From a virus (Duplodnaviria; Caudoviricetes): DNA of 60,860 nucleotides. Below the pieces are notes generated by a model. The model was not told the origin of the DNA and did no database searches. It was given only the letters and a program-made list of their open reading frames with translations. The translations under genes were made by a program, and so were the position numbers. Location of the stretch: positions 1 to 60,860 of IMG/VR virus record IMGVR_UViG_3300032320_000463; one strand, written 5' to 3'. Positions 1-60,860 of the stretch are shown here, one piece after another. Numbering within the stretch: position 1 is the stretch's first letter; each line of letters opens with the position of its first letter.

Positions 1-123
1 ATTTCACGCGCACAACTATTGAAAGAGCTGCTCCCCGGTCTGAACGCTTTGTTCGGTCTGGAGTATGCCAAGTACGGCGAAGAGCACAAAGAGATCTACG
101 AAACAGAGACATCTGAGCGTAGC
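1..123. repeat. 123-bp direct repeat, left copy (circular overlap)
   Basis: Identical to 60738-60860; lies inside the capsid ORF, so the contig closes as a circle. Confidence 0.97.
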
Positions 124-903
124 TTTGAAGAAGAAACGAAACTGTCTGGTTTCTCTGCTGCACCTGTTAAGAACGAGGGCTCTGCCATCGCTTACGACAA
201 TGCACAGGAAGCATGGACTGCTCGTTACAACCACGAAACCATCGCTTTGGGTTTCTCGCTGACCGAAGAGGCCATCGAAGATAACTTGTACGACAGCTTG
301 TCTGCTCGTTACACCAAAGCTCTGGCTCGTGCTATGGCATACACCAAGCAGGTTAAAGCTGCTGCTGTGTTGAACAATGGCTTTTCTAGCGCCTACCCCG
401 GTGGCGACGGTGTTGCTCTGTTCTCCAACGCACATCCTTTGATCTCTGGTGGCACCAACAGCAACATCCCATCTACCCCTGCCGACTTGAATGAAACATC
501 GTTGGAAAACGCTGTGATTCAGATCAGCTTGTGGACTGATGAGCGTGGTCTGTTGATCGCTGCTAAACCTAGCAAGTTGGTGGTTCCACCTGCACTGCAG
601 TTCACGGCAACTCGTTTGCTTGAGACTGAATTGCGCGTGTCTACTGCTGACAACGATATCAACGCCTTGAAGAACAATGGCTCTATCCCCGGTGGATATA
701 CCATTAACCACTTCTTGACTGATACCAACGCTTGGTTCTTGTGCACAGACGTGCCTAACGGCATGAAGCACTTCGTGCGTACTCCGTTGCAACAGTCGAT
801 GGATGGTGATTTCGATACCGGCAACGTCCGTTACAAGTCTCGTGAGCGTTACAGCTTCGGCTGGTCTGACCCTCTCGGCATGTTCGGTTCCGCTGGCGCT
901 TAA
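1..903 (+). CDS. Major capsid protein (start ATG at 60732, across the wrap)
   Basis: MAISRAQLLKELLPGLNALFGLEY...DGDFDTGNVRYKSRERYSFGWSDP; follows portal and scaffold; followed by a terminator. Confidence 0.9.
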   Translation: MSRAQLLKELLPGLNALFGLEYAKYGEEHKEIYETETSERSFEEETKLSGFSAAPVKNEGSAIAYDNAQEAWTARYNHETIALGFSLTEEAIEDNLYDSLSARYTKALARAMAYTKQVKAAAVLNNGFSSAYPGGDGVALFSNAHPLISGGTNSNIPSTPADLNETSLENAVIQISLWTDERGLLIAAKPSKLVVPPALQFTATRLLETELRVSTADNDINALKNNGSIPGGYTINHFLTDTNAWFLCTDVPNGMKHFVRTPLQQSMDGDFDTGNVRYKSRERYSFGWSDPLGMFGSAGA

Positions 904-924
904 TATTTCTTAGGAAATATATGG

Positions 925-953
925 AGAAGGGGGCTTGTGCCCCCTTTTCTTTT
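925..953 (+). terminator. Rho-independent terminator after capsid gene
   Basis: GGGGGC-TTGT-GCCCCC then TTTTCTTTT. Confidence 0.8.
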
Positions 954-963
954 GGGGTATATT
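935..963 (+). promoter_or_regulatory. Putative sigma70 promoter overlapping the terminator
   Basis: TTGTGC (935-940), 17 bp, TATATT (958-963); predicted start near 970. Confidence 0.5.
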
Positions 964-970
964 GTTTTTA

Positions 971-1046
971 ATCCGGGGTTATCCGGTGCATTAGACAGTC
1001 CCGGCTGACGACATACAGACTAATGCACTTAACTTGTATGTAAGGA
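971..1046 (+). ncRNA. Candidate structured cis-regulatory leader RNA (double pseudoknot)
   Basis: Three interleaved complementary pairs: 986-994/1020-1028, 973-978/999-1004, 1011-1017/1035-1041; the last abuts SD AAGGA. Confidence 0.55.
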
Positions 1047-1052
1047 CACATC

Positions 1053-1400
1053 ATGTCAACCACCACGTTCTCCGGCCCAGTCGTATCACAAAACGGCTTT
1101 GTGGGCACCACCACTGGCAACGTCACAGGTAACGTAACAGGCAATGTCACAGGCAACGTAACCGGTAACGTAGCAGGCACAGTGACAGGCAACGTAGTTG
1201 CTACCGCTGGCTACATTCAACTCCGTACCGCTACTACAGCACAAATCGCCGCCATAGCAGACCCCGTAAATACCGTTGGTAAAGTTGCGGGTACGATTGT
1301 GTTTAACACCACTTTAGGCACATTAAAAATTGCTACAGGCGCAACTGCTGCGAGCACTTGGGTGAATGCTGACGGCACTGCCGCTGTTACACCGTCCTAA
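1053..1400 (+). CDS. Putative capsid decoration or short fibre protein with GNVT repeats
   Basis: MSTTTFSGPV start; tandem TGNV repeats; first gene after capsid. Confidence 0.6.
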   Translation: MSTTTFSGPVVSQNGFVGTTTGNVTGNVTGNVTGNVTGNVAGTVTGNVVATAGYIQLRTATTAQIAAIADPVNTVGKVAGTIVFNTTLGTLKIATGATAASTWVNADGTAAVTPS

Positions 1401-1408
1401 TTGATCTT

Positions 1409-1428
1409 AGGGGCTTTGGCCCTTTTTT
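1409..1428 (+). terminator. Putative terminator
   Basis: AGGGGC-TTTG-GCCC then T6. Confidence 0.55.
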
Positions 1429-1442
1429 AAAGGAGATTGATT

Positions 1443-1769
1443 ATGGCGCAAGTACTACTCTCTAGAGCCACTGGCACCGGTGCCGGTGCGGCGTGGAATC
1501 CCCGCGATACGTCGGCTGTTGCCACGTACACTTATCACAGCTTCCAAGCTATTGGCTCAACATCCACATCTACCGGCGCAGCTACTGTCTTGATTCAAGT
1601 TAGTAACGATGGTGTGAATTACATTACGATGGGCACAATTACTTTAACGCTTGGAACGTCGGTTACTTCTGATGGTTTTGCTGCGGCAAATACTTGGGAG
1701 TACTATCGCGCTAACGTATCGGCCATTTCTGGTACTGGTGCAAGTGTCACCGTATACATGAAAGGTTAA
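1443..1769 (+). CDS. Small beta-rich virion protein
   Basis: SD AAGGAG; Thr/Ser/Gly-rich. Confidence 0.55.
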   Translation: MAQVLLSRATGTGAGAAWNPRDTSAVATYTYHSFQAIGSTSTSTGAATVLIQVSNDGVNYITMGTITLTLGTSVTSDGFAAANTWEYYRANVSAISGTGASVTVYMKG

Positions 1770-1771
1770 TC

Positions 1772-2266
1772 ATGACGGTCGTAGTTAACAACCCAGTCGC
1801 AGGATTCTTGGCCGCTAACTACGGCATGTTTCAGCACAACGCAACTTTGACCAATGGCGGCGCAACCACGGCAAACTTGTTTCTTTTGGACACTACTGAT
1901 TTTGCAAATGGCATTTCAGTTGTTGACACTTCTAAGGTAACGATTGCAACAGGTGGGGTATACAACTTTCAGTTTTCAGCGCAGTTTGCACGCACAGGGG
2001 GCCTTGGTTTTTCCACGGCAGAAGTTTGGCTGTCTAAAAATGGTGCCAATGTCGCAGACACCAACGGACAGGTTAACATTCCACAAAGCGGAGGCAAGAC
2101 CATTGCTGCTTGGAACTATTTGATTCAAGCAAACTCCGGAGATTATTTCCAACTATATTGGTCTAGCACGGATACCGGCTTGGAAGTTTTGTACGCAGCA
2201 GCCGGGACAAATCCAACTCGCCCCGTAACCCCTTCGGTTATCGTAACTGTGACGCAGGTTGCATAA
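1772..2266 (+). CDS. Putative C1q/BclA-like trimeric head-domain protein
   Basis: GVYNFQFSAQF...WLSKNG...AAWNY...GDYFQLYW...PSVIVTV. Confidence 0.5.
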   Translation: MTVVVNNPVAGFLAANYGMFQHNATLTNGGATTANLFLLDTTDFANGISVVDTSKVTIATGGVYNFQFSAQFARTGGLGFSTAEVWLSKNGANVADTNGQVNIPQSGGKTIAAWNYLIQANSGDYFQLYWSSTDTGLEVLYAAAGTNPTRPVTPSVIVTVTQVA

Positions 2267-2517
2267 TGGCATCCCCAGCATGGACTCGCAAAGAAGGCAA
2301 GAACCCCAAAGGCGGCTTGAACGCCAAGGGACGTGCGTCCTACAATGCAGCGAATCCGGGGAAGCCGGGGCTAAAGAGGCCTCAACCCGAGGGCGGCAGC
2401 AGGCGAGACTCTTTTTGTGCAAGGATGACTGGTATGAAGAAAAAGTTGACCAGCGCCAAAACCGCAAACGATCCAAATTCCCGAATCAATAAATCTTTAA
2501 GAGCGTGGAACTGCTGA
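2266..2517 (+). CDS. Small basic conserved phage protein (DUF6321-like)
   Basis: WTRKEGKNPKGGLNAKGR...RRDSFCARM...SLRAWNC. Confidence 0.55.
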   Translation: MASPAWTRKEGKNPKGGLNAKGRASYNAANPGKPGLKRPQPEGGSRRDSFCARMTGMKKKLTSAKTANDPNSRINKSLRAWNC

Positions 2518-2518
2518 G

Positions 2519-2731
2519 ATGAAACCCGAAACCGTTGACGTAGTGAAACAAGTTGGTGATGGCCTGTCGTTCGTAACGGCTGTAGCCACGATCACCAATA
2601 TGCTGCCCTCTATTGCCGCCCTGTTTACGATCATTTGGACAGGTATGCGAATTGCAGAAATGATTACAGGCAAAGAATTTTCTGTGCTTATTGGTTTGAA
2701 AAAGGTATCTAAAGATGCCCAGCTCAAGTAA
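2519..2731 (+). CDS. Small membrane protein
   Basis: Hydrophobic segment LPSIAALFTIIW; gene-dense context. Confidence 0.55.
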   Translation: MKPETVDVVKQVGDGLSFVTAVATITNMLPSIAALFTIIWTGMRIAEMITGKEFSVLIGLKKVSKDAQLK

Positions 2732-3215
2732 AAAGCAACATAATTTCATGGAGGCTGTGGCACATAGTCCAGCTTTTGCGAAGAAGGTGGGAGTCCCACA
2801 GTCCGTGGGCAAGGATTTTTCCAACGCGGACAAGGGCCGCAAATTTTCAAAAGGTGGTGATACTATGGCTTCAAAAATGAATCCCGGGATGATGGCAATG
2901 ATGGCCAAGAAAAAAGCCGGAGCTAAGAAAATGGCTGATGGCGGCATGACTATGGTCAATAAAGGCGGCAAAATGGTTCCAGACTTTGCTGCTGACGGCA
3001 AAGGCAAAATGGCCAAAGGCGGCATGACCAAGAAAATGGCTTCTGGTGGCATGGCTGCATCTGCAATGGGCAAAGTCAAGACAGCAGCTCCCAGCCGTGA
3101 TGGTATGGCCATGAAAGGCAAGACCAAAGGTACGCAAGTCAAGATGGCCGGTTCTGGTGTCCCCGGTGGCATCGGTTCCCGTGTGATGAAAAAAGGCGGA
3201 ATGGCCAAGTGCTAA
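2715..3215 (+). CDS. Lys/Met/Gly-rich basic protein with six xxxGG motifs
   Basis: FSKGG, MADGG, VNKGG, MAKGG, MASGG, MKKGG. Confidence 0.75.
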   Translation: MPSSSKKQHNFMEAVAHSPAFAKKVGVPQSVGKDFSNADKGRKFSKGGDTMASKMNPGMMAMMAKKKAGAKKMADGGMTMVNKGGKMVPDFAADGKGKMAKGGMTKKMASGGMAASAMGKVKTAAPSRDGMAMKGKTKGTQVKMAGSGVPGGIGSRVMKKGGMAKC

Positions 3216-3230
3216 TTTAAGGAGTCCTTC

Positions 3231-3515
3231 ATGGCTACCAAAGAGCAAATGCTTCAAGAAGCGCGGGATGAAAAAGACCGCATGAAAGCGGAAAAGGCGT
3301 ACGGCGCAGCTTTGAGAAACACCGAATACGCACCGAAAGTTGAAAAACCCAAATCTATGGGTTCCTCTGGGATGCCTAAAGTGAACGAAATGGGTGATGC
3401 TACCGGCTACAAAAAAGGTGGCATGACCGCTTCTAAACGCGCCGATGGATGTGCCCAGCGTGGCAAGACCAAAGGTACTATGGTCACCATGAAAGGCGGC
3501 GGTTACGCCTGTTAA
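3231..3515 (+). CDS. Small basic protein
   Basis: SD AAGGAG; YKKGG and RADGCAQRGKTKG motifs. Confidence 0.75.
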   Translation: MATKEQMLQEARDEKDRMKAEKAYGAALRNTEYAPKVEKPKSMGSSGMPKVNEMGDATGYKKGGMTASKRADGCAQRGKTKGTMVTMKGGGYAC

Positions 3516-3518
3516 ATT

Positions 3519-3794
3519 ATGATGGCATCCCGTGGTATGGGCGCAATCCGCGCCAGCAAAATGCCCAAGGGTACTGAAAAGGCTCGTCGGGATGACACTG
3601 ATTTCACCCAATACAAAGAGGGTGGCAAAGTCAACGCTGCTGGTAACTACACCAAACCTAGTCTGCGCAAGCGGATTGTGTCGCAGGTAAAGGCGGCGGC
3701 TACGCAAGGTACCGGCGCAGGGCAGTGGTCGGCTAGAAAAGCACAGCTTGTAGCTAAGAAATATAAAGCTGCTGGCGGGGGCTACCGTGACTAA
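3519..3794 (+). CDS. Small basic protein (DUF5872-like N-terminal module)
   Basis: YTKPSLRKRI...GQWSARKAQLVAKKYKAAGGGY. Confidence 0.6.
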   Translation: MMASRGMGAIRASKMPKGTEKARRDDTDFTQYKEGGKVNAAGNYTKPSLRKRIVSQVKAAATQGTGAGQWSARKAQLVAKKYKAAGGGYRD

Positions 3795-4125
3795 ATGGTC
3801 TGACAAGCGCAAGAAAGCTATAAACTGTGATGCCCCAAAAGGTTTCTCAGAAAAGGCACATTGCGCAAGTAAGAAAATGGCCGGTGGTGGGTTGGCTAAA
3901 CCGCAACAGTCTTTGAAGGATTGGGGTGACCAAAAATGGAGAACCAAGAGTGGAAAACCTTCTAGTAAAACGGGTGAAAGATACCTTCCAGAAGCTGCGA
4001 TTAAAAGCCTCAGCTCTTCTGAGTACGCTGCGACAACACGTGCAAAACGTGCGGGCAAAGCTAAAGGCAAGCAATTCGTAGCCCAACCCAAAACAATTGC
4101 AAAGAAAACAGCAGGGTATAGATAA
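3787..4125 (+). CDS. Small basic protein
   Basis: INCDAPKGFSEKAHC module, MAGGG, then QQSLKDWGDQKWRT...ERYLP module. Confidence 0.65.
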   Translation: MTKWSDKRKKAINCDAPKGFSEKAHCASKKMAGGGLAKPQQSLKDWGDQKWRTKSGKPSSKTGERYLPEAAIKSLSSSEYAATTRAKRAGKAKGKQFVAQPKTIAKKTAGYR

Positions 4126-5057
4126 TGGCTAAGACCACCGGCACCACAGCTTTTGACCTTGACATGAACGACCTCATTGAAGAGGCGTTTGAGCGTTGCG
4201 GTCAAGAACTACGTACGGGTTACAACTTCCGCACTGCACGTCGGTCGTTGAACTTGCTGACGATTGAGTGGGCAAACCGTGGTTTGAACTTCTGGACTGT
4301 AGAACAGGGCCAGATTCCAATGGTGACGGGTCAGGCTATCTACCCCATGCCTACGGACACAATCAACCTCCTAGACATGGTAATCCGCCAAAGCAACGCC
4401 ACGTCTAACCAGATTGACATCAATATCAGCGGTATCTCCGAATCAACCTACATGAGTCTGCCAAACAAGTTGGCACAAGGTCGCCCAATTCAGGTTTGGT
4501 ACAACCGTCAATCTGGCCAAGAGAACAGCACTACGGTTACCCTTAACGGAAATATTTCATCTACAGATACCACAATCACGTTGTCTAATGTGGACAACTT
4601 GACCACTGCTGGATTTATCAAAATTGATAATGAAACCATCAGTTATCCCAACGTAGATCCTGTAAACAATCAGTTACTTAACTGCGCTCGTGGGCAAAAC
4701 GGAACGACTGCCGCAGCGCATACGACTGGCGCAGCCATAACCGTGCAAAACTTGCCCGCTATTAATGTGTGGCCTACACCTAACGCTCCCGGTAACCAGT
4801 ACATGTTTGTGTACTACCGCATGCGTCGTATTCAGGATGCTGGTTCCGGCGTGACCGTGCAAGATATTCCATTCCGCTTTATCCCCTGCATGGTGGCAGG
4901 GTTGGCCTATATGTTGAGCACCAAGCTGCCTGATGTAGATCCGCAGCGCGTTGTTGGTTTGAAGATGGAATATGAACAGCAGTGGGACTTAGCCCAGTCA
5001 GAAGACCGCGATACCTCTCCGTTGCGGTTTGTGCCAAGGAATATGTTCTATGCCTAA
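4125..5057 (+). CDS. Putative head-tail adaptor or tail structural protein
   Basis: LIEEAFERCG...ARRSLNLL...WPTP...PFRFIPCMVAGLAY pattern; inserted Thr-rich domain. Confidence 0.6.
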   Translation: MAKTTGTTAFDLDMNDLIEEAFERCGQELRTGYNFRTARRSLNLLTIEWANRGLNFWTVEQGQIPMVTGQAIYPMPTDTINLLDMVIRQSNATSNQIDINISGISESTYMSLPNKLAQGRPIQVWYNRQSGQENSTTVTLNGNISSTDTTITLSNVDNLTTAGFIKIDNETISYPNVDPVNNQLLNCARGQNGTTAAAHTTGAAITVQNLPAINVWPTPNAPGNQYMFVYYRMRRIQDAGSGVTVQDIPFRFIPCMVAGLAYMLSTKLPDVDPQRVVGLKMEYEQQWDLAQSEDRDTSPLRFVPRNMFYA

Positions 5058-5478
5058 TCGGTTTGCCTCGGGCAAACATGCAATTGCCGAATGCGACCGA
5101 TGTGCGCAGAGGTACATGCTCAAGGAATTAAAGACACAGATAGTCAAGACTAAGCCGTTTAAGGTCAAGGTTTGTCCATCATGCTGGGATCCCGATCAGC
5201 CGCAGTTGCAATTGGGTATGTATCCAGTTAATGATCCGCAAGCTGTACGTGATCCACGTCCTGATGTGAGCTATCAAGTTTCGGGCCAAAGCGGTTTACA
5301 GATTTTGCAGACCGACAGCACAACACAAGATGGGTTTGGATACCCAGAGCAAGGTAGTCGGGTCTTCCAGTGGGGATACAACCCTGTTGGTGGAGCAAGT
5401 GGGTTTGACACGCTTTTAACGCCAAATAACTTGGTGTTGGCAGTAGAACTTGGTACAGTTACAGTTACAGTTACATAA
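5050..5478 (+). CDS. Conserved Zn-ribbon protein
   Basis: CDRC...CPSCWDPDQPQL. Confidence 0.65.
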   Translation: MPNRFASGKHAIAECDRCAQRYMLKELKTQIVKTKPFKVKVCPSCWDPDQPQLQLGMYPVNDPQAVRDPRPDVSYQVSGQSGLQILQTDSTTQDGFGYPEQGSRVFQWGYNPVGGASGFDTLLTPNNLVLAVELGTVTVTVT

Positions 5479-5488
5479 GGAGCTTGAA

Positions 5489-5692
5489 ATGGACAAAGCG
5501 GATTTAAAACAGGATAAAAAGATGATGGCCAAAGCCGTGCATAAGCACGAGAAGAAGCTGCATCCCGGTCAACCTATGACCAAATTGGCCAAGGGCGGCA
5601 AGACCAACCTGCAAATGAAACAGTTGGGTCGTGGTCTGGCCAAAGTAGCTAACCAGAAGAAGTCTTCCTTCACCTATAAAAAAGGCGGTTGA
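5489..5692 (+). CDS. Small basic protein ending in YKKGG
   Basis: SD AAGGAG; AVHKHEKKLH; LAKGG. Confidence 0.7.
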   Translation: MDKADLKQDKKMMAKAVHKHEKKLHPGQPMTKLAKGGKTNLQMKQLGRGLAKVANQKKSSFTYKKGG

Positions 5693-5693
5693 T

Positions 5694-5960
5694 ATGGCTA
5701 AATTCAGCAACAAGGTAATGGGCAAAGAAATTGGCGATGCCAGCGTCTATGCAGAGCCGCACACCATGGATGGTAAGTCCGGTGTAGACATCAAGAGCAG
5801 TGGCTACCAAGGTGGTGACCGCTTAACTGCAAATGAGGTGAACATGTCTGTTGGCAACATCAGTCGTGACCCATACAAAGAACCAAAGACTTCTGGCATT
5901 AAGATTCGCGGTACTGGCGCAGCTACTAAAGGCGTGATGGCTCGGGGGCCGATGGCTTAA
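5694..5960 (+). CDS. Small protein with RGTGAATKG motif
   Basis: ORF coupled to its neighbours. Confidence 0.7.
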   Translation: MAKFSNKVMGKEIGDASVYAEPHTMDGKSGVDIKSSGYQGGDRLTANEVNMSVGNISRDPYKEPKTSGIKIRGTGAATKGVMARGPMA

Positions 5961-5961
5961 T

Positions 5962-6939
5962 ATGAACTACATTGAGCTGTTCAATACCATTCAGTCGTAC
6001 ACGGAAAATACGTTTCCGGAGTTCACCGCTTCTAATGCAGACACGGTTACGGCTACTGAACAGATCAATCGATTCATTGAACAGGCTGAATTACGCATCT
6101 ATAACACGGTGCAGTTTCCGTCTCTTCGTAAGAACATGACGGGCAACATCACGTCAGGCAACAAGTACCTCAAAGCCCCAGATGATTATCTCGCCACGTA
6201 TTCGTTGGCTGTGATTGATGCATCGGGCAACTATGAGTACTTGCTGAACAAAGACGTGAATTACATTCGGCAGGCGTACCCCAATCCAACAACAGATGTT
6301 GGCACCCCCAAGCATTACGCTTTGTTTGGCCCTTCTGTGCAAAGCAATGTCATTACGAATGAGTTGACGTTCATACTTGGCCCAACGCCTAATACAAACT
6401 ATACGGCGGAATTGCATTTTTACTATTACCCCGTGTCTATCGTGCAAGCGGTGATCTCGTCTCTTGGGACGCTTTCAGGTGGTTCTGGCTACACCAATGG
6501 CGTGTATTACAACGTGTTGTTGACTGGTGGTAGTGGCACTGCGGCTTTTGCAGATATCACTGTGAGTGGCGGCGCTGTAGTTGGGGTTGTTATCCGTAAC
6601 GGCGGGTGCTTGTATAAAGTTGGTAACGTGTTATCCGCAGCAGTGGCCGATATTGGTGGGACAGGAACTGGGTTTTCTGTGCCTGTAGCCGCAGTGACCA
6701 ACGTAACTGGCAATTCGTGGCTGGGCGATAACTTTGACACAGTACTCTTGTATGGCACACTGGTTGAGGCGTACACCTACATGAAGGGTGAAACAGACTT
6801 GCTTGCCGTGTACGACAGCAAATACAAGGAAGCTCTTTCACAAGCCCAGCGTCTTGGTGATGGTCTAGAGCGTAGCGATGCTTACCGTAGCGGGCAGTAT
6901 AGATTGGCCCCGCTGCCACAAAATAATGGGGTTCGGTAA
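5962..6939 (+). CDS. Putative tail tubular protein A / adaptor with inserted GSGY domain
   Basis: MNY...FIEQAELRI...LGPTP...LLYGTLVEAYTYMKG. Confidence 0.6.
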   Translation: MNYIELFNTIQSYTENTFPEFTASNADTVTATEQINRFIEQAELRIYNTVQFPSLRKNMTGNITSGNKYLKAPDDYLATYSLAVIDASGNYEYLLNKDVNYIRQAYPNPTTDVGTPKHYALFGPSVQSNVITNELTFILGPTPNTNYTAELHFYYYPVSIVQAVISSLGTLSGGSGYTNGVYYNVLLTGGSGTAAFADITVSGGAVVGVVIRNGGCLYKVGNVLSAAVADIGGTGTGFSVPVAAVTNVTGNSWLGDNFDTVLLYGTLVEAYTYMKGETDLLAVYDSKYKEALSQAQRLGDGLERSDAYRSGQYRLAPLPQNNGVR

Positions 6940-7361
6940 TGGCGTTCACGGGAAACTTCTCCTGCAATACGTTACGCACCGGGCTGATTAACGGGACGTT
7001 GAACTTTTCAACGGACACGTTCTATTTGGCTTTGTACACCAACGCAGCAACACTTAATCAGACCACAACGGCATACACATCGGATGGAGAAACGTCGGGT
7101 GGCAACTATGTGGCTGGTGGCCAAGTAGTAACAGCGTCGGTCAGTACCGCGCTTGACCCAAACGGCAGTACTATTTTTATCAATTTCTCAAACCCGTCTT
7201 GGACCGGCGCAATCACTGCGCGTGGAGCTTTGATCTATAAAGCTGGCGCAAACGGTGCTGTCTGCGTTCTAGACTTTGGGAACAACGTGATATCAAATGG
7301 CACTTTTACCGTAGCGATGCCTGCTAACACCAGCACATCTGCACTCATTAGACTTGTATAG
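6939..7361 (+). CDS. Virion structural protein (paralogue of 7575-8051)
   Basis: F(Y/K)xALY...TTAY...ALIRL shared with 7575-8051. Confidence 0.6.
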   Translation: MAFTGNFSCNTLRTGLINGTLNFSTDTFYLALYTNAATLNQTTTAYTSDGETSGGNYVAGGQVVTASVSTALDPNGSTIFINFSNPSWTGAITARGALIYKAGANGAVCVLDFGNNVISNGTFTVAMPANTSTSALIRLV

Positions 7362-7369
7362 GAGAAAAC

Positions 7370-7564
7370 ATGGCACTGGTTACAACCACCAAAGGCGAAA
7401 TGGATGAAGCTCTTCTTGAGAAAAAAGAAGGCTTCGTTGATAATGACAACGAGCACACGACTTGGGTCGAGTATTGGTTGGATGGCGAACTTGTTCACCG
7501 TTCTGCCCATGTCGCTCTGAAAAAACCTGTAATATCAGCCGCCGAAGCGGCATCTTTTAACTAA
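7370..7564 (+). CDS. Hypothetical protein
   Basis: SD AGGAG; WVEYWLDGELVHRSAHV. Confidence 0.7.
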   Translation: MALVTTTKGEMDEALLEKKEGFVDNDNEHTTWVEYWLDGELVHRSAHVALKKPVISAAEAASFN

Positions 7565-7574
7565 GGAGCCTAAC

Positions 7575-8051
7575 ATGGCAAATACCCAAGCAATGACAAC
7601 AAGTTTTATGGGCGAGTTAATGACTGCCACCCATAATTTTGGTACTGCTCCCGTCCGTGCGACCGGCGCAACTGATGCGTTTAAAGCTGCCTTGTATTTG
7701 GCATCGGCCACGTACAACGCATCCACCACTGCTTATTCAGTTACAGGTGAAGTATCTGGCGCTGGTTACTCTGCTGGCGGTGTTGCGGTTACGTTTGGAA
7801 CTCCTCCTACGGCCACTAACTCTTCTACTACTGCGGGTGTTGCGTTTGTTACGCCTTCAGCCAGCATCACATACACCACAGTGACTTTGGCCACGGCGTT
7901 TGATGCAGTGCTGATCTACAACTCAACACAGGCTAACAAGGCTGTGAGCGTCCACACTTTTGGTTCGCAAACAATTACTGCTGGTACGTTCACATTGACG
8001 ATGCCCGCTAATACAACAACGACTGCGTTAATCCGCTTGGCTACAACCTAA
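7575..8051 (+). CDS. Virion structural protein (paralogue of 6939-7361)
   Basis: SD AAGGAG; same motif layout, ends ALIRLATT. Confidence 0.6.
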   Translation: MANTQAMTTSFMGELMTATHNFGTAPVRATGATDAFKAALYLASATYNASTTAYSVTGEVSGAGYSAGGVAVTFGTPPTATNSSTTAGVAFVTPSASITYTTVTLATAFDAVLIYNSTQANKAVSVHTFGSQTITAGTFTLTMPANTTTTALIRLATT

Positions 8052-8083
8052 TAGGGCTGGCGGGGTAACTCGTCGGGGCAGCC

Positions 8084-17639: not shown

Positions 17640-18112
17640 ACGTCAGCCCCAAAGCCATCAAGATGATCTCACACCATGAGGGTGTGAGACAAAAGCCATA
17701 CCGCTGTCCGGCGCGGCTTTGGACGATTGGTGTGGGCCACGTTCTTTATCCTGAGCAAGGCAAACTCAAAATAGACGACCGCGATGGCTTTCCTCTGCGT
17801 CCAGAGGATGACCGCAAATTTTCAATGGAAGAGGTAGATGGAATACTACGTGCAGACTTGGATCGCTTTGAACGGGGTGTTGCAAAGTTTGTTCCCGTTG
17901 CCCTTACCCAAGGCCAGTTCGATGCTCTTGTTTCTTTTAGCTTTAATGTTGGTCTGGGCACACTACAGCGAAGCACCCTCCGTCAGAAGGCTCTTCGGGG
18001 CGATATGGAAGGCGCTGCGGAAGAATTGTTGAAGTACTGCATGGCTGGTGGCAAAATACTCAAAGGCCTGCAAAACCGTCGGATTGATGAGCGGGCTGTG
18101 TTTCTTTCATAG
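17636..18112 (+). CDS. Endolysin, GH24 phage lysozyme
   Basis: HEG...WTIGVGH...QFDALVSFSFNVG...GLQNRR. Confidence 0.92.
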   Translation: MNVSPKAIKMISHHEGVRQKPYRCPARLWTIGVGHVLYPEQGKLKIDDRDGFPLRPEDDRKFSMEEVDGILRADLDRFERGVAKFVPVALTQGQFDALVSFSFNVGLGTLQRSTLRQKALRGDMEGAAEELLKYCMAGGKILKGLQNRRIDERAVFLS

Positions 18113-18120
18113 GACAGCCC

Positions 18121-20220
18121 ATGCCATTACAAAAATTCTTGTTCAAGCCCGGGGTTAACCGGGAGAACACGCGCTATACCACTGAAGGCGGCTGGTATGA
18201 GTGCGACAAGATTCGTTTTCGTCAGGGCAATCCCGAAAAGATTGGCGGCTGGACTCCGTTTGCAGGTGGCGTATTCCTTGGAATTTGTCGCTCTCTGTGG
18301 AACTGGATTACCCTTGCGGCGTTAAACCTAGTGGGTGTTGGCACAAACCTCAAGTTCTACATCATGAGTGGGGGCCTGTACTACGACATCACTCCCATCC
18401 GTAAAACAATCACGCTAACCAATCCGTTCACGGCCACTTTAGGTTCTTCGGTTGTTACGGTTACTGACGCAAATCACGGTTGTGTAGCGGGTGACTTTGT
18501 TACATATAGCGGTGCGGGTATCGTAGGACTTGGTGGCAACATCACTGCGGCAGTGCTTGCAAATACATTCCAAATTACCTTTATTAATAACAACACTTAC
18601 TCCATTACGGTATCCGCTACTGCAAACGCTACAGACGTTTCTGGCTCTCCCGGCGGCGGTACGGTCGTAACGCAGTACGAAACTAATACTGGGCCGTCTT
18701 ATCAGATTCCTTTGATTGGCTGGGGCGGCGGTACATGGGGCGGCGGCACTTGGGGTATTGGATCGAGCAGCTCTACTTCCTTGCAGTTGTGGAATCAGCA
18801 AAACTTTGGTGAAGACCTAATCTACGGGCCACGTGGGCAAGGCGTCTACTACTGGAACGCCAACGTAGGTTTTTCGCCTATTCAGATCACCATATCTATT
18901 GCAGCTCCCGGTGTTATTACGCTGCCTGCTGGGTTTTCGTTTCCTGATGGCACAACGATCACGTTTACATCGACAGGCGCTTTGCCTACTGGTTTAACTG
19001 TGGGGCAGGTCTATTTTGTCGTGAACTCCACAGGTGGCACATTCAATGTGTCCACATCTATTAACGGCACACCAATTACTACATCAGGTGGCCAATCAGG
19101 CATTCAGCGTATATCCCAACGGGGCATTGACTTGGCAGACGCTGGGGATAACGACACACCACTATTCCAAAACTTTCTTATTGTTTCGGATGCCAGTCGT
19201 TTTGTTTTGGTGTTTGGCACGAATGACTATGGCAGTACTACCTTAAACCCCATGCTGATCCGCTGGTCAGACCAAGAAGACCCGTTCACATGGACACCTC
19301 AAGCTACCAACCAAGCGGGTAGTTTGCAACTCTCTCACGGCTCATCCATCGTTACAGCCGTTCAGTCGCGCCAAGAGATTGTGGTGTTTACCGATTCATC
19401 TCTCTATTCATTGCAGTACGTAGGCCCACCCTTTGTTTGGACTGCCCAACTAATTGCTGACAACGTGTCTATCGTTGGCCCCAATGCCGCTGTTATTGCT
19501 TCCGGTGCGGTGTACTGGATGGGTATTGACAAGTTCTATAAATACGATGGCCGTGTGCAAACATTGAACTGCGACTTGCGCCGTTATGTTTTTAGCGACT
19601 TCAACATTTTGCAGTCTCAACAAGTCTATGCGGGAACCAATGAGGGCTTCAATGAAGTCTGGTGGTTCTACTGCTCGGCAGATGCAATTTCAAGCGACCG
19701 CTATGTGATCTACAACTACGTAGAAAACGTATGGTATTACGGTAACTTAGGACGTTCTGCTTGGTTGGACTCTGGCTTGTTGCCCCGCCCTGTTGCCGCT
19801 ACGTACGATAGCGAATTGGTGCAGCATGAAGATGGCGTAGATTCTTATGTGTTGGGTACGCAAACTGCGTTGACTGCCAATATTTCTTCTTCTGAGTTTG
19901 ATATTGGTGACGGCCACAACTTTGGTTATGTATGGCGTATTGTTCCTGACTTGACGTTTACAGGGTCGGATACTTCTCCCACACCTGCGGTGACTATGAC
20001 GTTGTACCCTATGCAGAGCTCAGGGTCTGGCACTGGCAATACGGCTGCGGCTAACGTAACCAAAGGCTCCAACTACGTAATTACCGAAGAGTACACGGGG
20101 ATTATCTATACCCGCGCTCGTGGTCGTCAGATGATTTTTAAGATTTCATCAGATCAGATTGGTACGACATGGCAACTGGGCGCTCCTAGACTCGACATCA
20201 AAGCTGACGGGCGTAGATAA
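18121..20220 (+). CDS. Putative tail tubular protein B / nozzle
   Basis: KIRFRQGNPEKIGGW; IRWSDQEDP...AGSLQL; ends DGRR; lies before the ejection genes. Confidence 0.7.
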   Translation: MPLQKFLFKPGVNRENTRYTTEGGWYECDKIRFRQGNPEKIGGWTPFAGGVFLGICRSLWNWITLAALNLVGVGTNLKFYIMSGGLYYDITPIRKTITLTNPFTATLGSSVVTVTDANHGCVAGDFVTYSGAGIVGLGGNITAAVLANTFQITFINNNTYSITVSATANATDVSGSPGGGTVVTQYETNTGPSYQIPLIGWGGGTWGGGTWGIGSSSSTSLQLWNQQNFGEDLIYGPRGQGVYYWNANVGFSPIQITISIAAPGVITLPAGFSFPDGTTITFTSTGALPTGLTVGQVYFVVNSTGGTFNVSTSINGTPITTSGGQSGIQRISQRGIDLADAGDNDTPLFQNFLIVSDASRFVLVFGTNDYGSTTLNPMLIRWSDQEDPFTWTPQATNQAGSLQLSHGSSIVTAVQSRQEIVVFTDSSLYSLQYVGPPFVWTAQLIADNVSIVGPNAAVIASGAVYWMGIDKFYKYDGRVQTLNCDLRRYVFSDFNILQSQQVYAGTNEGFNEVWWFYCSADAISSDRYVIYNYVENVWYYGNLGRSAWLDSGLLPRPVAATYDSELVQHEDGVDSYVLGTQTALTANISSSEFDIGDGHNFGYVWRIVPDLTFTGSDTSPTPAVTMTLYPMQSSGSGTGNTAAANVTKGSNYVITEEYTGIIYTRARGRQMIFKISSDQIGTTWQLGAPRLDIKADGRR

Positions 20221-20616
20221 ATGTCGATGCTCCAAAACCGCTCGTCGCCAAATATTCCGCAAGCCCCTGCCGAGTATGATGTGGCGTACATGAACGCGTT
20301 CAGTAACGTGATTCGATTGTTTTTCAACAACATCAATACGGTTCAGCAGTTAAACTTAGCAGCATTAAATCTTGATATACGTACGCTGCCTACAGATGCG
20401 GATTACGACAACCTACGTATAGGGGATGTCTACAGGGATACGCAAGGCGGTACGATACGAACAGGCACAAATGTGCTGCGTATTAAAGTGCCTATTGAGT
20501 TGCTTGGGATACAAAGCGCGGGGGCGGTAGGCAGTGTTGGGCCTGTTGGGGGCACAATAACTCGCAATTTAACTGGTGTTTCTGGGTCCGCAGCAGTTGG
20601 CACGGTGACCCCTTAG
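20221..20616 (+). CDS. Putative tail needle or plug protein
   Basis: PQAPAEYD...IRLFFN coil; C-terminal LTGVSGSAAVG repeat. Confidence 0.45.
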   Translation: MSMLQNRSSPNIPQAPAEYDVAYMNAFSNVIRLFFNNINTVQQLNLAALNLDIRTLPTDADYDNLRIGDVYRDTQGGTIRTGTNVLRIKVPIELLGIQSAGAVGSVGPVGGTITRNLTGVSGSAAVGTVTP

Positions 20617-20648
20617 CACTAAAATGAAATGTAACTGAGGAGAACACT

Positions 20649-21509
20649 ATGGCTGGAGGTGGAATTGGTGAAGCAGCACTGATAGGCGCAGCGTTTGGCG
20701 GCGGTGCATCCGCACTAACTGGAGGTGATCCCTTAAAAGGCGCGCTGCTGGGCGGTATCACCGGCGGTGCTGGAGCTGGTATTAGTGGCGCTTTGGGGGG
20801 AGCTGCTCCTGCTGCTGCGGAGGGCGCGATTCTTTCTAATGCTGGCGCTGGTGCTACTAACATGCTTCCAACTGTAGCTCATACGGCTTCGCTAAACGCG
20901 ACTGCGGTTCCGACTGCGCTTCCAAATGCAACCCCATCCCCTACGTTTTTTGAGGGCATGCAAAGTATCGCTAAAAACCCTACCCAGTACATCTTGGATA
21001 ACAAGTACAAACTAGGTGCGGCTGGTTTGGCGGGTGCTTTGGGGTCTAGAGAAGAATTTAAACCGCCTAATGAAGAATACGATGGCCCGTTAAAGCGGTT
21101 TCGATATAACCCAGATGTATTCCGCCCTTCATTTATGGCTGAAGGTGGTATTGCTAGTTTGGCTGCTGGTGGTTATGACCGCATGGTGGGTGAAGAGCCC
21201 ATGTACCAACCTATGGCCAGAGGCGGCATATCCGATTTGGGTAGCTACTCTGATGGTGGCCGCATGCTTAAAGGCCCCGGAGACGGCATGTCCGATAGCA
21301 TCCCTGCAAGTATTTCTGGCAAACGCCCTGCACGTTTAGCCGAAGGCGAGTTTGTGGTGCCAGCCGACGTGGTTTCCCATCTTGGTAATGGCTCTACTGA
21401 TGCAGGCGCTAAGCAGTTGTATGCCATGATGAACAAAGTTCGCAAAGACCGCACTGGCCGTGCAGCACAAGGTCGGGAAATTAACCCACGTAAATACGTG
21501 CCTGCATAA
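20649..21509 (+). CDS. Putative internal virion protein
   Basis: Gly/Ala hydrophobic N-terminus; several xxxGG motifs; GPGDGMSDSIPA...LAEGEFVVPADVV. Confidence 0.65.
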   Translation: MAGGGIGEAALIGAAFGGGASALTGGDPLKGALLGGITGGAGAGISGALGGAAPAAAEGAILSNAGAGATNMLPTVAHTASLNATAVPTALPNATPSPTFFEGMQSIAKNPTQYILDNKYKLGAAGLAGALGSREEFKPPNEEYDGPLKRFRYNPDVFRPSFMAEGGIASLAAGGYDRMVGEEPMYQPMARGGISDLGSYSDGGRMLKGPGDGMSDSIPASISGKRPARLAEGEFVVPADVVSHLGNGSTDAGAKQLYAMMNKVRKDRTGRAAQGREINPRKYVPA

Positions 21510-21519
21510 AGGTAGTGAC

Positions 21520-22437
21520 ATGATCATCCCAAGTAAACATAGCGGATATCAAGCAGGTATTCGTCTTTATCCGGGCGGTATGTTTGGTGGTGGCGGTGGT
21601 GGTGTTGCCGGTGATCTCGCTCCCCCTCCTCCCCCTCCTCCACCTTGGGCTAATTTGGGTGTTAATACCGAGAGAGGGTACAACACGTTAATGTCAACAA
21701 GAGGCCAGCCCATGAGCCAAAACGCAATTGCCTACAATGATTTATTAGGTCAAGGGTTTAACAATCAGCAGATTCGTTCTTCCGCAGATACCGCAATTGG
21801 CAAACAAGGCGACGAATATTGGAACCAAATGGTTCAGGCTGCTGGGATGCAATCTCATACAGGCAGGCCTATGACGGGCTCGGCTCAGTTCTTTCAGCCT
21901 ATCCAAAAGCAACAGTACACTAACTACGCTACAACAAACCCATTGAGCGTAAGTCAATACGGCACACCTATTACGCCACGTAGTCTGGTAGACAGTGCCT
22001 ATGCTGGTGTTGGGCGATATGGTTCTGGCAGTGAAATGAATCAAGTTGATCAGGGTGGTCGGCAATATTGGGAAAACCAATTGGCTTCTGGTAGCCTTAC
22101 CCCGCAAAATTTTTTTAACACGTTTAATAATGTTATTAATCAAGCGCGGCAAGACCAGAGCAATCCGGCATATAGTCAGTTTTTGCAAAATCAAACTGGT
22201 TACAGTGGTGCGGACTTTGGTAGGGGTTACGCACGACAACCTCTGCCCCAAACGCAAACCCCATTTAATCCTTACACAAATCAGTATCAATCACCATTTA
22301 GCTACCAGCCGCCAACGCAGCCTAACTATGGGCCAAGCCAAGCTATTGTGGGCAGGTCTTCTCAAATGCGCGGTACACCCAATGTGATGCGCCGTGCTGA
22401 AGGTGGGATTGCTTCTTTACTGGATGATTCTGAATGA
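21520..22437 (+). CDS. Putative internal virion protein, Gln/Pro-rich
   Basis: RLYPGG + poly-Gly + poly-Pro; DQGGRQYWENQL; C-terminal AEGGIASL. Confidence 0.6.
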   Translation: MIIPSKHSGYQAGIRLYPGGMFGGGGGGVAGDLAPPPPPPPPWANLGVNTERGYNTLMSTRGQPMSQNAIAYNDLLGQGFNNQQIRSSADTAIGKQGDEYWNQMVQAAGMQSHTGRPMTGSAQFFQPIQKQQYTNYATTNPLSVSQYGTPITPRSLVDSAYAGVGRYGSGSEMNQVDQGGRQYWENQLASGSLTPQNFFNTFNNVINQARQDQSNPAYSQFLQNQTGYSGADFGRGYARQPLPQTQTPFNPYTNQYQSPFSYQPPTQPNYGPSQAIVGRSSQMRGTPNVMRRAEGGIASLLDDSE

Positions 22438-22865
22438 CCTTAACTGTTCATTCTGTTGATATTACTCATGTCCAGCAAGTTTGGCCTATGGTGGAAGGCT
22501 ATATCCAAGAAGCGATTGACAAGGGTGGAGAATTTCCTGAGTGGGCCAATGGATATAACCTTTCCCATGTTCAAGGTTTTGTCACCAGCGGGCAGTGGTT
22601 ACTTTTGGTGGCGGTGGATGAAGAACGCGAAATACATGGGGCAATGACGGTTTCTTTCCTTAATTATCCCTTGCATCGAGTGGCGTTTGTAACCACTACG
22701 GGTGGTAAATTTATTGCAAATTCAGAGCTTTTAGAACAATTAAAGGCTTTGGTAAAACTTCATGGTGCGACTAAGATACAGGCATCCTGCCGGGAATCTA
22801 TGGTACGCCTTTTGTCACGTGCCGGTTTCGAGCCGCGCAACACGCTAGTGGAAACACTGGTTTAA
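22434..22865 (+). CDS. Putative GNAT-fold acyltransferase-like protein
   Basis: WLLLVAVD...HGAMTV...FVTTTGG...GATKI...RAGF; lies among the ejection genes. Confidence 0.5.
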   Translation: MTLTVHSVDITHVQQVWPMVEGYIQEAIDKGGEFPEWANGYNLSHVQGFVTSGQWLLLVAVDEEREIHGAMTVSFLNYPLHRVAFVTTTGGKFIANSELLEQLKALVKLHGATKIQASCRESMVRLLSRAGFEPRNTLVETLV

Positions 22866-22875
22866 GGAGAATATT

Positions 22876-24375
22876 ATGGGTGGTGGTGGCGGCGCTCCAA
22901 CAACAACAACGGTTAATCAGTCCAATATCCCTGAGTATCTGCGTCCCCAAGTGGAGACGTTGCTTGGCGGTGCAACGCAACAGTTGTTTACCACGCAACG
23001 CAATGAAGACGGAACCTACAACATTACAGGTACTAGGCCGTTCACTCCGTACAGCGTCAGACCAGAGGATTACGTTGCTGGTTTTAGCCCTCTACAGCGG
23101 CAGGTACAAGCTAATGCAGCCAACTTACAAATGCCCGATCAGTTCAATCAGGCCACGGGCTATGCCAACGCTGCGGCTCAAGGAGGTCTTGATTCCGCTG
23201 GACGTGCCTATGGTTACGGCAATGCGGGGTTTCAATCTGGCCAATTGGGTCAGCGACTGGGCATACAGGGTGGTCAGTACTACGGTGATATGGGTGCTGG
23301 TTATGGCCGACAAGGTGCGCAATATGGCGCTAAAGCTGCTGATATCGGCCAAATGGGTCTACGTGCGGAGGAGTATGGCCGCAACGTATCAAGCCAAGCA
23401 GAAGACTATGCCCGTCAAGCAGCAAATATAGGCAATATGTATGGTCAGATGGCGACAAGCCCCGGCACGTACCAAGCGTACATGTCACCATATCAAGAAG
23501 CAGTAACTGATGTTCAGTTGCAAGGCTTACAACGCCAAGCTGATATTGCCGCCCAAAGCCGCAAAGCTCAATCCGCTAGAGCCGGTGCGTTTGGTGGTGC
23601 ACGTCAGGCTATTGAGAATGCTGAAGCTAACCGCGCACTTGCCTCTCAAATGGATGCCGTCCGTGCCCAAGGTCTACAACAAGCCTATCAACAAGCCCAA
23701 GCCAATATCGGCCAACGCGCACAACTGGGATTGCAAGGTATTCAAGGGGCGCAACAAGGGCTTGGCACTGCACTCCAAGGTGGCCAACTTGGCTTGTCTG
23801 GTATTGGTACTGCACTGCAAGGACTACAAGGCGGCATGCAGGGTTCTGGTCTGGGTATCCAAGGTGCTCAAGCTGGGCTTCAAGGCGTGGATCGTCAACT
23901 GGCTGGTACAGGCCAAGGCATGCAGGGTGCGCAGGTCGGACTCCAAGGCGTATCTGGTGCACAAGCTGGGTATAACTTAGCCAATCAAGCAGCCGCCAAT
24001 TTATCTAATATTGGTACGGCGCAACTGGGCGCTCAGACTGGCATCTTGGGATTGCAGAATCAGATCGGTGGACAACAACAAGCTCAGAAGCAACAGATCA
24101 TTAATCAAGCTATTCAGAACTACGCGCAAGCACAAGAAGCGCCGATGCAGGCATTTAATCAGTACAACGCACTGCTTCGTGGTTACGCTGTACCCGGCCA
24201 AACTGTAACTCAGTATCAAGCACAACCTACGATCATGAATCAAGCGATTGGTTTGGGTACAGCCGGTGTTGGTGCTGCGGGTTTGCTTAACGCACTGAAT
24301 AGGAAAAAAGGCGGTGTCATCCGCGAGCCTAAAGGTATTGACTCTTTGGCTCTACGTAATGTGATGGGAGCATAA
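22876..24375 (+). CDS. Putative DNA ejection/pilot protein
   Basis: MGGGGG start; YMSPY...AGAFGGARQ; long Gln/Gly heptad-like repeats. Confidence 0.65.
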   Translation: MGGGGGAPTTTTVNQSNIPEYLRPQVETLLGGATQQLFTTQRNEDGTYNITGTRPFTPYSVRPEDYVAGFSPLQRQVQANAANLQMPDQFNQATGYANAAAQGGLDSAGRAYGYGNAGFQSGQLGQRLGIQGGQYYGDMGAGYGRQGAQYGAKAADIGQMGLRAEEYGRNVSSQAEDYARQAANIGNMYGQMATSPGTYQAYMSPYQEAVTDVQLQGLQRQADIAAQSRKAQSARAGAFGGARQAIENAEANRALASQMDAVRAQGLQQAYQQAQANIGQRAQLGLQGIQGAQQGLGTALQGGQLGLSGIGTALQGLQGGMQGSGLGIQGAQAGLQGVDRQLAGTGQGMQGAQVGLQGVSGAQAGYNLANQAAANLSNIGTAQLGAQTGILGLQNQIGGQQQAQKQQIINQAIQNYAQAQEAPMQAFNQYNALLRGYAVPGQTVTQYQAQPTIMNQAIGLGTAGVGAAGLLNALNRKKGGVIREPKGIDSLALRNVMGA

Positions 24376-24377
24376 CT

Positions 24378-26633
24378 ATGGCAGGCATTGCACAAAAAAT
24401 ATTGGCTAACCCGGCTAAGTACTCACTACAACAACTTAGACAGGGCGTGGAAAATGGGATTATTCCCGCTTACATTGGCATTCCTATTATTCAAGAGAGA
24501 ATACAAGAGCAAAAAGAAGCTCAAGCCATGCCTATGGCACAAAATCAACCGCCTATTGCAGAACAAGTTTTAGCGGAGTCTTCAGGTATAGACAACCTAC
24601 CTTCTGGTCTACCCCAGTCCTATGCAGGTGGCGGCATCATTGCGTTTGAAGAAGGTGGACCTGTTGGTTACGGTATTGGCGGTGCGGTGAGGCGCCTTGC
24701 TGAGAATGCCTCTGCCCCAACAGAGTACAAAACAGCAACAGATTTGTACCGCAATATTCTTGGGCGTGAGCCTGAAAGCAAAGAAGCACTGGAGCATTGG
24801 ACTGCGACTTTGGGTGACACTATTGATGCTGAAGACGTAGCGCGTTTTACGTCTAGTGCAGCCCCTGAGTTGATTGCTCGTACTCCGGCTCACATTTCTG
24901 GTTTATATCAAAAGTATTTAAACCGTGCCCCTGATCTTGGAGGCGCTGCATACTGGGGAGAAAGGTTTGGCGATGAGGTTGATGATGATGAACTGGCTAC
25001 GTTTACTCGAGCGGCTCAAGATGAGATAGCTGCTCGTGCTCCGGCTAACACCGGTGGCGGTGGCGGTGGCGGTGGCGGTGGCGGTCGCAATGACCTAGCC
25101 AGAGCCGCAATAGATTCAGGAATATCTTATCTTGTAGGCCCAATGTTTGATTATGCAAACGCTGGGAGTCAGTTCTTGCAAGGCAACCTTCCCGGCGCTG
25201 CAACCAGTCTTGCATCCGGTTTAACAGGTGGCATATCAAATGTCTTTAGTGGGTTCAGATTTAAAGAAGGTGGCCCTGTTGAGCGTTATCAAAGTCAAGG
25301 TCTAGTTGGTACAGGTGAAAGTGAAAGAAAACGTGTTGAAGAAACAATTGCCAAGTTACGCACCTATGGTTTGCGCCAACGTCAACTAGACCCACAAGGA
25401 TACGCCGCCGCAGAAGCTGCCGCTAAAGAAGCACAAGATGCTCTATCCAACGTTGAACGTGGAATAACTGGTGGCCCTGCTGGAGCAATGGGTAGATCTA
25501 TGGGGGTTGCTGCGCTTCCATCTGCTGTAACGTCTGTGGCTACTCCTATCATCCCATATGGCCAGAGCAAAGCCAATATTTTTGGTGAAAAAACTCCCCC
25601 TGCGGCTCCCGCCCCTGCTCTCGCCGCTGCCCCTGCCGCTGTCCCCGCAACCCCCGTAATCTCCGGTGCCGGTAGTTTCAAGATGCCTACGCTACCTAGC
25701 CTTACTTTGCCTACTGGTCGTGCCCCGACAGACCTCAACGCAATTGTTGGAGACATGCCCGCGAAAACCAAAAAAGTATTTGAAGACAAAGTAACTGAAG
25801 CGCAAGGAGTATACGAAGCCTTTGACAAACCCGGCAACGAAGCGCGAGAAAAAAAATTCCTTGCGCGTGAAGCTGGTCTTGAAAAAGACTCGGCAATGAA
25901 TCGCGCTTTGAACTTAATGAGCCTAGGCTTTGGCATTGCTGGTAGCAAAGAGCGTACTGTTGCAGGTGCTTTGGGCAATGAAGGTCGTCAAGGAATCGCC
26001 GATCTAATCAAAGGCGAAGCTGCAAACCGTGCTGCTAAAGATAGACTGGATGATGCACGTGACAACTTTGAGCAACAAAAAGTTGCGGCCAAGAAAGGTA
26101 ACTACCAAGCGGCTCAACAAGCAGGCCAACGTGCGGCTGATGATTTACGCGCTGGTACTCAATTGACCCTGCAAGCCGGGCACTTTGGTAACACTGAAGC
26201 TAATCAACGGTTACAACTTGAACAACAAGGTGCAATTGCCAAAACTCAACTTGAACAACAAGGCATATTAGGGTTGAGTGAGTTAGGGCTTAAAAAAGAC
26301 CAACTTAACCAAAATGCAGCTATTGCTAGGGCACAACTGCAATTAGGTCGAGAAAGGCTTGGTGTTATTAAAGACCAAATTGCAGCGGGTAACGAAAAGG
26401 CTAGAGCAACTTTACTGCAAGCAGAAACTAAAGCCGCCTCCACATGGCAAAGTAGCCCGGACTACCAGAAAGCGCAAACACAATCCAAAAAAATGGCACC
26501 AATTGAAGCTCAAAAGTTTATGTATCAAGAATGGTTGAGATATAAAGATAATATGTTGCCTTCATTGCTTGCTGGTCAAGGCGGCGGTGCTAATATTCCT
26601 ACGTGGGCAGAAGCAATGAAAGCTGTGGAGTAA
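24378..26633 (+). CDS. Putative ejection protein with two DUF4214-like helical modules
   Basis: LYRNILGREPE...EHW and LYQKYLNRAPD...AYW. Confidence 0.6.
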   Translation: MAGIAQKILANPAKYSLQQLRQGVENGIIPAYIGIPIIQERIQEQKEAQAMPMAQNQPPIAEQVLAESSGIDNLPSGLPQSYAGGGIIAFEEGGPVGYGIGGAVRRLAENASAPTEYKTATDLYRNILGREPESKEALEHWTATLGDTIDAEDVARFTSSAAPELIARTPAHISGLYQKYLNRAPDLGGAAYWGERFGDEVDDDELATFTRAAQDEIAARAPANTGGGGGGGGGGGRNDLARAAIDSGISYLVGPMFDYANAGSQFLQGNLPGAATSLASGLTGGISNVFSGFRFKEGGPVERYQSQGLVGTGESERKRVEETIAKLRTYGLRQRQLDPQGYAAAEAAAKEAQDALSNVERGITGGPAGAMGRSMGVAALPSAVTSVATPIIPYGQSKANIFGEKTPPAAPAPALAAAPAAVPATPVISGAGSFKMPTLPSLTLPTGRAPTDLNAIVGDMPAKTKKVFEDKVTEAQGVYEAFDKPGNEAREKKFLAREAGLEKDSAMNRALNLMSLGFGIAGSKERTVAGALGNEGRQGIADLIKGEAANRAAKDRLDDARDNFEQQKVAAKKGNYQAAQQAGQRAADDLRAGTQLTLQAGHFGNTEANQRLQLEQQGAIAKTQLEQQGILGLSELGLKKDQLNQNAAIARAQLQLGRERLGVIKDQIAAGNEKARATLLQAETKAASTWQSSPDYQKAQTQSKKMAPIEAQKFMYQEWLRYKDNMLPSLLAGQGGGANIPTWAEAMKAVE

Positions 26634-26639
26634 CCCGCA

Positions 26640-29600
26640 ATGATCATTACCCTACCTAAGATTGGCCCCGTACGGTTTGATGACAATATATCTACCGAAG
26701 AATTAAACAAACAGGTTGGCCTTCTTGCGCAAAAGTATGATTTCAAAATTCCCAAGCGGGATGTAGGGATTGGCACCCTCTTAAAAGAGGGTTTCATGCG
26801 TGGGTTGGGGGAAACAGGTATCGCTTTAGGGGACACGCTCCCTGCTATGGTTGGTTCTGCGCTTGGATTTGATGAGTATGCCCAACGTCAACTGGGCGAA
26901 GCCGATGCTTCACGCCAAGCGTTACAAGCCAAGTACCCTACGCAGTTCAAGTCGTACACTGAAGTTGAAAGCCCATACGAAGCCTTACAGTTTGGCGCAG
27001 AAACTATAGGTGAACTTGGCTCTACTGCATTAACTTCGCTAGTCCCCGGTGTGGGAGCGGGTGCTCTAGGTAGTAGGCTTGCCGCTTCCGGTGCAATGAA
27101 GGCTGCTCAATCCGTTGGCCCTTTGTCTATGGCTGGCCGTGCTGCCGCCGAGACCGCTGCTAAACAAGCAGGACAGGCCGCCGGTAAACGCGCAATGTAT
27201 GGTGGTGTGTACCTTGGCTCGTTTGCACAAACCGCACCCGAAGTATTTGAAAGCATTGAACAAGAAACCGGCAAGATGGAGCCGGGAATTGCCGCGCTTG
27301 CTGGTGGTCTATCTTCTGTATTGGAATCTATTGTCCCCGGCAAACTGCTGGGTGAGTTGGGTGGTTACGGCAAAATGAAAGTCATCGAGAAGATGGCTAA
27401 AGATTCCGGTGCTGCACCTAAAGTGTGGAAGTACATTGGCAAAGAAGCCGCTAAGACCGCAGGGGCTGAAGGTTTAACTGAAGCCGCACAAGAGTCTATC
27501 AATGCCGCCGCAGAACAAGTTGCAGGTAGCACTAAAGACATGTTCGGCCCAGAGAACATCCAGCGTTTCAAAGAGTCGTTTGTCAAAGGTGCAATCGGTG
27601 GCGGTGCGTTTGGCACTGTCAGCGGTACAAGCCAAGGTTTGACTGCCCGTAAAGAATTCCGTGATACCAAAGAAGCCGAGGCGGCCCTCAAGGCTCAGTA
27701 TGAAGCTGAGAAAGCGGCTGGCACTCTTACGCCAGAGAAGCAAGCTGAGTACGATATTGCCATCGAGAACGCACGTAAACAACGTGAAGCTGAACTTGGT
27801 GAAACATTCGCAGGATTACCTGACTACACCCAACGTGCGGAGAACCTCAAAGCTCTCCAAGCACGGATGGATCAGATGCGTCCTGACTCCCCTGCCTACG
27901 TTGACCTGCAAGAACAAGTTATCAAAGCGCAAGAGGAAGTAGCTGCTGCTCAAGCTGCGCAAGCCGCAGAAGATGCCAAAAAGATTGAAGCGCGGTATGG
28001 TGAACGTGGCGCTCCGTTTAGTATCGTGCCGCCTACTACTGGCGATATGTTCAAACCTGAGTTGGAGCAACAACGTGCCGCTCAGCAACAAGCTACACGT
28101 GACTTTGCGTTTGGCCCTGTAGCTACAAACACTCCCGGAGATCCAGTTACAGTTGACACCCTAAAAAATCTTAAGGTGTCTGACCGTTCGCAGGTTGGTA
28201 TGTCCTTGTTAGGCACAGACCTTGAGACTGTTGATGGTCGCCGCACGTTCATTCAGACACTTGAGAACCCTGAGTTCATGGGTTCAATTGATGAAGCTGC
28301 ATACGATGACATCATCAGCACTTTTGATCCGCAAGAAGTCAAAGCTGCACGCGCTGAAATGCAAGCTGAAACGCTTTCCCCTACCAAGCAAAAACAGCAA
28401 GAGCAAACACGAAACTTTGCATTTGGAGCCCCTGATGTTACAAGACCTGACACCACCACAGGTGGAGGAGGCGCTGGCGTGGCTGGCAAATCCACTGCCG
28501 ATGGAACTGCCGCAACCTCTAAAACAGCTCAACGAGATGGAGATGTTTTTACTAAGCAGGATGCTGGAAGTGCTACTGGAGGAAAAGGACAACAGTCCAC
28601 TACACTGACTAAAGAAGGAGACCAAGTTGGCACTACGACCACTGAAACCGAGCAAGCAGAAGCGCAAGGACAAACGGCAACGACCGCTCGACGAGGCATC
28701 TTAGACCGCCCCGATCTGTCCGGCGAACTGCCTGTTATAAATCAAAAGCTAGGTCAGCGTGGGGTCAAGCTCGACCAACAAGCTAAAGATGCAAAAGCCT
28801 ATTTTGGCAAGGTAGTCCCTGAGCTTGCGCTTGATGCTATTGCCAATGACTTGGTGCTTGCGCCCAATGCTTACCGCAATTCAAAAATGAAAGCCTTTGC
28901 AAAAAGTCCGCAAGGCCCAGAGCCACTGTTTGACACCAAAGAAGAAGCCGCATTTTTCCTAGGTCAAGGTGGTACTCACGCTAAGAACGCCGAAGCATGG
29001 GCACGTGCCAATTTGTCCCCCAAAGCCGTTGCCTTCTTAGATCAAAAAATTGCACAGTACACAAAAGAAGAAACAGGGGAAAGGGGGGCTATCAAGACAC
29101 GTGCAAAACAGCAGAAAGAACAAGACATTCGCAAGGGTACAGAAACACAAGTTGCTGAAGAAGCCGCCGCTGCCGAGGCAGAGGGCGATTACGCGCCCAC
29201 ACTGGAAGAAATTGCAGAAGCCAAAGGTACGAAGACTTTGGCAGGCCAACGTAAAAAAGGCATACAACGTCTTGCACGTGAGTTGGAATCCGATCTGGGC
29301 GATCTGGATGATATAGCTGACACTGACACAACGGCCTTGTTTGCCGATGCAGATCTCGCTGCATTACATACACAAGCGCACCCAATAGTTCTATACCAGT
29401 TGGAGAACAACAACTTGGTAGGTGCATTACAAGCACTGGCAGACAGTGGCTCGTCTAAAACAGCAGAACTTTTTGCACAGCAGTTGTCCAAGTTGGTTGG
29501 CAATGTGAACCTTGTGTATGGCGCTGACGTTTCTAGGTACGACCCCGCAACTAACACAATCTATTTGCGTGACGGTGCTACCGAGTACGAGATTTTGCAT

Positions 29601-32600
29601 GAGTCCTCACATGCAACTATGTCCCACACTTTGGACAACCCATCGCATCCCGTTACCCGTCAAGTGACTAATCTCTTCGATCAAATGAAGAAAGGCACTG
29701 AAGGAACTTATGGTGCGCAAGACATACAAGAGTTTGCTGCCGAGGCGTGGAGTAATGATGCGTTCCGTAATCGCTTGAAAGAGTTCAAGCCTACTGGTGA
29801 GAAGCTCACTGGTTGGGAGCGTTTAGTTAATTCTGTGCGTCAGTTGCTCCGTTTGCCCTCTAAAACTGAAACTGCGTTGGATGCGATTGACCGCATGCTC
29901 AACGACATCATCAGCCCACCCCCTGCCGAACGCACGGGTGAAACTTTGTACGCGCAATCCTTACACAACCCCAATGTAGTGCAAGAGATGTTCACAAAGA
30001 TGAACAAGATAATACGCAAGCAGCCCGTCATGAACACTGAGCGTGCTGTTGGGTTTTGGAAAGCCGCAGAAAAACTTAACGCAACTCTTAGGTTTGGGAT
30101 GTACAAGTCGTTGAACTTGTCTGCTTTGGGTGATGTTGGTAGCAGATATCTAGGTGAAAGTGCAAAACGATTTGCAAATACCGTGGAAGAAATGGCGGGT
30201 TATCAAGAAAAACTTCTTGAGGCCATGAACCCACTGCATAACCGGTTGACTGAATTCCGGCAAAACCCCGAGTACCAAACATGGTCTACCTTGGCGAATG
30301 ACTCTACCCGTGTAGATGTAAACCCTGAAGCAGACTTGAGCAAGTACAAAGGCAGTCCTGAGAAAGAAGCCGAATGGAAACAACTCAATGCGCGGTTTAA
30401 GAAACTTACACCAACTGGCCAGAAGTTGTACCACGATCTATTTGCCACCTACAAAAAACTTGATGAGGAGTTCTTGAAGTCCTTGGAGCGCAACATCGAG
30501 GCTACGGTGGGTGACAAAACTAAAGCTGCATCTGCTTACCAAAAGATTTTATTTGAGTTAAGTACCATACGTGTTGACCACTACGCACCACTGTTCCGCG
30601 AAGGCCCGTTCTGGTTGCAGTACGACATCAACGGGGACACTAAAAAAGAAGCCTTTGATTCCGAGGCTGAACGTAACTTTGCGCGTAAACAACTTGAAGC
30701 CAAAGGTGCCACAAACATTGATGCCTATTCACGTGCGGATCAACTGACCACTAAAACAGTACCGTCAGGTTCAATGCTTGCCGACATCATGAAAATCATG
30801 AAAGACAACGGTGCAGGCGATGATGCTATTAACGACTTGATACAACTTGTTGTTAAGTCAATGCCTGAGGCCAGCATTCTCAAAAGCCGCCAAAAGCGTA
30901 CCGGTATCGGTGGTTACATAGACAACGCCGCTTATGTGTTTGACCGTGTAAGTAGTAACACTGCACGTCAATTAGCACGCATGCAGTATGGCCCTGAACT
31001 GCAACGCATTGTGGGGGAGATGGAAAAAACAGTTAACTCCGCACGGGGGGATGTCAATACTTATGGTAGTGAACTCATCGAGGAGTTTGAAGGTCGTCGC
31101 AACTTTGTGATGAAGCCTACGTTAACTGCCTTCTCTCAGTATGCAAGCACAGGCGCGTTCTATTTCAACCTTGCCGGTAACATTTCTTCTGCGGCTGTGC
31201 AAACTTTGCAAACCCCGTTGATTGTCTTCCCGCAACTTGGTGGTGAATATGGCTTTAAGAACTCTTACGATGCGTTGAAAAACGCCATGAGGCTCTACAC
31301 AAGCAGTGGGTTCTCACGCAAAGTTACTGAACTGACAGGCGAAGCCAGTGACCAAAAGGCCATGACTTCAATTGAGAACTTGGTCAACAGTGGCAAAGCT
31401 CCTCAGTACAAAGAACTTATTGAGACTATGAAAGCTCGTGGGCTTTTGCAAACTTCTACTGCACGTGATGCGCTAAGTGCTGAAAATAAAGATTCATCAG
31501 GCTACGGCAGCACAAACAAACTGGCACGTGTCACTACGTTGGTGGGCTCTTTTATGTTCCATCATTCCGAACGCATGAACCGTGAGATCACAGCCGTTGC
31601 CGCTTACGACTTGGAGATGGGCAAGCTCAAGAACTCCAAGATGAGTGAAGCTGAAAAGCAAACCAAAGCAATTAATAAAGCTCTTGCAATGGTGGAGTAT
31701 TCACACGGTGCGGGTAGTACGCTGTCTGGCCCCAGCCTTGGTCAGAGTGACATAGGAAAAGTTTTGATGGTGTTTAAGCGGTTTGCGTTCAGCATGTACT
31801 ACATGTTGTTCGACACCATGATGCGCTCACTCCCCGTCAAAGGTGCGACAGGCGAACAACTTGAAGCAATCAAAGCGGCTCGTAGGCAACTTGCTGGCAT
31901 ATACGGCATGTCTGCGCTCTTTGCTGGCGCTAAGGGTTTGCCCTTGTATTGGATTGCTGAGTTGGCATACAACATGTTCCAAGGAGAAGACGATGATAAA
32001 TTTGATACTGTCATGCGTGAATTCCTTGGGGACTTCTTCTACAAAGGCCCAGTCAATTACTTCACCAATCTAAGCATTGCCGACCGTGTGGGTTGGACTG
32101 ACTTAATATGGCGAGAGCAAAAAGGTGACAGTGCTAGTGCAAGTGCGGTGTCTCAATTTATTGAAACGCTTGGGGGTGCACCAGTCTCTGTTATCAACAG
32201 CGTTTTGCGTGGTAAAGACCTGATTGCTGAAGGTCAGTATTACCGTGGTATTGAGGCCATGTTGCCCGTTAGTCTGCGCAACATCTTGAAGGGTGGTCGC
32301 TACTTTACCGAAGGTGCGAACACTTTGCGTGGTGACACAGTTGGGGATGTAAATGGTTACAACTCTGCTATGCAAGTGCTTGGTTTTGCACCTGCTGACC
32401 TGATGAAGAAGTACGAAGAAAATGCGTACATGACCGAGAAGAGTAAGGCCATCAAGTCCATCGAGAAGAACGCACTGAAGAAATACTATGCGGCGATGCG
32501 TGAAGGTGACATCGACGGGATGATGGAGGCACGTGAGAAGTTGTTTGAGCTTGGTGCTAAGTACCCTGAACTAAAGATTAGTGAAAACACAATCACTCAG

Positions 32601-32711
32601 TCGGTGAGGGCACGTGAGCGTATTTCACAAGAAATGTACCAAGGTGTATCGCTTGACCGCAAACTGGCTCCCTATCTGAAGCAAGCTGCCGCTGAAGCAT
32701 ACGGCGATTAA
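26640..32711 (+). CDS. Large internal virion / polyvalent protein (zincin-like and PLxRFG-like domains)
   Basis: 2023 aa; YDPATNTIYL...HESSH...EFAAE; YAPLFREG; last late gene. Confidence 0.7.
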   Translation: MIITLPKIGPVRFDDNISTEELNKQVGLLAQKYDFKIPKRDVGIGTLLKEGFMRGLGETGIALGDTLPAMVGSALGFDEYAQRQLGEADASRQALQAKYPTQFKSYTEVESPYEALQFGAETIGELGSTALTSLVPGVGAGALGSRLAASGAMKAAQSVGPLSMAGRAAAETAAKQAGQAAGKRAMYGGVYLGSFAQTAPEVFESIEQETGKMEPGIAALAGGLSSVLESIVPGKLLGELGGYGKMKVIEKMAKDSGAAPKVWKYIGKEAAKTAGAEGLTEAAQESINAAAEQVAGSTKDMFGPENIQRFKESFVKGAIGGGAFGTVSGTSQGLTARKEFRDTKEAEAALKAQYEAEKAAGTLTPEKQAEYDIAIENARKQREAELGETFAGLPDYTQRAENLKALQARMDQMRPDSPAYVDLQEQVIKAQEEVAAAQAAQAAEDAKKIEARYGERGAPFSIVPPTTGDMFKPELEQQRAAQQQATRDFAFGPVATNTPGDPVTVDTLKNLKVSDRSQVGMSLLGTDLETVDGRRTFIQTLENPEFMGSIDEAAYDDIISTFDPQEVKAARAEMQAETLSPTKQKQQEQTRNFAFGAPDVTRPDTTTGGGGAGVAGKSTADGTAATSKTAQRDGDVFTKQDAGSATGGKGQQSTTLTKEGDQVGTTTTETEQAEAQGQTATTARRGILDRPDLSGELPVINQKLGQRGVKLDQQAKDAKAYFGKVVPELALDAIANDLVLAPNAYRNSKMKAFAKSPQGPEPLFDTKEEAAFFLGQGGTHAKNAEAWARANLSPKAVAFLDQKIAQYTKEETGERGAIKTRAKQQKEQDIRKGTETQVAEEAAAAEAEGDYAPTLEEIAEAKGTKTLAGQRKKGIQRLARELESDLGDLDDIADTDTTALFADADLAALHTQAHPIVLYQLENNNLVGALQALADSGSSKTAELFAQQLSKLVGNVNLVYGADVSRYDPATNTIYLRDGATEYEILHESSHATMSHTLDNPSHPVTRQVTNLFDQMKKGTEGTYGAQDIQEFAAEAWSNDAFRNRLKEFKPTGEKLTGWERLVNSVRQLLRLPSKTETALDAIDRMLNDIISPPPAERTGETLYAQSLHNPNVVQEMFTKMNKIIRKQPVMNTERAVGFWKAAEKLNATLRFGMYKSLNLSALGDVGSRYLGESAKRFANTVEEMAGYQEKLLEAMNPLHNRLTEFRQNPEYQTWSTLANDSTRVDVNPEADLSKYKGSPEKEAEWKQLNARFKKLTPTGQKLYHDLFATYKKLDEEFLKSLERNIEATVGDKTKAASAYQKILFELSTIRVDHYAPLFREGPFWLQYDINGDTKKEAFDSEAERNFARKQLEAKGATNIDAYSRADQLTTKTVPSGSMLADIMKIMKDNGAGDDAINDLIQLVVKSMPEASILKSRQKRTGIGGYIDNAAYVFDRVSSNTARQLARMQYGPELQRIVGEMEKTVNSARGDVNTYGSELIEEFEGRRNFVMKPTLTAFSQYASTGAFYFNLAGNISSAAVQTLQTPLIVFPQLGGEYGFKNSYDALKNAMRLYTSSGFSRKVTELTGEASDQKAMTSIENLVNSGKAPQYKELIETMKARGLLQTSTARDALSAENKDSSGYGSTNKLARVTTLVGSFMFHHSERMNREITAVAAYDLEMGKLKNSKMSEAEKQTKAINKALAMVEYSHGAGSTLSGPSLGQSDIGKVLMVFKRFAFSMYYMLFDTMMRSLPVKGATGEQLEAIKAARRQLAGIYGMSALFAGAKGLPLYWIAELAYNMFQGEDDDKFDTVMREFLGDFFYKGPVNYFTNLSIADRVGWTDLIWREQKGDSASASAVSQFIETLGGAPVSVINSVLRGKDLIAEGQYYRGIEAMLPVSLRNILKGGRYFTEGANTLRGDTVGDVNGYNSAMQVLGFAPADLMKKYEENAYMTEKSKAIKSIEKNALKKYYAAMREGDIDGMMEAREKLFELGAKYPELKISENTITQSVRARERISQEMYQGVSLDRKLAPYLKQAAAEAYGD

Positions 32712-32739
32712 AAAAAGACCCCGACCGAAGTCGGGGTTC
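32710..32739 (-). terminator. Terminator at the convergence of the two arms
   Basis: Minus strand ACCCCGAC-TTCG-GTCGGGGT then C and a T-run. Confidence 0.85.
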
Positions 32740-32800
32740 AAGGAGATAGCAACCCAAAGGAGAGAGTAACAAAGTTGCTAGGGCGAACTCTAGCACAATG

Positions 32801-33004
32801 TTAAGTGATCCGCCAGAATCTCACTCCTTGGGTGCCTCTTTCCAAAACAAAACGGAACTTAATTTTCATGCCTCGATCTTTAGCGTAGGCAACAACTTGA
32901 TTAGAAATACCTTGACGATCTAAGCACGGTATATAGAAGGAGCTACCCACTACAAATTTGTGCCATTCTATAGCAACTGGTACAGTATCAGCCGTTATTG
33001 TCAT
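32801..33004 (-). CDS. Small putative DNA-binding protein
   Basis: VGSSFYIP...GVRFWRI; coupled to primase. Confidence 0.55.
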   Translation of the reverse strand: MTITADTVPVAIEWHKFVVGSSFYIPCLDRQGISNQVVAYAKDRGMKIKFRFVLERGTQGVRFWRIT

Positions 33005-35852
33005 CAGTAGTAAGTTCTACTTCCGGATCAAGTTCAGTAGCAACAGAGCAGTCAATCACTAGCGCAAACACCGAGGGAGTCGTAATGTCCGAGCCTTTAG
33101 ACAAACTCTTCTTAATCACCCCCGTAGTAATCCGGTTCTTCTGCAAGTCTTCACATAGCATCTTGTAAGAAATTTGATTCTCACTACACCACTCCCGCAG
33201 GGCTTTGGTAGATATGAAGAGCATTTTCTTGTCAGGTTCAAAGCGCGTCATCAGCTCCCCACGGGGTTCCCGTATTGGCGCTTCGTGTAGTCCTGAACGC
33301 TTATCCACTGTGCTGTTGATAATCAACATGTTGTTGTTCTTTTCGTTCAAGAACATACCGATACGGCTTAAAGGAGTCATACCATCAGAGCGCACCTCAA
33401 CCCGCATACGGCTTAAAGTTTCAACCGCCCATTTATAGACTGCTGATACGTCGATATCGTGTAAGCCTAACTTCTTGGCGATGATGCCGGATGTAAGAGC
33501 ACATGCCGCTGTTGCTGACCAAAACCGTTCACGTTGTGTAAACCCTGCGGCCTTGTCAAACTTGCGCTGGATTGCATTCAGCAGACGTTGAACTTCCGGT
33601 AGATTGGCAATCACATATCGAATGAAGATCTCCCCAGCCACACCGTAGTTCTCGTACATGGGGTTGAACATCGCATCAGACTCGGCTTTGCTCAAGTTGT
33701 CGTTCTTGGCAACTGCAAACTCCAGTACCCGCATCAGTTCGCCCTCCGGAAAATCCTTGAGGTTGTACAACTGATCGTACAAACTTTTGTTGCCTGATGT
33801 AATCGCAATCAAATACCAGCGCAATGAATTGCTACGTTCTGCGTTTGACTGTGACTGCATACGATTGCGCCCTCGCCCGTGCGTGATAGCGTAAGCCATT
33901 GCACTGACTTCCTCGTCAGCCATGTTGGTCAACTCATCAATAGTAGGGGGTATATTGCCCAGCACTGAGATACGATGCATACGTGCCAAGTACTTGTCTT
34001 CTTGATTCATCAAGGGTTCAACTGGCCTACCCCAAATGCTGTTGACCAACAACTGAATAGTTGTCTTACCTACACCGGAGCCGTTGTTAGTCAGGTGAAT
34101 GATAGAGCCGTTAAGTTTGGTGAACTTGTATAACGCTGAGCCAAACCCTGCAAAAAGTGTGAACGCACGGACTTCATTTCCGGCAGTGGCGTAGATGTTG
34201 GCAACCTTTTTCCATTCAGCAACTGAACCTTTCTTGGTATAGAAACTAGCGGTCTCCGCAGTAGCGTTTGATGATGGGCTGTAGTTCACACCCGATGCCG
34301 TGATCTCGCGGTTGCCCACGATGAACTTGGTGTCTTCCTCATGCCAACCAAACTGCTGACGTGCTTTTTCTGCTTCTGACAGGTGCTGAAGTTCTTGCAC
34401 CCACTTAGTGATGTACCCCATAAGTAAATCCAATCTTTTGTTGTATGCGGTTACGCCTTGATACGCCAAGACTTCACGCAACTTGTCTTTTGATAAAACG
34501 CTGGATAGCGGCGCGGAGAATTCGCGGATACCGTCTTTGGGCATGTGTAACCTCATCCACAAAGATTCTCCCGTGTCCGGATCATTCAATCGCTTGACGA
34601 CGTAGAAGTCGTACTCATAGATCAACTCATCTTTCTCATCTTCACCTTTCTCGTCTTTGCCCCAACCTCGTTTGTAGACCCCGCCATTTTTTCCACGAAA
34701 GTATGGGTATGGGTACTCGGGGATTTCAACCGTGACTTCTTCTTCCAGCACAGCGTTGTGCATAACAACGATGTTGTCTTCTGCCTTAGCCTCTGCAATG
34801 CGTGAGCCAATCTGAATTGGTGAAGTAATCTTGCCCTTATTCGGACAGTCTTGGCATGGTGCAGAGTTAATGCTTGAAAACGTATTGCACTTGTAAGGCT
34901 TCTCTAATAAAGCATGTGCCTTGTTGAACGTCTCTTGAGGGTCGTATTCAGGATGTTGATTGCTAATCTTATGGATTGCTTTCTCACCGTCTTCGCAGTT
35001 GACTGCAATAGACAACCCTGCTCTCCACAACGGTTCTTCAACGGTCTCTTGTTCTTTATAGATACGTAGTAGTTGTGCGCATCCTTCACCCTCGGCGCTC
35101 TTGCGCATGATCGTTGCAAAACGGGATACGCTGTTGCCCATCAAAGCGCGAGTGGTTGCATCTATTGGGCGGCGTGGTGGAGCGTCAGAGCCAAACAAAC
35201 CTTTAGGTTCGTCATCCTCTTCTTCCATGCCTATCAACGTCTTGAAGCGTGAGAACTCTACGGGCTGCGACTCAACCAATACAGCTACTTGTTTCGGTGG
35301 GTTATCTTTAAAGCTCAGTGTGTCGGGCACACGCAGAATTCGAGCTGCATCGGCAGTGACCGCAGGATCAGCGGACAGATTGTATGAAGCACAAAACTTC
35401 TTCAATGCCTCGGCTGTTGGTTTCCAATCGTTGTATCCGATGGTCTCCGTCAGTGTCCAGTAAACGTGTATGCCACGTCCTGAATTAACGATAGTGGGTC
35501 GGGGTAGTCCTGTCGCTTTAACAAATAGTCTGAGTGCATCCAATGCAGATGCTTGTGTGTCGTGTGGTTTGTTCTCTCCACAATCTAGATCAAGCCAAAA
35601 AGCCTTAAACCATTTTGCGTTTTTTGCTGTTCGACCTTCAGTCTCCAAAAGATATTTGGCGCATCCAAAGTATGCGTCATACCCCTGAGAAATAAGTCCC
35701 TCTACGACCCCATCAATCTCATCAATCGTTTCTACAAAAGTCTGCCTCGGCGCACCTTTCTTCAATCCAACCACACAGTACAAACCTTCAGAGGCAAGTA
35801 CAGCGTTGAGAAAGGTATTCCGTATTGTCATTGTTCGCTCTTTTACAGACAA
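32988..35852 (-). CDS. Primase-helicase (AEP-like primase, Cys cluster, DUF927/SF3-like helicase)
   Basis: WLDLDCG, SGRGIHVYW, RILRVP; C...CxxC; GSGVGKTT, IDE. Confidence 0.85.
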   Translation of the reverse strand: MSVKERTMTIRNTFLNAVLASEGLYCVVGLKKGAPRQTFVETIDEIDGVVEGLISQGYDAYFGCAKYLLETEGRTAKNAKWFKAFWLDLDCGENKPHDTQASALDALRLFVKATGLPRPTIVNSGRGIHVYWTLTETIGYNDWKPTAEALKKFCASYNLSADPAVTADAARILRVPDTLSFKDNPPKQVAVLVESQPVEFSRFKTLIGMEEEDDEPKGLFGSDAPPRRPIDATTRALMGNSVSRFATIMRKSAEGEGCAQLLRIYKEQETVEEPLWRAGLSIAVNCEDGEKAIHKISNQHPEYDPQETFNKAHALLEKPYKCNTFSSINSAPCQDCPNKGKITSPIQIGSRIAEAKAEDNIVVMHNAVLEEEVTVEIPEYPYPYFRGKNGGVYKRGWGKDEKGEDEKDELIYEYDFYVVKRLNDPDTGESLWMRLHMPKDGIREFSAPLSSVLSKDKLREVLAYQGVTAYNKRLDLLMGYITKWVQELQHLSEAEKARQQFGWHEEDTKFIVGNREITASGVNYSPSSNATAETASFYTKKGSVAEWKKVANIYATAGNEVRAFTLFAGFGSALYKFTKLNGSIIHLTNNGSGVGKTTIQLLVNSIWGRPVEPLMNQEDKYLARMHRISVLGNIPPTIDELTNMADEEVSAMAYAITHGRGRNRMQSQSNAERSNSLRWYLIAITSGNKSLYDQLYNLKDFPEGELMRVLEFAVAKNDNLSKAESDAMFNPMYENYGVAGEIFIRYVIANLPEVQRLLNAIQRKFDKAAGFTQRERFWSATAACALTSGIIAKKLGLHDIDVSAVYKWAVETLSRMRVEVRSDGMTPLSRIGMFLNEKNNNMLIINSTVDKRSGLHEAPIREPRGELMTRFEPDKKMLFISTKALREWCSENQISYKMLCEDLQKNRITTGVIKKSLSKGSDITTPSVFALVIDCSVATELDPEVELTTDDNNG

Positions 35853-35895
35853 AAATGCCTTCAGGTCTACTGGCGATAAACCTTGGGCGGGGGGA

Positions 35896-36144
35896 TTAAG
35901 TTGCGGCGTTGGTCGTTAAACGACTAAGCAGTTCCCATAATACTTTGCGTTTTCTCGGGTGAGGTATTGCTTTCCCCAAGAACCACATGTATACGGCTTG
36001 CCGTGATACGCCGATGTGTTCTGCAACATCTTGTACTGGAATGTCCCGTTCAATGCAGATGCGACCAAGTTGTACACCCACATGAAATGGATCTCCTTTA
36101 TTGTTCGCATCCACAAATTTACGGGAATAACCTCTGTTGTTCAT
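35896..36144 (-). CDS. Cro/XRE-like HTH protein
   Basis: VQDVAEHIGVSRQAVYMWFLG. Confidence 0.8.
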   Translation of the reverse strand: MNNRGYSRKFVDANNKGDPFHVGVQLGRICIERDIPVQDVAEHIGVSRQAVYMWFLGKAIPHPRKRKVLWELLSRLTTNAAT

Positions 36145-36481
36145 AGTTGGTAAATGGTGGTGTGTGGTCGAACTTGGCACGTTTTGTTTCTCTGTATTCC
36201 CAAAGACCAGCAAGATTTGGAAACCGTTTGTCAAATAGTCGTGCAAGATATGGACTGAAATTGTTGTTGATCTTCCAAGGCCCCGTAGCTTCAGTAACTG
36301 CGGAGTGATGGCGCAAATAGTGCACGATGGTACGGGCAGAGTAGTGTTTAAAACCGCTTGATCTGATCTTAAACGCCTGATCGCAAAACGCTCCCCAAAC
36401 ATGTAAGTTGTTAGGTAACCATTTCAAAAACTCTTTGCTAAACAACTCTTCGTGTTCTTCCGCAAGCTCTAGTATGTCCAT
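36119..36481 (-). CDS. Conserved phage hypothetical protein
   Basis: HYSARTIVHYLR...KINNNFSPYLAR; SD AAGGAG. Confidence 0.7.
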   Translation of the reverse strand: MDILELAEEHEELFSKEFLKWLPNNLHVWGAFCDQAFKIRSSGFKHYSARTIVHYLRHHSAVTEATGPWKINNNFSPYLARLFDKRFPNLAGLWEYRETKRAKFDHTPPFTNYEQQRLFP

Positions 36482-36523
36482 GACAGTCTCCTTTGGAAAG
36501 CGGGTTTCCCCGCTCCCGTTTAC

Positions 36524-37429
36524 TTACTCAGCCCAATCGTCCAAGATGTCAGCCACATCTTTTGGTGCGGCTTTCTTAGTGCGCTTGGTAGGCTCGGCGG
36601 TTTCTTCGACAGCTTCAGCCTGTACCTTGACTGCTTTGGTAGCAATCTTTTCATACGCAGGGGCATCTTCTTCTTTGGTCAGCTCACCCATGGTGCGTAC
36701 ACCATCCATCTGCGCAGAAGTGGCGGCGACAGCGGCTTTAGCTTCAGAAGATTGGCCTTTTGCCTGAGCCAATTCCAACTCCTCAGCTTCCAAAGGACGC
36801 ACTGCCTTGAAAGTCAGGCGCGGTGTTGCGCTTGCAGTATCAAAACGCATCTCAGTAACAACGGCAGTTACTGGCAAACCATGACCCCCCAAGAACTTTG
36901 CGTATGACTGCAAGGGCATCTTCCCATTCTCAGCCGCACCAAAGATGGATTGCGCAGGAAGGGTCAGTTGATAAATGTCTCCTCGAATATCGTTCTCCAA
37001 GAGCACGGCAAGGCGCTGTGAAAAGCGGCATGCGCGGGACTCACCTTGGCCTGAGCCTTTGATGTTTTGTTGGCATGAGGCACACTTGCTTGCTTGTGGT
37101 TGCTCGGCTTTGATGTCGGGTGTAATCCCATCATTTGACCAGCATGTGGGTGCCATGGCTTGGCCTTCTTGATATGTTCCTGCATAGAAAGTTCTTGATA
37201 CGTTAGGATTAGCCGCCGCAATAATGATGTTCATTGCGCGGTCTTCGTTTTGGGCGATCTCTTTGCCATCGACCATCATGCGGAATACGTTGCCTCGAAT
37301 AGAGATGCGCTTACCGCCACTGCCCCCACTGCCGCCCATCAGGGCTTTGGTGGTTGCGTCAAGTTCAAGGTTCTTCAGGTGGGCAGGTAGTGTGTTGCCG
37401 CCTTTAGAAAATAAAGTCATTTCACTCAT
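36524..37429 (-). CDS. Putative ssDNA-binding protein
   Basis: RISIRG, CWS...CxxC...ACR, acidic/aromatic tail ILDDWAE. Confidence 0.65.
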   Translation of the reverse strand: MSEMTLFSKGGNTLPAHLKNLELDATTKALMGGSGGSGGKRISIRGNVFRMMVDGKEIAQNEDRAMNIIIAAANPNVSRTFYAGTYQEGQAMAPTCWSNDGITPDIKAEQPQASKCASCQQNIKGSGQGESRACRFSQRLAVLLENDIRGDIYQLTLPAQSIFGAAENGKMPLQSYAKFLGGHGLPVTAVVTEMRFDTASATPRLTFKAVRPLEAEELELAQAKGQSSEAKAAVAATSAQMDGVRTMGELTKEEDAPAYEKIATKAVKVQAEAVEETAEPTKRTKKAAPKDVADILDDWAE

Positions 37430-37617
37430 TTGGGTTCTCCAGTAGTTACGGTTTTAGCTTGCATTAGGGCATCAATGTCTGCGCGGTTGAAGCGCACCTT
37501 GGTGCCTATGCGGAAATGAGGGATTGCTCCCTCGCGGATCAAGTTATAGATAGTCTGTCGTGACATGCGCAACAGCTTAGCTACTTCTTGTACGGTCAGT
37601 GATGCTTCAAGATCCAC
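37426..37617 (-). CDS. Excisionase-family (HTH_17) DNA-binding protein
   Basis: LTVQEVAKLLRMSRQTIYNLIREGAIP. Confidence 0.85.
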   Translation of the reverse strand: MDLEASLTVQEVAKLLRMSRQTIYNLIREGAIPHFRIGTKVRFNRADIDALMQAKTVTTGEPK

Positions 37618-38014
37618 TTGAGGTTCTCCTTATGGTTACACCATATTTACTGTCAGTGTTTAACCCTGTAGGCATGATGTCGGGGTTCTCCTCTAACAGT
37701 TGTTTCATGGTAGTTTGACTAATACGCCGTTCAAGCAGTTCGGGCATCTTGTGTTCCAAGATGAACTTGTGCATGGCTTCCCAGTCGCTTGTCCAGTAGC
37801 GTGTCTTCACAGAACGAATTACCGTACCGTGAGTGCTACCAAGACGGTCAACACCGATTTCCTTGCAGAGTTCCAATAATTTGGCTTCCACAAGTTCCAT
37901 CTGTGATTTCACAGAGCCATCAGCTTCTTCGTAGTCACGTAGAAGTTCAGCCCTTTTGTCGCGCATCTTGATGTAAGCGGCGACGAGTTTATCAACCGAT
38001 ATTGTCTCGGTCAT
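37607..38014 (-). CDS. Conserved coiled-coil replication-module protein
   Basis: YIKMRD...HGTV...DWEAM...LLERRI. Confidence 0.6.
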   Translation of the reverse strand: MTETISVDKLVAAYIKMRDKRAELLRDYEEADGSVKSQMELVEAKLLELCKEIGVDRLGSTHGTVIRSVKTRYWTSDWEAMHKFILEHKMPELLERRISQTTMKQLLEENPDIMPTGLNTDSKYGVTIRRTSSGS

Positions 38015-38041
38015 ATCTCTCTCCTTTGTGTTTGTATCTGA

Positions 38042-38069
38042 ATAATATCTTAAAAATTAACAGTGTCAA
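38042..38069 (-). promoter_or_regulatory. sigma70 promoter for the SSB/primase operon
   Basis: TTGACA, 16 bp, TATTAT. Confidence 0.7.
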
Positions 38070-38075
38070 GTCTTT

Positions 38076-39626
38076 TTATGTAAGTAGTTCTCCGTATAGG
38101 TCAATGATTCGGTTGTGGATGTCTACCTTGTTTTCCAGCATCTTGTACATACGGCGCTCTGCCCCACTGCCTTGCAAGTGCACCACCACTGAGGGATTCT
38201 TTTGTCCCGCTCGGTGAACACGTGCATTGGCTTGGAGGTAAGTTTCGACTGACATCACTGGACTCCAGTAGACGATGGTGTTGGCGGCATGCAAAGTTAC
38301 CCCGTGCGATGCCGCTTGTGGTTGGATGACCAGTACTTGTAAGTCATCCTTCGTTTGGAAACGCTCAAAAATTTCTGATCGTTTCGCTGCCGACACACCG
38401 CCGTGGATGATGGCGGTCGAGTACCCATGTTTACGTAAATCTTCTGCAACCACTTCAATAGCATGTCTGTAGGGAACAAACACTAACACTTTGTGGCTAG
38501 ATTCTTCGATTACTTCACGTAACACCGCAAGCCGATTGCTTGCATCAAAATGGATCACTTCACCGGTATCGGAATACACCGCACCACCGGATAGTTGTAG
38601 CAGTTTGTTTAAGTTAGCAGCGGCGTTTACCGTTGTGATCTCCTCACCAGCCGCTTGTACGATAAGACGTTTGCGCAATAGCTCATAGTACTTCTCTTGC
38701 TGTGCAGTAAGCGGTACGTCTCGCGTTACATAAGTCATATCGGGTAAATCCAAACATTGATCTTTAGTAAAACGTATAGCGGGTTGTAGCGCCTTATGAA
38801 CAATTTGCTCCGAATCTAACTTAGGCACCCACTTGAACTGCGTGATCTTGTGCATGACTTGATCGCGGAATCCACCATAAAAACGTGGAATCCCTTCGGG
38901 GTTTACCAACTTGGCAATGCCGTAGGCATCCAGTGGGGACTGTGATGCGGGGGTACCTGTCAACATCCACAACCAAGTGTGCGGTTTTATCAAATTGTTC
39001 AATACCTTCCAACGTCTTGTAGATGGATTTTTATAGGCGTTAGCTTCGTCAACGACGATGAGGTCGAAATTGCCTTTCAGTATGTCGTTGGAAACAATTT
39101 CTACCCCGTCATAGTTAATGATGACGTACTCAGCATCACTTGCGATGATGTCTCTGCGCTTCTCGGGTTTGCCATAGGCAACGTCCACTCTACGGTGCAT
39201 AGCAAACTTAAACAAGTCATTGCGCCACGCCGACTCCATGATGGATAGTGGACAAATAACCAGTACCCGCTTGATGATGCTTTTTGATAGTAAGTAGTCT
39301 GATGCCCAAATGACCGACCCAGTTTTACCTGTGCCCTGTTCGTTAAAACAGAACGACCGCCGGTGCATCGTTAAAAAAGATGCTGTAACTTTTTGGTGTG
39401 CGAAAGGTTTATAGATTCCGGGCCAGCTGTATGAAGCGTTGATAGGTGAGGGCACGTCTTTAATCTTGAGATTCTTCAAGACAATAGACTCTTCCAAATC
39501 CCAGTTCACCAAAACTTCAGCAACTTGCCCATCATCTGACAAGACTTTGCTCTTCGGAATCACTGTAGTGATTCTGTCGGGGTTGCGTACCTTGAGCAAT
39601 AACGCACGGTTATCAATAATTTGCAC
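38076..39626 (-). CDS. SNF2-family helicase
   Basis: EQGTGKT, VVDEA, LTGTP, HGVTL, QANARVHRAGQ; GTG start after GGAG. Confidence 0.9.
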   Translation of the reverse strand: MQIIDNRALLLKVRNPDRITTVIPKSKVLSDDGQVAEVLVNWDLEESIVLKNLKIKDVPSPINASYSWPGIYKPFAHQKVTASFLTMHRRSFCFNEQGTGKTGSVIWASDYLLSKSIIKRVLVICPLSIMESAWRNDLFKFAMHRRVDVAYGKPEKRRDIIASDAEYVIINYDGVEIVSNDILKGNFDLIVVDEANAYKNPSTRRWKVLNNLIKPHTWLWMLTGTPASQSPLDAYGIAKLVNPEGIPRFYGGFRDQVMHKITQFKWVPKLDSEQIVHKALQPAIRFTKDQCLDLPDMTYVTRDVPLTAQQEKYYELLRKRLIVQAAGEEITTVNAAANLNKLLQLSGGAVYSDTGEVIHFDASNRLAVLREVIEESSHKVLVFVPYRHAIEVVAEDLRKHGYSTAIIHGGVSAAKRSEIFERFQTKDDLQVLVIQPQAASHGVTLHAANTIVYWSPVMSVETYLQANARVHRAGQKNPSVVVHLQGSGAERRMYKMLENKVDIHNRIIDLYGELLT

Positions 39627-39815
39627 TCTTCTCTCCAATGACAAACGTCCTGAACACGGTGTGCGTCAGGTTCTTTTTATAAGCCCCCCGTAACGTGGGG
39701 GTTCCGATTAGTTCCCTGCCGAAAGTGTGCAGTGCTAATTGGTACGGTTATAGGGTCAGCCTCAAAACCCCCGTCTGCTACCACTCATACCTAACCTCGC
39801 AGACTACTTAGAAAC

Positions 39816-40136
39816 TTATTTTTTCTTGCGCTCTCTTGCACTTACCTCAGACACCACCTTGTGGTTCGACCCGCGCTTAAATGATCTGTTTGCCGATGCG
39901 CTCTCAACACGCACCCCATTTTTATTAGTGCCGCCTTTGGACAATGCTTTCGTGTGGGCAACATCTTTACCTTCACGCATGTCAGCCTTGCCATTGCCGT
40001 TGGCGTCTTTACCTTCTTTGTCCAACTTACGCCGTGCACGTTGTCGCTCCATCCGCGCTTCGTGAGCACCCGCACGTTGCTTCTCTAATTCGTACTCTCG
40101 CTTGACGTTGCGGTCAGCGGGGTTCTTATAAGGCAT
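39816..40136 (-). CDS. Small HNH-like protein
   Basis: GKDVAHTKALSKGG...SANRS. Confidence 0.6.
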   Translation of the reverse strand: MPYKNPADRNVKREYELEKQRAGAHEARMERQRARRKLDKEGKDANGNGKADMREGKDVAHTKALSKGGTNKNGVRVESASANRSFKRGSNHKVVSEVSARERKKK

Positions 40137-40137
40137 G

Positions 40138-40821
40138 TCAATTCCTTCCGTTATGGCTACATTCTGATACAGGGCACCATGCTTTGCAAGTGAAGTTTTT
40201 CTTAGGGTTGAACACTCCAGTTGCATACGCTGTTTCTCGTGAAACAAGCATGCTGTCTAGCTTGGTGAAGATATCAAACTTGTTGTGAACGGGGAAATCT
40301 ACAGGTATGAAGTCCTTGCAAACTACAAATAGTAGCCCCGCACGAACGAACTCAATATCAGGGTAATGGACAAATACACACGCCGCCATCAACGCCAGTT
40401 GTTTTGGGTCTGCGTAACGACTGCTCTTGCCCGTCTTGTAGTCAATGGCTCGGGCTTCTTTCTTGTTACGGTCGATGATCAGCAGGTCAGCAATACCTCT
40501 ATACCAAACATCTTTGTCAAAGAATCCACAAGGTGCGAACTTACCGTCCACTTTCTTGATGCCCATCTTCAACTCACAAATTTTTTCACCGTCAATCTTC
40601 ATCAGCTTCTCTAGGAGAGGCTCCATGTATTTGTATTGCTCAGGGATCGGTGTGCCATCCCGCATGTACTCTTCGGCGGCGGTGTGTACCGCAGTGCCGT
40701 ACATCATCGCTTCACTCTCAGGCTCTTTGATATCTTTTGCCACTCGTAAGTGGTAATACTTCTTAGGGCACTGATCAAACAACGTGATGCTTGAGTAGCT
40801 CCATGCGGGTGCTTTAGTCAT
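40138..40821 (-). CDS. PD-(D/E)XK exonuclease (Cas4/RecB-like)
   Basis: WSYS...QCP...GTAVH...GIADL...IDYKTGK...QL; C-terminal CxxCxxxxC. Confidence 0.85.
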   Translation of the reverse strand: MTKAPAWSYSSITLFDQCPKKYYHLRVAKDIKEPESEAMMYGTAVHTAAEEYMRDGTPIPEQYKYMEPLLEKLMKIDGEKICELKMGIKKVDGKFAPCGFFDKDVWYRGIADLLIIDRNKKEARAIDYKTGKSSRYADPKQLALMAACVFVHYPDIEFVRAGLLFVVCKDFIPVDFPVHNKFDIFTKLDSMLVSRETAYATGVFNPKKNFTCKAWCPVSECSHNGRN

Positions 40822-40829
40822 TCTTCTCC

Positions 40830-41372
40830 TTAAACCATGGTGAGTAGGGCATCAAGCTGAATGGGGGCGCTCTTCTGTTTATCATTGAGATTACCATTCA
40901 GTTTTGGCTTGAGAACGTGGATGTATAGAGATTCAAGTTTATCCAACACCTCCGCATCGCACGGTACAAAAGCATAGTGATCAAACGTTTTATCTTGATG
41001 TTGTGCAATGCGGGAGTAGATGTGTACGGATTGACCCACATAAACCACTTCACCGTCCTGCACTAAAAAATAAACGCCCGTTGCTTTTTCCCAAGGTAAC
41101 GCATGTTTAACAATCTCTTCAGCACTCAGCAAACTTTTATTGGTCAAAGCCCCTGAAATTTGACTCATCTTGTAGCTAAAGTTTAAGTACTCTATCTTCC
41201 CTTCTAGCGCACGAATCTCCTCGTACAAATCAGCGCGGTAATACCTTGCCTCTCGCTCTTCTGCTTCTCGTTTTTCCTTGTTGGCTTTGCGTGTAGCGTG
41301 TGCTTTTTTGGCAATAGCTTTACGTTCTTCAGGAGTTTTAAGTTGCATCGGGGTCATGCTTCTGCGTCCCAT
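40830..41372 (-). CDS. GIY-YIG domain protein
   Basis: GVYFL...VYVGQS...RIAQH...E...PKLN. Confidence 0.75.
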   Translation of the reverse strand: MGRRSMTPMQLKTPEERKAIAKKAHATRKANKEKREAEEREARYYRADLYEEIRALEGKIEYLNFSYKMSQISGALTNKSLLSAEEIVKHALPWEKATGVYFLVQDGEVVYVGQSVHIYSRIAQHQDKTFDHYAFVPCDAEVLDKLESLYIHVLKPKLNGNLNDKQKSAPIQLDALLTMV

Positions 41373-41593
41373 TCATCCTGAGGCCACACCAGTACAGGCG
41401 TGTCAATACCTAAGTAGCCGCCCTCAATGTTGTACTCAATAAATTCACGTGCCTCATCTGAAGCCATACCACCACGCATCAGAATCTCTCTGATCTTTTC
41501 AGCGTCATATACCAGCACACCAACTTGTTGTCGGTCGCGCCATACAAGCGCAGGGCCGATGATGGCTTCATCGTAGTGGTCGTATTTAATCAT
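41354..41593 (-). CDS. Conserved phage hypothetical protein
   Basis: DEAIIG...VYD...EAREFIEYNIEG. Confidence 0.7.
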   Translation of the reverse strand: MIKYDHYDEAIIGPALVWRDRQQVGVLVYDAEKIREILMRGGMASDEAREFIEYNIEGGYLGIDTPVLVWPQDEWDAEA

Positions 41594-41795
41594 TTTTCAT
41601 ATCCCTCACAAACTTTGCAAACGATACGGCAGTTTCACCGAATGCGATGGTCAGCCTATCAAACTCTTGAGCAACTTCTTCTAGCGTATCGTTGCGTTTG
41701 TCTTCAAGCTGCTGCAATGTATCCACCAACACTTTACGTACAGCTTGGTAGTCTTCATCAATCATCATAATTTTTTCTCCTTTGGTTTCTTCCAT
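41586..41795 (-). CDS. Hypothetical protein
   Basis: RNDTLEEVA; overlapping gene chain. Confidence 0.6.
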   Translation of the reverse strand: MEETKGEKIMMIDEDYQAVRKVLVDTLQQLEDKRNDTLEEVAQEFDRLTIAFGETAVSFAKFVRDMKND

Positions 41796-42030
41796 TTGTT
41801 ACCCTCACTCCATAAAAAGTTTTAAGCAAACATATACACACAACGCCAAGGTCACGCCGCCTAATAGCAGTAATAAAAATATTTCAAACATTATTTTCCT
41901 TTGGTGTAATCGTTACGGTTCTTCAAGTCTGCGCAGGTTTGGCAACGCCACATCTTTCGCCCACTACTTGTAAACACCTGTCTGACAGCAGGTTCCTTTC
42001 GGCAGACTTGACATGTTGGAGATTTGTAGA

Positions 42031-42324
42031 TCATGCGTTCTTCTCCTTCAAAACATTATTCGCATACACCATTCCAGCAATAAAATACTTGTGGTCAAAC
42101 ATTGGGTCTTCACCATTAGGCATATCACTTTGCTCCAGCCCAACCCAAGGTCGCTTTGCCATTGCATTGACCGCCTTGTCTACGCTTGATTCCGCTTGCT
42201 TCAGCATGCCATCAATCACGCCTCGCTCATAATCCAAGGTGGGTTTAACCTGATTTGTTTCTGATTGCATAGCCAGCACGTCGTGGATTTGTCTAAGCAA
42301 TCCGCAGATTTCGTCTTTAGTCAT
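42031..42324 (-). CDS. Hypothetical protein
   Basis: RPWVGL...LKEKN; coupled start. Confidence 0.6.
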   Translation of the reverse strand: MTKDEICGLLRQIHDVLAMQSETNQVKPTLDYERGVIDGMLKQAESSVDKAVNAMAKRPWVGLEQSDMPNGEDPMFDHKYFIAGMVYANNVLKEKNA

Positions 42325-42623
42325 GCTTGTCCCCTTGCTCGAATGTTGCGGGCGCACTCTTCAGCCAAGTTGTACGGCGTCCCGTCATCAGTTTCTTCAC
42401 ACAACTTTGCACACGCCTCACGCTCTGCTTCCGCTACTGATTTGGCAAAAGACAACAGAGCGTCCATATAAATGCCATCAAGGTGTGGGCGCATACCAAC
42501 CAATCTGCACTTCTTAGCCAGTTCAATGATTTCGTCTTGTGGCTGCTTCACAGACACCCACCTTGTGCGGGTGCGCTGGATGCGTTCGATTTGTTCGAAT
42601 GCTTCTTCTTCAGGTGTTTTCAT
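42321..42623 (-). CDS. Hypothetical protein
   Basis: EREACAKLCE...IRARG. Confidence 0.65.
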   Translation of the reverse strand: MKTPEEEAFEQIERIQRTRTRWVSVKQPQDEIIELAKKCRLVGMRPHLDGIYMDALLSFAKSVAEAEREACAKLCEETDDGTPYNLAEECARNIRARGQA

Positions 42624-42644
42624 TTACTCGCTCCTTTTCTGTTG

Positions 42645-44465
42645 TTAACAATCTCCATAACTATCTCCAATCCCTGCTTCGCAATTCAAGGGAATGCCTT
42701 GTGCCCATGACGGTACAAACCGCATGCACTCCATCACATACGCCATGGCTTCTTCAGCTTCTTGTTTTGGTGCGACACACGCCACAGCATCATGAACAGT
42801 GAGTACAACACGGTATCTCTTACTGATCTTGATTAGCTGTTCGCCAATGATGCAACGTGCCAATCCCTGACAAATGTTCTCTGTCAATTTGCCACCGTAT
42901 AGCTTCACTACACCTTTGCGCGAATCATAAATATACTGGTCTTTGCCATCTTTGTCTCGCATCTTTCGCAAGTTGGGGTATCTCTGATACAAACCGTTTG
43001 GCATGAGGATGCCTTCTGCCCCAATACTGATACAACCGTTGCCCCACTTAGATATGCGCTTCTTGCTCATAGCATCGACCGCCGCCGAACCTTGCGTCCA
43101 AAGTGCAGTAATTTTCGGGTAAGTACCTCGGTACGTATCAACGATTCGCTTTGCTTCTTCAAGCGTAACTTCAGTACCAAAAGTTTTAAGTTGGCTTCGA
43201 AACTTCTCCGCCCCCATGCCGTAGCCGCAACCAAGAATCGTAGTCTTGCCGATGAATCTTTCGCTATTCGTGACCTCAGCCACTGTCTTTCTGTAAATTG
43301 CCCCCGCCATGATCTTGTATACGTCTTCACCATTTCTAAATGCCTCCACTAAATCATCTTGTTGTGCAAACCATGCAAGCACCCGCGCCTCAATCTGCGC
43401 AGAATCACAGTCAATGATCACGTGATCTTTGGGTGCAAGAATGGCTTTCTTGAGCTTCCCTGCGTTCTCACCACGTGAGGGAAAGTTTTGGAAGTTGATC
43501 TTGTCTGCCCCACCCCACCGCCCCGTGTGTGCAGCGTAGTAAGAGAGGGGAACAGGTATCAAGCCTCTTCCCGCGATACCAATCAGGCGCTCAGTGCGTG
43601 TCTCCTCCAACGTAGTCTTGTTACCAAGTCTTGCGGCGACAAGTGTTTGTACGCGCTCATCAGGATGTTCAGCCAAAGCCTTGAACCCTTCATCAGACTT
43701 AGCCAACGCCAACGCTTCCTTGCCAGTAGTTGTACTAATTTTTGTAGGCGGCTCAACGCCTAGCCCACGCAAAACCTCGGCAAACTTTTGGTTAGACATC
43801 AGGTCTTCGATGTTGGCTCCACATTCATCCAGCAGCTTGCGCTTGCGTTCCTTCACCTCTAAAAGATGTTGGTGTAAGAGATCTTCATCAAGGCGCAGCG
43901 TTGGCTCTGTAAACATACGGATCGTCAGATCAATAAGTTTCAGCTCAACCTTTTTAAACATGGACAACAAAATCAGGAACAAGTCATACGTCAAGTCAAC
44001 GTCATTGATACAGTACGCCCCATACTGTGCAAGCTGTTGCTCTGAAAAGTCTTGGCGGCGCAAGTTAATCGCATCCACCACCTCAGTACCCTTGACCCCC
44101 AACGCATAGTGCTCAGACAACTTCTTCAGACTGTTGCCTACCTCAATCCCATGTATGGCTCGCGCCATGCTCAACGTATCTGCAATAGCTTTGGGTCTGA
44201 TATCAAAGTGCCAATTCAATATCGCCATGTCGAACAACGCATTGTGTGCAACCACCATGCTGTTGCTCCAATCAAAGGTGTTGAGGAATGATTTGATCTG
44301 CTCGTGCGAACCTGTGCACCATGCAGTCTCACCACCCCCCACCTTGACCGCCACCCCGATCACTTCAAAGCGGGGATCACGCACATACTCCTCAGTCGTT
44401 TGGGTCTTGAACCCCAAGTCCTTGCTGGTGTAGTACGTCTCAAAGTCTAGTGTTATGAGTTCCAT
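42645..44465 (-). CDS. polA: DNA polymerase family A with 3'-5' exonuclease
   Basis: DFET, HNALFD, YCIND; DSAQIEAR, KTTILGCGYG, VHD. Confidence 0.93.
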   Translation of the reverse strand: MELITLDFETYYTSKDLGFKTQTTEEYVRDPRFEVIGVAVKVGGGETAWCTGSHEQIKSFLNTFDWSNSMVVAHNALFDMAILNWHFDIRPKAIADTLSMARAIHGIEVGNSLKKLSEHYALGVKGTEVVDAINLRRQDFSEQQLAQYGAYCINDVDLTYDLFLILLSMFKKVELKLIDLTIRMFTEPTLRLDEDLLHQHLLEVKERKRKLLDECGANIEDLMSNQKFAEVLRGLGVEPPTKISTTTGKEALALAKSDEGFKALAEHPDERVQTLVAARLGNKTTLEETRTERLIGIAGRGLIPVPLSYYAAHTGRWGGADKINFQNFPSRGENAGKLKKAILAPKDHVIIDCDSAQIEARVLAWFAQQDDLVEAFRNGEDVYKIMAGAIYRKTVAEVTNSERFIGKTTILGCGYGMGAEKFRSQLKTFGTEVTLEEAKRIVDTYRGTYPKITALWTQGSAAVDAMSKKRISKWGNGCISIGAEGILMPNGLYQRYPNLRKMRDKDGKDQYIYDSRKGVVKLYGGKLTENICQGLARCIIGEQLIKISKRYRVVLTVHDAVACVAPKQEAEEAMAYVMECMRFVPSWAQGIPLNCEAGIGDSYGDC

Positions 44466-44707
44466 CAGAAGTTCAAACCAAAGAATGCTTTCAGGTATGG
44501 CTCAAAGTCTGCGACCTTGAAGATACCCATCTCACCCGTGTCTCGAAAGCCGATGCCGATCTCTTCACCACCATCCAACGTCCACAGCAGATAGTCACCT
44601 ATCACCACGGCGTGTCTTGGTACGTCATCAATCTTGTAGACACCACGAAACTGTCCGTCCTCAAATACCTCCCCGAACATGCGGGGCGCGTGATCCGTAC
44701 TCATCAT
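44465..44707 (-). CDS. Hypothetical protein
   Basis: Coupled to both neighbours. Confidence 0.65.
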   Translation of the reverse strand: MMSTDHAPRMFGEVFEDGQFRGVYKIDDVPRHAVVIGDYLLWTLDGGEEIGIGFRDTGEMGIFKVADFEPYLKAFFGLNF

Positions 44708-45006
44708 CTCTCTCCCATATCTATTTCAATCATTAGCTTGTCAACATCCGGTATGTTGTTTTCATTGACCACGATAGCCAAGCCACCCTGTGCAACGATC
44801 TGCGCTATGTTCCTTTCCTGTAATGCAGTGGTCGTGCCTTTACCCGCCTTGCACTCTATGGCAAAGAACCTGCCCTTGTAGCACCCAACGATGTCGGGCA
44901 CACCCGATGCACCGTACCCTCCGGTAACCGGATAGAAGTAGTACGCACCAAAAGTTTTTAGCACCTTGACCACCTCGTTCTTAACCTTCTTCTCAGGTGT
45001 CATCAT
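44704..45006 (-). CDS. VRR-NUC nuclease / resolvase-like protein
   Basis: GVPDIV...AIECKAG...TALQ. Confidence 0.85.
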   Translation of the reverse strand: MMTPEKKVKNEVVKVLKTFGAYYFYPVTGGYGASGVPDIVGCYKGRFFAIECKAGKGTTTALQERNIAQIVAQGGLAIVVNENNIPDVDKLMIEIDMGER

Positions 45007-45227
45007 GATTCGTCCTGCCACTTGTTAATGATGTCGGCAATGCCACCTTCTTTTTCTTTGCATCTATTGGCGCGTTCTTCAAGCATGGCTGTTGCTTGCT
45101 CGTGCGCAACGTATGCAATCTCCTCGGGTTTTGTTGACATAGGTGCTTTGTTCAGCAACGCCATCATTGCAAACCCCGCATACAAATCATGTAAGTTACT
45201 CTCGTGTTCGTTCATGTTCTTCTCCAT
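45003..45227 (-). CDS. Hypothetical protein
   Basis: LHDLYAGFAM...AMLEER. Confidence 0.65.
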   Translation of the reverse strand: MEKNMNEHESNLHDLYAGFAMMALLNKAPMSTKPEEIAYVAHEQATAMLEERANRCKEKEGGIADIINKWQDES

Positions 45228-45403
45228 AAAAACGTTCGTGCAATCGCAAAGATTTTGTACAGTGGCATCGACACATGATCTGGGCCAGATGTCTTTAACA
45301 ACACACGTTGAATCTTCTCCTCATCAGAATTAAGTTGGTGCAGGGGCCTTTGATATCTGCAACCAATCTCTAACCCTGTACGTGTTCTATATACATTCTT
45401 CAT
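45212..45403 (-). CDS. Hypothetical protein
   Basis: YRTRTGLEIG; SD present. Confidence 0.6.
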   Translation of the reverse strand: MKNVYRTRTGLEIGCRYQRPLHQLNSDEEKIQRVLLKTSGPDHVSMPLYKIFAIARTFLWRRT

Positions 45404-45656
45404 TGCAATCTCCTTCTCTATTTACTATGTAGTACACACTGTCGGATAATTTAAATCCTAGCTCGGGAACTAAGTCGTTGTTGTCTGTAATGCGTAGCAT
45501 GGATATGGCATCCATGATCCACTTCTCTACATCGTCTTGCGGGATGTTGTAACGCTCCCTGCCTTTAAGGCTTGGTAACGAAAAATCCAGTAGGTTGATA
45601 GTGCCATCCTCGTTCACCTCAACACGCATTGCATCGTTAAAGTTTGCAAGTGTCAT
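45387..45656 (-). CDS. Hypothetical protein, similar to the C-terminus of 45653-46552
   Basis: DVEKWIMDAISMLRI...LG vs DVPEFIRNKLAVLQI...VG. Confidence 0.6.
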   Translation of the reverse strand: MTLANFNDAMRVEVNEDGTINLLDFSLPSLKGRERYNIPQDDVEKWIMDAISMLRITDNNDLVPELGFKLSDSVYYIVNREGDCNEECI

Positions 45657-46552
45657 GCGAATATCCAGTACGTGATGTCCGATACACGAATGCCAACGTC
45701 TGCAATCGCATCGCCATTGTTTGCTATCTGCAACACAGCCAACTTGTTGCGTATGAACTCAGGCACATCCTCCATACGTGTGCATTCAATTGTCTGCATG
45801 TCATCAGTAAACCTGTATGACAAGCTGTTGGGTTTGACCCATACAAAACATGCGCGGGGTTTGTAGTCCTGCATACGTTTCAACTCAGCACCTTCCTGTA
45901 TCCACAAGTCCATGGCACTTGCGAATGCCTGTGTGCTTGGTTTGTATCCTGACGCAATCATGTGAGCAACTTCTTGCGCTATGACGCTACGCTCGATACC
46001 CATCTTGCTGTACACCTTGTCTCGTGCGGGTTCACGTAAATTATTGAGACCGGAATGCAACTTCGATATACAACTATCTTGGATATCGTCATGACCAAGC
46101 GGGGCTAAGAACTTTGTAGCAAGTTTCAACGCCTTAGTTATGTCCTTGGATTGACGGGTGTGGTAGCCCTCGTTTGTGCAATTGAACTTCTCGTTCTCGA
46201 TCCTCTCAGACTTTACACAAAACGATGTCGTACCGTTCTCGTGTTCTACGTATATCGACCCCGAACGAAAGTCGGTTGCATCAGGGTATGTGATACCCAA
46301 TTCAAAATAAATGGGCACCGTAGTATCCCCACCGTTTTCATCTTTCACCCAAATCTGATGGCTGTGTTTATCAACGCACGGCACGATGTTGTAGCGTTTG
46401 TTCTTTAACACTTTGTAGAAGTTAAACAAGTCCTCGTGCACGGGAATGTCCACGATCCAGTACTTATGGTTTCTCTCACGTGCTTGCTCTACGGTGCTTT
46501 GGAATCGGTCGAATGAAACTCTACCGACATAGTTTTCTTTAGTTGTTTGCAT
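45653..46552 (-). CDS. Hypothetical protein
   Basis: 299-aa ORF in the early operon. Confidence 0.75.
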   Translation of the reverse strand: MQTTKENYVGRVSFDRFQSTVEQARERNHKYWIVDIPVHEDLFNFYKVLKNKRYNIVPCVDKHSHQIWVKDENGGDTTVPIYFELGITYPDATDFRSGSIYVEHENGTTSFCVKSERIENEKFNCTNEGYHTRQSKDITKALKLATKFLAPLGHDDIQDSCISKLHSGLNNLREPARDKVYSKMGIERSVIAQEVAHMIASGYKPSTQAFASAMDLWIQEGAELKRMQDYKPRACFVWVKPNSLSYRFTDDMQTIECTRMEDVPEFIRNKLAVLQIANNGDAIADVGIRVSDITYWIFA

Positions 46553-46584
46553 GATTTACTTTCTATTAAAGGTTAAAGGTTAAG

Positions 46585-47799
46585 TTAGTCAAGGTGAATA
46601 GTTGTACCCATGGGAGGTACGACTTTGTTACCACCTACGATAGTCCACAGCACTGGGGCATTCCATGTACCCCAATCACCATAGATGTAGCCATCAGTCA
46701 GCACGATCACACACTCGGGCTTGATCTGATTGTCTTTAAGATACTTGGAAACACACGACACGTCAGTGCCACCACCGCCCGCCGGTTTGGTAGATGACGA
46801 CAACGTGGAAAGTTTTTCCTGTGTGTAGATTTCATGGGACGCCACGTCAGTGTCCCAATACAACAGATCAACTCTCTCGGGCATGGCGTTGAGGCAGATG
46901 CCTTGAACCTCGGATAAGAACTTAGACAACTCAGCCTCACCGATAGAACCCGATGTATCAACAGCAACCACGATACGACCGACCGTCTCAGTGATGGTTG
47001 AGGGCATGTACATGTCGTGTTGTAACCACCTACGATTAACACGTTGCCACGTAGAGATGTCCTTGCCTTGTGCAGTAGATGAAACGAACTCACGTAGTTG
47101 TTCACGCCAATCAACCTTGGGCTCGATGAGCGAACCCAACTCACGTGACTGATTACCACCCAGCTTACCTGCCATGAGCTGACCCTGACGGATGGCTTGG
47201 TTGATATCTTTGGCAACCTGCTCAATATCTTCTTGAGACATGTTTTGCCCTGATTCCCAATCATGGTCATCGAGACCACCACCCGAACCATTACCGTCCC
47301 CATCGCCATCACCTTCACCGTTCCCGGTACCATCACCGTCATTGTCTTCTCGCAACATGTTGTACACAGTCTGCGAGTCCATCCCTGCATACTTATGATC
47401 AAGCAGTCCACCCTTGGGTAATGTGATGAACCCGTTGGTACGCCTGTTGATAGCATCTATCTCAAGGTTGATCACATAGTCACATGCCATGTTGGCAGTG
47501 CGCCCATCTTCCTTGTAAAGATGTTGCCATAAGAACATGTGTTGATACACCTTGTGCAGATTCTCATGCATGATGAGACCACGCAGATCAGAGTCAGACA
47601 TCTTGTTGATGAACTCGATACCGTACTCACAGTCGATGCCGTTGGTACGTGCAGTGGGTACCTCGTCAGACACTGAATACTTACCGACCATCAGCACACC
47701 AGCATAGGTCATCGTCTCGGGGTGCCCCATCAATTCCACATGGGCACGTTGTACACGTTGCGTTGGCGTCAACGTATTGAGCTGTGTTAAGAACGACAT
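46585..47799 (-). CDS. DUF2201-type metallopeptidase-like + vWA protein
   Basis: TARTNG, HENLH, ANMACDYVIN; DTSGS, GGGGTD, LTDG; SD AAGGAG. Confidence 0.88.
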   Translation of the reverse strand: MSFLTQLNTLTPTQRVQRAHVELMGHPETMTYAGVLMVGKYSVSDEVPTARTNGIDCEYGIEFINKMSDSDLRGLIMHENLHKVYQHMFLWQHLYKEDGRTANMACDYVINLEIDAINRRTNGFITLPKGGLLDHKYAGMDSQTVYNMLREDNDGDGTGNGEGDGDGDGNGSGGGLDDHDWESGQNMSQEDIEQVAKDINQAIRQGQLMAGKLGGNQSRELGSLIEPKVDWREQLREFVSSTAQGKDISTWQRVNRRWLQHDMYMPSTITETVGRIVVAVDTSGSIGEAELSKFLSEVQGICLNAMPERVDLLYWDTDVASHEIYTQEKLSTLSSSTKPAGGGGTDVSCVSKYLKDNQIKPECVIVLTDGYIYGDWGTWNAPVLWTIVGGNKVVPPMGTTIHLD

Positions 47800-47810
47800 A
47801 TCTCTCTCCT

Positions 47811-47827
47811 TTTCATACGGTATGAAA
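47811..47827. promoter_or_regulatory. 17-bp palindrome, copy 1
   Basis: TTTCATACGGTATGAAA between the ATPase stop and the vWA SD. Confidence 0.75.
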
Positions 47828-48910
47828 TTACTTCTTGGCGAACAAGAAGTTGTTAGAAGCTGCCCACCCAGCGAACTCGGTGTTACGTGCGGCAACGTCA
47901 CGCTTGGGGCACTTGTCAGACATGACGCTACGTGCAAACAAACCTTGTGCTTCCTTGGGCATGCGGTTCATGAACTTCATCCATGCTTGCACAGTATCTT
48001 TCTCTATGCGTTGCACCGCTTTGGCAACCAACATGCAAGATGCCGCCGCAGATGTTGGTACGGTCGCAGTGTCAGGAGACTTGATCAACTCATCCCAGGG
48101 GGTAAGTTGAGAGTCGAGCTTGTCCATCGTCAAGATGTTGTGCATTGCCTTTTCACCCACCGTGCCTGCCAATGCATGACACATCACGTCATCACCCAGT
48201 ATGCGAGTGTTCTCGTAGACATACGCCGCCCTCTCCATAGAACGTGGTGTCACAAACGAACTGCGCACAGTGCGGGGGTCATTGATGTATGTATTCTGCT
48301 CGGGCTTCTCGTAGTCCTCGAACGATGCAAACATCTCAGGGTACTCAGCCACCGTACCAATGATCACAGGGTTGATACCGTAAGGTATGGCGAACTCTTC
48401 GATCCATGTCTTGGCGTTAGGCTTGGCGACACGCACCACAGTGATGCGGTTACGTGCATGCGGCGGTATGTTGTCACCGATACCCTCCACCGCTAAGTTA
48501 GTTGTACCAAACACCACTGACCCCTCGCTCAGTTGATAGGTGCCAAGCGAACGCTCATTCATCAGCCGGAGTGAGGCATTGAGTACACCACCCCGCGCTT
48601 TGCCGATCTCGTCCAGCATCATGACAACCTTCTTGCCCTTGAAGTGAAAGCCGAACTCTTCGTTAGGTATGAATGAGCACACCTCGTTACCGTCAATGTC
48701 CCTGATCTTGGGAACGATGAAGTCACCAACATCTTTAGTGGTGATGTCCACGTAGCAGAAGTACGCGTCCTTGAACTGCGGGTAAGACTTGAGCATCTTG
48801 AGAATGGCAGACTTGCCGATGCCCATCTCGCCCTGCACTAGGACAGTTTGTTGGTCGCCCACGGCGGCGATCAGGTCAGCAGATTGTTTGAGTGTGATTG
48901 CGTTGTACAT
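47828..48910 (-). CDS. AAA+ ATPase (MoxR/dynein-related)
   Basis: GEMGIGKS, MLDE, TTN, NR, TPRS. Confidence 0.9.
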   Translation of the reverse strand: MYNAITLKQSADLIAAVGDQQTVLVQGEMGIGKSAILKMLKSYPQFKDAYFCYVDITTKDVGDFIVPKIRDIDGNEVCSFIPNEEFGFHFKGKKVVMMLDEIGKARGGVLNASLRLMNERSLGTYQLSEGSVVFGTTNLAVEGIGDNIPPHARNRITVVRVAKPNAKTWIEEFAIPYGINPVIIGTVAEYPEMFASFEDYEKPEQNTYINDPRTVRSSFVTPRSMERAAYVYENTRILGDDVMCHALAGTVGEKAMHNILTMDKLDSQLTPWDELIKSPDTATVPTSAAASCMLVAKAVQRIEKDTVQAWMKFMNRMPKEAQGLFARSVMSDKCPKRDVAARNTEFAGWAASNNFLFAKK

Positions 48911-48936
48911 GTTACTTTCTCCTTTGGGTTAAAAAA

Positions 48937-49839
48937 TTAGATCTCGAACTTAGACAAGATGTTGTCCACCTTGCGCTTGGTCTGCTCACGCAGACTGTCG
49001 CTGTCTCGTAATGAGTCAGCATCCACACCACGCATCGCATCCTCCAGTTGCTTGCGCATCTCATCCAACCGTGTGTCGTTGGTTATGTTGAAACTCTTCA
49101 ATAGTCCGCAGATCTCCACGGCGTTGTCCACCAGTGAGTCACGGAAAATCTTACGCTTGCTCTCACCGTTACTGTCGGTGTCGTCAGTCAACCGCTCTGA
49201 CATGCGGGTCAGGCAGTCATGCAGTCGCTCCCATGCCTCGGTCATTGCCCCTGTAACACGTTGCTGTAAGACAGCTTCATACTGAGCTTGCAATTCACGT
49301 AAGCCATCCTCACCGATGTCCACCCTGAAGTCACCAGCTTGAGGCAGTGGGGTCATGCTGTAGCGCATGCCGAACTTGGACTCGATGTGTTCCCGTGTGG
49401 GGTAGTCCTCACGATTGAACAAGTCACCCAGTTGGAAAGCCGCCGCCGCAACCAGTGTGTCGTAGTCATTCAGAAAGTTGTTGACAGCAGTGCCGAACTG
49501 TTGCTCGTAATCAGTCAGCCGATCCTTGAACTCCATGAAGTGAGCCATGTTCAGCACACGGTCGCCGTTGTCGCCCCACGGTTGCGTCACCCCATACATC
49601 CACGAACGTATGGCATTGGCGATCTTGGTGATCTCGGTCAGCTTGGATGAACCCGCAAGCAGATTCTTGTGGTAGTTACCAGCACGTGTCTTGGTGCTGT
49701 TCTGTTGATCCACCTCCTCAGACACACGCTTGTCCAGTTTGCGTCCCGTCCATACAGACAGGGACAAGTTGACGATCAGCGCAGATGATGAAAGTTTGGA
49801 CACGCTGAAGTTGCCCAAGTCGATTGCAAAGTTACTCAT
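48937..49839 (-). CDS. DUF3150-like conserved phage protein
   Basis: WTGRKLDK...TQPW...DYP...DFR. Confidence 0.6.
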   Translation of the reverse strand: MSNFAIDLGNFSVSKLSSSALIVNLSLSVWTGRKLDKRVSEEVDQQNSTKTRAGNYHKNLLAGSSKLTEITKIANAIRSWMYGVTQPWGDNGDRVLNMAHFMEFKDRLTDYEQQFGTAVNNFLNDYDTLVAAAAFQLGDLFNREDYPTREHIESKFGMRYSMTPLPQAGDFRVDIGEDGLRELQAQYEAVLQQRVTGAMTEAWERLHDCLTRMSERLTDDTDSNGESKRKIFRDSLVDNAVEICGLLKSFNITNDTRLDEMRKQLEDAMRGVDADSLRDSDSLREQTKRKVDNILSKFEI

Positions 49840-49865
49840 GATTTACTTCCTTTAAGTTGTAGTGT

Positions 49866-49882
49866 TTTCATACCGTATGAAA
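49866..49882. promoter_or_regulatory. 17-bp palindrome, copy 2
   Basis: TTTCATACCGTATGAAA between promoter and SD. Confidence 0.75.
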
Positions 49883-49920
49883 TTACACTGTTTACTAACA
49901 CATTTACTAACACGAACTAC

Positions 49921-49948
49921 ATTATAACAGATTGACAGATAAAGTCAA
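49921..49948 (-). promoter_or_regulatory. sigma70 promoter
   Basis: TTGACT, ~16 bp, TATAAT. Confidence 0.75.
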
Positions 49949-50046
49949 TTTGGTCTCCACACGAAAAGATCTAGGCACACAACCAACAAGGCGATGCTTG
50001 CCGTCAATGTGTAAGTGACTATCCATATCTTTTTGGCTTTACTCAT
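49945..50046 (-). CDS. Short TM peptide
   Basis: MSKAKKIWIVTYTLTASIALLVVCLDLFVWRPN. Confidence 0.55.
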   Translation of the reverse strand: MSKAKKIWIVTYTLTASIALLVVCLDLFVWRPN

Positions 50047-50249
50047 TTCACTTGCTCCCATCCATAGGTTTTTACATTCACTGGTGTATTGGCTTGCGTT
50101 GCCGCATGCATGCGCTTGGCACGTGTGATAGTCAGCGCATCCCACTCTATGCGCTCACCCGTGTCGGTCTCTACGTAGAACATATAACTTGTTGCTACTT
50201 GTGGCGTTCCCCACATATCTATTGTGATGTCGTCTTCAGCTTGTTTCAC
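50043..50249 (-). CDS. Hypothetical early protein
   Basis: GTG start after AAGGAG. Confidence 0.6.
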   Translation of the reverse strand: MKQAEDDITIDMWGTPQVATSYMFYVETDTGERIEWDALTITRAKRMHAATQANTPVNVKTYGWEQVK

Positions 50250-50412
50250 CTAATATCTCCTTCAACTCGTTTGGATACGCACGTGACATGTCGTGCAGAA
50301 GTTTTACAAACTCAAAGTTTTTTATAGAGCCGCTGAAGTCTGCCTTCAGGCACTCCCTCACGTATGTCCACGCCATGATGGCGTGTTGCTGTTGTTCTCG
50401 TTCTCGATTCAT
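50236..50412 (-). CDS. 58-aa hypothetical early protein (absent from ORF track)
   Basis: SD GAGGTG; MNREREQQQHAIMAWTYVRE... Confidence 0.55.
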   Translation of the reverse strand: MNREREQQQHAIMAWTYVRECLKADFSGSIKNFEFVKLLHDMSRAYPNELKEILGETS

Positions 50413-50636
50413 ATATCACCTCTCAATATCTTTTGGTTTGTTTGTTTCAGGGTCAGATGTGCAGAGTCACGTGTGATGAACATATACCCGCCCTTGCCGT
50501 ACTCTTGCACTACTGTCCAACTCTTGCGTTCCTGACGTGCGGCTTTCTCACCGCAGTCCACGCACAGGGTTGTCAACTGCGCCCTCGCTGGAGGGTCGAT
50601 CTCGTCACCGCATATGCGGCAGTCTGTTGTTGGCAT
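50409..50636 (-). CDS. DksA/TraR-like C4 zinc-finger protein
   Basis: CRICGDEIDPPAR...LCVDCG. Confidence 0.6.
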   Translation of the reverse strand: MPTTDCRICGDEIDPPARAQLTTLCVDCGEKAARQERKSWTVVQEYGKGGYMFITRDSAHLTLKQTNQKILRGDI

Positions 50637-50637
50637 G

Positions 50638-50841
50638 TTAAATTTTCTCGATCCAGTGGATACACCCAAACTTGGGGCCAACAAGTACACCCGCGCTATA
50701 GCTCTCCATATCCCAGCCGGAGCAACCGTCAATCGGGTTGCTTCTTTGGTTGATGTCACCCATCAGGGAACAACTACCCTCATTGTTTTTGTGGGGGTCA
50801 GGTGTGTAGTGGGCGCACTTGTCGCACGTATTGTTTGTCAT
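50638..50841 (-). CDS. Small Cys-rich protein
   Basis: SD AAAGGAG; CDKCAHY...GSC...FGCIHW. Confidence 0.65.
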   Translation of the reverse strand: MTNNTCDKCAHYTPDPHKNNEGSCSLMGDINQRSNPIDGCSGWDMESYSAGVLVGPKFGCIHWIEKI

Positions 50842-51352
50842 GATCACTCTCCTTTGTCTGATGCAAGATCGCATCGTGTAGGGCATAGATGTGCTATGCC
50901 CTACGGGTTGTTATCTCGCTATGGGTTGTATTGTTTAGTGCTGGTTGTTGTAACTGCGATAGTGTTTGTCGTTCACGCATATCCCGATATCGGTTCGTGT
51001 TCCTAGAAGTTGTTGGTATGTGTTCGGTTCATGCCGTGCGGCGTGCGGTTTATTGCCTATCAAATAAAAAATCAGCACTCACTCTCACATACATACTCTT
51101 CATTAGGGTTGTTGCACGTTTCCATGCAGAGCACCCCACACATTTAGGCAGTATCTGTATTGACTTGCGCTTTGCTATCGGTCGTGTTCGGTGCCACACA
51201 TGACGCACACTACTGACCTACACCACAAAGTGCACCGACTGACTACGGTACGCCTATTCACGCAGGATGGATTCACGGCACAGCGTTGTGTTCTTCTTGT
51301 GCTTTCTACCTATGCGCTTCTTGCATCGAGCAAGCGGCGGTTTAGTTTGGAT

Positions 51353-51369
51353 TTTCATACGGTATGAAA
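51353..51369. promoter_or_regulatory. 17-bp palindrome, copy 3
   Basis: Extends to GATTTTCATACGGTATGAAAATC. Confidence 0.75.
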
Positions 51370-51385
51370 ATCGGTGTTTAGCGAA

Positions 51386-51398
51386 TTGTTAAAGAGCA
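51386..51398 (-). promoter_or_regulatory. boxA antitermination element
   Basis: TGCTCTTTAACAA, the rrn-type consensus, preceded by a short hairpin. Confidence 0.8.
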
Positions 51399-51466
51399 TG
51401 GGCAAGCCCATCGGGTTAGTGCGATCACTATTTACCCTACAACATGTTTTCACGTGTTGAGCCTCT

Positions 51467-51495
51467 ACTGTACCACAAAGAGTCTTGAATGTCAA
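51467..51495 (-). promoter_or_regulatory. Strong early sigma70 promoter
   Basis: TTGACA, 17 bp, TACAGT with extended TG. Confidence 0.8.
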
Positions 51496-51530
51496 GTTGT
51501 GACAAGGCGTTGTTATGTGGTGATAAAACT

Positions 51531-51855
51531 GCATTATTCCTTTTTTTCTGTATTATTCTGCGGGCACAGAATAAAGCAAAGCCAATAGGCATGCGGGTTG
51601 TGAGAGGTTTTGGGTGTATTTTTCTATTATTCTGTGGTTTTGAGATGAGAGAGACAAAACATCGCCAAGAGCGTAAGCAAGCATGCGAATTTAAGCAAAA
51701 ACTGGGGAATTTGGAGTTTTTTGAAATTGTCTCTTCATATATATTTTTTACAGAATAATAGAATAATAGGGGAAAAACCCTGCGGGAACCCGCATGGATG
51801 CTGGGTTTCATATTATTCTGTGGTCACAGAATTTTTAGGAATAATTGAATAAAAC
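51531..51855. other. Putative replication origin (dyad-symmetric iteron array)
   Basis: TATTATTCTG repeats and CATGCGGGTT/AACCCGCATG mirrored about 51693. Confidence 0.55.
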
Positions 51856-51887
51856 GCGAGACAGCACTGCGTTATACGCAGTTGACA

Positions 51888-51904
51888 TTTCATACCGTAT
51901 GAAG
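51888..51904. promoter_or_regulatory. 17-bp palindrome, copy 4
   Basis: TTTCATACCGTATGAAG (one mismatch). Confidence 0.7.
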
Positions 51905-51960
51905 ATCTGCTTACGTAATACGGTGCAACCTTACGCAGGGGAATTCCCTATGCGTCAATA

Positions 51961-52130
51961 CGGCCCGCATCGAGGGAACAGTTATCGGTATAAGTTGTTG
52001 TAATTTCATACCGTGTGAAATTACTTAGATTTTAAGTTACCAACATCTTGTCACGTGATAACACACTACAACTTCTTTGTAGGATGATTCTTTTTGATGT
52101 CTTGCGGCCCGCTTTGAGGGAACAGTTATC
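51961..52130. repeat. 26-bp direct repeat pair
   Basis: CGGCCCGCwTyGAGGGAACAGTTATC at 51961-51986 and 52105-52130, 24/26 identical. Confidence 0.9.
52004..52020. promoter_or_regulatory. 17-bp palindrome, copy 5
   Basis: GTAA-TTTCATACCGTGTGAAA-TTAC (one mismatch). Confidence 0.7.
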
Positions 52131-52194
52131 AAAGCTCTTCCACGTGGAAGAGCATGATGGTGCTGGATGTTGTGGTGTGGGGGAATTTTGGGCG

Positions 52195-52223
52195 AAAAAA
52201 ACCCCCCGATTTCTCGGGGGGTT
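52195..52223 (-). terminator. Terminator after the first early gene
   Basis: Minus strand CCCCCCGA-GAAA-TCGGGGGG then a T-run. Confidence 0.85.
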
Positions 52224-52231
52224 GTAGGGGT

Positions 52232-52744
52232 TTACTCTTTTATCTCATCTCCCTCTGCTTTGAAGTACTCCACAAAACCTTCGTACATGGTTTTGATCGA
52301 ATCAGCTTGATACTGATTCTCTATGGCCTCGCACAATGCCATGAATGATTTTCCATTGTCATGGTTGAATGCGGGTCTGAACAGATCTGCAAAGGGTTTG
52401 TTACCCTTTGCGGTACTACCCGCCCTTGCTCCCGATGGGCTCGCACCTTTGCGTTTCGGATTCCAGTCACTGACTGGTTTACCGGTAGCTACTGCCTCCC
52501 GAAAGGTCGTCAGATAGTTGGCAGATGTACCAGCCGCTAGCCCCCCTGAAATCAACGCATCATAAAAAGCGGTTGCAATGGAGCACTTACCCTTGCGACC
52601 AACCACAACCTTTGCCTTGTGTAGGACAACGATTTGCTTATTAGCATCGTCTTTTAGGGAGGCCGCTTTGTCTTCATGAGACTTTGCAGATACCAAAGAA
52701 GTTGCGATGGAAGCGGCAATAGCCGTGTAAGAGATTTTGGACAT
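52232..52744 (-). CDS. Monocistronic early protein of unknown function (170 aa)
   Basis: SD AAAGGGA; own terminator. Confidence 0.75.
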   Translation of the reverse strand: MSKISYTAIAASIATSLVSAKSHEDKAASLKDDANKQIVVLHKAKVVVGRKGKCSIATAFYDALISGGLAAGTSANYLTTFREAVATGKPVSDWNPKRKGASPSGARAGSTAKGNKPFADLFRPAFNHDNGKSFMALCEAIENQYQADSIKTMYEGFVEYFKAEGDEIKE

Positions 52745-52877
52745 GATGTCCCTTTCAATGTGCAGATGGTTAAATGATTTATGGATCAAGCGCACCTCCC
52801 CAATCCATGAATGTATTACACCACAATTCGTCATAGGTTGCACGGGATAGACACAAGTTGACACCTAGGGCTTTGAA

Positions 52878-52894
52878 TTTCATACGGTATGAAA
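52878..52894. promoter_or_regulatory. 17-bp palindrome, copy 6
   Basis: TTTCATACGGTATGAAA upstream of the first early gene. Confidence 0.75.
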
Positions 52895-53141
52895 ATCGAG
52901 ACCCCACCCCCCACTAACTGGCGGCTTGTTGTGTGTAGTGCTATGCACTGTGTTTCACTCAAAAGATCACAAAGAAAAAACTAAAACGACCCCCTACCCC
53001 GTGCAAATTTTGATCGACGGGGTTTGAGCTACCCATAACTAACACCCCCCAAGATGTTTCTATGTGAAATACCCCACCCCCCTATATAATTTTTTAAAAA
53101 AGCGTGTACACTTCGCACAAATTGGAGCTACAAACCGCACC

Positions 53142-53762
53142 ATGATTCTTGTTACACCTGAATTAGACGTACCCGTACCCTTTTCGCTTACACCGCAGGA
53201 AGCTAAAGATTTGCACGCCCGTGCACAAGCTGCGTTCAATACGGTTGAGTTCTTAACGGCCAACGGGATGCAACTTCCCGCAGTGACCGCCGCAGATAAA
53301 AAAGAAGCGCGTGAGCAATTCTTTGAGACACCCACTGCAAACAAAGAGATCAGTTCGGCAACTGCTGTAATGCTCAAGGCTATGCTGAATGAGTACGACG
53401 TTGAAGTCGTGCGTAATGCGGCGCAAGTTAGAAATTACGTCAAGATGCGTCTAATGATGTTGACAGACTCTAATAAAGAGTCAACCCAGTTGAAGGCGCT
53501 AGAACTTCTGGGCAAGATGAGTGACGTGCAGGCGTTTACCGAACGGCTTGAAGTTAATGTGACGCACCGTACTACTGAAGAATTGCAAGCGGAATTGGCA
53601 AGCAAGTTGTCTTCTTATATGGAGGGCATTATTGATGTAGAGGCTAAGGCTCTTGAGATCCCGCAAGAAAGATATTTGAACGATGCACCTGCGGTGCAAG
53701 TGATTGATTTGGACGAGGAGTTAGGGCTCACTGGCAAAGAGTTGGAAGAGCTTGATGACTGA
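53142..53762 (+). CDS. terS: Putative terminase small subunit
   Basis: LKALELLGKMSDV motif; SD GGAG; overlaps terL start. Confidence 0.7.
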   Translation: MILVTPELDVPVPFSLTPQEAKDLHARAQAAFNTVEFLTANGMQLPAVTAADKKEAREQFFETPTANKEISSATAVMLKAMLNEYDVEVVRNAAQVRNYVKMRLMMLTDSNKESTQLKALELLGKMSDVQAFTERLEVNVTHRTTEELQAELASKLSSYMEGIIDVEAKALEIPQERYLNDAPAVQVIDLDEELGLTGKELEELDD

Positions 53763-55314
53763 AGTCGTTGAGAAGACAAAACTTGAGTTGGTGCTGGAGA
53801 AACTCCAGACGCTGCCGTACAGTCAGCAGCAGATGCTGATCAAAAAGTTCCCCAAAGATGAGCAGGAAGCCATCGCAGAAATTCTGGATGAGCTCAACAC
53901 AAGAAAACTTAGGGAAAAAGCGTCAGACGACTTCATGGTGTTTGTGCAGGAGATGTGGCCTAACTTCATCCATGGTCGGCACCATGCCAAGATGGCCCAA
54001 GCGTTTGAGCGGGTGGCGCGAGGCGAGTGTAAAAGGCTCATCATCAACATGCCGCCACGGCATACCAAGTCAGAATTTGCGTCTTATCTGCTGCCAGCTT
54101 GGTTTTTTGGCAAATTTCCGGGCAAAAAAGTCATTCAGACCAGCCACACTGCTGAGTTGGCTGTAGGTTTTGGTCGAAAAGTGCGTAACTTGGTGGATTC
54201 GCCTAACTATAAGCGGATATTTCCGGCCTTAGACCTGCAATCGGACTCAAAAGCAGCGGGCCGTTGGAACACAAACTTTGGCGGGGAGTATTTTGCTATC
54301 GGTATTGGGGGTGCCGTGACCGGTAAAGGTGCGGATATCCTGATTATTGATGACCCGCACTCGGAACAAGAGGCTGCGATGGCGCAGACTAACCCGGAAA
54401 TTTACGACAAGACATACGAGTGGTACACATCTGGCCCACGTCAGCGGTTGCAGCCGGGCGGCTCTATTGTTGTGGTGATGACACGCTGGTCTAAAAGAGA
54501 TTTGACCGGCCAAGTGATAAAAGCGGCAGCGCAAAGGTCAGGTGAAGAGTGGGAAGTCATTGAATTTCCGGCAATCCTGCCTTCGGGTAAACCCCTATGG
54601 CCTGAATTTTGGTCACTTGACGAGCTGCAAGCCTTAAAAGAGGAACTGCCTAACGCCAAGTGGCAAGCGCAGTACATGCAGCAGCCGACTTCTGATGTGT
54701 CGGCAATTATTAAGCGGGAATGGTGGAAGATTTGGGATGAGGATAGTCCCCCCTCGTGCGAATTTATCATTCAGTCTTGGGATACGGCGTTTCTTAAAAC
54801 GGAGCGGGCTGACTACTCGGCATGCACAACATGGGGGGTGTTCTATCAAGATGATGATCGGGGAGTTTCACGGGCTAATATCATTTTGCTGAATGCTTTC
54901 AAGAAACGTATGGAGTTTCCTGAATTAAAGGCACGGGCATACCAAGAATTTAACGAGTGGGAAGTTGATTCGCTGATTGTAGAAGCGAAAGCGGCGGGTA
55001 GCCCACTTATTTTTGAGCTTCGGGCGATGGGAATCCCCGTGCAGGAGTTCACACCGAGCAAGGGAAATGACAAAATAGCTCGTCTGAATGCCGTGGCTGA
55101 TATGTTTGCATCGGGGCATGTTTGGGTGCCTAATACACACTGGGCAGAAGAATTGGTTGAGGAAGTTGCAAGTTTTCCGTCAGGCGAGCATGACGACATG
55201 GTGGACTCAATGAGTCAGGCATTGCTACGTTACAGACGTGGCGGCTTTATTCAACTGGCATCTGACGAAGAAGATGAACCACGGCAATTCCGCAGGAAAG
55301 TGCCGTACTACTGA
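53755..55314 (+). CDS. terL: Terminase large subunit
   Basis: PPRHTKS, LIIDDP, MTRW, SWDTA, HDDMVDS. Confidence 0.95.
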   Translation: MTEVVEKTKLELVLEKLQTLPYSQQQMLIKKFPKDEQEAIAEILDELNTRKLREKASDDFMVFVQEMWPNFIHGRHHAKMAQAFERVARGECKRLIINMPPRHTKSEFASYLLPAWFFGKFPGKKVIQTSHTAELAVGFGRKVRNLVDSPNYKRIFPALDLQSDSKAAGRWNTNFGGEYFAIGIGGAVTGKGADILIIDDPHSEQEAAMAQTNPEIYDKTYEWYTSGPRQRLQPGGSIVVVMTRWSKRDLTGQVIKAAAQRSGEEWEVIEFPAILPSGKPLWPEFWSLDELQALKEELPNAKWQAQYMQQPTSDVSAIIKREWWKIWDEDSPPSCEFIIQSWDTAFLKTERADYSACTTWGVFYQDDDRGVSRANIILLNAFKKRMEFPELKARAYQEFNEWEVDSLIVEAKAAGSPLIFELRAMGIPVQEFTPSKGNDKIARLNAVADMFASGHVWVPNTHWAEELVEEVASFPSGEHDDMVDSMSQALLRYRRGGFIQLASDEEDEPRQFRRKVPYY

Positions 55315-55324
55315 GGATTAAATT

Positions 55325-57859
55325 ATGGCAATCGAGAAGTCACTTTACGCAGCGCCGCAAGGTCTAGAGGAGTTGATGGCGCAAGATGCGGCGGCTCCTA
55401 AGATCGAGATTGAGATCGAAGATCCTGAGTCAGTGGATATAAATATAGGTGGTCTAAACATCCACATGGAGCCCGGAGAAGAGTCGGATGAAGACTTCAA
55501 CGCTAATCTGGCTGAATATATTAGTGAAGAGGTTTTGCAAAACCTTGCCTCTGAACTGATTAATGACTATGACGAAGATGTAGGCAGCCGCAAGGACTGG
55601 ATGCAGACTTACGTTGACGGCTTGGAATTGCTGGGTATGAAGCTCGAAGAGCGCACTGAACCTTGGGAAGGTGCGTGCGGTGTATACCACCCGATGCTGT
55701 CTGAAGCTCTGGTGAAGTTCCAGTCTGAAACCATGATGGCCACGTTTCCAGCTTCCGGCCCTGTGAAGACTCAGATTATTGGCAAAGAAACACCAGCCAA
55801 GAAAGAGTCCGCTCAGCGTGTTGCGGACGACATGAACTACCAGTTAACGGACGTGATGAAAGAGTACCGGCCTGAGCATGAGCGCATGTTGTGGGGCTTG
55901 GGTCTGTCTGGAAATGCATTTAAAAAGGTGTACTTTGACCCGTCGCTTGATCGTCAGGTATCGTACTTTGTTCCTGCGGAAGATATTGTGGTGCCTTACG
56001 GCGCATCTAATTTAGAGTCTTCTCCTCGCGTGACGCATGTGATGCGTAAGACTGAGAACGAGCTGCGCAAATTGCAAGTGGCGGGCTTTTATCGGGACAT
56101 TGATCTAGGCACACCTGAGAACGTGCTCGATGAAGTCGAGAAAAAGATCGCCGAAAAGATGGGCTTTAGAGCCACTGCTGATGATCGGTTCAAAGTCTTG
56201 GAAATGAACATAGACCTTGACCTTAAAGGCTACGAGCACAAAGACAAGGACGGCGAAGAGACTGGTATTGCACTACCTTACGTGGTGACTATTGAGAAAG
56301 GCACTAGCAATATTCTTGCGATTCGCCGCAACTGGGAGCCTGATGACGATACGTATGCCAAGCGCCAGCACTTTGTGCACTATGGCTACGTTCCGGGTTT
56401 TGGTTTTTATTGTTTTGGTTTGATTCACCTGATTGGTGCATTTGCTAAATCTGCTACTTCTACCATGCGTCAGCTTATTGATGCAGGTACGTTGAGCAAC
56501 CTACCCGGTGGTTTCAAAACCCGGGGTATGCGCGTCAAGGGAGACGATACGCCTATTGCTCCCGGTGAGTGGCGCGATGCGGACGTTGCCAGCGGTACGC
56601 TAAAAGATAACTTGTTGCCATTGCCATACAAAGAGCCCTCACAAGTTCTTGCTATATTGATGGACAAAGTTGTTGAGGAAGGCCGTCGCTTTGCCAACAC
56701 TGCGGATATGCAGATCAGCGACATGAGTGCTAACGCACCTGTGGGCACCACACTGGCAATCCTTGAGCGCACGCTGAAGAACATGTCGGCAATTCAAGCG
56801 CGTGTTCACTACAGCATGAAGCAGGAGCTGGGTCTTCTTAAGAAGATTATTGCGGACTACACGCCTGATGACTACGACTACCAGCCAGTTGAGGGTAGCC
56901 GCAAAGCCAAGAAGTCTGACTATGACGACGTGGATGTGATTCCGGTCAGTGATCCTAATGCGTCCACCATGGCGCAGAAGATTGTGCAGTATCAAGCGGT
57001 GTTGCAGTTGGCTCAAGGGGCTCCTCAGTTATATAACTTACCACTTCTACATCGTCAGATGTTAGATGTGTTGGGGATCAAAGACGCTAATAAGTTAGTG
57101 CCGATGGACGAGGATCAGAAACCTACCGATCCTGTGAGCGAGAACCAGAACGTACTGATGGGTAAACCTGTCAAGGCATTCTTGTATCAAGATCATCAGG
57201 CGCACATCATGGTGCATATGTCTGCAATGCAGGATCCGAAAATAATGCAGTTGCTACAGAACAACCCGATGGCTCAGCAGTTGCAGTCGGCCATGATGGC
57301 TCATATCAACGAGCACTTAGGGTTTGAGTACCGCCGTCAGATTGAGCAGCAGCTTGGCATGACCCTGCCGCCTCAGAAAGATGAGTCCGGTGAAGAGATG
57401 CACATGGAGCCGGAAGTAGAGGCAAGGCTTTCTCCCCTGTTGGCACAAGCAGCTCAAAGGCTATTGGCTCAGAACTCCCAGCAGGTTGCGCAGCAGCAAG
57501 CTCAACAGCAAGCCCAAGATCCTCTGGTGCAAATGCAACAACAAGAGTTGCAGCTCAAAGCGCAGGATCTCCAGCGTAAAGCCCAGAAAGATGCGGCTGA
57601 TATCAACCTCAAAGAGCAGCAACAGCAGATTGAGCGTGAGCGCATCCGGGCTCAGCAAGAGACTGAGGATAAGCGCATCAAAATTGACGCTATGAAAACC
57701 GCAGCAGAAATGCAGTACGACCGTCAACGTGAGATGACAAACCTCAGTGTAGATGTTCTTAAACACCTATCAAATAAACACGCTGAAGATCAGGGACGGG
57801 CGCAACAAGATCGTCAATCCATGCGTCAGGTTTTAGGTAACTTGAAAGGCAAACAATGA
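55325..57859 (+). CDS. Portal protein
   Basis: 844 aa after terL; GNAFKKVYFD, GFYCFGLIHL; Gln-rich C-terminal coiled coil. Confidence 0.9.
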   Translation: MAIEKSLYAAPQGLEELMAQDAAAPKIEIEIEDPESVDINIGGLNIHMEPGEESDEDFNANLAEYISEEVLQNLASELINDYDEDVGSRKDWMQTYVDGLELLGMKLEERTEPWEGACGVYHPMLSEALVKFQSETMMATFPASGPVKTQIIGKETPAKKESAQRVADDMNYQLTDVMKEYRPEHERMLWGLGLSGNAFKKVYFDPSLDRQVSYFVPAEDIVVPYGASNLESSPRVTHVMRKTENELRKLQVAGFYRDIDLGTPENVLDEVEKKIAEKMGFRATADDRFKVLEMNIDLDLKGYEHKDKDGEETGIALPYVVTIEKGTSNILAIRRNWEPDDDTYAKRQHFVHYGYVPGFGFYCFGLIHLIGAFAKSATSTMRQLIDAGTLSNLPGGFKTRGMRVKGDDTPIAPGEWRDADVASGTLKDNLLPLPYKEPSQVLAILMDKVVEEGRRFANTADMQISDMSANAPVGTTLAILERTLKNMSAIQARVHYSMKQELGLLKKIIADYTPDDYDYQPVEGSRKAKKSDYDDVDVIPVSDPNASTMAQKIVQYQAVLQLAQGAPQLYNLPLLHRQMLDVLGIKDANKLVPMDEDQKPTDPVSENQNVLMGKPVKAFLYQDHQAHIMVHMSAMQDPKIMQLLQNNPMAQQLQSAMMAHINEHLGFEYRRQIEQQLGMTLPPQKDESGEEMHMEPEVEARLSPLLAQAAQRLLAQNSQQVAQQQAQQQAQDPLVQMQQQELQLKAQDLQRKAQKDAADINLKEQQQQIERERIRAQQETEDKRIKIDAMKTAAEMQYDRQREMTNLSVDVLKHLSNKHAEDQGRAQQDRQSMRQVLGNLKGKQ

Positions 57860-58044
57860 ACGCATTTGAAATTCTTATCCAACAAGCGGATGAGAAAGTA
57901 ACTCAGATAAAGGACTGGCTGGCAGACGGCAAAGCCGATTCTTTTGAAGAGTACAAGAAACTGTGTGGTGAGGTTCGCGGTCTACTCATCATGCGGGGTT
58001 ACATACTAGACCTGAAACAAACCATGGAGAATTCGGATGACTGA
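57856..58044 (+). CDS. Small conserved head-module protein
   Basis: LADG...EEYKKLCGEVRGL. Confidence 0.7.
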   Translation: MNAFEILIQQADEKVTQIKDWLADGKADSFEEYKKLCGEVRGLLIMRGYILDLKQTMENSDD

Positions 58045-58459
58045 ATCAATTTTGTTGGCTACAGACGCCAACAACCCCCAAGTTGTGGGAGCCTACAACT
58101 TCACTGCCACCGCAGAGGAGAAAGGCAAACAACTACCCAAGCCATCAGGCTATCGCATTCTTTGCGCCATTCCGGAAGTGGAGCGAGAGTACGAAGACAG
58201 CGGTTTAATTAAAGCAGATGAAACCATACGCAACGAAGAAACCCTCACAACGGTTTTATTTGTTGTTGATATGGGGCCAGATTGCTACAAAGACGAGAAA
58301 CGGTTCCCAACAGGGCCATGGTGTGCAAAGGGTGATTTTGTCCTTGTGCGTCCCCATGCGGGTACACGTTTGGTCATCCATGGCCGAGAGTTCCGGATTA
58401 TCAATGATGATTCGGTCGAGGGGGTAGTAGACGACCCTCGTGGTATTAAACGTAAATAG
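58037..58459 (+). CDS. groES: Co-chaperonin GroES
   Basis: PSGYRIL...SGLI...VVDMG...KGDFVL...GT...IINDDSVEGVV. Confidence 0.85.
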   Translation: MTESILLATDANNPQVVGAYNFTATAEEKGKQLPKPSGYRILCAIPEVEREYEDSGLIKADETIRNEETLTTVLFVVDMGPDCYKDEKRFPTGPWCAKGDFVLVRPHAGTRLVIHGREFRIINDDSVEGVVDDPRGIKRK

Positions 58460-58470
58460 AGGAGCACAAA

Positions 58471-59433
58471 ATGCCTTTAGATCAAGACGAATTTAAGTTT
58501 CCTGACGAAGTAGAACAGGAGACTAAGGGTAAACCCGTAGGGAATGCGGCACCCGAAATTGAAATTGAGGTTGAAGACGATACCCCTACAGAGGATCGTG
58601 GTCGTCAACCCCTTCCAAAACCTTTAGTTGAGGAGCTGGAAAGGGACGAATTAGATCAATACGACGACACTGTTAAGACCAAACTTAAACAGATGCGTAA
58701 GGTTTGGCACGATGAGCGGCGTGAGAAAGAAGCCGCTTTACGCGAACACCAAGAAACACTTTCTGTAGCCCAAAAGCTACTCCAAGAAAACCAGCGCATT
58801 AAACAAATTCTGACATCCGGCGAGAAGGAGTATGTCTCGACGATTCAGAGTAATGCGTCAATGGAACTGGATATAGCCAAGCGAGCCTATAAAGAAGCCT
58901 ACGATTCCGGTGATTCGGACAAGATGGTTGATGCTCAGCAGGCTATGCAGGAAGCAAACCTGAAACTAATGCAGGCAAAAAACTTTCGTATGCCCTCTTT
59001 ACAAGAGGAACAATATGAAGTACAACCCGCACAACAGCAGTATCAACCTGCTCCTAGAGTAGACAGTAGAGCTGAAGCGTGGCAAGAGCGCAACAGTTGG
59101 TTTGGTCAAAATAAGAGTATGACGGCATACGCTTTAGGTTTACATCAAGAACTTAAAGATAACGGTGTGCCACTTGGTTCTGATGATTATTACAACGCCT
59201 TGGACAGAACAATGCGTAAACGGTTCCCTGATGCCTTTGGTATTGAGGAACCAGAGCAAGGTCGTGAGCAGCCTCGGGCAAAACCCGCGACTGTTGTGGC
59301 TCCGGCAACGCGCAGTACGGCCTCCAATAAGGTCAAACTAAAGCAAAGCCAAATGAATACGATCAAAAAACTTGGAATCACTCCTGAAATGTATGTGAAG
59401 GAATTCCTTAAAGTGGAGGCCCAAAATGGCTGA
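58471..59433 (+). CDS. Putative scaffolding protein
   Basis: Acidic N-terminus, coiled coil, N.WFG, C-terminal KLGITPEMY. Confidence 0.7.
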   Translation: MPLDQDEFKFPDEVEQETKGKPVGNAAPEIEIEVEDDTPTEDRGRQPLPKPLVEELERDELDQYDDTVKTKLKQMRKVWHDERREKEAALREHQETLSVAQKLLQENQRIKQILTSGEKEYVSTIQSNASMELDIAKRAYKEAYDSGDSDKMVDAQQAMQEANLKLMQAKNFRMPSLQEEQYEVQPAQQQYQPAPRVDSRAEAWQERNSWFGQNKSMTAYALGLHQELKDNGVPLGSDDYYNALDRTMRKRFPDAFGIEEPEQGREQPRAKPATVVAPATRSTASNKVKLKQSQMNTIKKLGITPEMYVKEFLKVEAQNG

Positions 59434-59875
59434 AAATAGACTTGCTAGAGAACTTGAAACACGTGCGATAGTGGAGCGTCCTAAGCAGTGGATGCAACCT
59501 GAATTGTTGCCTGAGCCAGACAAACAGGCTGGGTATAGATATCGCTGGATTCGTGTTTCGACGAATAACTTGGCGGATCCCCGTAACCTATCGGCCAAAC
59601 TCCGTGAAGGTTGGGAGCCAGTTCCCGTCGAAGAACAACCCAAATTTAGACTGTTAGCTGATCCCAATAGTCGTTTTAAAGACAACATTGAGGTTGGCGG
59701 TCTATTGCTTTGCAAGACACCTGCTGAGTTTGTCCAACAGCGGAATGATCATTTCGCCAAGGTAACCCAATCTCAGACGGAGGCTGTGGACAATAGTTTC
59801 ATGCGTCAAAGCGATGCGCGGATGCCGCTCTTCCAAGAGCGTAAGTCCTCAGCTAGTTTTGGCAAAGGTACTTAA
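59426..59875 (+). CDS. Conserved head-module protein
   Basis: YRWIR...LREGWEPV...GGLLLCK. Confidence 0.7.
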   Translation: MAENRLARELETRAIVERPKQWMQPELLPEPDKQAGYRYRWIRVSTNNLADPRNLSAKLREGWEPVPVEEQPKFRLLADPNSRFKDNIEVGGLLLCKTPAEFVQQRNDHFAKVTQSQTEAVDNSFMRQSDARMPLFQERKSSASFGKGT

Positions 59876-59894
59876 ATCTTTATAGGAGTCTTTT

Positions 59895-60719
59895 ATGGCT
59901 TATCCCACCATCGACGCCCCTTACGGCGTCAAACCGGTCAACTTGATCGGTGGACAGGTATTTGCGGGTTCTACTCGTAATCTACCTATTCAGTACAACT
60001 ATGGCACTCCGTTGTATTACGGTGACCTAGTTACTTTGTTGGCTGGTTATGTTGTGATTGCAACTTATCCTGTTAGCACCACCAATACTACGGTCGGTGT
60101 TTTCTTGGGTTGCTATTACACAAACCCTACAACTAAGCAACGTCAGTTTTCACAGTACTACCCCGGCAACGTAACTGCTGGTGACATTACTGCGATCATC
60201 GGTGACGATCCTGACCAAGTGATGAAAGTCGCTGTTACTACTACCGCTAGTGGTGTAATTATTGGTTCAGCCTCTTCAATTCTAGTTGGCGCTAACATGG
60301 CTGGCGGCACACAAACTGGCTCTGCATCTACTGGTAACAGTAGCATGTCTGTTGTTGGTGCGTCTGCTACTACCTCTGGTGGTGGCTTCCGTGTATTGAA
60401 CTTGGTTCCCGATACACAAATCAGTTTGTCAAGCACGTATGTGTCTGGTGGCGCTCCTTCAGCAACTTCTGTTGTTGTTTCTGGTTTGCCAGTCGGCGCG
60501 TTCTTGCCAATCGGTACTGACGTGTATAACTTGGTAAATGGTCAGTTGCAATTCACAGGTTCTACCTTGAGTGCTGCTTCTACCGTGACAACCACTGGTA
60601 ATACAACTCTTACTGTGACTTCGATTGCAACTCAAGTCGCCGGTACTGTTGTGTTGGTCGAAACCCCCGAAGTGTTGGTTAAGTTCAACTTCGGCGCACA
60701 TCGCTATTACGTAGCATAA
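59895..60719 (+). CDS. Putative minor capsid / cement protein
   Basis: APYGVKP...GDLV...GVFLGCYY; immediately upstream of capsid gene. Confidence 0.6.
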   Translation: MAYPTIDAPYGVKPVNLIGGQVFAGSTRNLPIQYNYGTPLYYGDLVTLLAGYVVIATYPVSTTNTTVGVFLGCYYTNPTTKQRQFSQYYPGNVTAGDITAIIGDDPDQVMKVAVTTTASGVIIGSASSILVGANMAGGTQTGSASTGNSSMSVVGASATTSGGGFRVLNLVPDTQISLSSTYVSGGAPSATSVVVSGLPVGAFLPIGTDVYNLVNGQLQFTGSTLSAASTVTTTGNTTLTVTSIATQVAGTVVLVETPEVLVKFNFGAHRYYVA

Positions 60720-60731
60720 GGAGCTTAAATC

Positions 60732-60860
60732 ATGGCAATTTCACGCGCACAACTATTGAAAGAGCTGCTCCCCGGTCTGAACGCTTTGTTCGGTCTGGAG
60801 TATGCCAAGTACGGCGAAGAGCACAAAGAGATCTACGAAACAGAGACATCTGAGCGTAGC
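60732..60860 (+). CDS. Major capsid protein, 5' end (continues at 124-903)
   Basis: SD AAGGAG; ATGGCAATTTCACGC. Confidence 0.9.
   Translation, partial: MAISRAQLLKELLPGLNALFGLEYAKYGEEHKEIYETETSERS
60738..60860. repeat. 123-bp direct repeat, right copy
   Basis: Identical to 1-123. Confidence 0.97.

Follow-up and report, generated by a model that had tools for sequence, protein, structure and literature searches.

What kind of RNA is placed by a lake phage between its capsid gene and the gene that follows? The window, that is the whole stretch of 60,860 nucleotides analysed here, is a complete phage genome of 60.9 kb and of lake origin, and a megablast search of phage records gave no match to it. 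Positions 1-903 of the + strand carry the 3' portion of the gene for the major capsid protein, of the Mu gpT type (stop codon 901-903). The capsid reading frame matched Pfam Phage_capsid_4 (53.9 bits) and Mu-like_gpT (PF10124; 35.8 bits, cut-off 20.1), was assigned to phrog_371, and shares 73% and 63% amino acid identity with the capsid proteins of Planktothrix phage Pag-Yong1 and Pelagibacter phage HTVC023P, respectively. The leader starts 70 nt downstream from the capsid stop codon, and covariance models detected a single copy of it in the genome. As judged from compensating mutations in relatives, the approximately 75 bases 5' of the first post-capsid gene are a real, doubly knotted RNA, which probably controls the synthesis of a capsid-surface protein.

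Transcription unit and fold of the leader

The capsid-gene terminator (926-953, + strand) consists of a G+C stem (929-934/939-944), a loop (935-938) and a T-run (945-953), and a homologous hairpin with a T-run is located after the capsid stop in relatives. A sigma-70-like promoter was found on the same strand at 935-963, with the −35 element TTGTGC (935-940) located within the loop and the 3' arm of the terminator, a 17-nt spacer, and the −10 element TATATT (958-963). From the position of this promoter, the transcript is predicted to start at A970 or A971. The score of the promoter against the consensus was 8/12, and a consensus scan with a cut-off of 9/12 called neither this promoter nor the capsid terminator. 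A score of at least 8/12 was obtained for 32 of 71 distinct relatives, compared with 12% of shuffled sequences; among those 32, the −35 element starts with TTG in 27 and the distance from the end of the −10 element to the first helix of the leader (P1, see below) is 8-9 nt in 24. As the earlier note proposed, promoter and terminator overlap, and relatives show this arrangement again, with the distance fixed. On the other side of the downstream gene, a terminator-like hairpin with a T-run (1410-1428, + strand) closes a one-gene unit. Such a terminator is not universal: among 51 distinct relatives it follows the downstream gene in 13, compared with 8 of 370 control windows.

RNA runs were surveyed for contigs of relatives with at least 85% likeness. 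The summed depth was 0.65-7.6 in the bin 871-957 and 0-33 in the bin 958-1044, to be read with the caveats that the variable spacer may align poorly and that RNA libraries can contain DNA. One RNA contig of X15 spans 982-1100 and includes both leader and open reading frame, another ends at 964, and an X16 contig carries adapter-like letters joined at 982.

Four helices can be read from the leader sequence, all on the + strand. P1 is formed between strand a (973-978), located 2-3 nt downstream of the predicted start of the RNA, and strand a' (999-1004), with five Watson-Crick pairs and one G-U pair. P2, between strands b (985-994) and b' (1020-1029), includes nine Watson-Crick pairs (986-994/1020-1028) and the wobble pair G985-U1029. 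The mini-hairpin Px (996-1007) has a 3-bp stem (996-998/1005-1007), and its 6-nt loop (999-1004) is the 3' strand of P1. It is followed by the junction ACG (1008-1010), of which A-C is semi-conserved in the alignment columns; the flanks GA ... AC are also present in the consensus of the Rfam family RF03012. P3, between strands c (1011-1018) and c' (1034-1041), includes seven Watson-Crick pairs (1011-1017/1035-1041) and the wobble pair G1018-U1034, and its 3' strand directly abuts the Shine-Dalgarno (SD) sequence AAGGA (1042-1046). This SD and the start codon ATG (1053-1055) are located outside all four helices. The three helices claimed earlier (P1, P2 and P3) are thus all present, in the order a-b-a'-c-b'-c' that had been described; with Px included, the full order is a-b-x-a'-x'-c-b'-c'. 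Unpaired junction positions are few and semi-conserved (A/G then A; A then C/U; n-G-A or n-A-A). The minimum free energy of nested folding was −19.8 kcal/mol (z = −0.49) and 54 of 200 shuffled sequences folded equally well; folding energy is uninformative for this leader, because the energy model is blind to pseudoknots.

The earlier note had made its proposal depend on conservation and covariation of the helices in relatives, and compensatory changes were found in every helix. In alignment A1, made by MAFFT only from 42 sequences, 76.9% of cells were paired, compared with 33-40% when the partners were slid, and 20 of 26 pairs had changed on both sides; none of 500 shuffles reached the score of this alignment. 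For the four helices in alignment A3, the corresponding values were 84.3% against 32-44%, with both-side changes in 22 of 24 pairs. P1 and P3 were tested independently on an alignment built by a model that knew only P2 and Px: 74.4% of cells were paired, against 33-52%, and 10 of 11 pairs had changed on both sides (0/500 shuffles). On this same alignment, 80-88% of P1 cells were paired, with both-side changes in four of five pairs. Changes on both sides were observed for all 10 pairs of P2 (89% of cells paired) and all six pairs of P3 (66%), the low value for P3 being due to register shifts retained in the alignment. When P2 and Px were examined together in 88 distinct sequences from the lake, ocean and roseophage sets, 93.1% of cells were paired, compared with 22-39% when the partners were slid. 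G-U pairs are numerous on the + strand, which fits RNA rather than DNA.

Of two hairpins that had been suggested to compete with this fold, only one can be retained as a competitor. The CCGG/CCGG hairpin (973-986, + strand; 973-976 with 983-986) is an alternative partner of the 5' strand in one clade, and it covaries. At least four Watson-Crick pairs were detected for it in 26 of 56 distinct leaders, compared with 5% in swap controls, including 19 of 20 CCGGG-type leaders; compensating variants were present in seven others, and it is absent in the other P1 types. The second, CAG/CTG (996-998/1005-1007), is real, but it is the fourth conserved helix Px and not a competitor. It is paired in all 73 distinct sequences, with three types of middle pair (U-A in 33, A-U in 32 and C-G in 8), and in all 88 sequences of the lake, ocean and roseophage collection.

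The clade-specific alternative pairing of strand a would agree with a small-molecule riboswitch, in which a ligand stabilizes the H-type pseudoknot and alters the access of ribosomes. In topology the leader resembles preQ1-II and SAM-II/SAM-V, pseudoknot riboswitches acting on the SD, as each is a compact pseudoknot with its 3' strand reaching the ribosome-binding site, and a sister RNA, Mu-gpT-DE (see below), is laid out like an OFF switch. The leader differs from these riboswitches, however, in its variable junction bases, where known aptamers keep many invariant unpaired bases, and in its context, a virion-protein gene being an unusual target. No curated aptamer model among the known riboswitch classes of Rfam 15 matched the leader, and the SD stays outside the fold in the window. 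With its unpaired positions few and semi-conserved, the riboswitch reading of the earlier note is unlikely.

Double pseudoknots occur also in HDV-like and twister ribozymes, and a self-cleaving ribozyme, or an RNase-processing element, trimming the 5' end was considered. The sequence CUGACGA at 1005-1011 resembles half of the hammerhead core, and in two runs, contigs of relatives from RNA libraries start close to 979-982, which is a very weak indication; against this, the linker around 979-982 is not conserved. As a hammerhead the leader was rejected, since the would-be U4 is part of the covarying Px pair (U in 32, A in 33 and another base in 8 of 73) and there is no GAAA partner. An HDV-like ribozyme was likewise rejected: its nested double pseudoknot has the order P1-P2-P3-P3'-P1'-P4-P4'-P2', from which the strand order of the leader differs. 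The Rfam models for hammerhead, HDV, twister, pistol and hatchet ribozymes gave no match on the leader, and a processing role of this kind appears very improbable.

Distribution among phages and relation to Mu-gpT-DE

With three covariance models built here (R1, R2 and R3), we analysed 240 fetched loci, 80 each from close relatives (set A), HTVC023P-like loci (set B) and CRP-902-like loci (set C). The leader was detected in 73 loci of set A, one copy each and always on the + strand. Of the 74 matches, that in the window included, 32 were not among the seeds. Model R3 detected it in 38 loci of set B and 20 of set C, and in total, by these models, the large form is carried by at least 131 of the 240 loci. 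Pelagibacter phage HTVC023P and phage DSL-LC04 carry it as well. The fold is kept across phages of widely differing hosts. All 74 matches are located directly 5' of an SD and a start codon, save where the contig ends. In some relatives a gene is inserted after the capsid gene and the motif is found 0.7-1 kb farther downstream; the leader travels with the downstream gene rather than with the capsid terminator.

Seven loci of set A gave no match. Two of these (L002 and L038) end 81 and 38 nt past the capsid stop, three (L012, L062 and L067) cover only 0.4-0.7 kb beyond it, and for the remaining two (L037 and L079) more than 1.4 kb was available, yet no match was obtained. The stretches fetched for Pag-Yong1, Alcaligenes phage vB_Af_QDWS535, Manatee Spring ct2G2228 and Caulobacter phage GB2A matched none of R1, R2, R3 and RF03012; post-capsid intervals of these four are short or different. 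In HTVC027P and 023Pt_psg01, four helices can be drawn by eye before a TTF-type gene, and these two were left uncounted as no model matched. A strict parser (score of at least 49), used for spacing statistics only, accepted none of 250 reverse-complement and none of 249 shuffled controls; it recovered 47, 12 and 15 of 80 loci per set, a low recovery because perfect helices were demanded.

A search of Rfam, proposed in the earlier note as a check, gave no family that matches the leader. The earlier statement that it could not be assigned to a known class holds insofar as RF03012 does not score, but not with respect to position and topology, for which Mu-gpT-DE is the counterpart. Mu-gpT-DE is the Rfam family RF03012, a model of 53 positions typed as 'Gene; sRNA' with a gathering cut-off of 49 bits. 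It detected nothing in 800-1300 of the window at E≤10, and its best match in the whole genome (10.2 bits against the cut-off of 49; 36479-36504, − strand) is away from the leader. At E≤1 there was no match in 10 diverse loci of the large form (type L), and none of five type-L loci passed the cut-off. As the positive control, CRP-902 scored 72.3 bits; among 20 loci of set C, 10 passed. Conversely, model R3 matched no Mu-gpT-DE-type locus at E≤0.01. The core of R1 (positions 21-55) matched the cores of the small form (type S) in nine loci with 15.9 bits. Annotation based on Rfam at present misses the larger form.

Both RNAs follow a gpT-type capsid gene and its terminator and directly precede a gene for a protein with the N-terminus M-x-x-(S/T)-T-F-x-G-P; in Roseobacter phage CRP-902 and its relatives, Mu-gpT-DE is the RNA that stands before this gene family, and the location downstream of a Mu gpT-type head gene was found also in the window. 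They share the core, in the order of b, an unpaired A, a C-N-G...C-N'-G hairpin, A-C, a 7-nt c, n-G-A, b', a linker and c', and the inner hairpin (C-N-G/C-N'-G with G-A before and A-C after) is present at 994-1009 of the window. They also occur in the same phage lineages, sometimes behind capsid genes 96-98% identical to each other, which makes it plausible that one reader serves the core common to both forms. From this comparison of sequence and topology, we consider that the leader is an unrecognised larger variant of the Mu-gpT-DE kind with the same core topology.

The two forms differ in how they meet the start of the gene. In Mu-gpT-DE, b' is the SD itself (CCUG with CAGG), whereas b' of the window (1020-1029) is located 13 nt upstream of the unpaired SD. 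Strand c of Mu-gpT-DE, in a reading made here outside Rfam's structure line, pairs with the start codon together with codon 2, whereas c of the window pairs upstream of the SD (1034-1041). In support of this reading, c of Mu-gpT-DE covaries with codon 2 (GCC-GCU in 19 and CCC-GGU in 7), with no exception among 26 distinct sequences. P2 is 9-10 bp long in the form of the window and 4-5 bp in Mu-gpT-DE, and the total length is approximately 70-80 nt compared with 53. The clamp P1, in which the loop of the 3-bp hairpin pairs with an added 5' strand, is not present in Mu-gpT-DE. Some minimal Mu-gpT-DE forms (13 of 40 distinct sequences) sit 2-8 nt after the terminator T-run, leaving no room for a promoter, and 5'-end clamping therefore cannot be the function shared by both forms. 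A link between the presence of P1 and that of a promoter was weakened, as long-hairpin forms of Mu-gpT-DE also carry a −10-like box about 8 nt upstream, and it is only the minimal forms that abut the terminator.

The term 'Mu-gpT' is absent from the main text of PMC5737381, of which the supplements may contain the motif. According to a published remark, the Rfam and ZWD versions of Mu-gpT-DE differ. The portion of PMC10690425 consulted describes more than 10,000 candidate RNAs from IMG/VR, some of them upstream of genes for the major capsid protein and gp32; the leader is not mentioned there among the candidates discussed, and the supplements may contain it. No title or abstract on an RNA motif was found for HTVC023P, and at this level of titles and excerpts the literature search found nothing on this RNA.

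The ribosome-binding site, the downstream protein and a possible operator

The downstream gene (1053-1400, + strand) encodes a protein of 115 amino acids with a conserved N-terminus of the TTFSGPV type, GNVT repeats and a variable remainder. It belongs to no Pfam or PHROG family. Eight downstream proteins gave nothing in PHROG and Pfam, save for a weak spanin-like match of one, and a PDB sequence search with three of them gave no match. Look-alikes of the downstream protein in the atlas were viral hypothetical proteins, with PTL_trimer as a lead. The gene is annotated as 'cement protein' in DSL-LC04 and as 'minor capsid protein' in Pag-Yong1. For an AF2 model of a sister subfamily, the best Foldseek matches were a Pam1 capsid unit and the cement proteins of KHP30 and KHP40. 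The product is thus predicted to belong to a family resembling capsid-surface (cement or fibre-like) proteins, in line with the decoration protein suggested earlier, with the assignment made through this sister-subfamily model of pLDDT 61 and not through the 115-aa protein of the window. The downstream proteins are hypervariable past about 20 N-terminal residues; anchoring to the capsid would be enough to account for the conserved N-terminus.

The analysis supports the earlier description of a structured leader that runs up to the SD preceding the next gene for a virion protein. The start of the first SD-like word was located in 66 distinct leaders: immediately after P3 in 34, within P3 in 19, and 1-5 nt beyond it in 13. 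Since SD and AUG are free in the window, the fold by itself would not repress, and the data would agree just as well with a purely constitutive role. The knot would then act with neither ligand nor partner, hiding the 5' end from decay (RppH, RNase E) and insulating the SD, and the SD-anti-SD duplex would stack on P3, giving a fixed high output of an abundant virion protein. Stabilizing 5' hairpins are known in the ompA and T7 gene 10 leaders. Such a role agrees with the distance of P1 from the −10 element (8-9 nt for 24 of the 32 best promoters), a spacing that would leave approximately 1-3 unpaired 5' nucleotides, and with the frequent start of the SD right after P3, the few conserved unpaired bases, the maintenance of the fold in widely differing hosts, and the one-gene unit between two terminators. 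However, a simple hairpin would do for this purpose, and four covarying helices kept over such distance argue for a recognised shape; moreover, Mu-gpT-DE buries SD and start codon, which points to repression rather than enhancement, and some sister forms are not located at the 5' end. We regard the constitutive role as possible, with a probability well short of even.

For such protection of the 5' end, exoribonuclease-resistant RNAs of RNA viruses (PMC12397905, consulted in part) offer a parallel, in that a 5' strand and a 3' tail pair into a closed inner loop on the 5' side of the protected RNA. The strand partners differ, and a ring or a resistance to nucleases would be hypothetical for the leader; PMC12397905 contains no phage example ('phage' 0 occurrences).

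The leader begins at the predicted transcript 5' end, just past the promoter and amid several terminators, and the Rfam label of Mu-gpT-DE is 'Gene; sRNA', as might be expected for an RNA acting elsewhere than on its own ribosome-binding site, such as a put-like element for polymerase read-through or a trans-acting or decoy RNA. This is quite unlikely, however, as the element is always fused directly to SD and gene in the 74 matches, contig ends excepted, the SD offset is fixed, and a terminator follows the gene in just 13 of 51 relatives. Neither a second copy nor a target was found in the genome.

Our tentative preference, held at somewhat less than even probability, is for a cis-acting translation operator for the capsid-cement-like protein, made of four helices and two interlocked pseudoknots. 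Pseudoknots or autoregulation are well known for T4 gene 32, E. coli rpsO/S15, the alpha operon/S4 and the P22 scaffolding protein. The leader shares with the operators of the first three a pseudoknotted structure at or beside the ribosome-binding site of a gene for an assembling protein, with the shape conserved most; it differs in that there is no sequence or model relationship and its SD is outside the knot. In this proposed operator, host sigma-70 RNA polymerase would start at about 970, the 5' strand would be clamped into the Px loop through P1, and P2 and P3 would form an H-type pseudoknot with the last strand abutting the SD. The compact shape may serve as the operator, at which a bound macromolecule would block or trap the 30S subunit. 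The likeliest binder would be an unassembled structural protein, either the conserved N-terminal part of the product or the capsid protein, and synthesis of the cement protein would then follow capsid assembly; the protein-responsive leader suggested in the earlier note is likewise putative. As the unpaired junction bases are only semi-conserved, a specific reader would find little sequence to recognise. In the absence of a bound factor, the SD would remain accessible, and pairing of the 5' end would retard 5'-end-dependent decay.

A wider and more doubtful proposal is that this knot and Mu-gpT-DE are one widespread class of assembly-feedback operator, whose shared three-helix core at the ribosome-binding site would be recognised by capsid-surface or capsid protein not yet assembled. 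In podophages that are among the most abundant in aquatic habitats, cement synthesis might thereby be adjusted to capsid production, with the P1 clamp doubling as a nuclease-resistant mRNA cap. The orphan Mu-gpT-DE, typed as an sRNA, and its larger sister form are now placed in the leader of one gene family, and with the ribosome-binding site being part of the pseudoknot or touching it, the question becomes one of control at the level of translation. Cultured phage-host pairs exist for both forms: HTVC023P with Pelagibacter HTCC1062 for the large form, and, for the small one, CRP-902 with Roseobacter FZCC0083. As the phages that carry these RNAs are abundant and can be cultured, a functional test is feasible and ecologically relevant.

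Interlocked helices and their covariation

The window record, 60,860 bp long and bounded by direct terminal repeats, is a complete virus; its plus-strand positions 1-903 hold the 3' portion of a gene for a Mu gpT-type major capsid protein (Pfam Mu-like_gpT, 35.8 bits; Phage_capsid_4, 53.9 bits; phrog_371). Among named relatives, the closest capsids were those of Planktothrix phage Pag-Yong1 and Synechococcus phage MinM2 (73% at the amino acid level), followed by phage DSL-LC04 and Pelagibacter phages HTVC023P and HTVC027P (63%) and Roseobacter phages CRP-901/902 (56-57%). The capsid stop codon is followed, on the same strand, by a terminator composed of a G+C hairpin and a T-run (929-953), the leader, an ORF of 115 amino acids directly downstream of it (1053-1400), and a second terminator-like site (1410-1428). 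The leader elements described in the earlier note were all located in the sequence at the same positions: the promoter-like TTGTGC (935-940) and TATATT (958-963) with a 17-nt spacer, the three interlocked helices P1 (strands a/a', 973-978/999-1004), P2 (b/b', 986-994/1020-1028) and P3 (c/c', 1011-1017/1035-1041), and the Shine-Dalgarno (SD) site AAGGA (1042-1046) before the ATG at 1053. The nested folding energy gave no support for the leader (z = -0.49; 54 of 200 shuffles folded equally well), the energy model being blind to crossing helices.

Searching IMG/VR with the capsid protein gave at least 600 matching stretches, of which the best 80 loci (87-98% amino acid) were retained as set A. 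Most of them carry a similar post-capsid interval, in which the helix strands change sequence and complementarity is kept. When 42 leaders were aligned by MAFFT alone, with no structure fitted, the four helices (P1, P2, P3 and the small hairpin Px) were paired in 76.9% of cells, compared with 33-40% when helix partners were slid; 20 of 26 pairs had changed on both sides, and the covariation score was reached by none of 500 shuffles. Two covariance models were then built, R1 with only P2 and Px, and R2 with only P1 and P3. R1 gave a single match in the window (970-1051, 86.5 bits) and one match each in 73 of the 80 set A loci, all on the plus strand, with 32 of the 74 matches being non-seed. 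On the R1-made alignment P1 and P3, which are absent from that model, were paired in 74.4% of cells (33-52% slid), with both-side changes in 10 of 11 pairs (0/500 shuffles). R2 recovered the same 74 places, and on its alignment all four helices were paired in 84.3% of cells (32-44% slid), with both-side changes in 22 of 24 pairs. On this alignment Px showed three pair types and was paired in every one of the 73 distinct sequences; P3 was paired in 66% of cells, a lower bound because register shifts persist. G-U pairs are frequent on the plus strand, in agreement with an RNA read in the gene direction. In one relative (L068:2565-2656) the Px loop is 9 nt longer through an insertion, yet still complementary to that relative's own, different 5' strand.

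The leader was also detected by both R1 and R2 in HTVC023P (L082 4985-5067) and DSL-LC04 (L083 4947-5031). Among 80 loci around HTVC023P-like capsids (set B) and 80 around CRP-902-like capsids (set C), R1 found 35 and 29 places, respectively, at E≤1. A broader model, R3, built on 98 matches, found 38/80 and 20/80 at E≤0.01; most were R3 seeds, and four in set B were new. P2 and Px were paired in 93.1% of cells of the R3 seed (88 distinct sequences; 22-39% slid), and P1 is represented over the sets by a dozen or more complementary strand pairs.

Relation to Mu-gpT-DE

The earlier note could not assign the leader to a known class, and an Rfam scan at E≤10 gave no match on it, but its core plan is common to Mu-gpT-DE (RF03012; 53 positions, cut-off 49 bits). 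RF03012 did not match the window leader, its best whole-genome score being 10.2 bits at another place. It matches CRP-902 at 72.3 bits (L085 3490-3542), ending on the ATG, between the terminator of the gpT capsid gene and a gene whose product starts MATSTFSGPI. At its own cut-off it recognized 10 of 15 loci with this small form and none of five tested with the large, window-type form; conversely, the R1 core positions match nine small-form loci weakly (15.9 bits, E 0.69). The small-form pattern was present in 58 of 81 set C sources (26 distinct sequences).

Both forms share the order b, one unpaired A, a C-N-G/C-N'-G hairpin, A-C, a 7-nt c, n-G-A, b', linker and c'. The small form uses the SD itself (CAGG-AG) as b', and its c strand complements the start codon plus codon 2; both SD and AUG are therefore sequestered. 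The c strand has GCC with codon 2 GCU (19 distinct) or CCC with GGU (7 distinct), with no exception among the 26; this start-codon pseudoknot, seen at L085:3490-3560 and at the small-form loci among L171-L250, is absent from Rfam's structure line for RF03012. In the large form, by contrast, P2 is longer, Px is down to 3 bp with its loop paired by an added 5' strand (P1), and b' and c' both lie just upstream of the SD. We found no Rfam 15 match and no prior description of the large form in the literature searched, of which supplementary files possibly hold one. Judged from its plan, the leader would be classed as an unrecognized larger variant of the already catalogued Mu-gpT-DE kind.

Capsid genes 96-98% identical to that of CRP-902 precede either form (large, L171-L188; small, L178, L189 and CRP-902 itself), indicating that leader and gene are exchanged as a cassette. 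Carriers of the two forms with near-identical capsids have different downstream genes.

The 5' end, the ribosome-binding site and possible function

Leader anatomy was taken from 67 distinct large-form leaders passing a strict parser. The first SD-like word starts at the next base after P3 in 34 of 66, within P3 in 19 and 1-5 nt later in 13. The comparison shows that a four-helix fold is conserved and joined to the ribosome-binding site of one gene family; we infer that the leader acts in cis on translation initiation.

A promoter of at least 8/12 preceded 32 of 71 leaders, compared with 12% of shuffles, and in 24 of these 32 the end of the -10 box lies 8-9 nt from P1, which is therefore predicted to begin about 1-3 nt from the RNA 5' end; the predicted start in the window is A970/A971. 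Full TTGCAx-17-TATAAx promoters occur among leaders that do not adjoin the capsid terminator. According to a published account (PMC12753301, section 12), HTVC027P is without a polymerase of its own, with which the use of a host sigma-70 promoter agrees. The -35 hexamer in the window extends from the loop of the capsid terminator (929-944) into its 3' arm, and the loop CTTG(T/C)GC was found again in many relatives. In RNA-library contigs of relatives, one end at 964 and two beginnings at about 979-982, one with adapter-like letters, are too weak to place the RNA end. The CCGG/CCGG hairpin, a competing structure in the earlier note, gives strand a a different pairing partner; it occurs in 26 of 56 distinct leaders, compared with 5% of swap controls. 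It is found only in the CCGGG-related clade, with compensating variants there, and lies outside the core common to both forms; it may be a folding intermediate or a switch.

The free SD in the window fits a constitutive role, in which the leader would protect the 5' end and present the SD. Some minimal small forms, however, lie 2-8 nt after the terminator T-run (13 of 40 distinct), leaving no space for a promoter, and thus a function common to both forms cannot need a 5' end. We regard the constitutive role as rather unlikely, if nearly as likely as the following reading. The leader is tentatively considered to be an operator: a macromolecule, most simply an unassembled structural protein, would recognize it at the ribosome-binding site and thereby control translation initiation of the downstream gene. 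An operator is favored because protein-binding leaders typically combine an elaborate shape with few conserved unpaired bases, because the small sister form buries SD and AUG, and because the interchange of both forms behind near-identical capsids suggests one reader of the common core. Readings as a riboswitch, a ribozyme or a trans-acting RNA are minor.

The downstream gene and its product

In loci with an additional gene inserted downstream of the capsid gene (e.g., L009, L029 and L047), the leader lies 0.7-1 kb further down, still directly before SD and ORF, indicating that it belongs to the downstream gene. The ORFs after the leader are highly variable (60-250 amino acids), with common N-termini of the types M-x-x-T-T-F-S-G-P-V, MGFATHLGPW and M-A-x-S-T-T-Q-S-I-W. 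Pfam and PHROG searches of eight downstream proteins gave no match beyond a weak spanin-like one for a single protein, and a PDB sequence search of three of them gave none; isolate records label the gene 'cement protein' in DSL-LC04 and 'minor capsid protein' in Pag-Yong1. For the MGFATHLGPW subfamily, AF2 (12 sequences, pLDDT 61.3) predicted a beta-sandwich, the best Foldseek matches of which were chain 7eel_H of the Pam1 capsid unit (E 6e-5) and KHP30/KHP40 capsid and cement chains. The 115-amino-acid product of the window looks fibre-like, with GNVT repeats and a PTL_trimer lead. Taken together, this makes a capsid-surface protein likely, rather than proven, for the window. The 12-nt units encoding GNVT run from 1108 to 1195; extra letters between units in one RNA-library contig of a relative suggest that repeat number may vary.

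Small Lys/Gly/Ala-rich ORFs (about 70-170 amino acids) lie in series at 2266-4125, after the first three post-capsid genes, and are possibly internal virion proteins. A different post-capsid gene, with a product starting MD/E..P.TR.EA, has its own conserved leader hairpin of the CCTG...CAGGAGG type, the 3' arm of which runs into the SD, within the first ~120 nt after the capsid stop codon (L009, L029, L037, L042, L050, L053, L056 and L065-L068).
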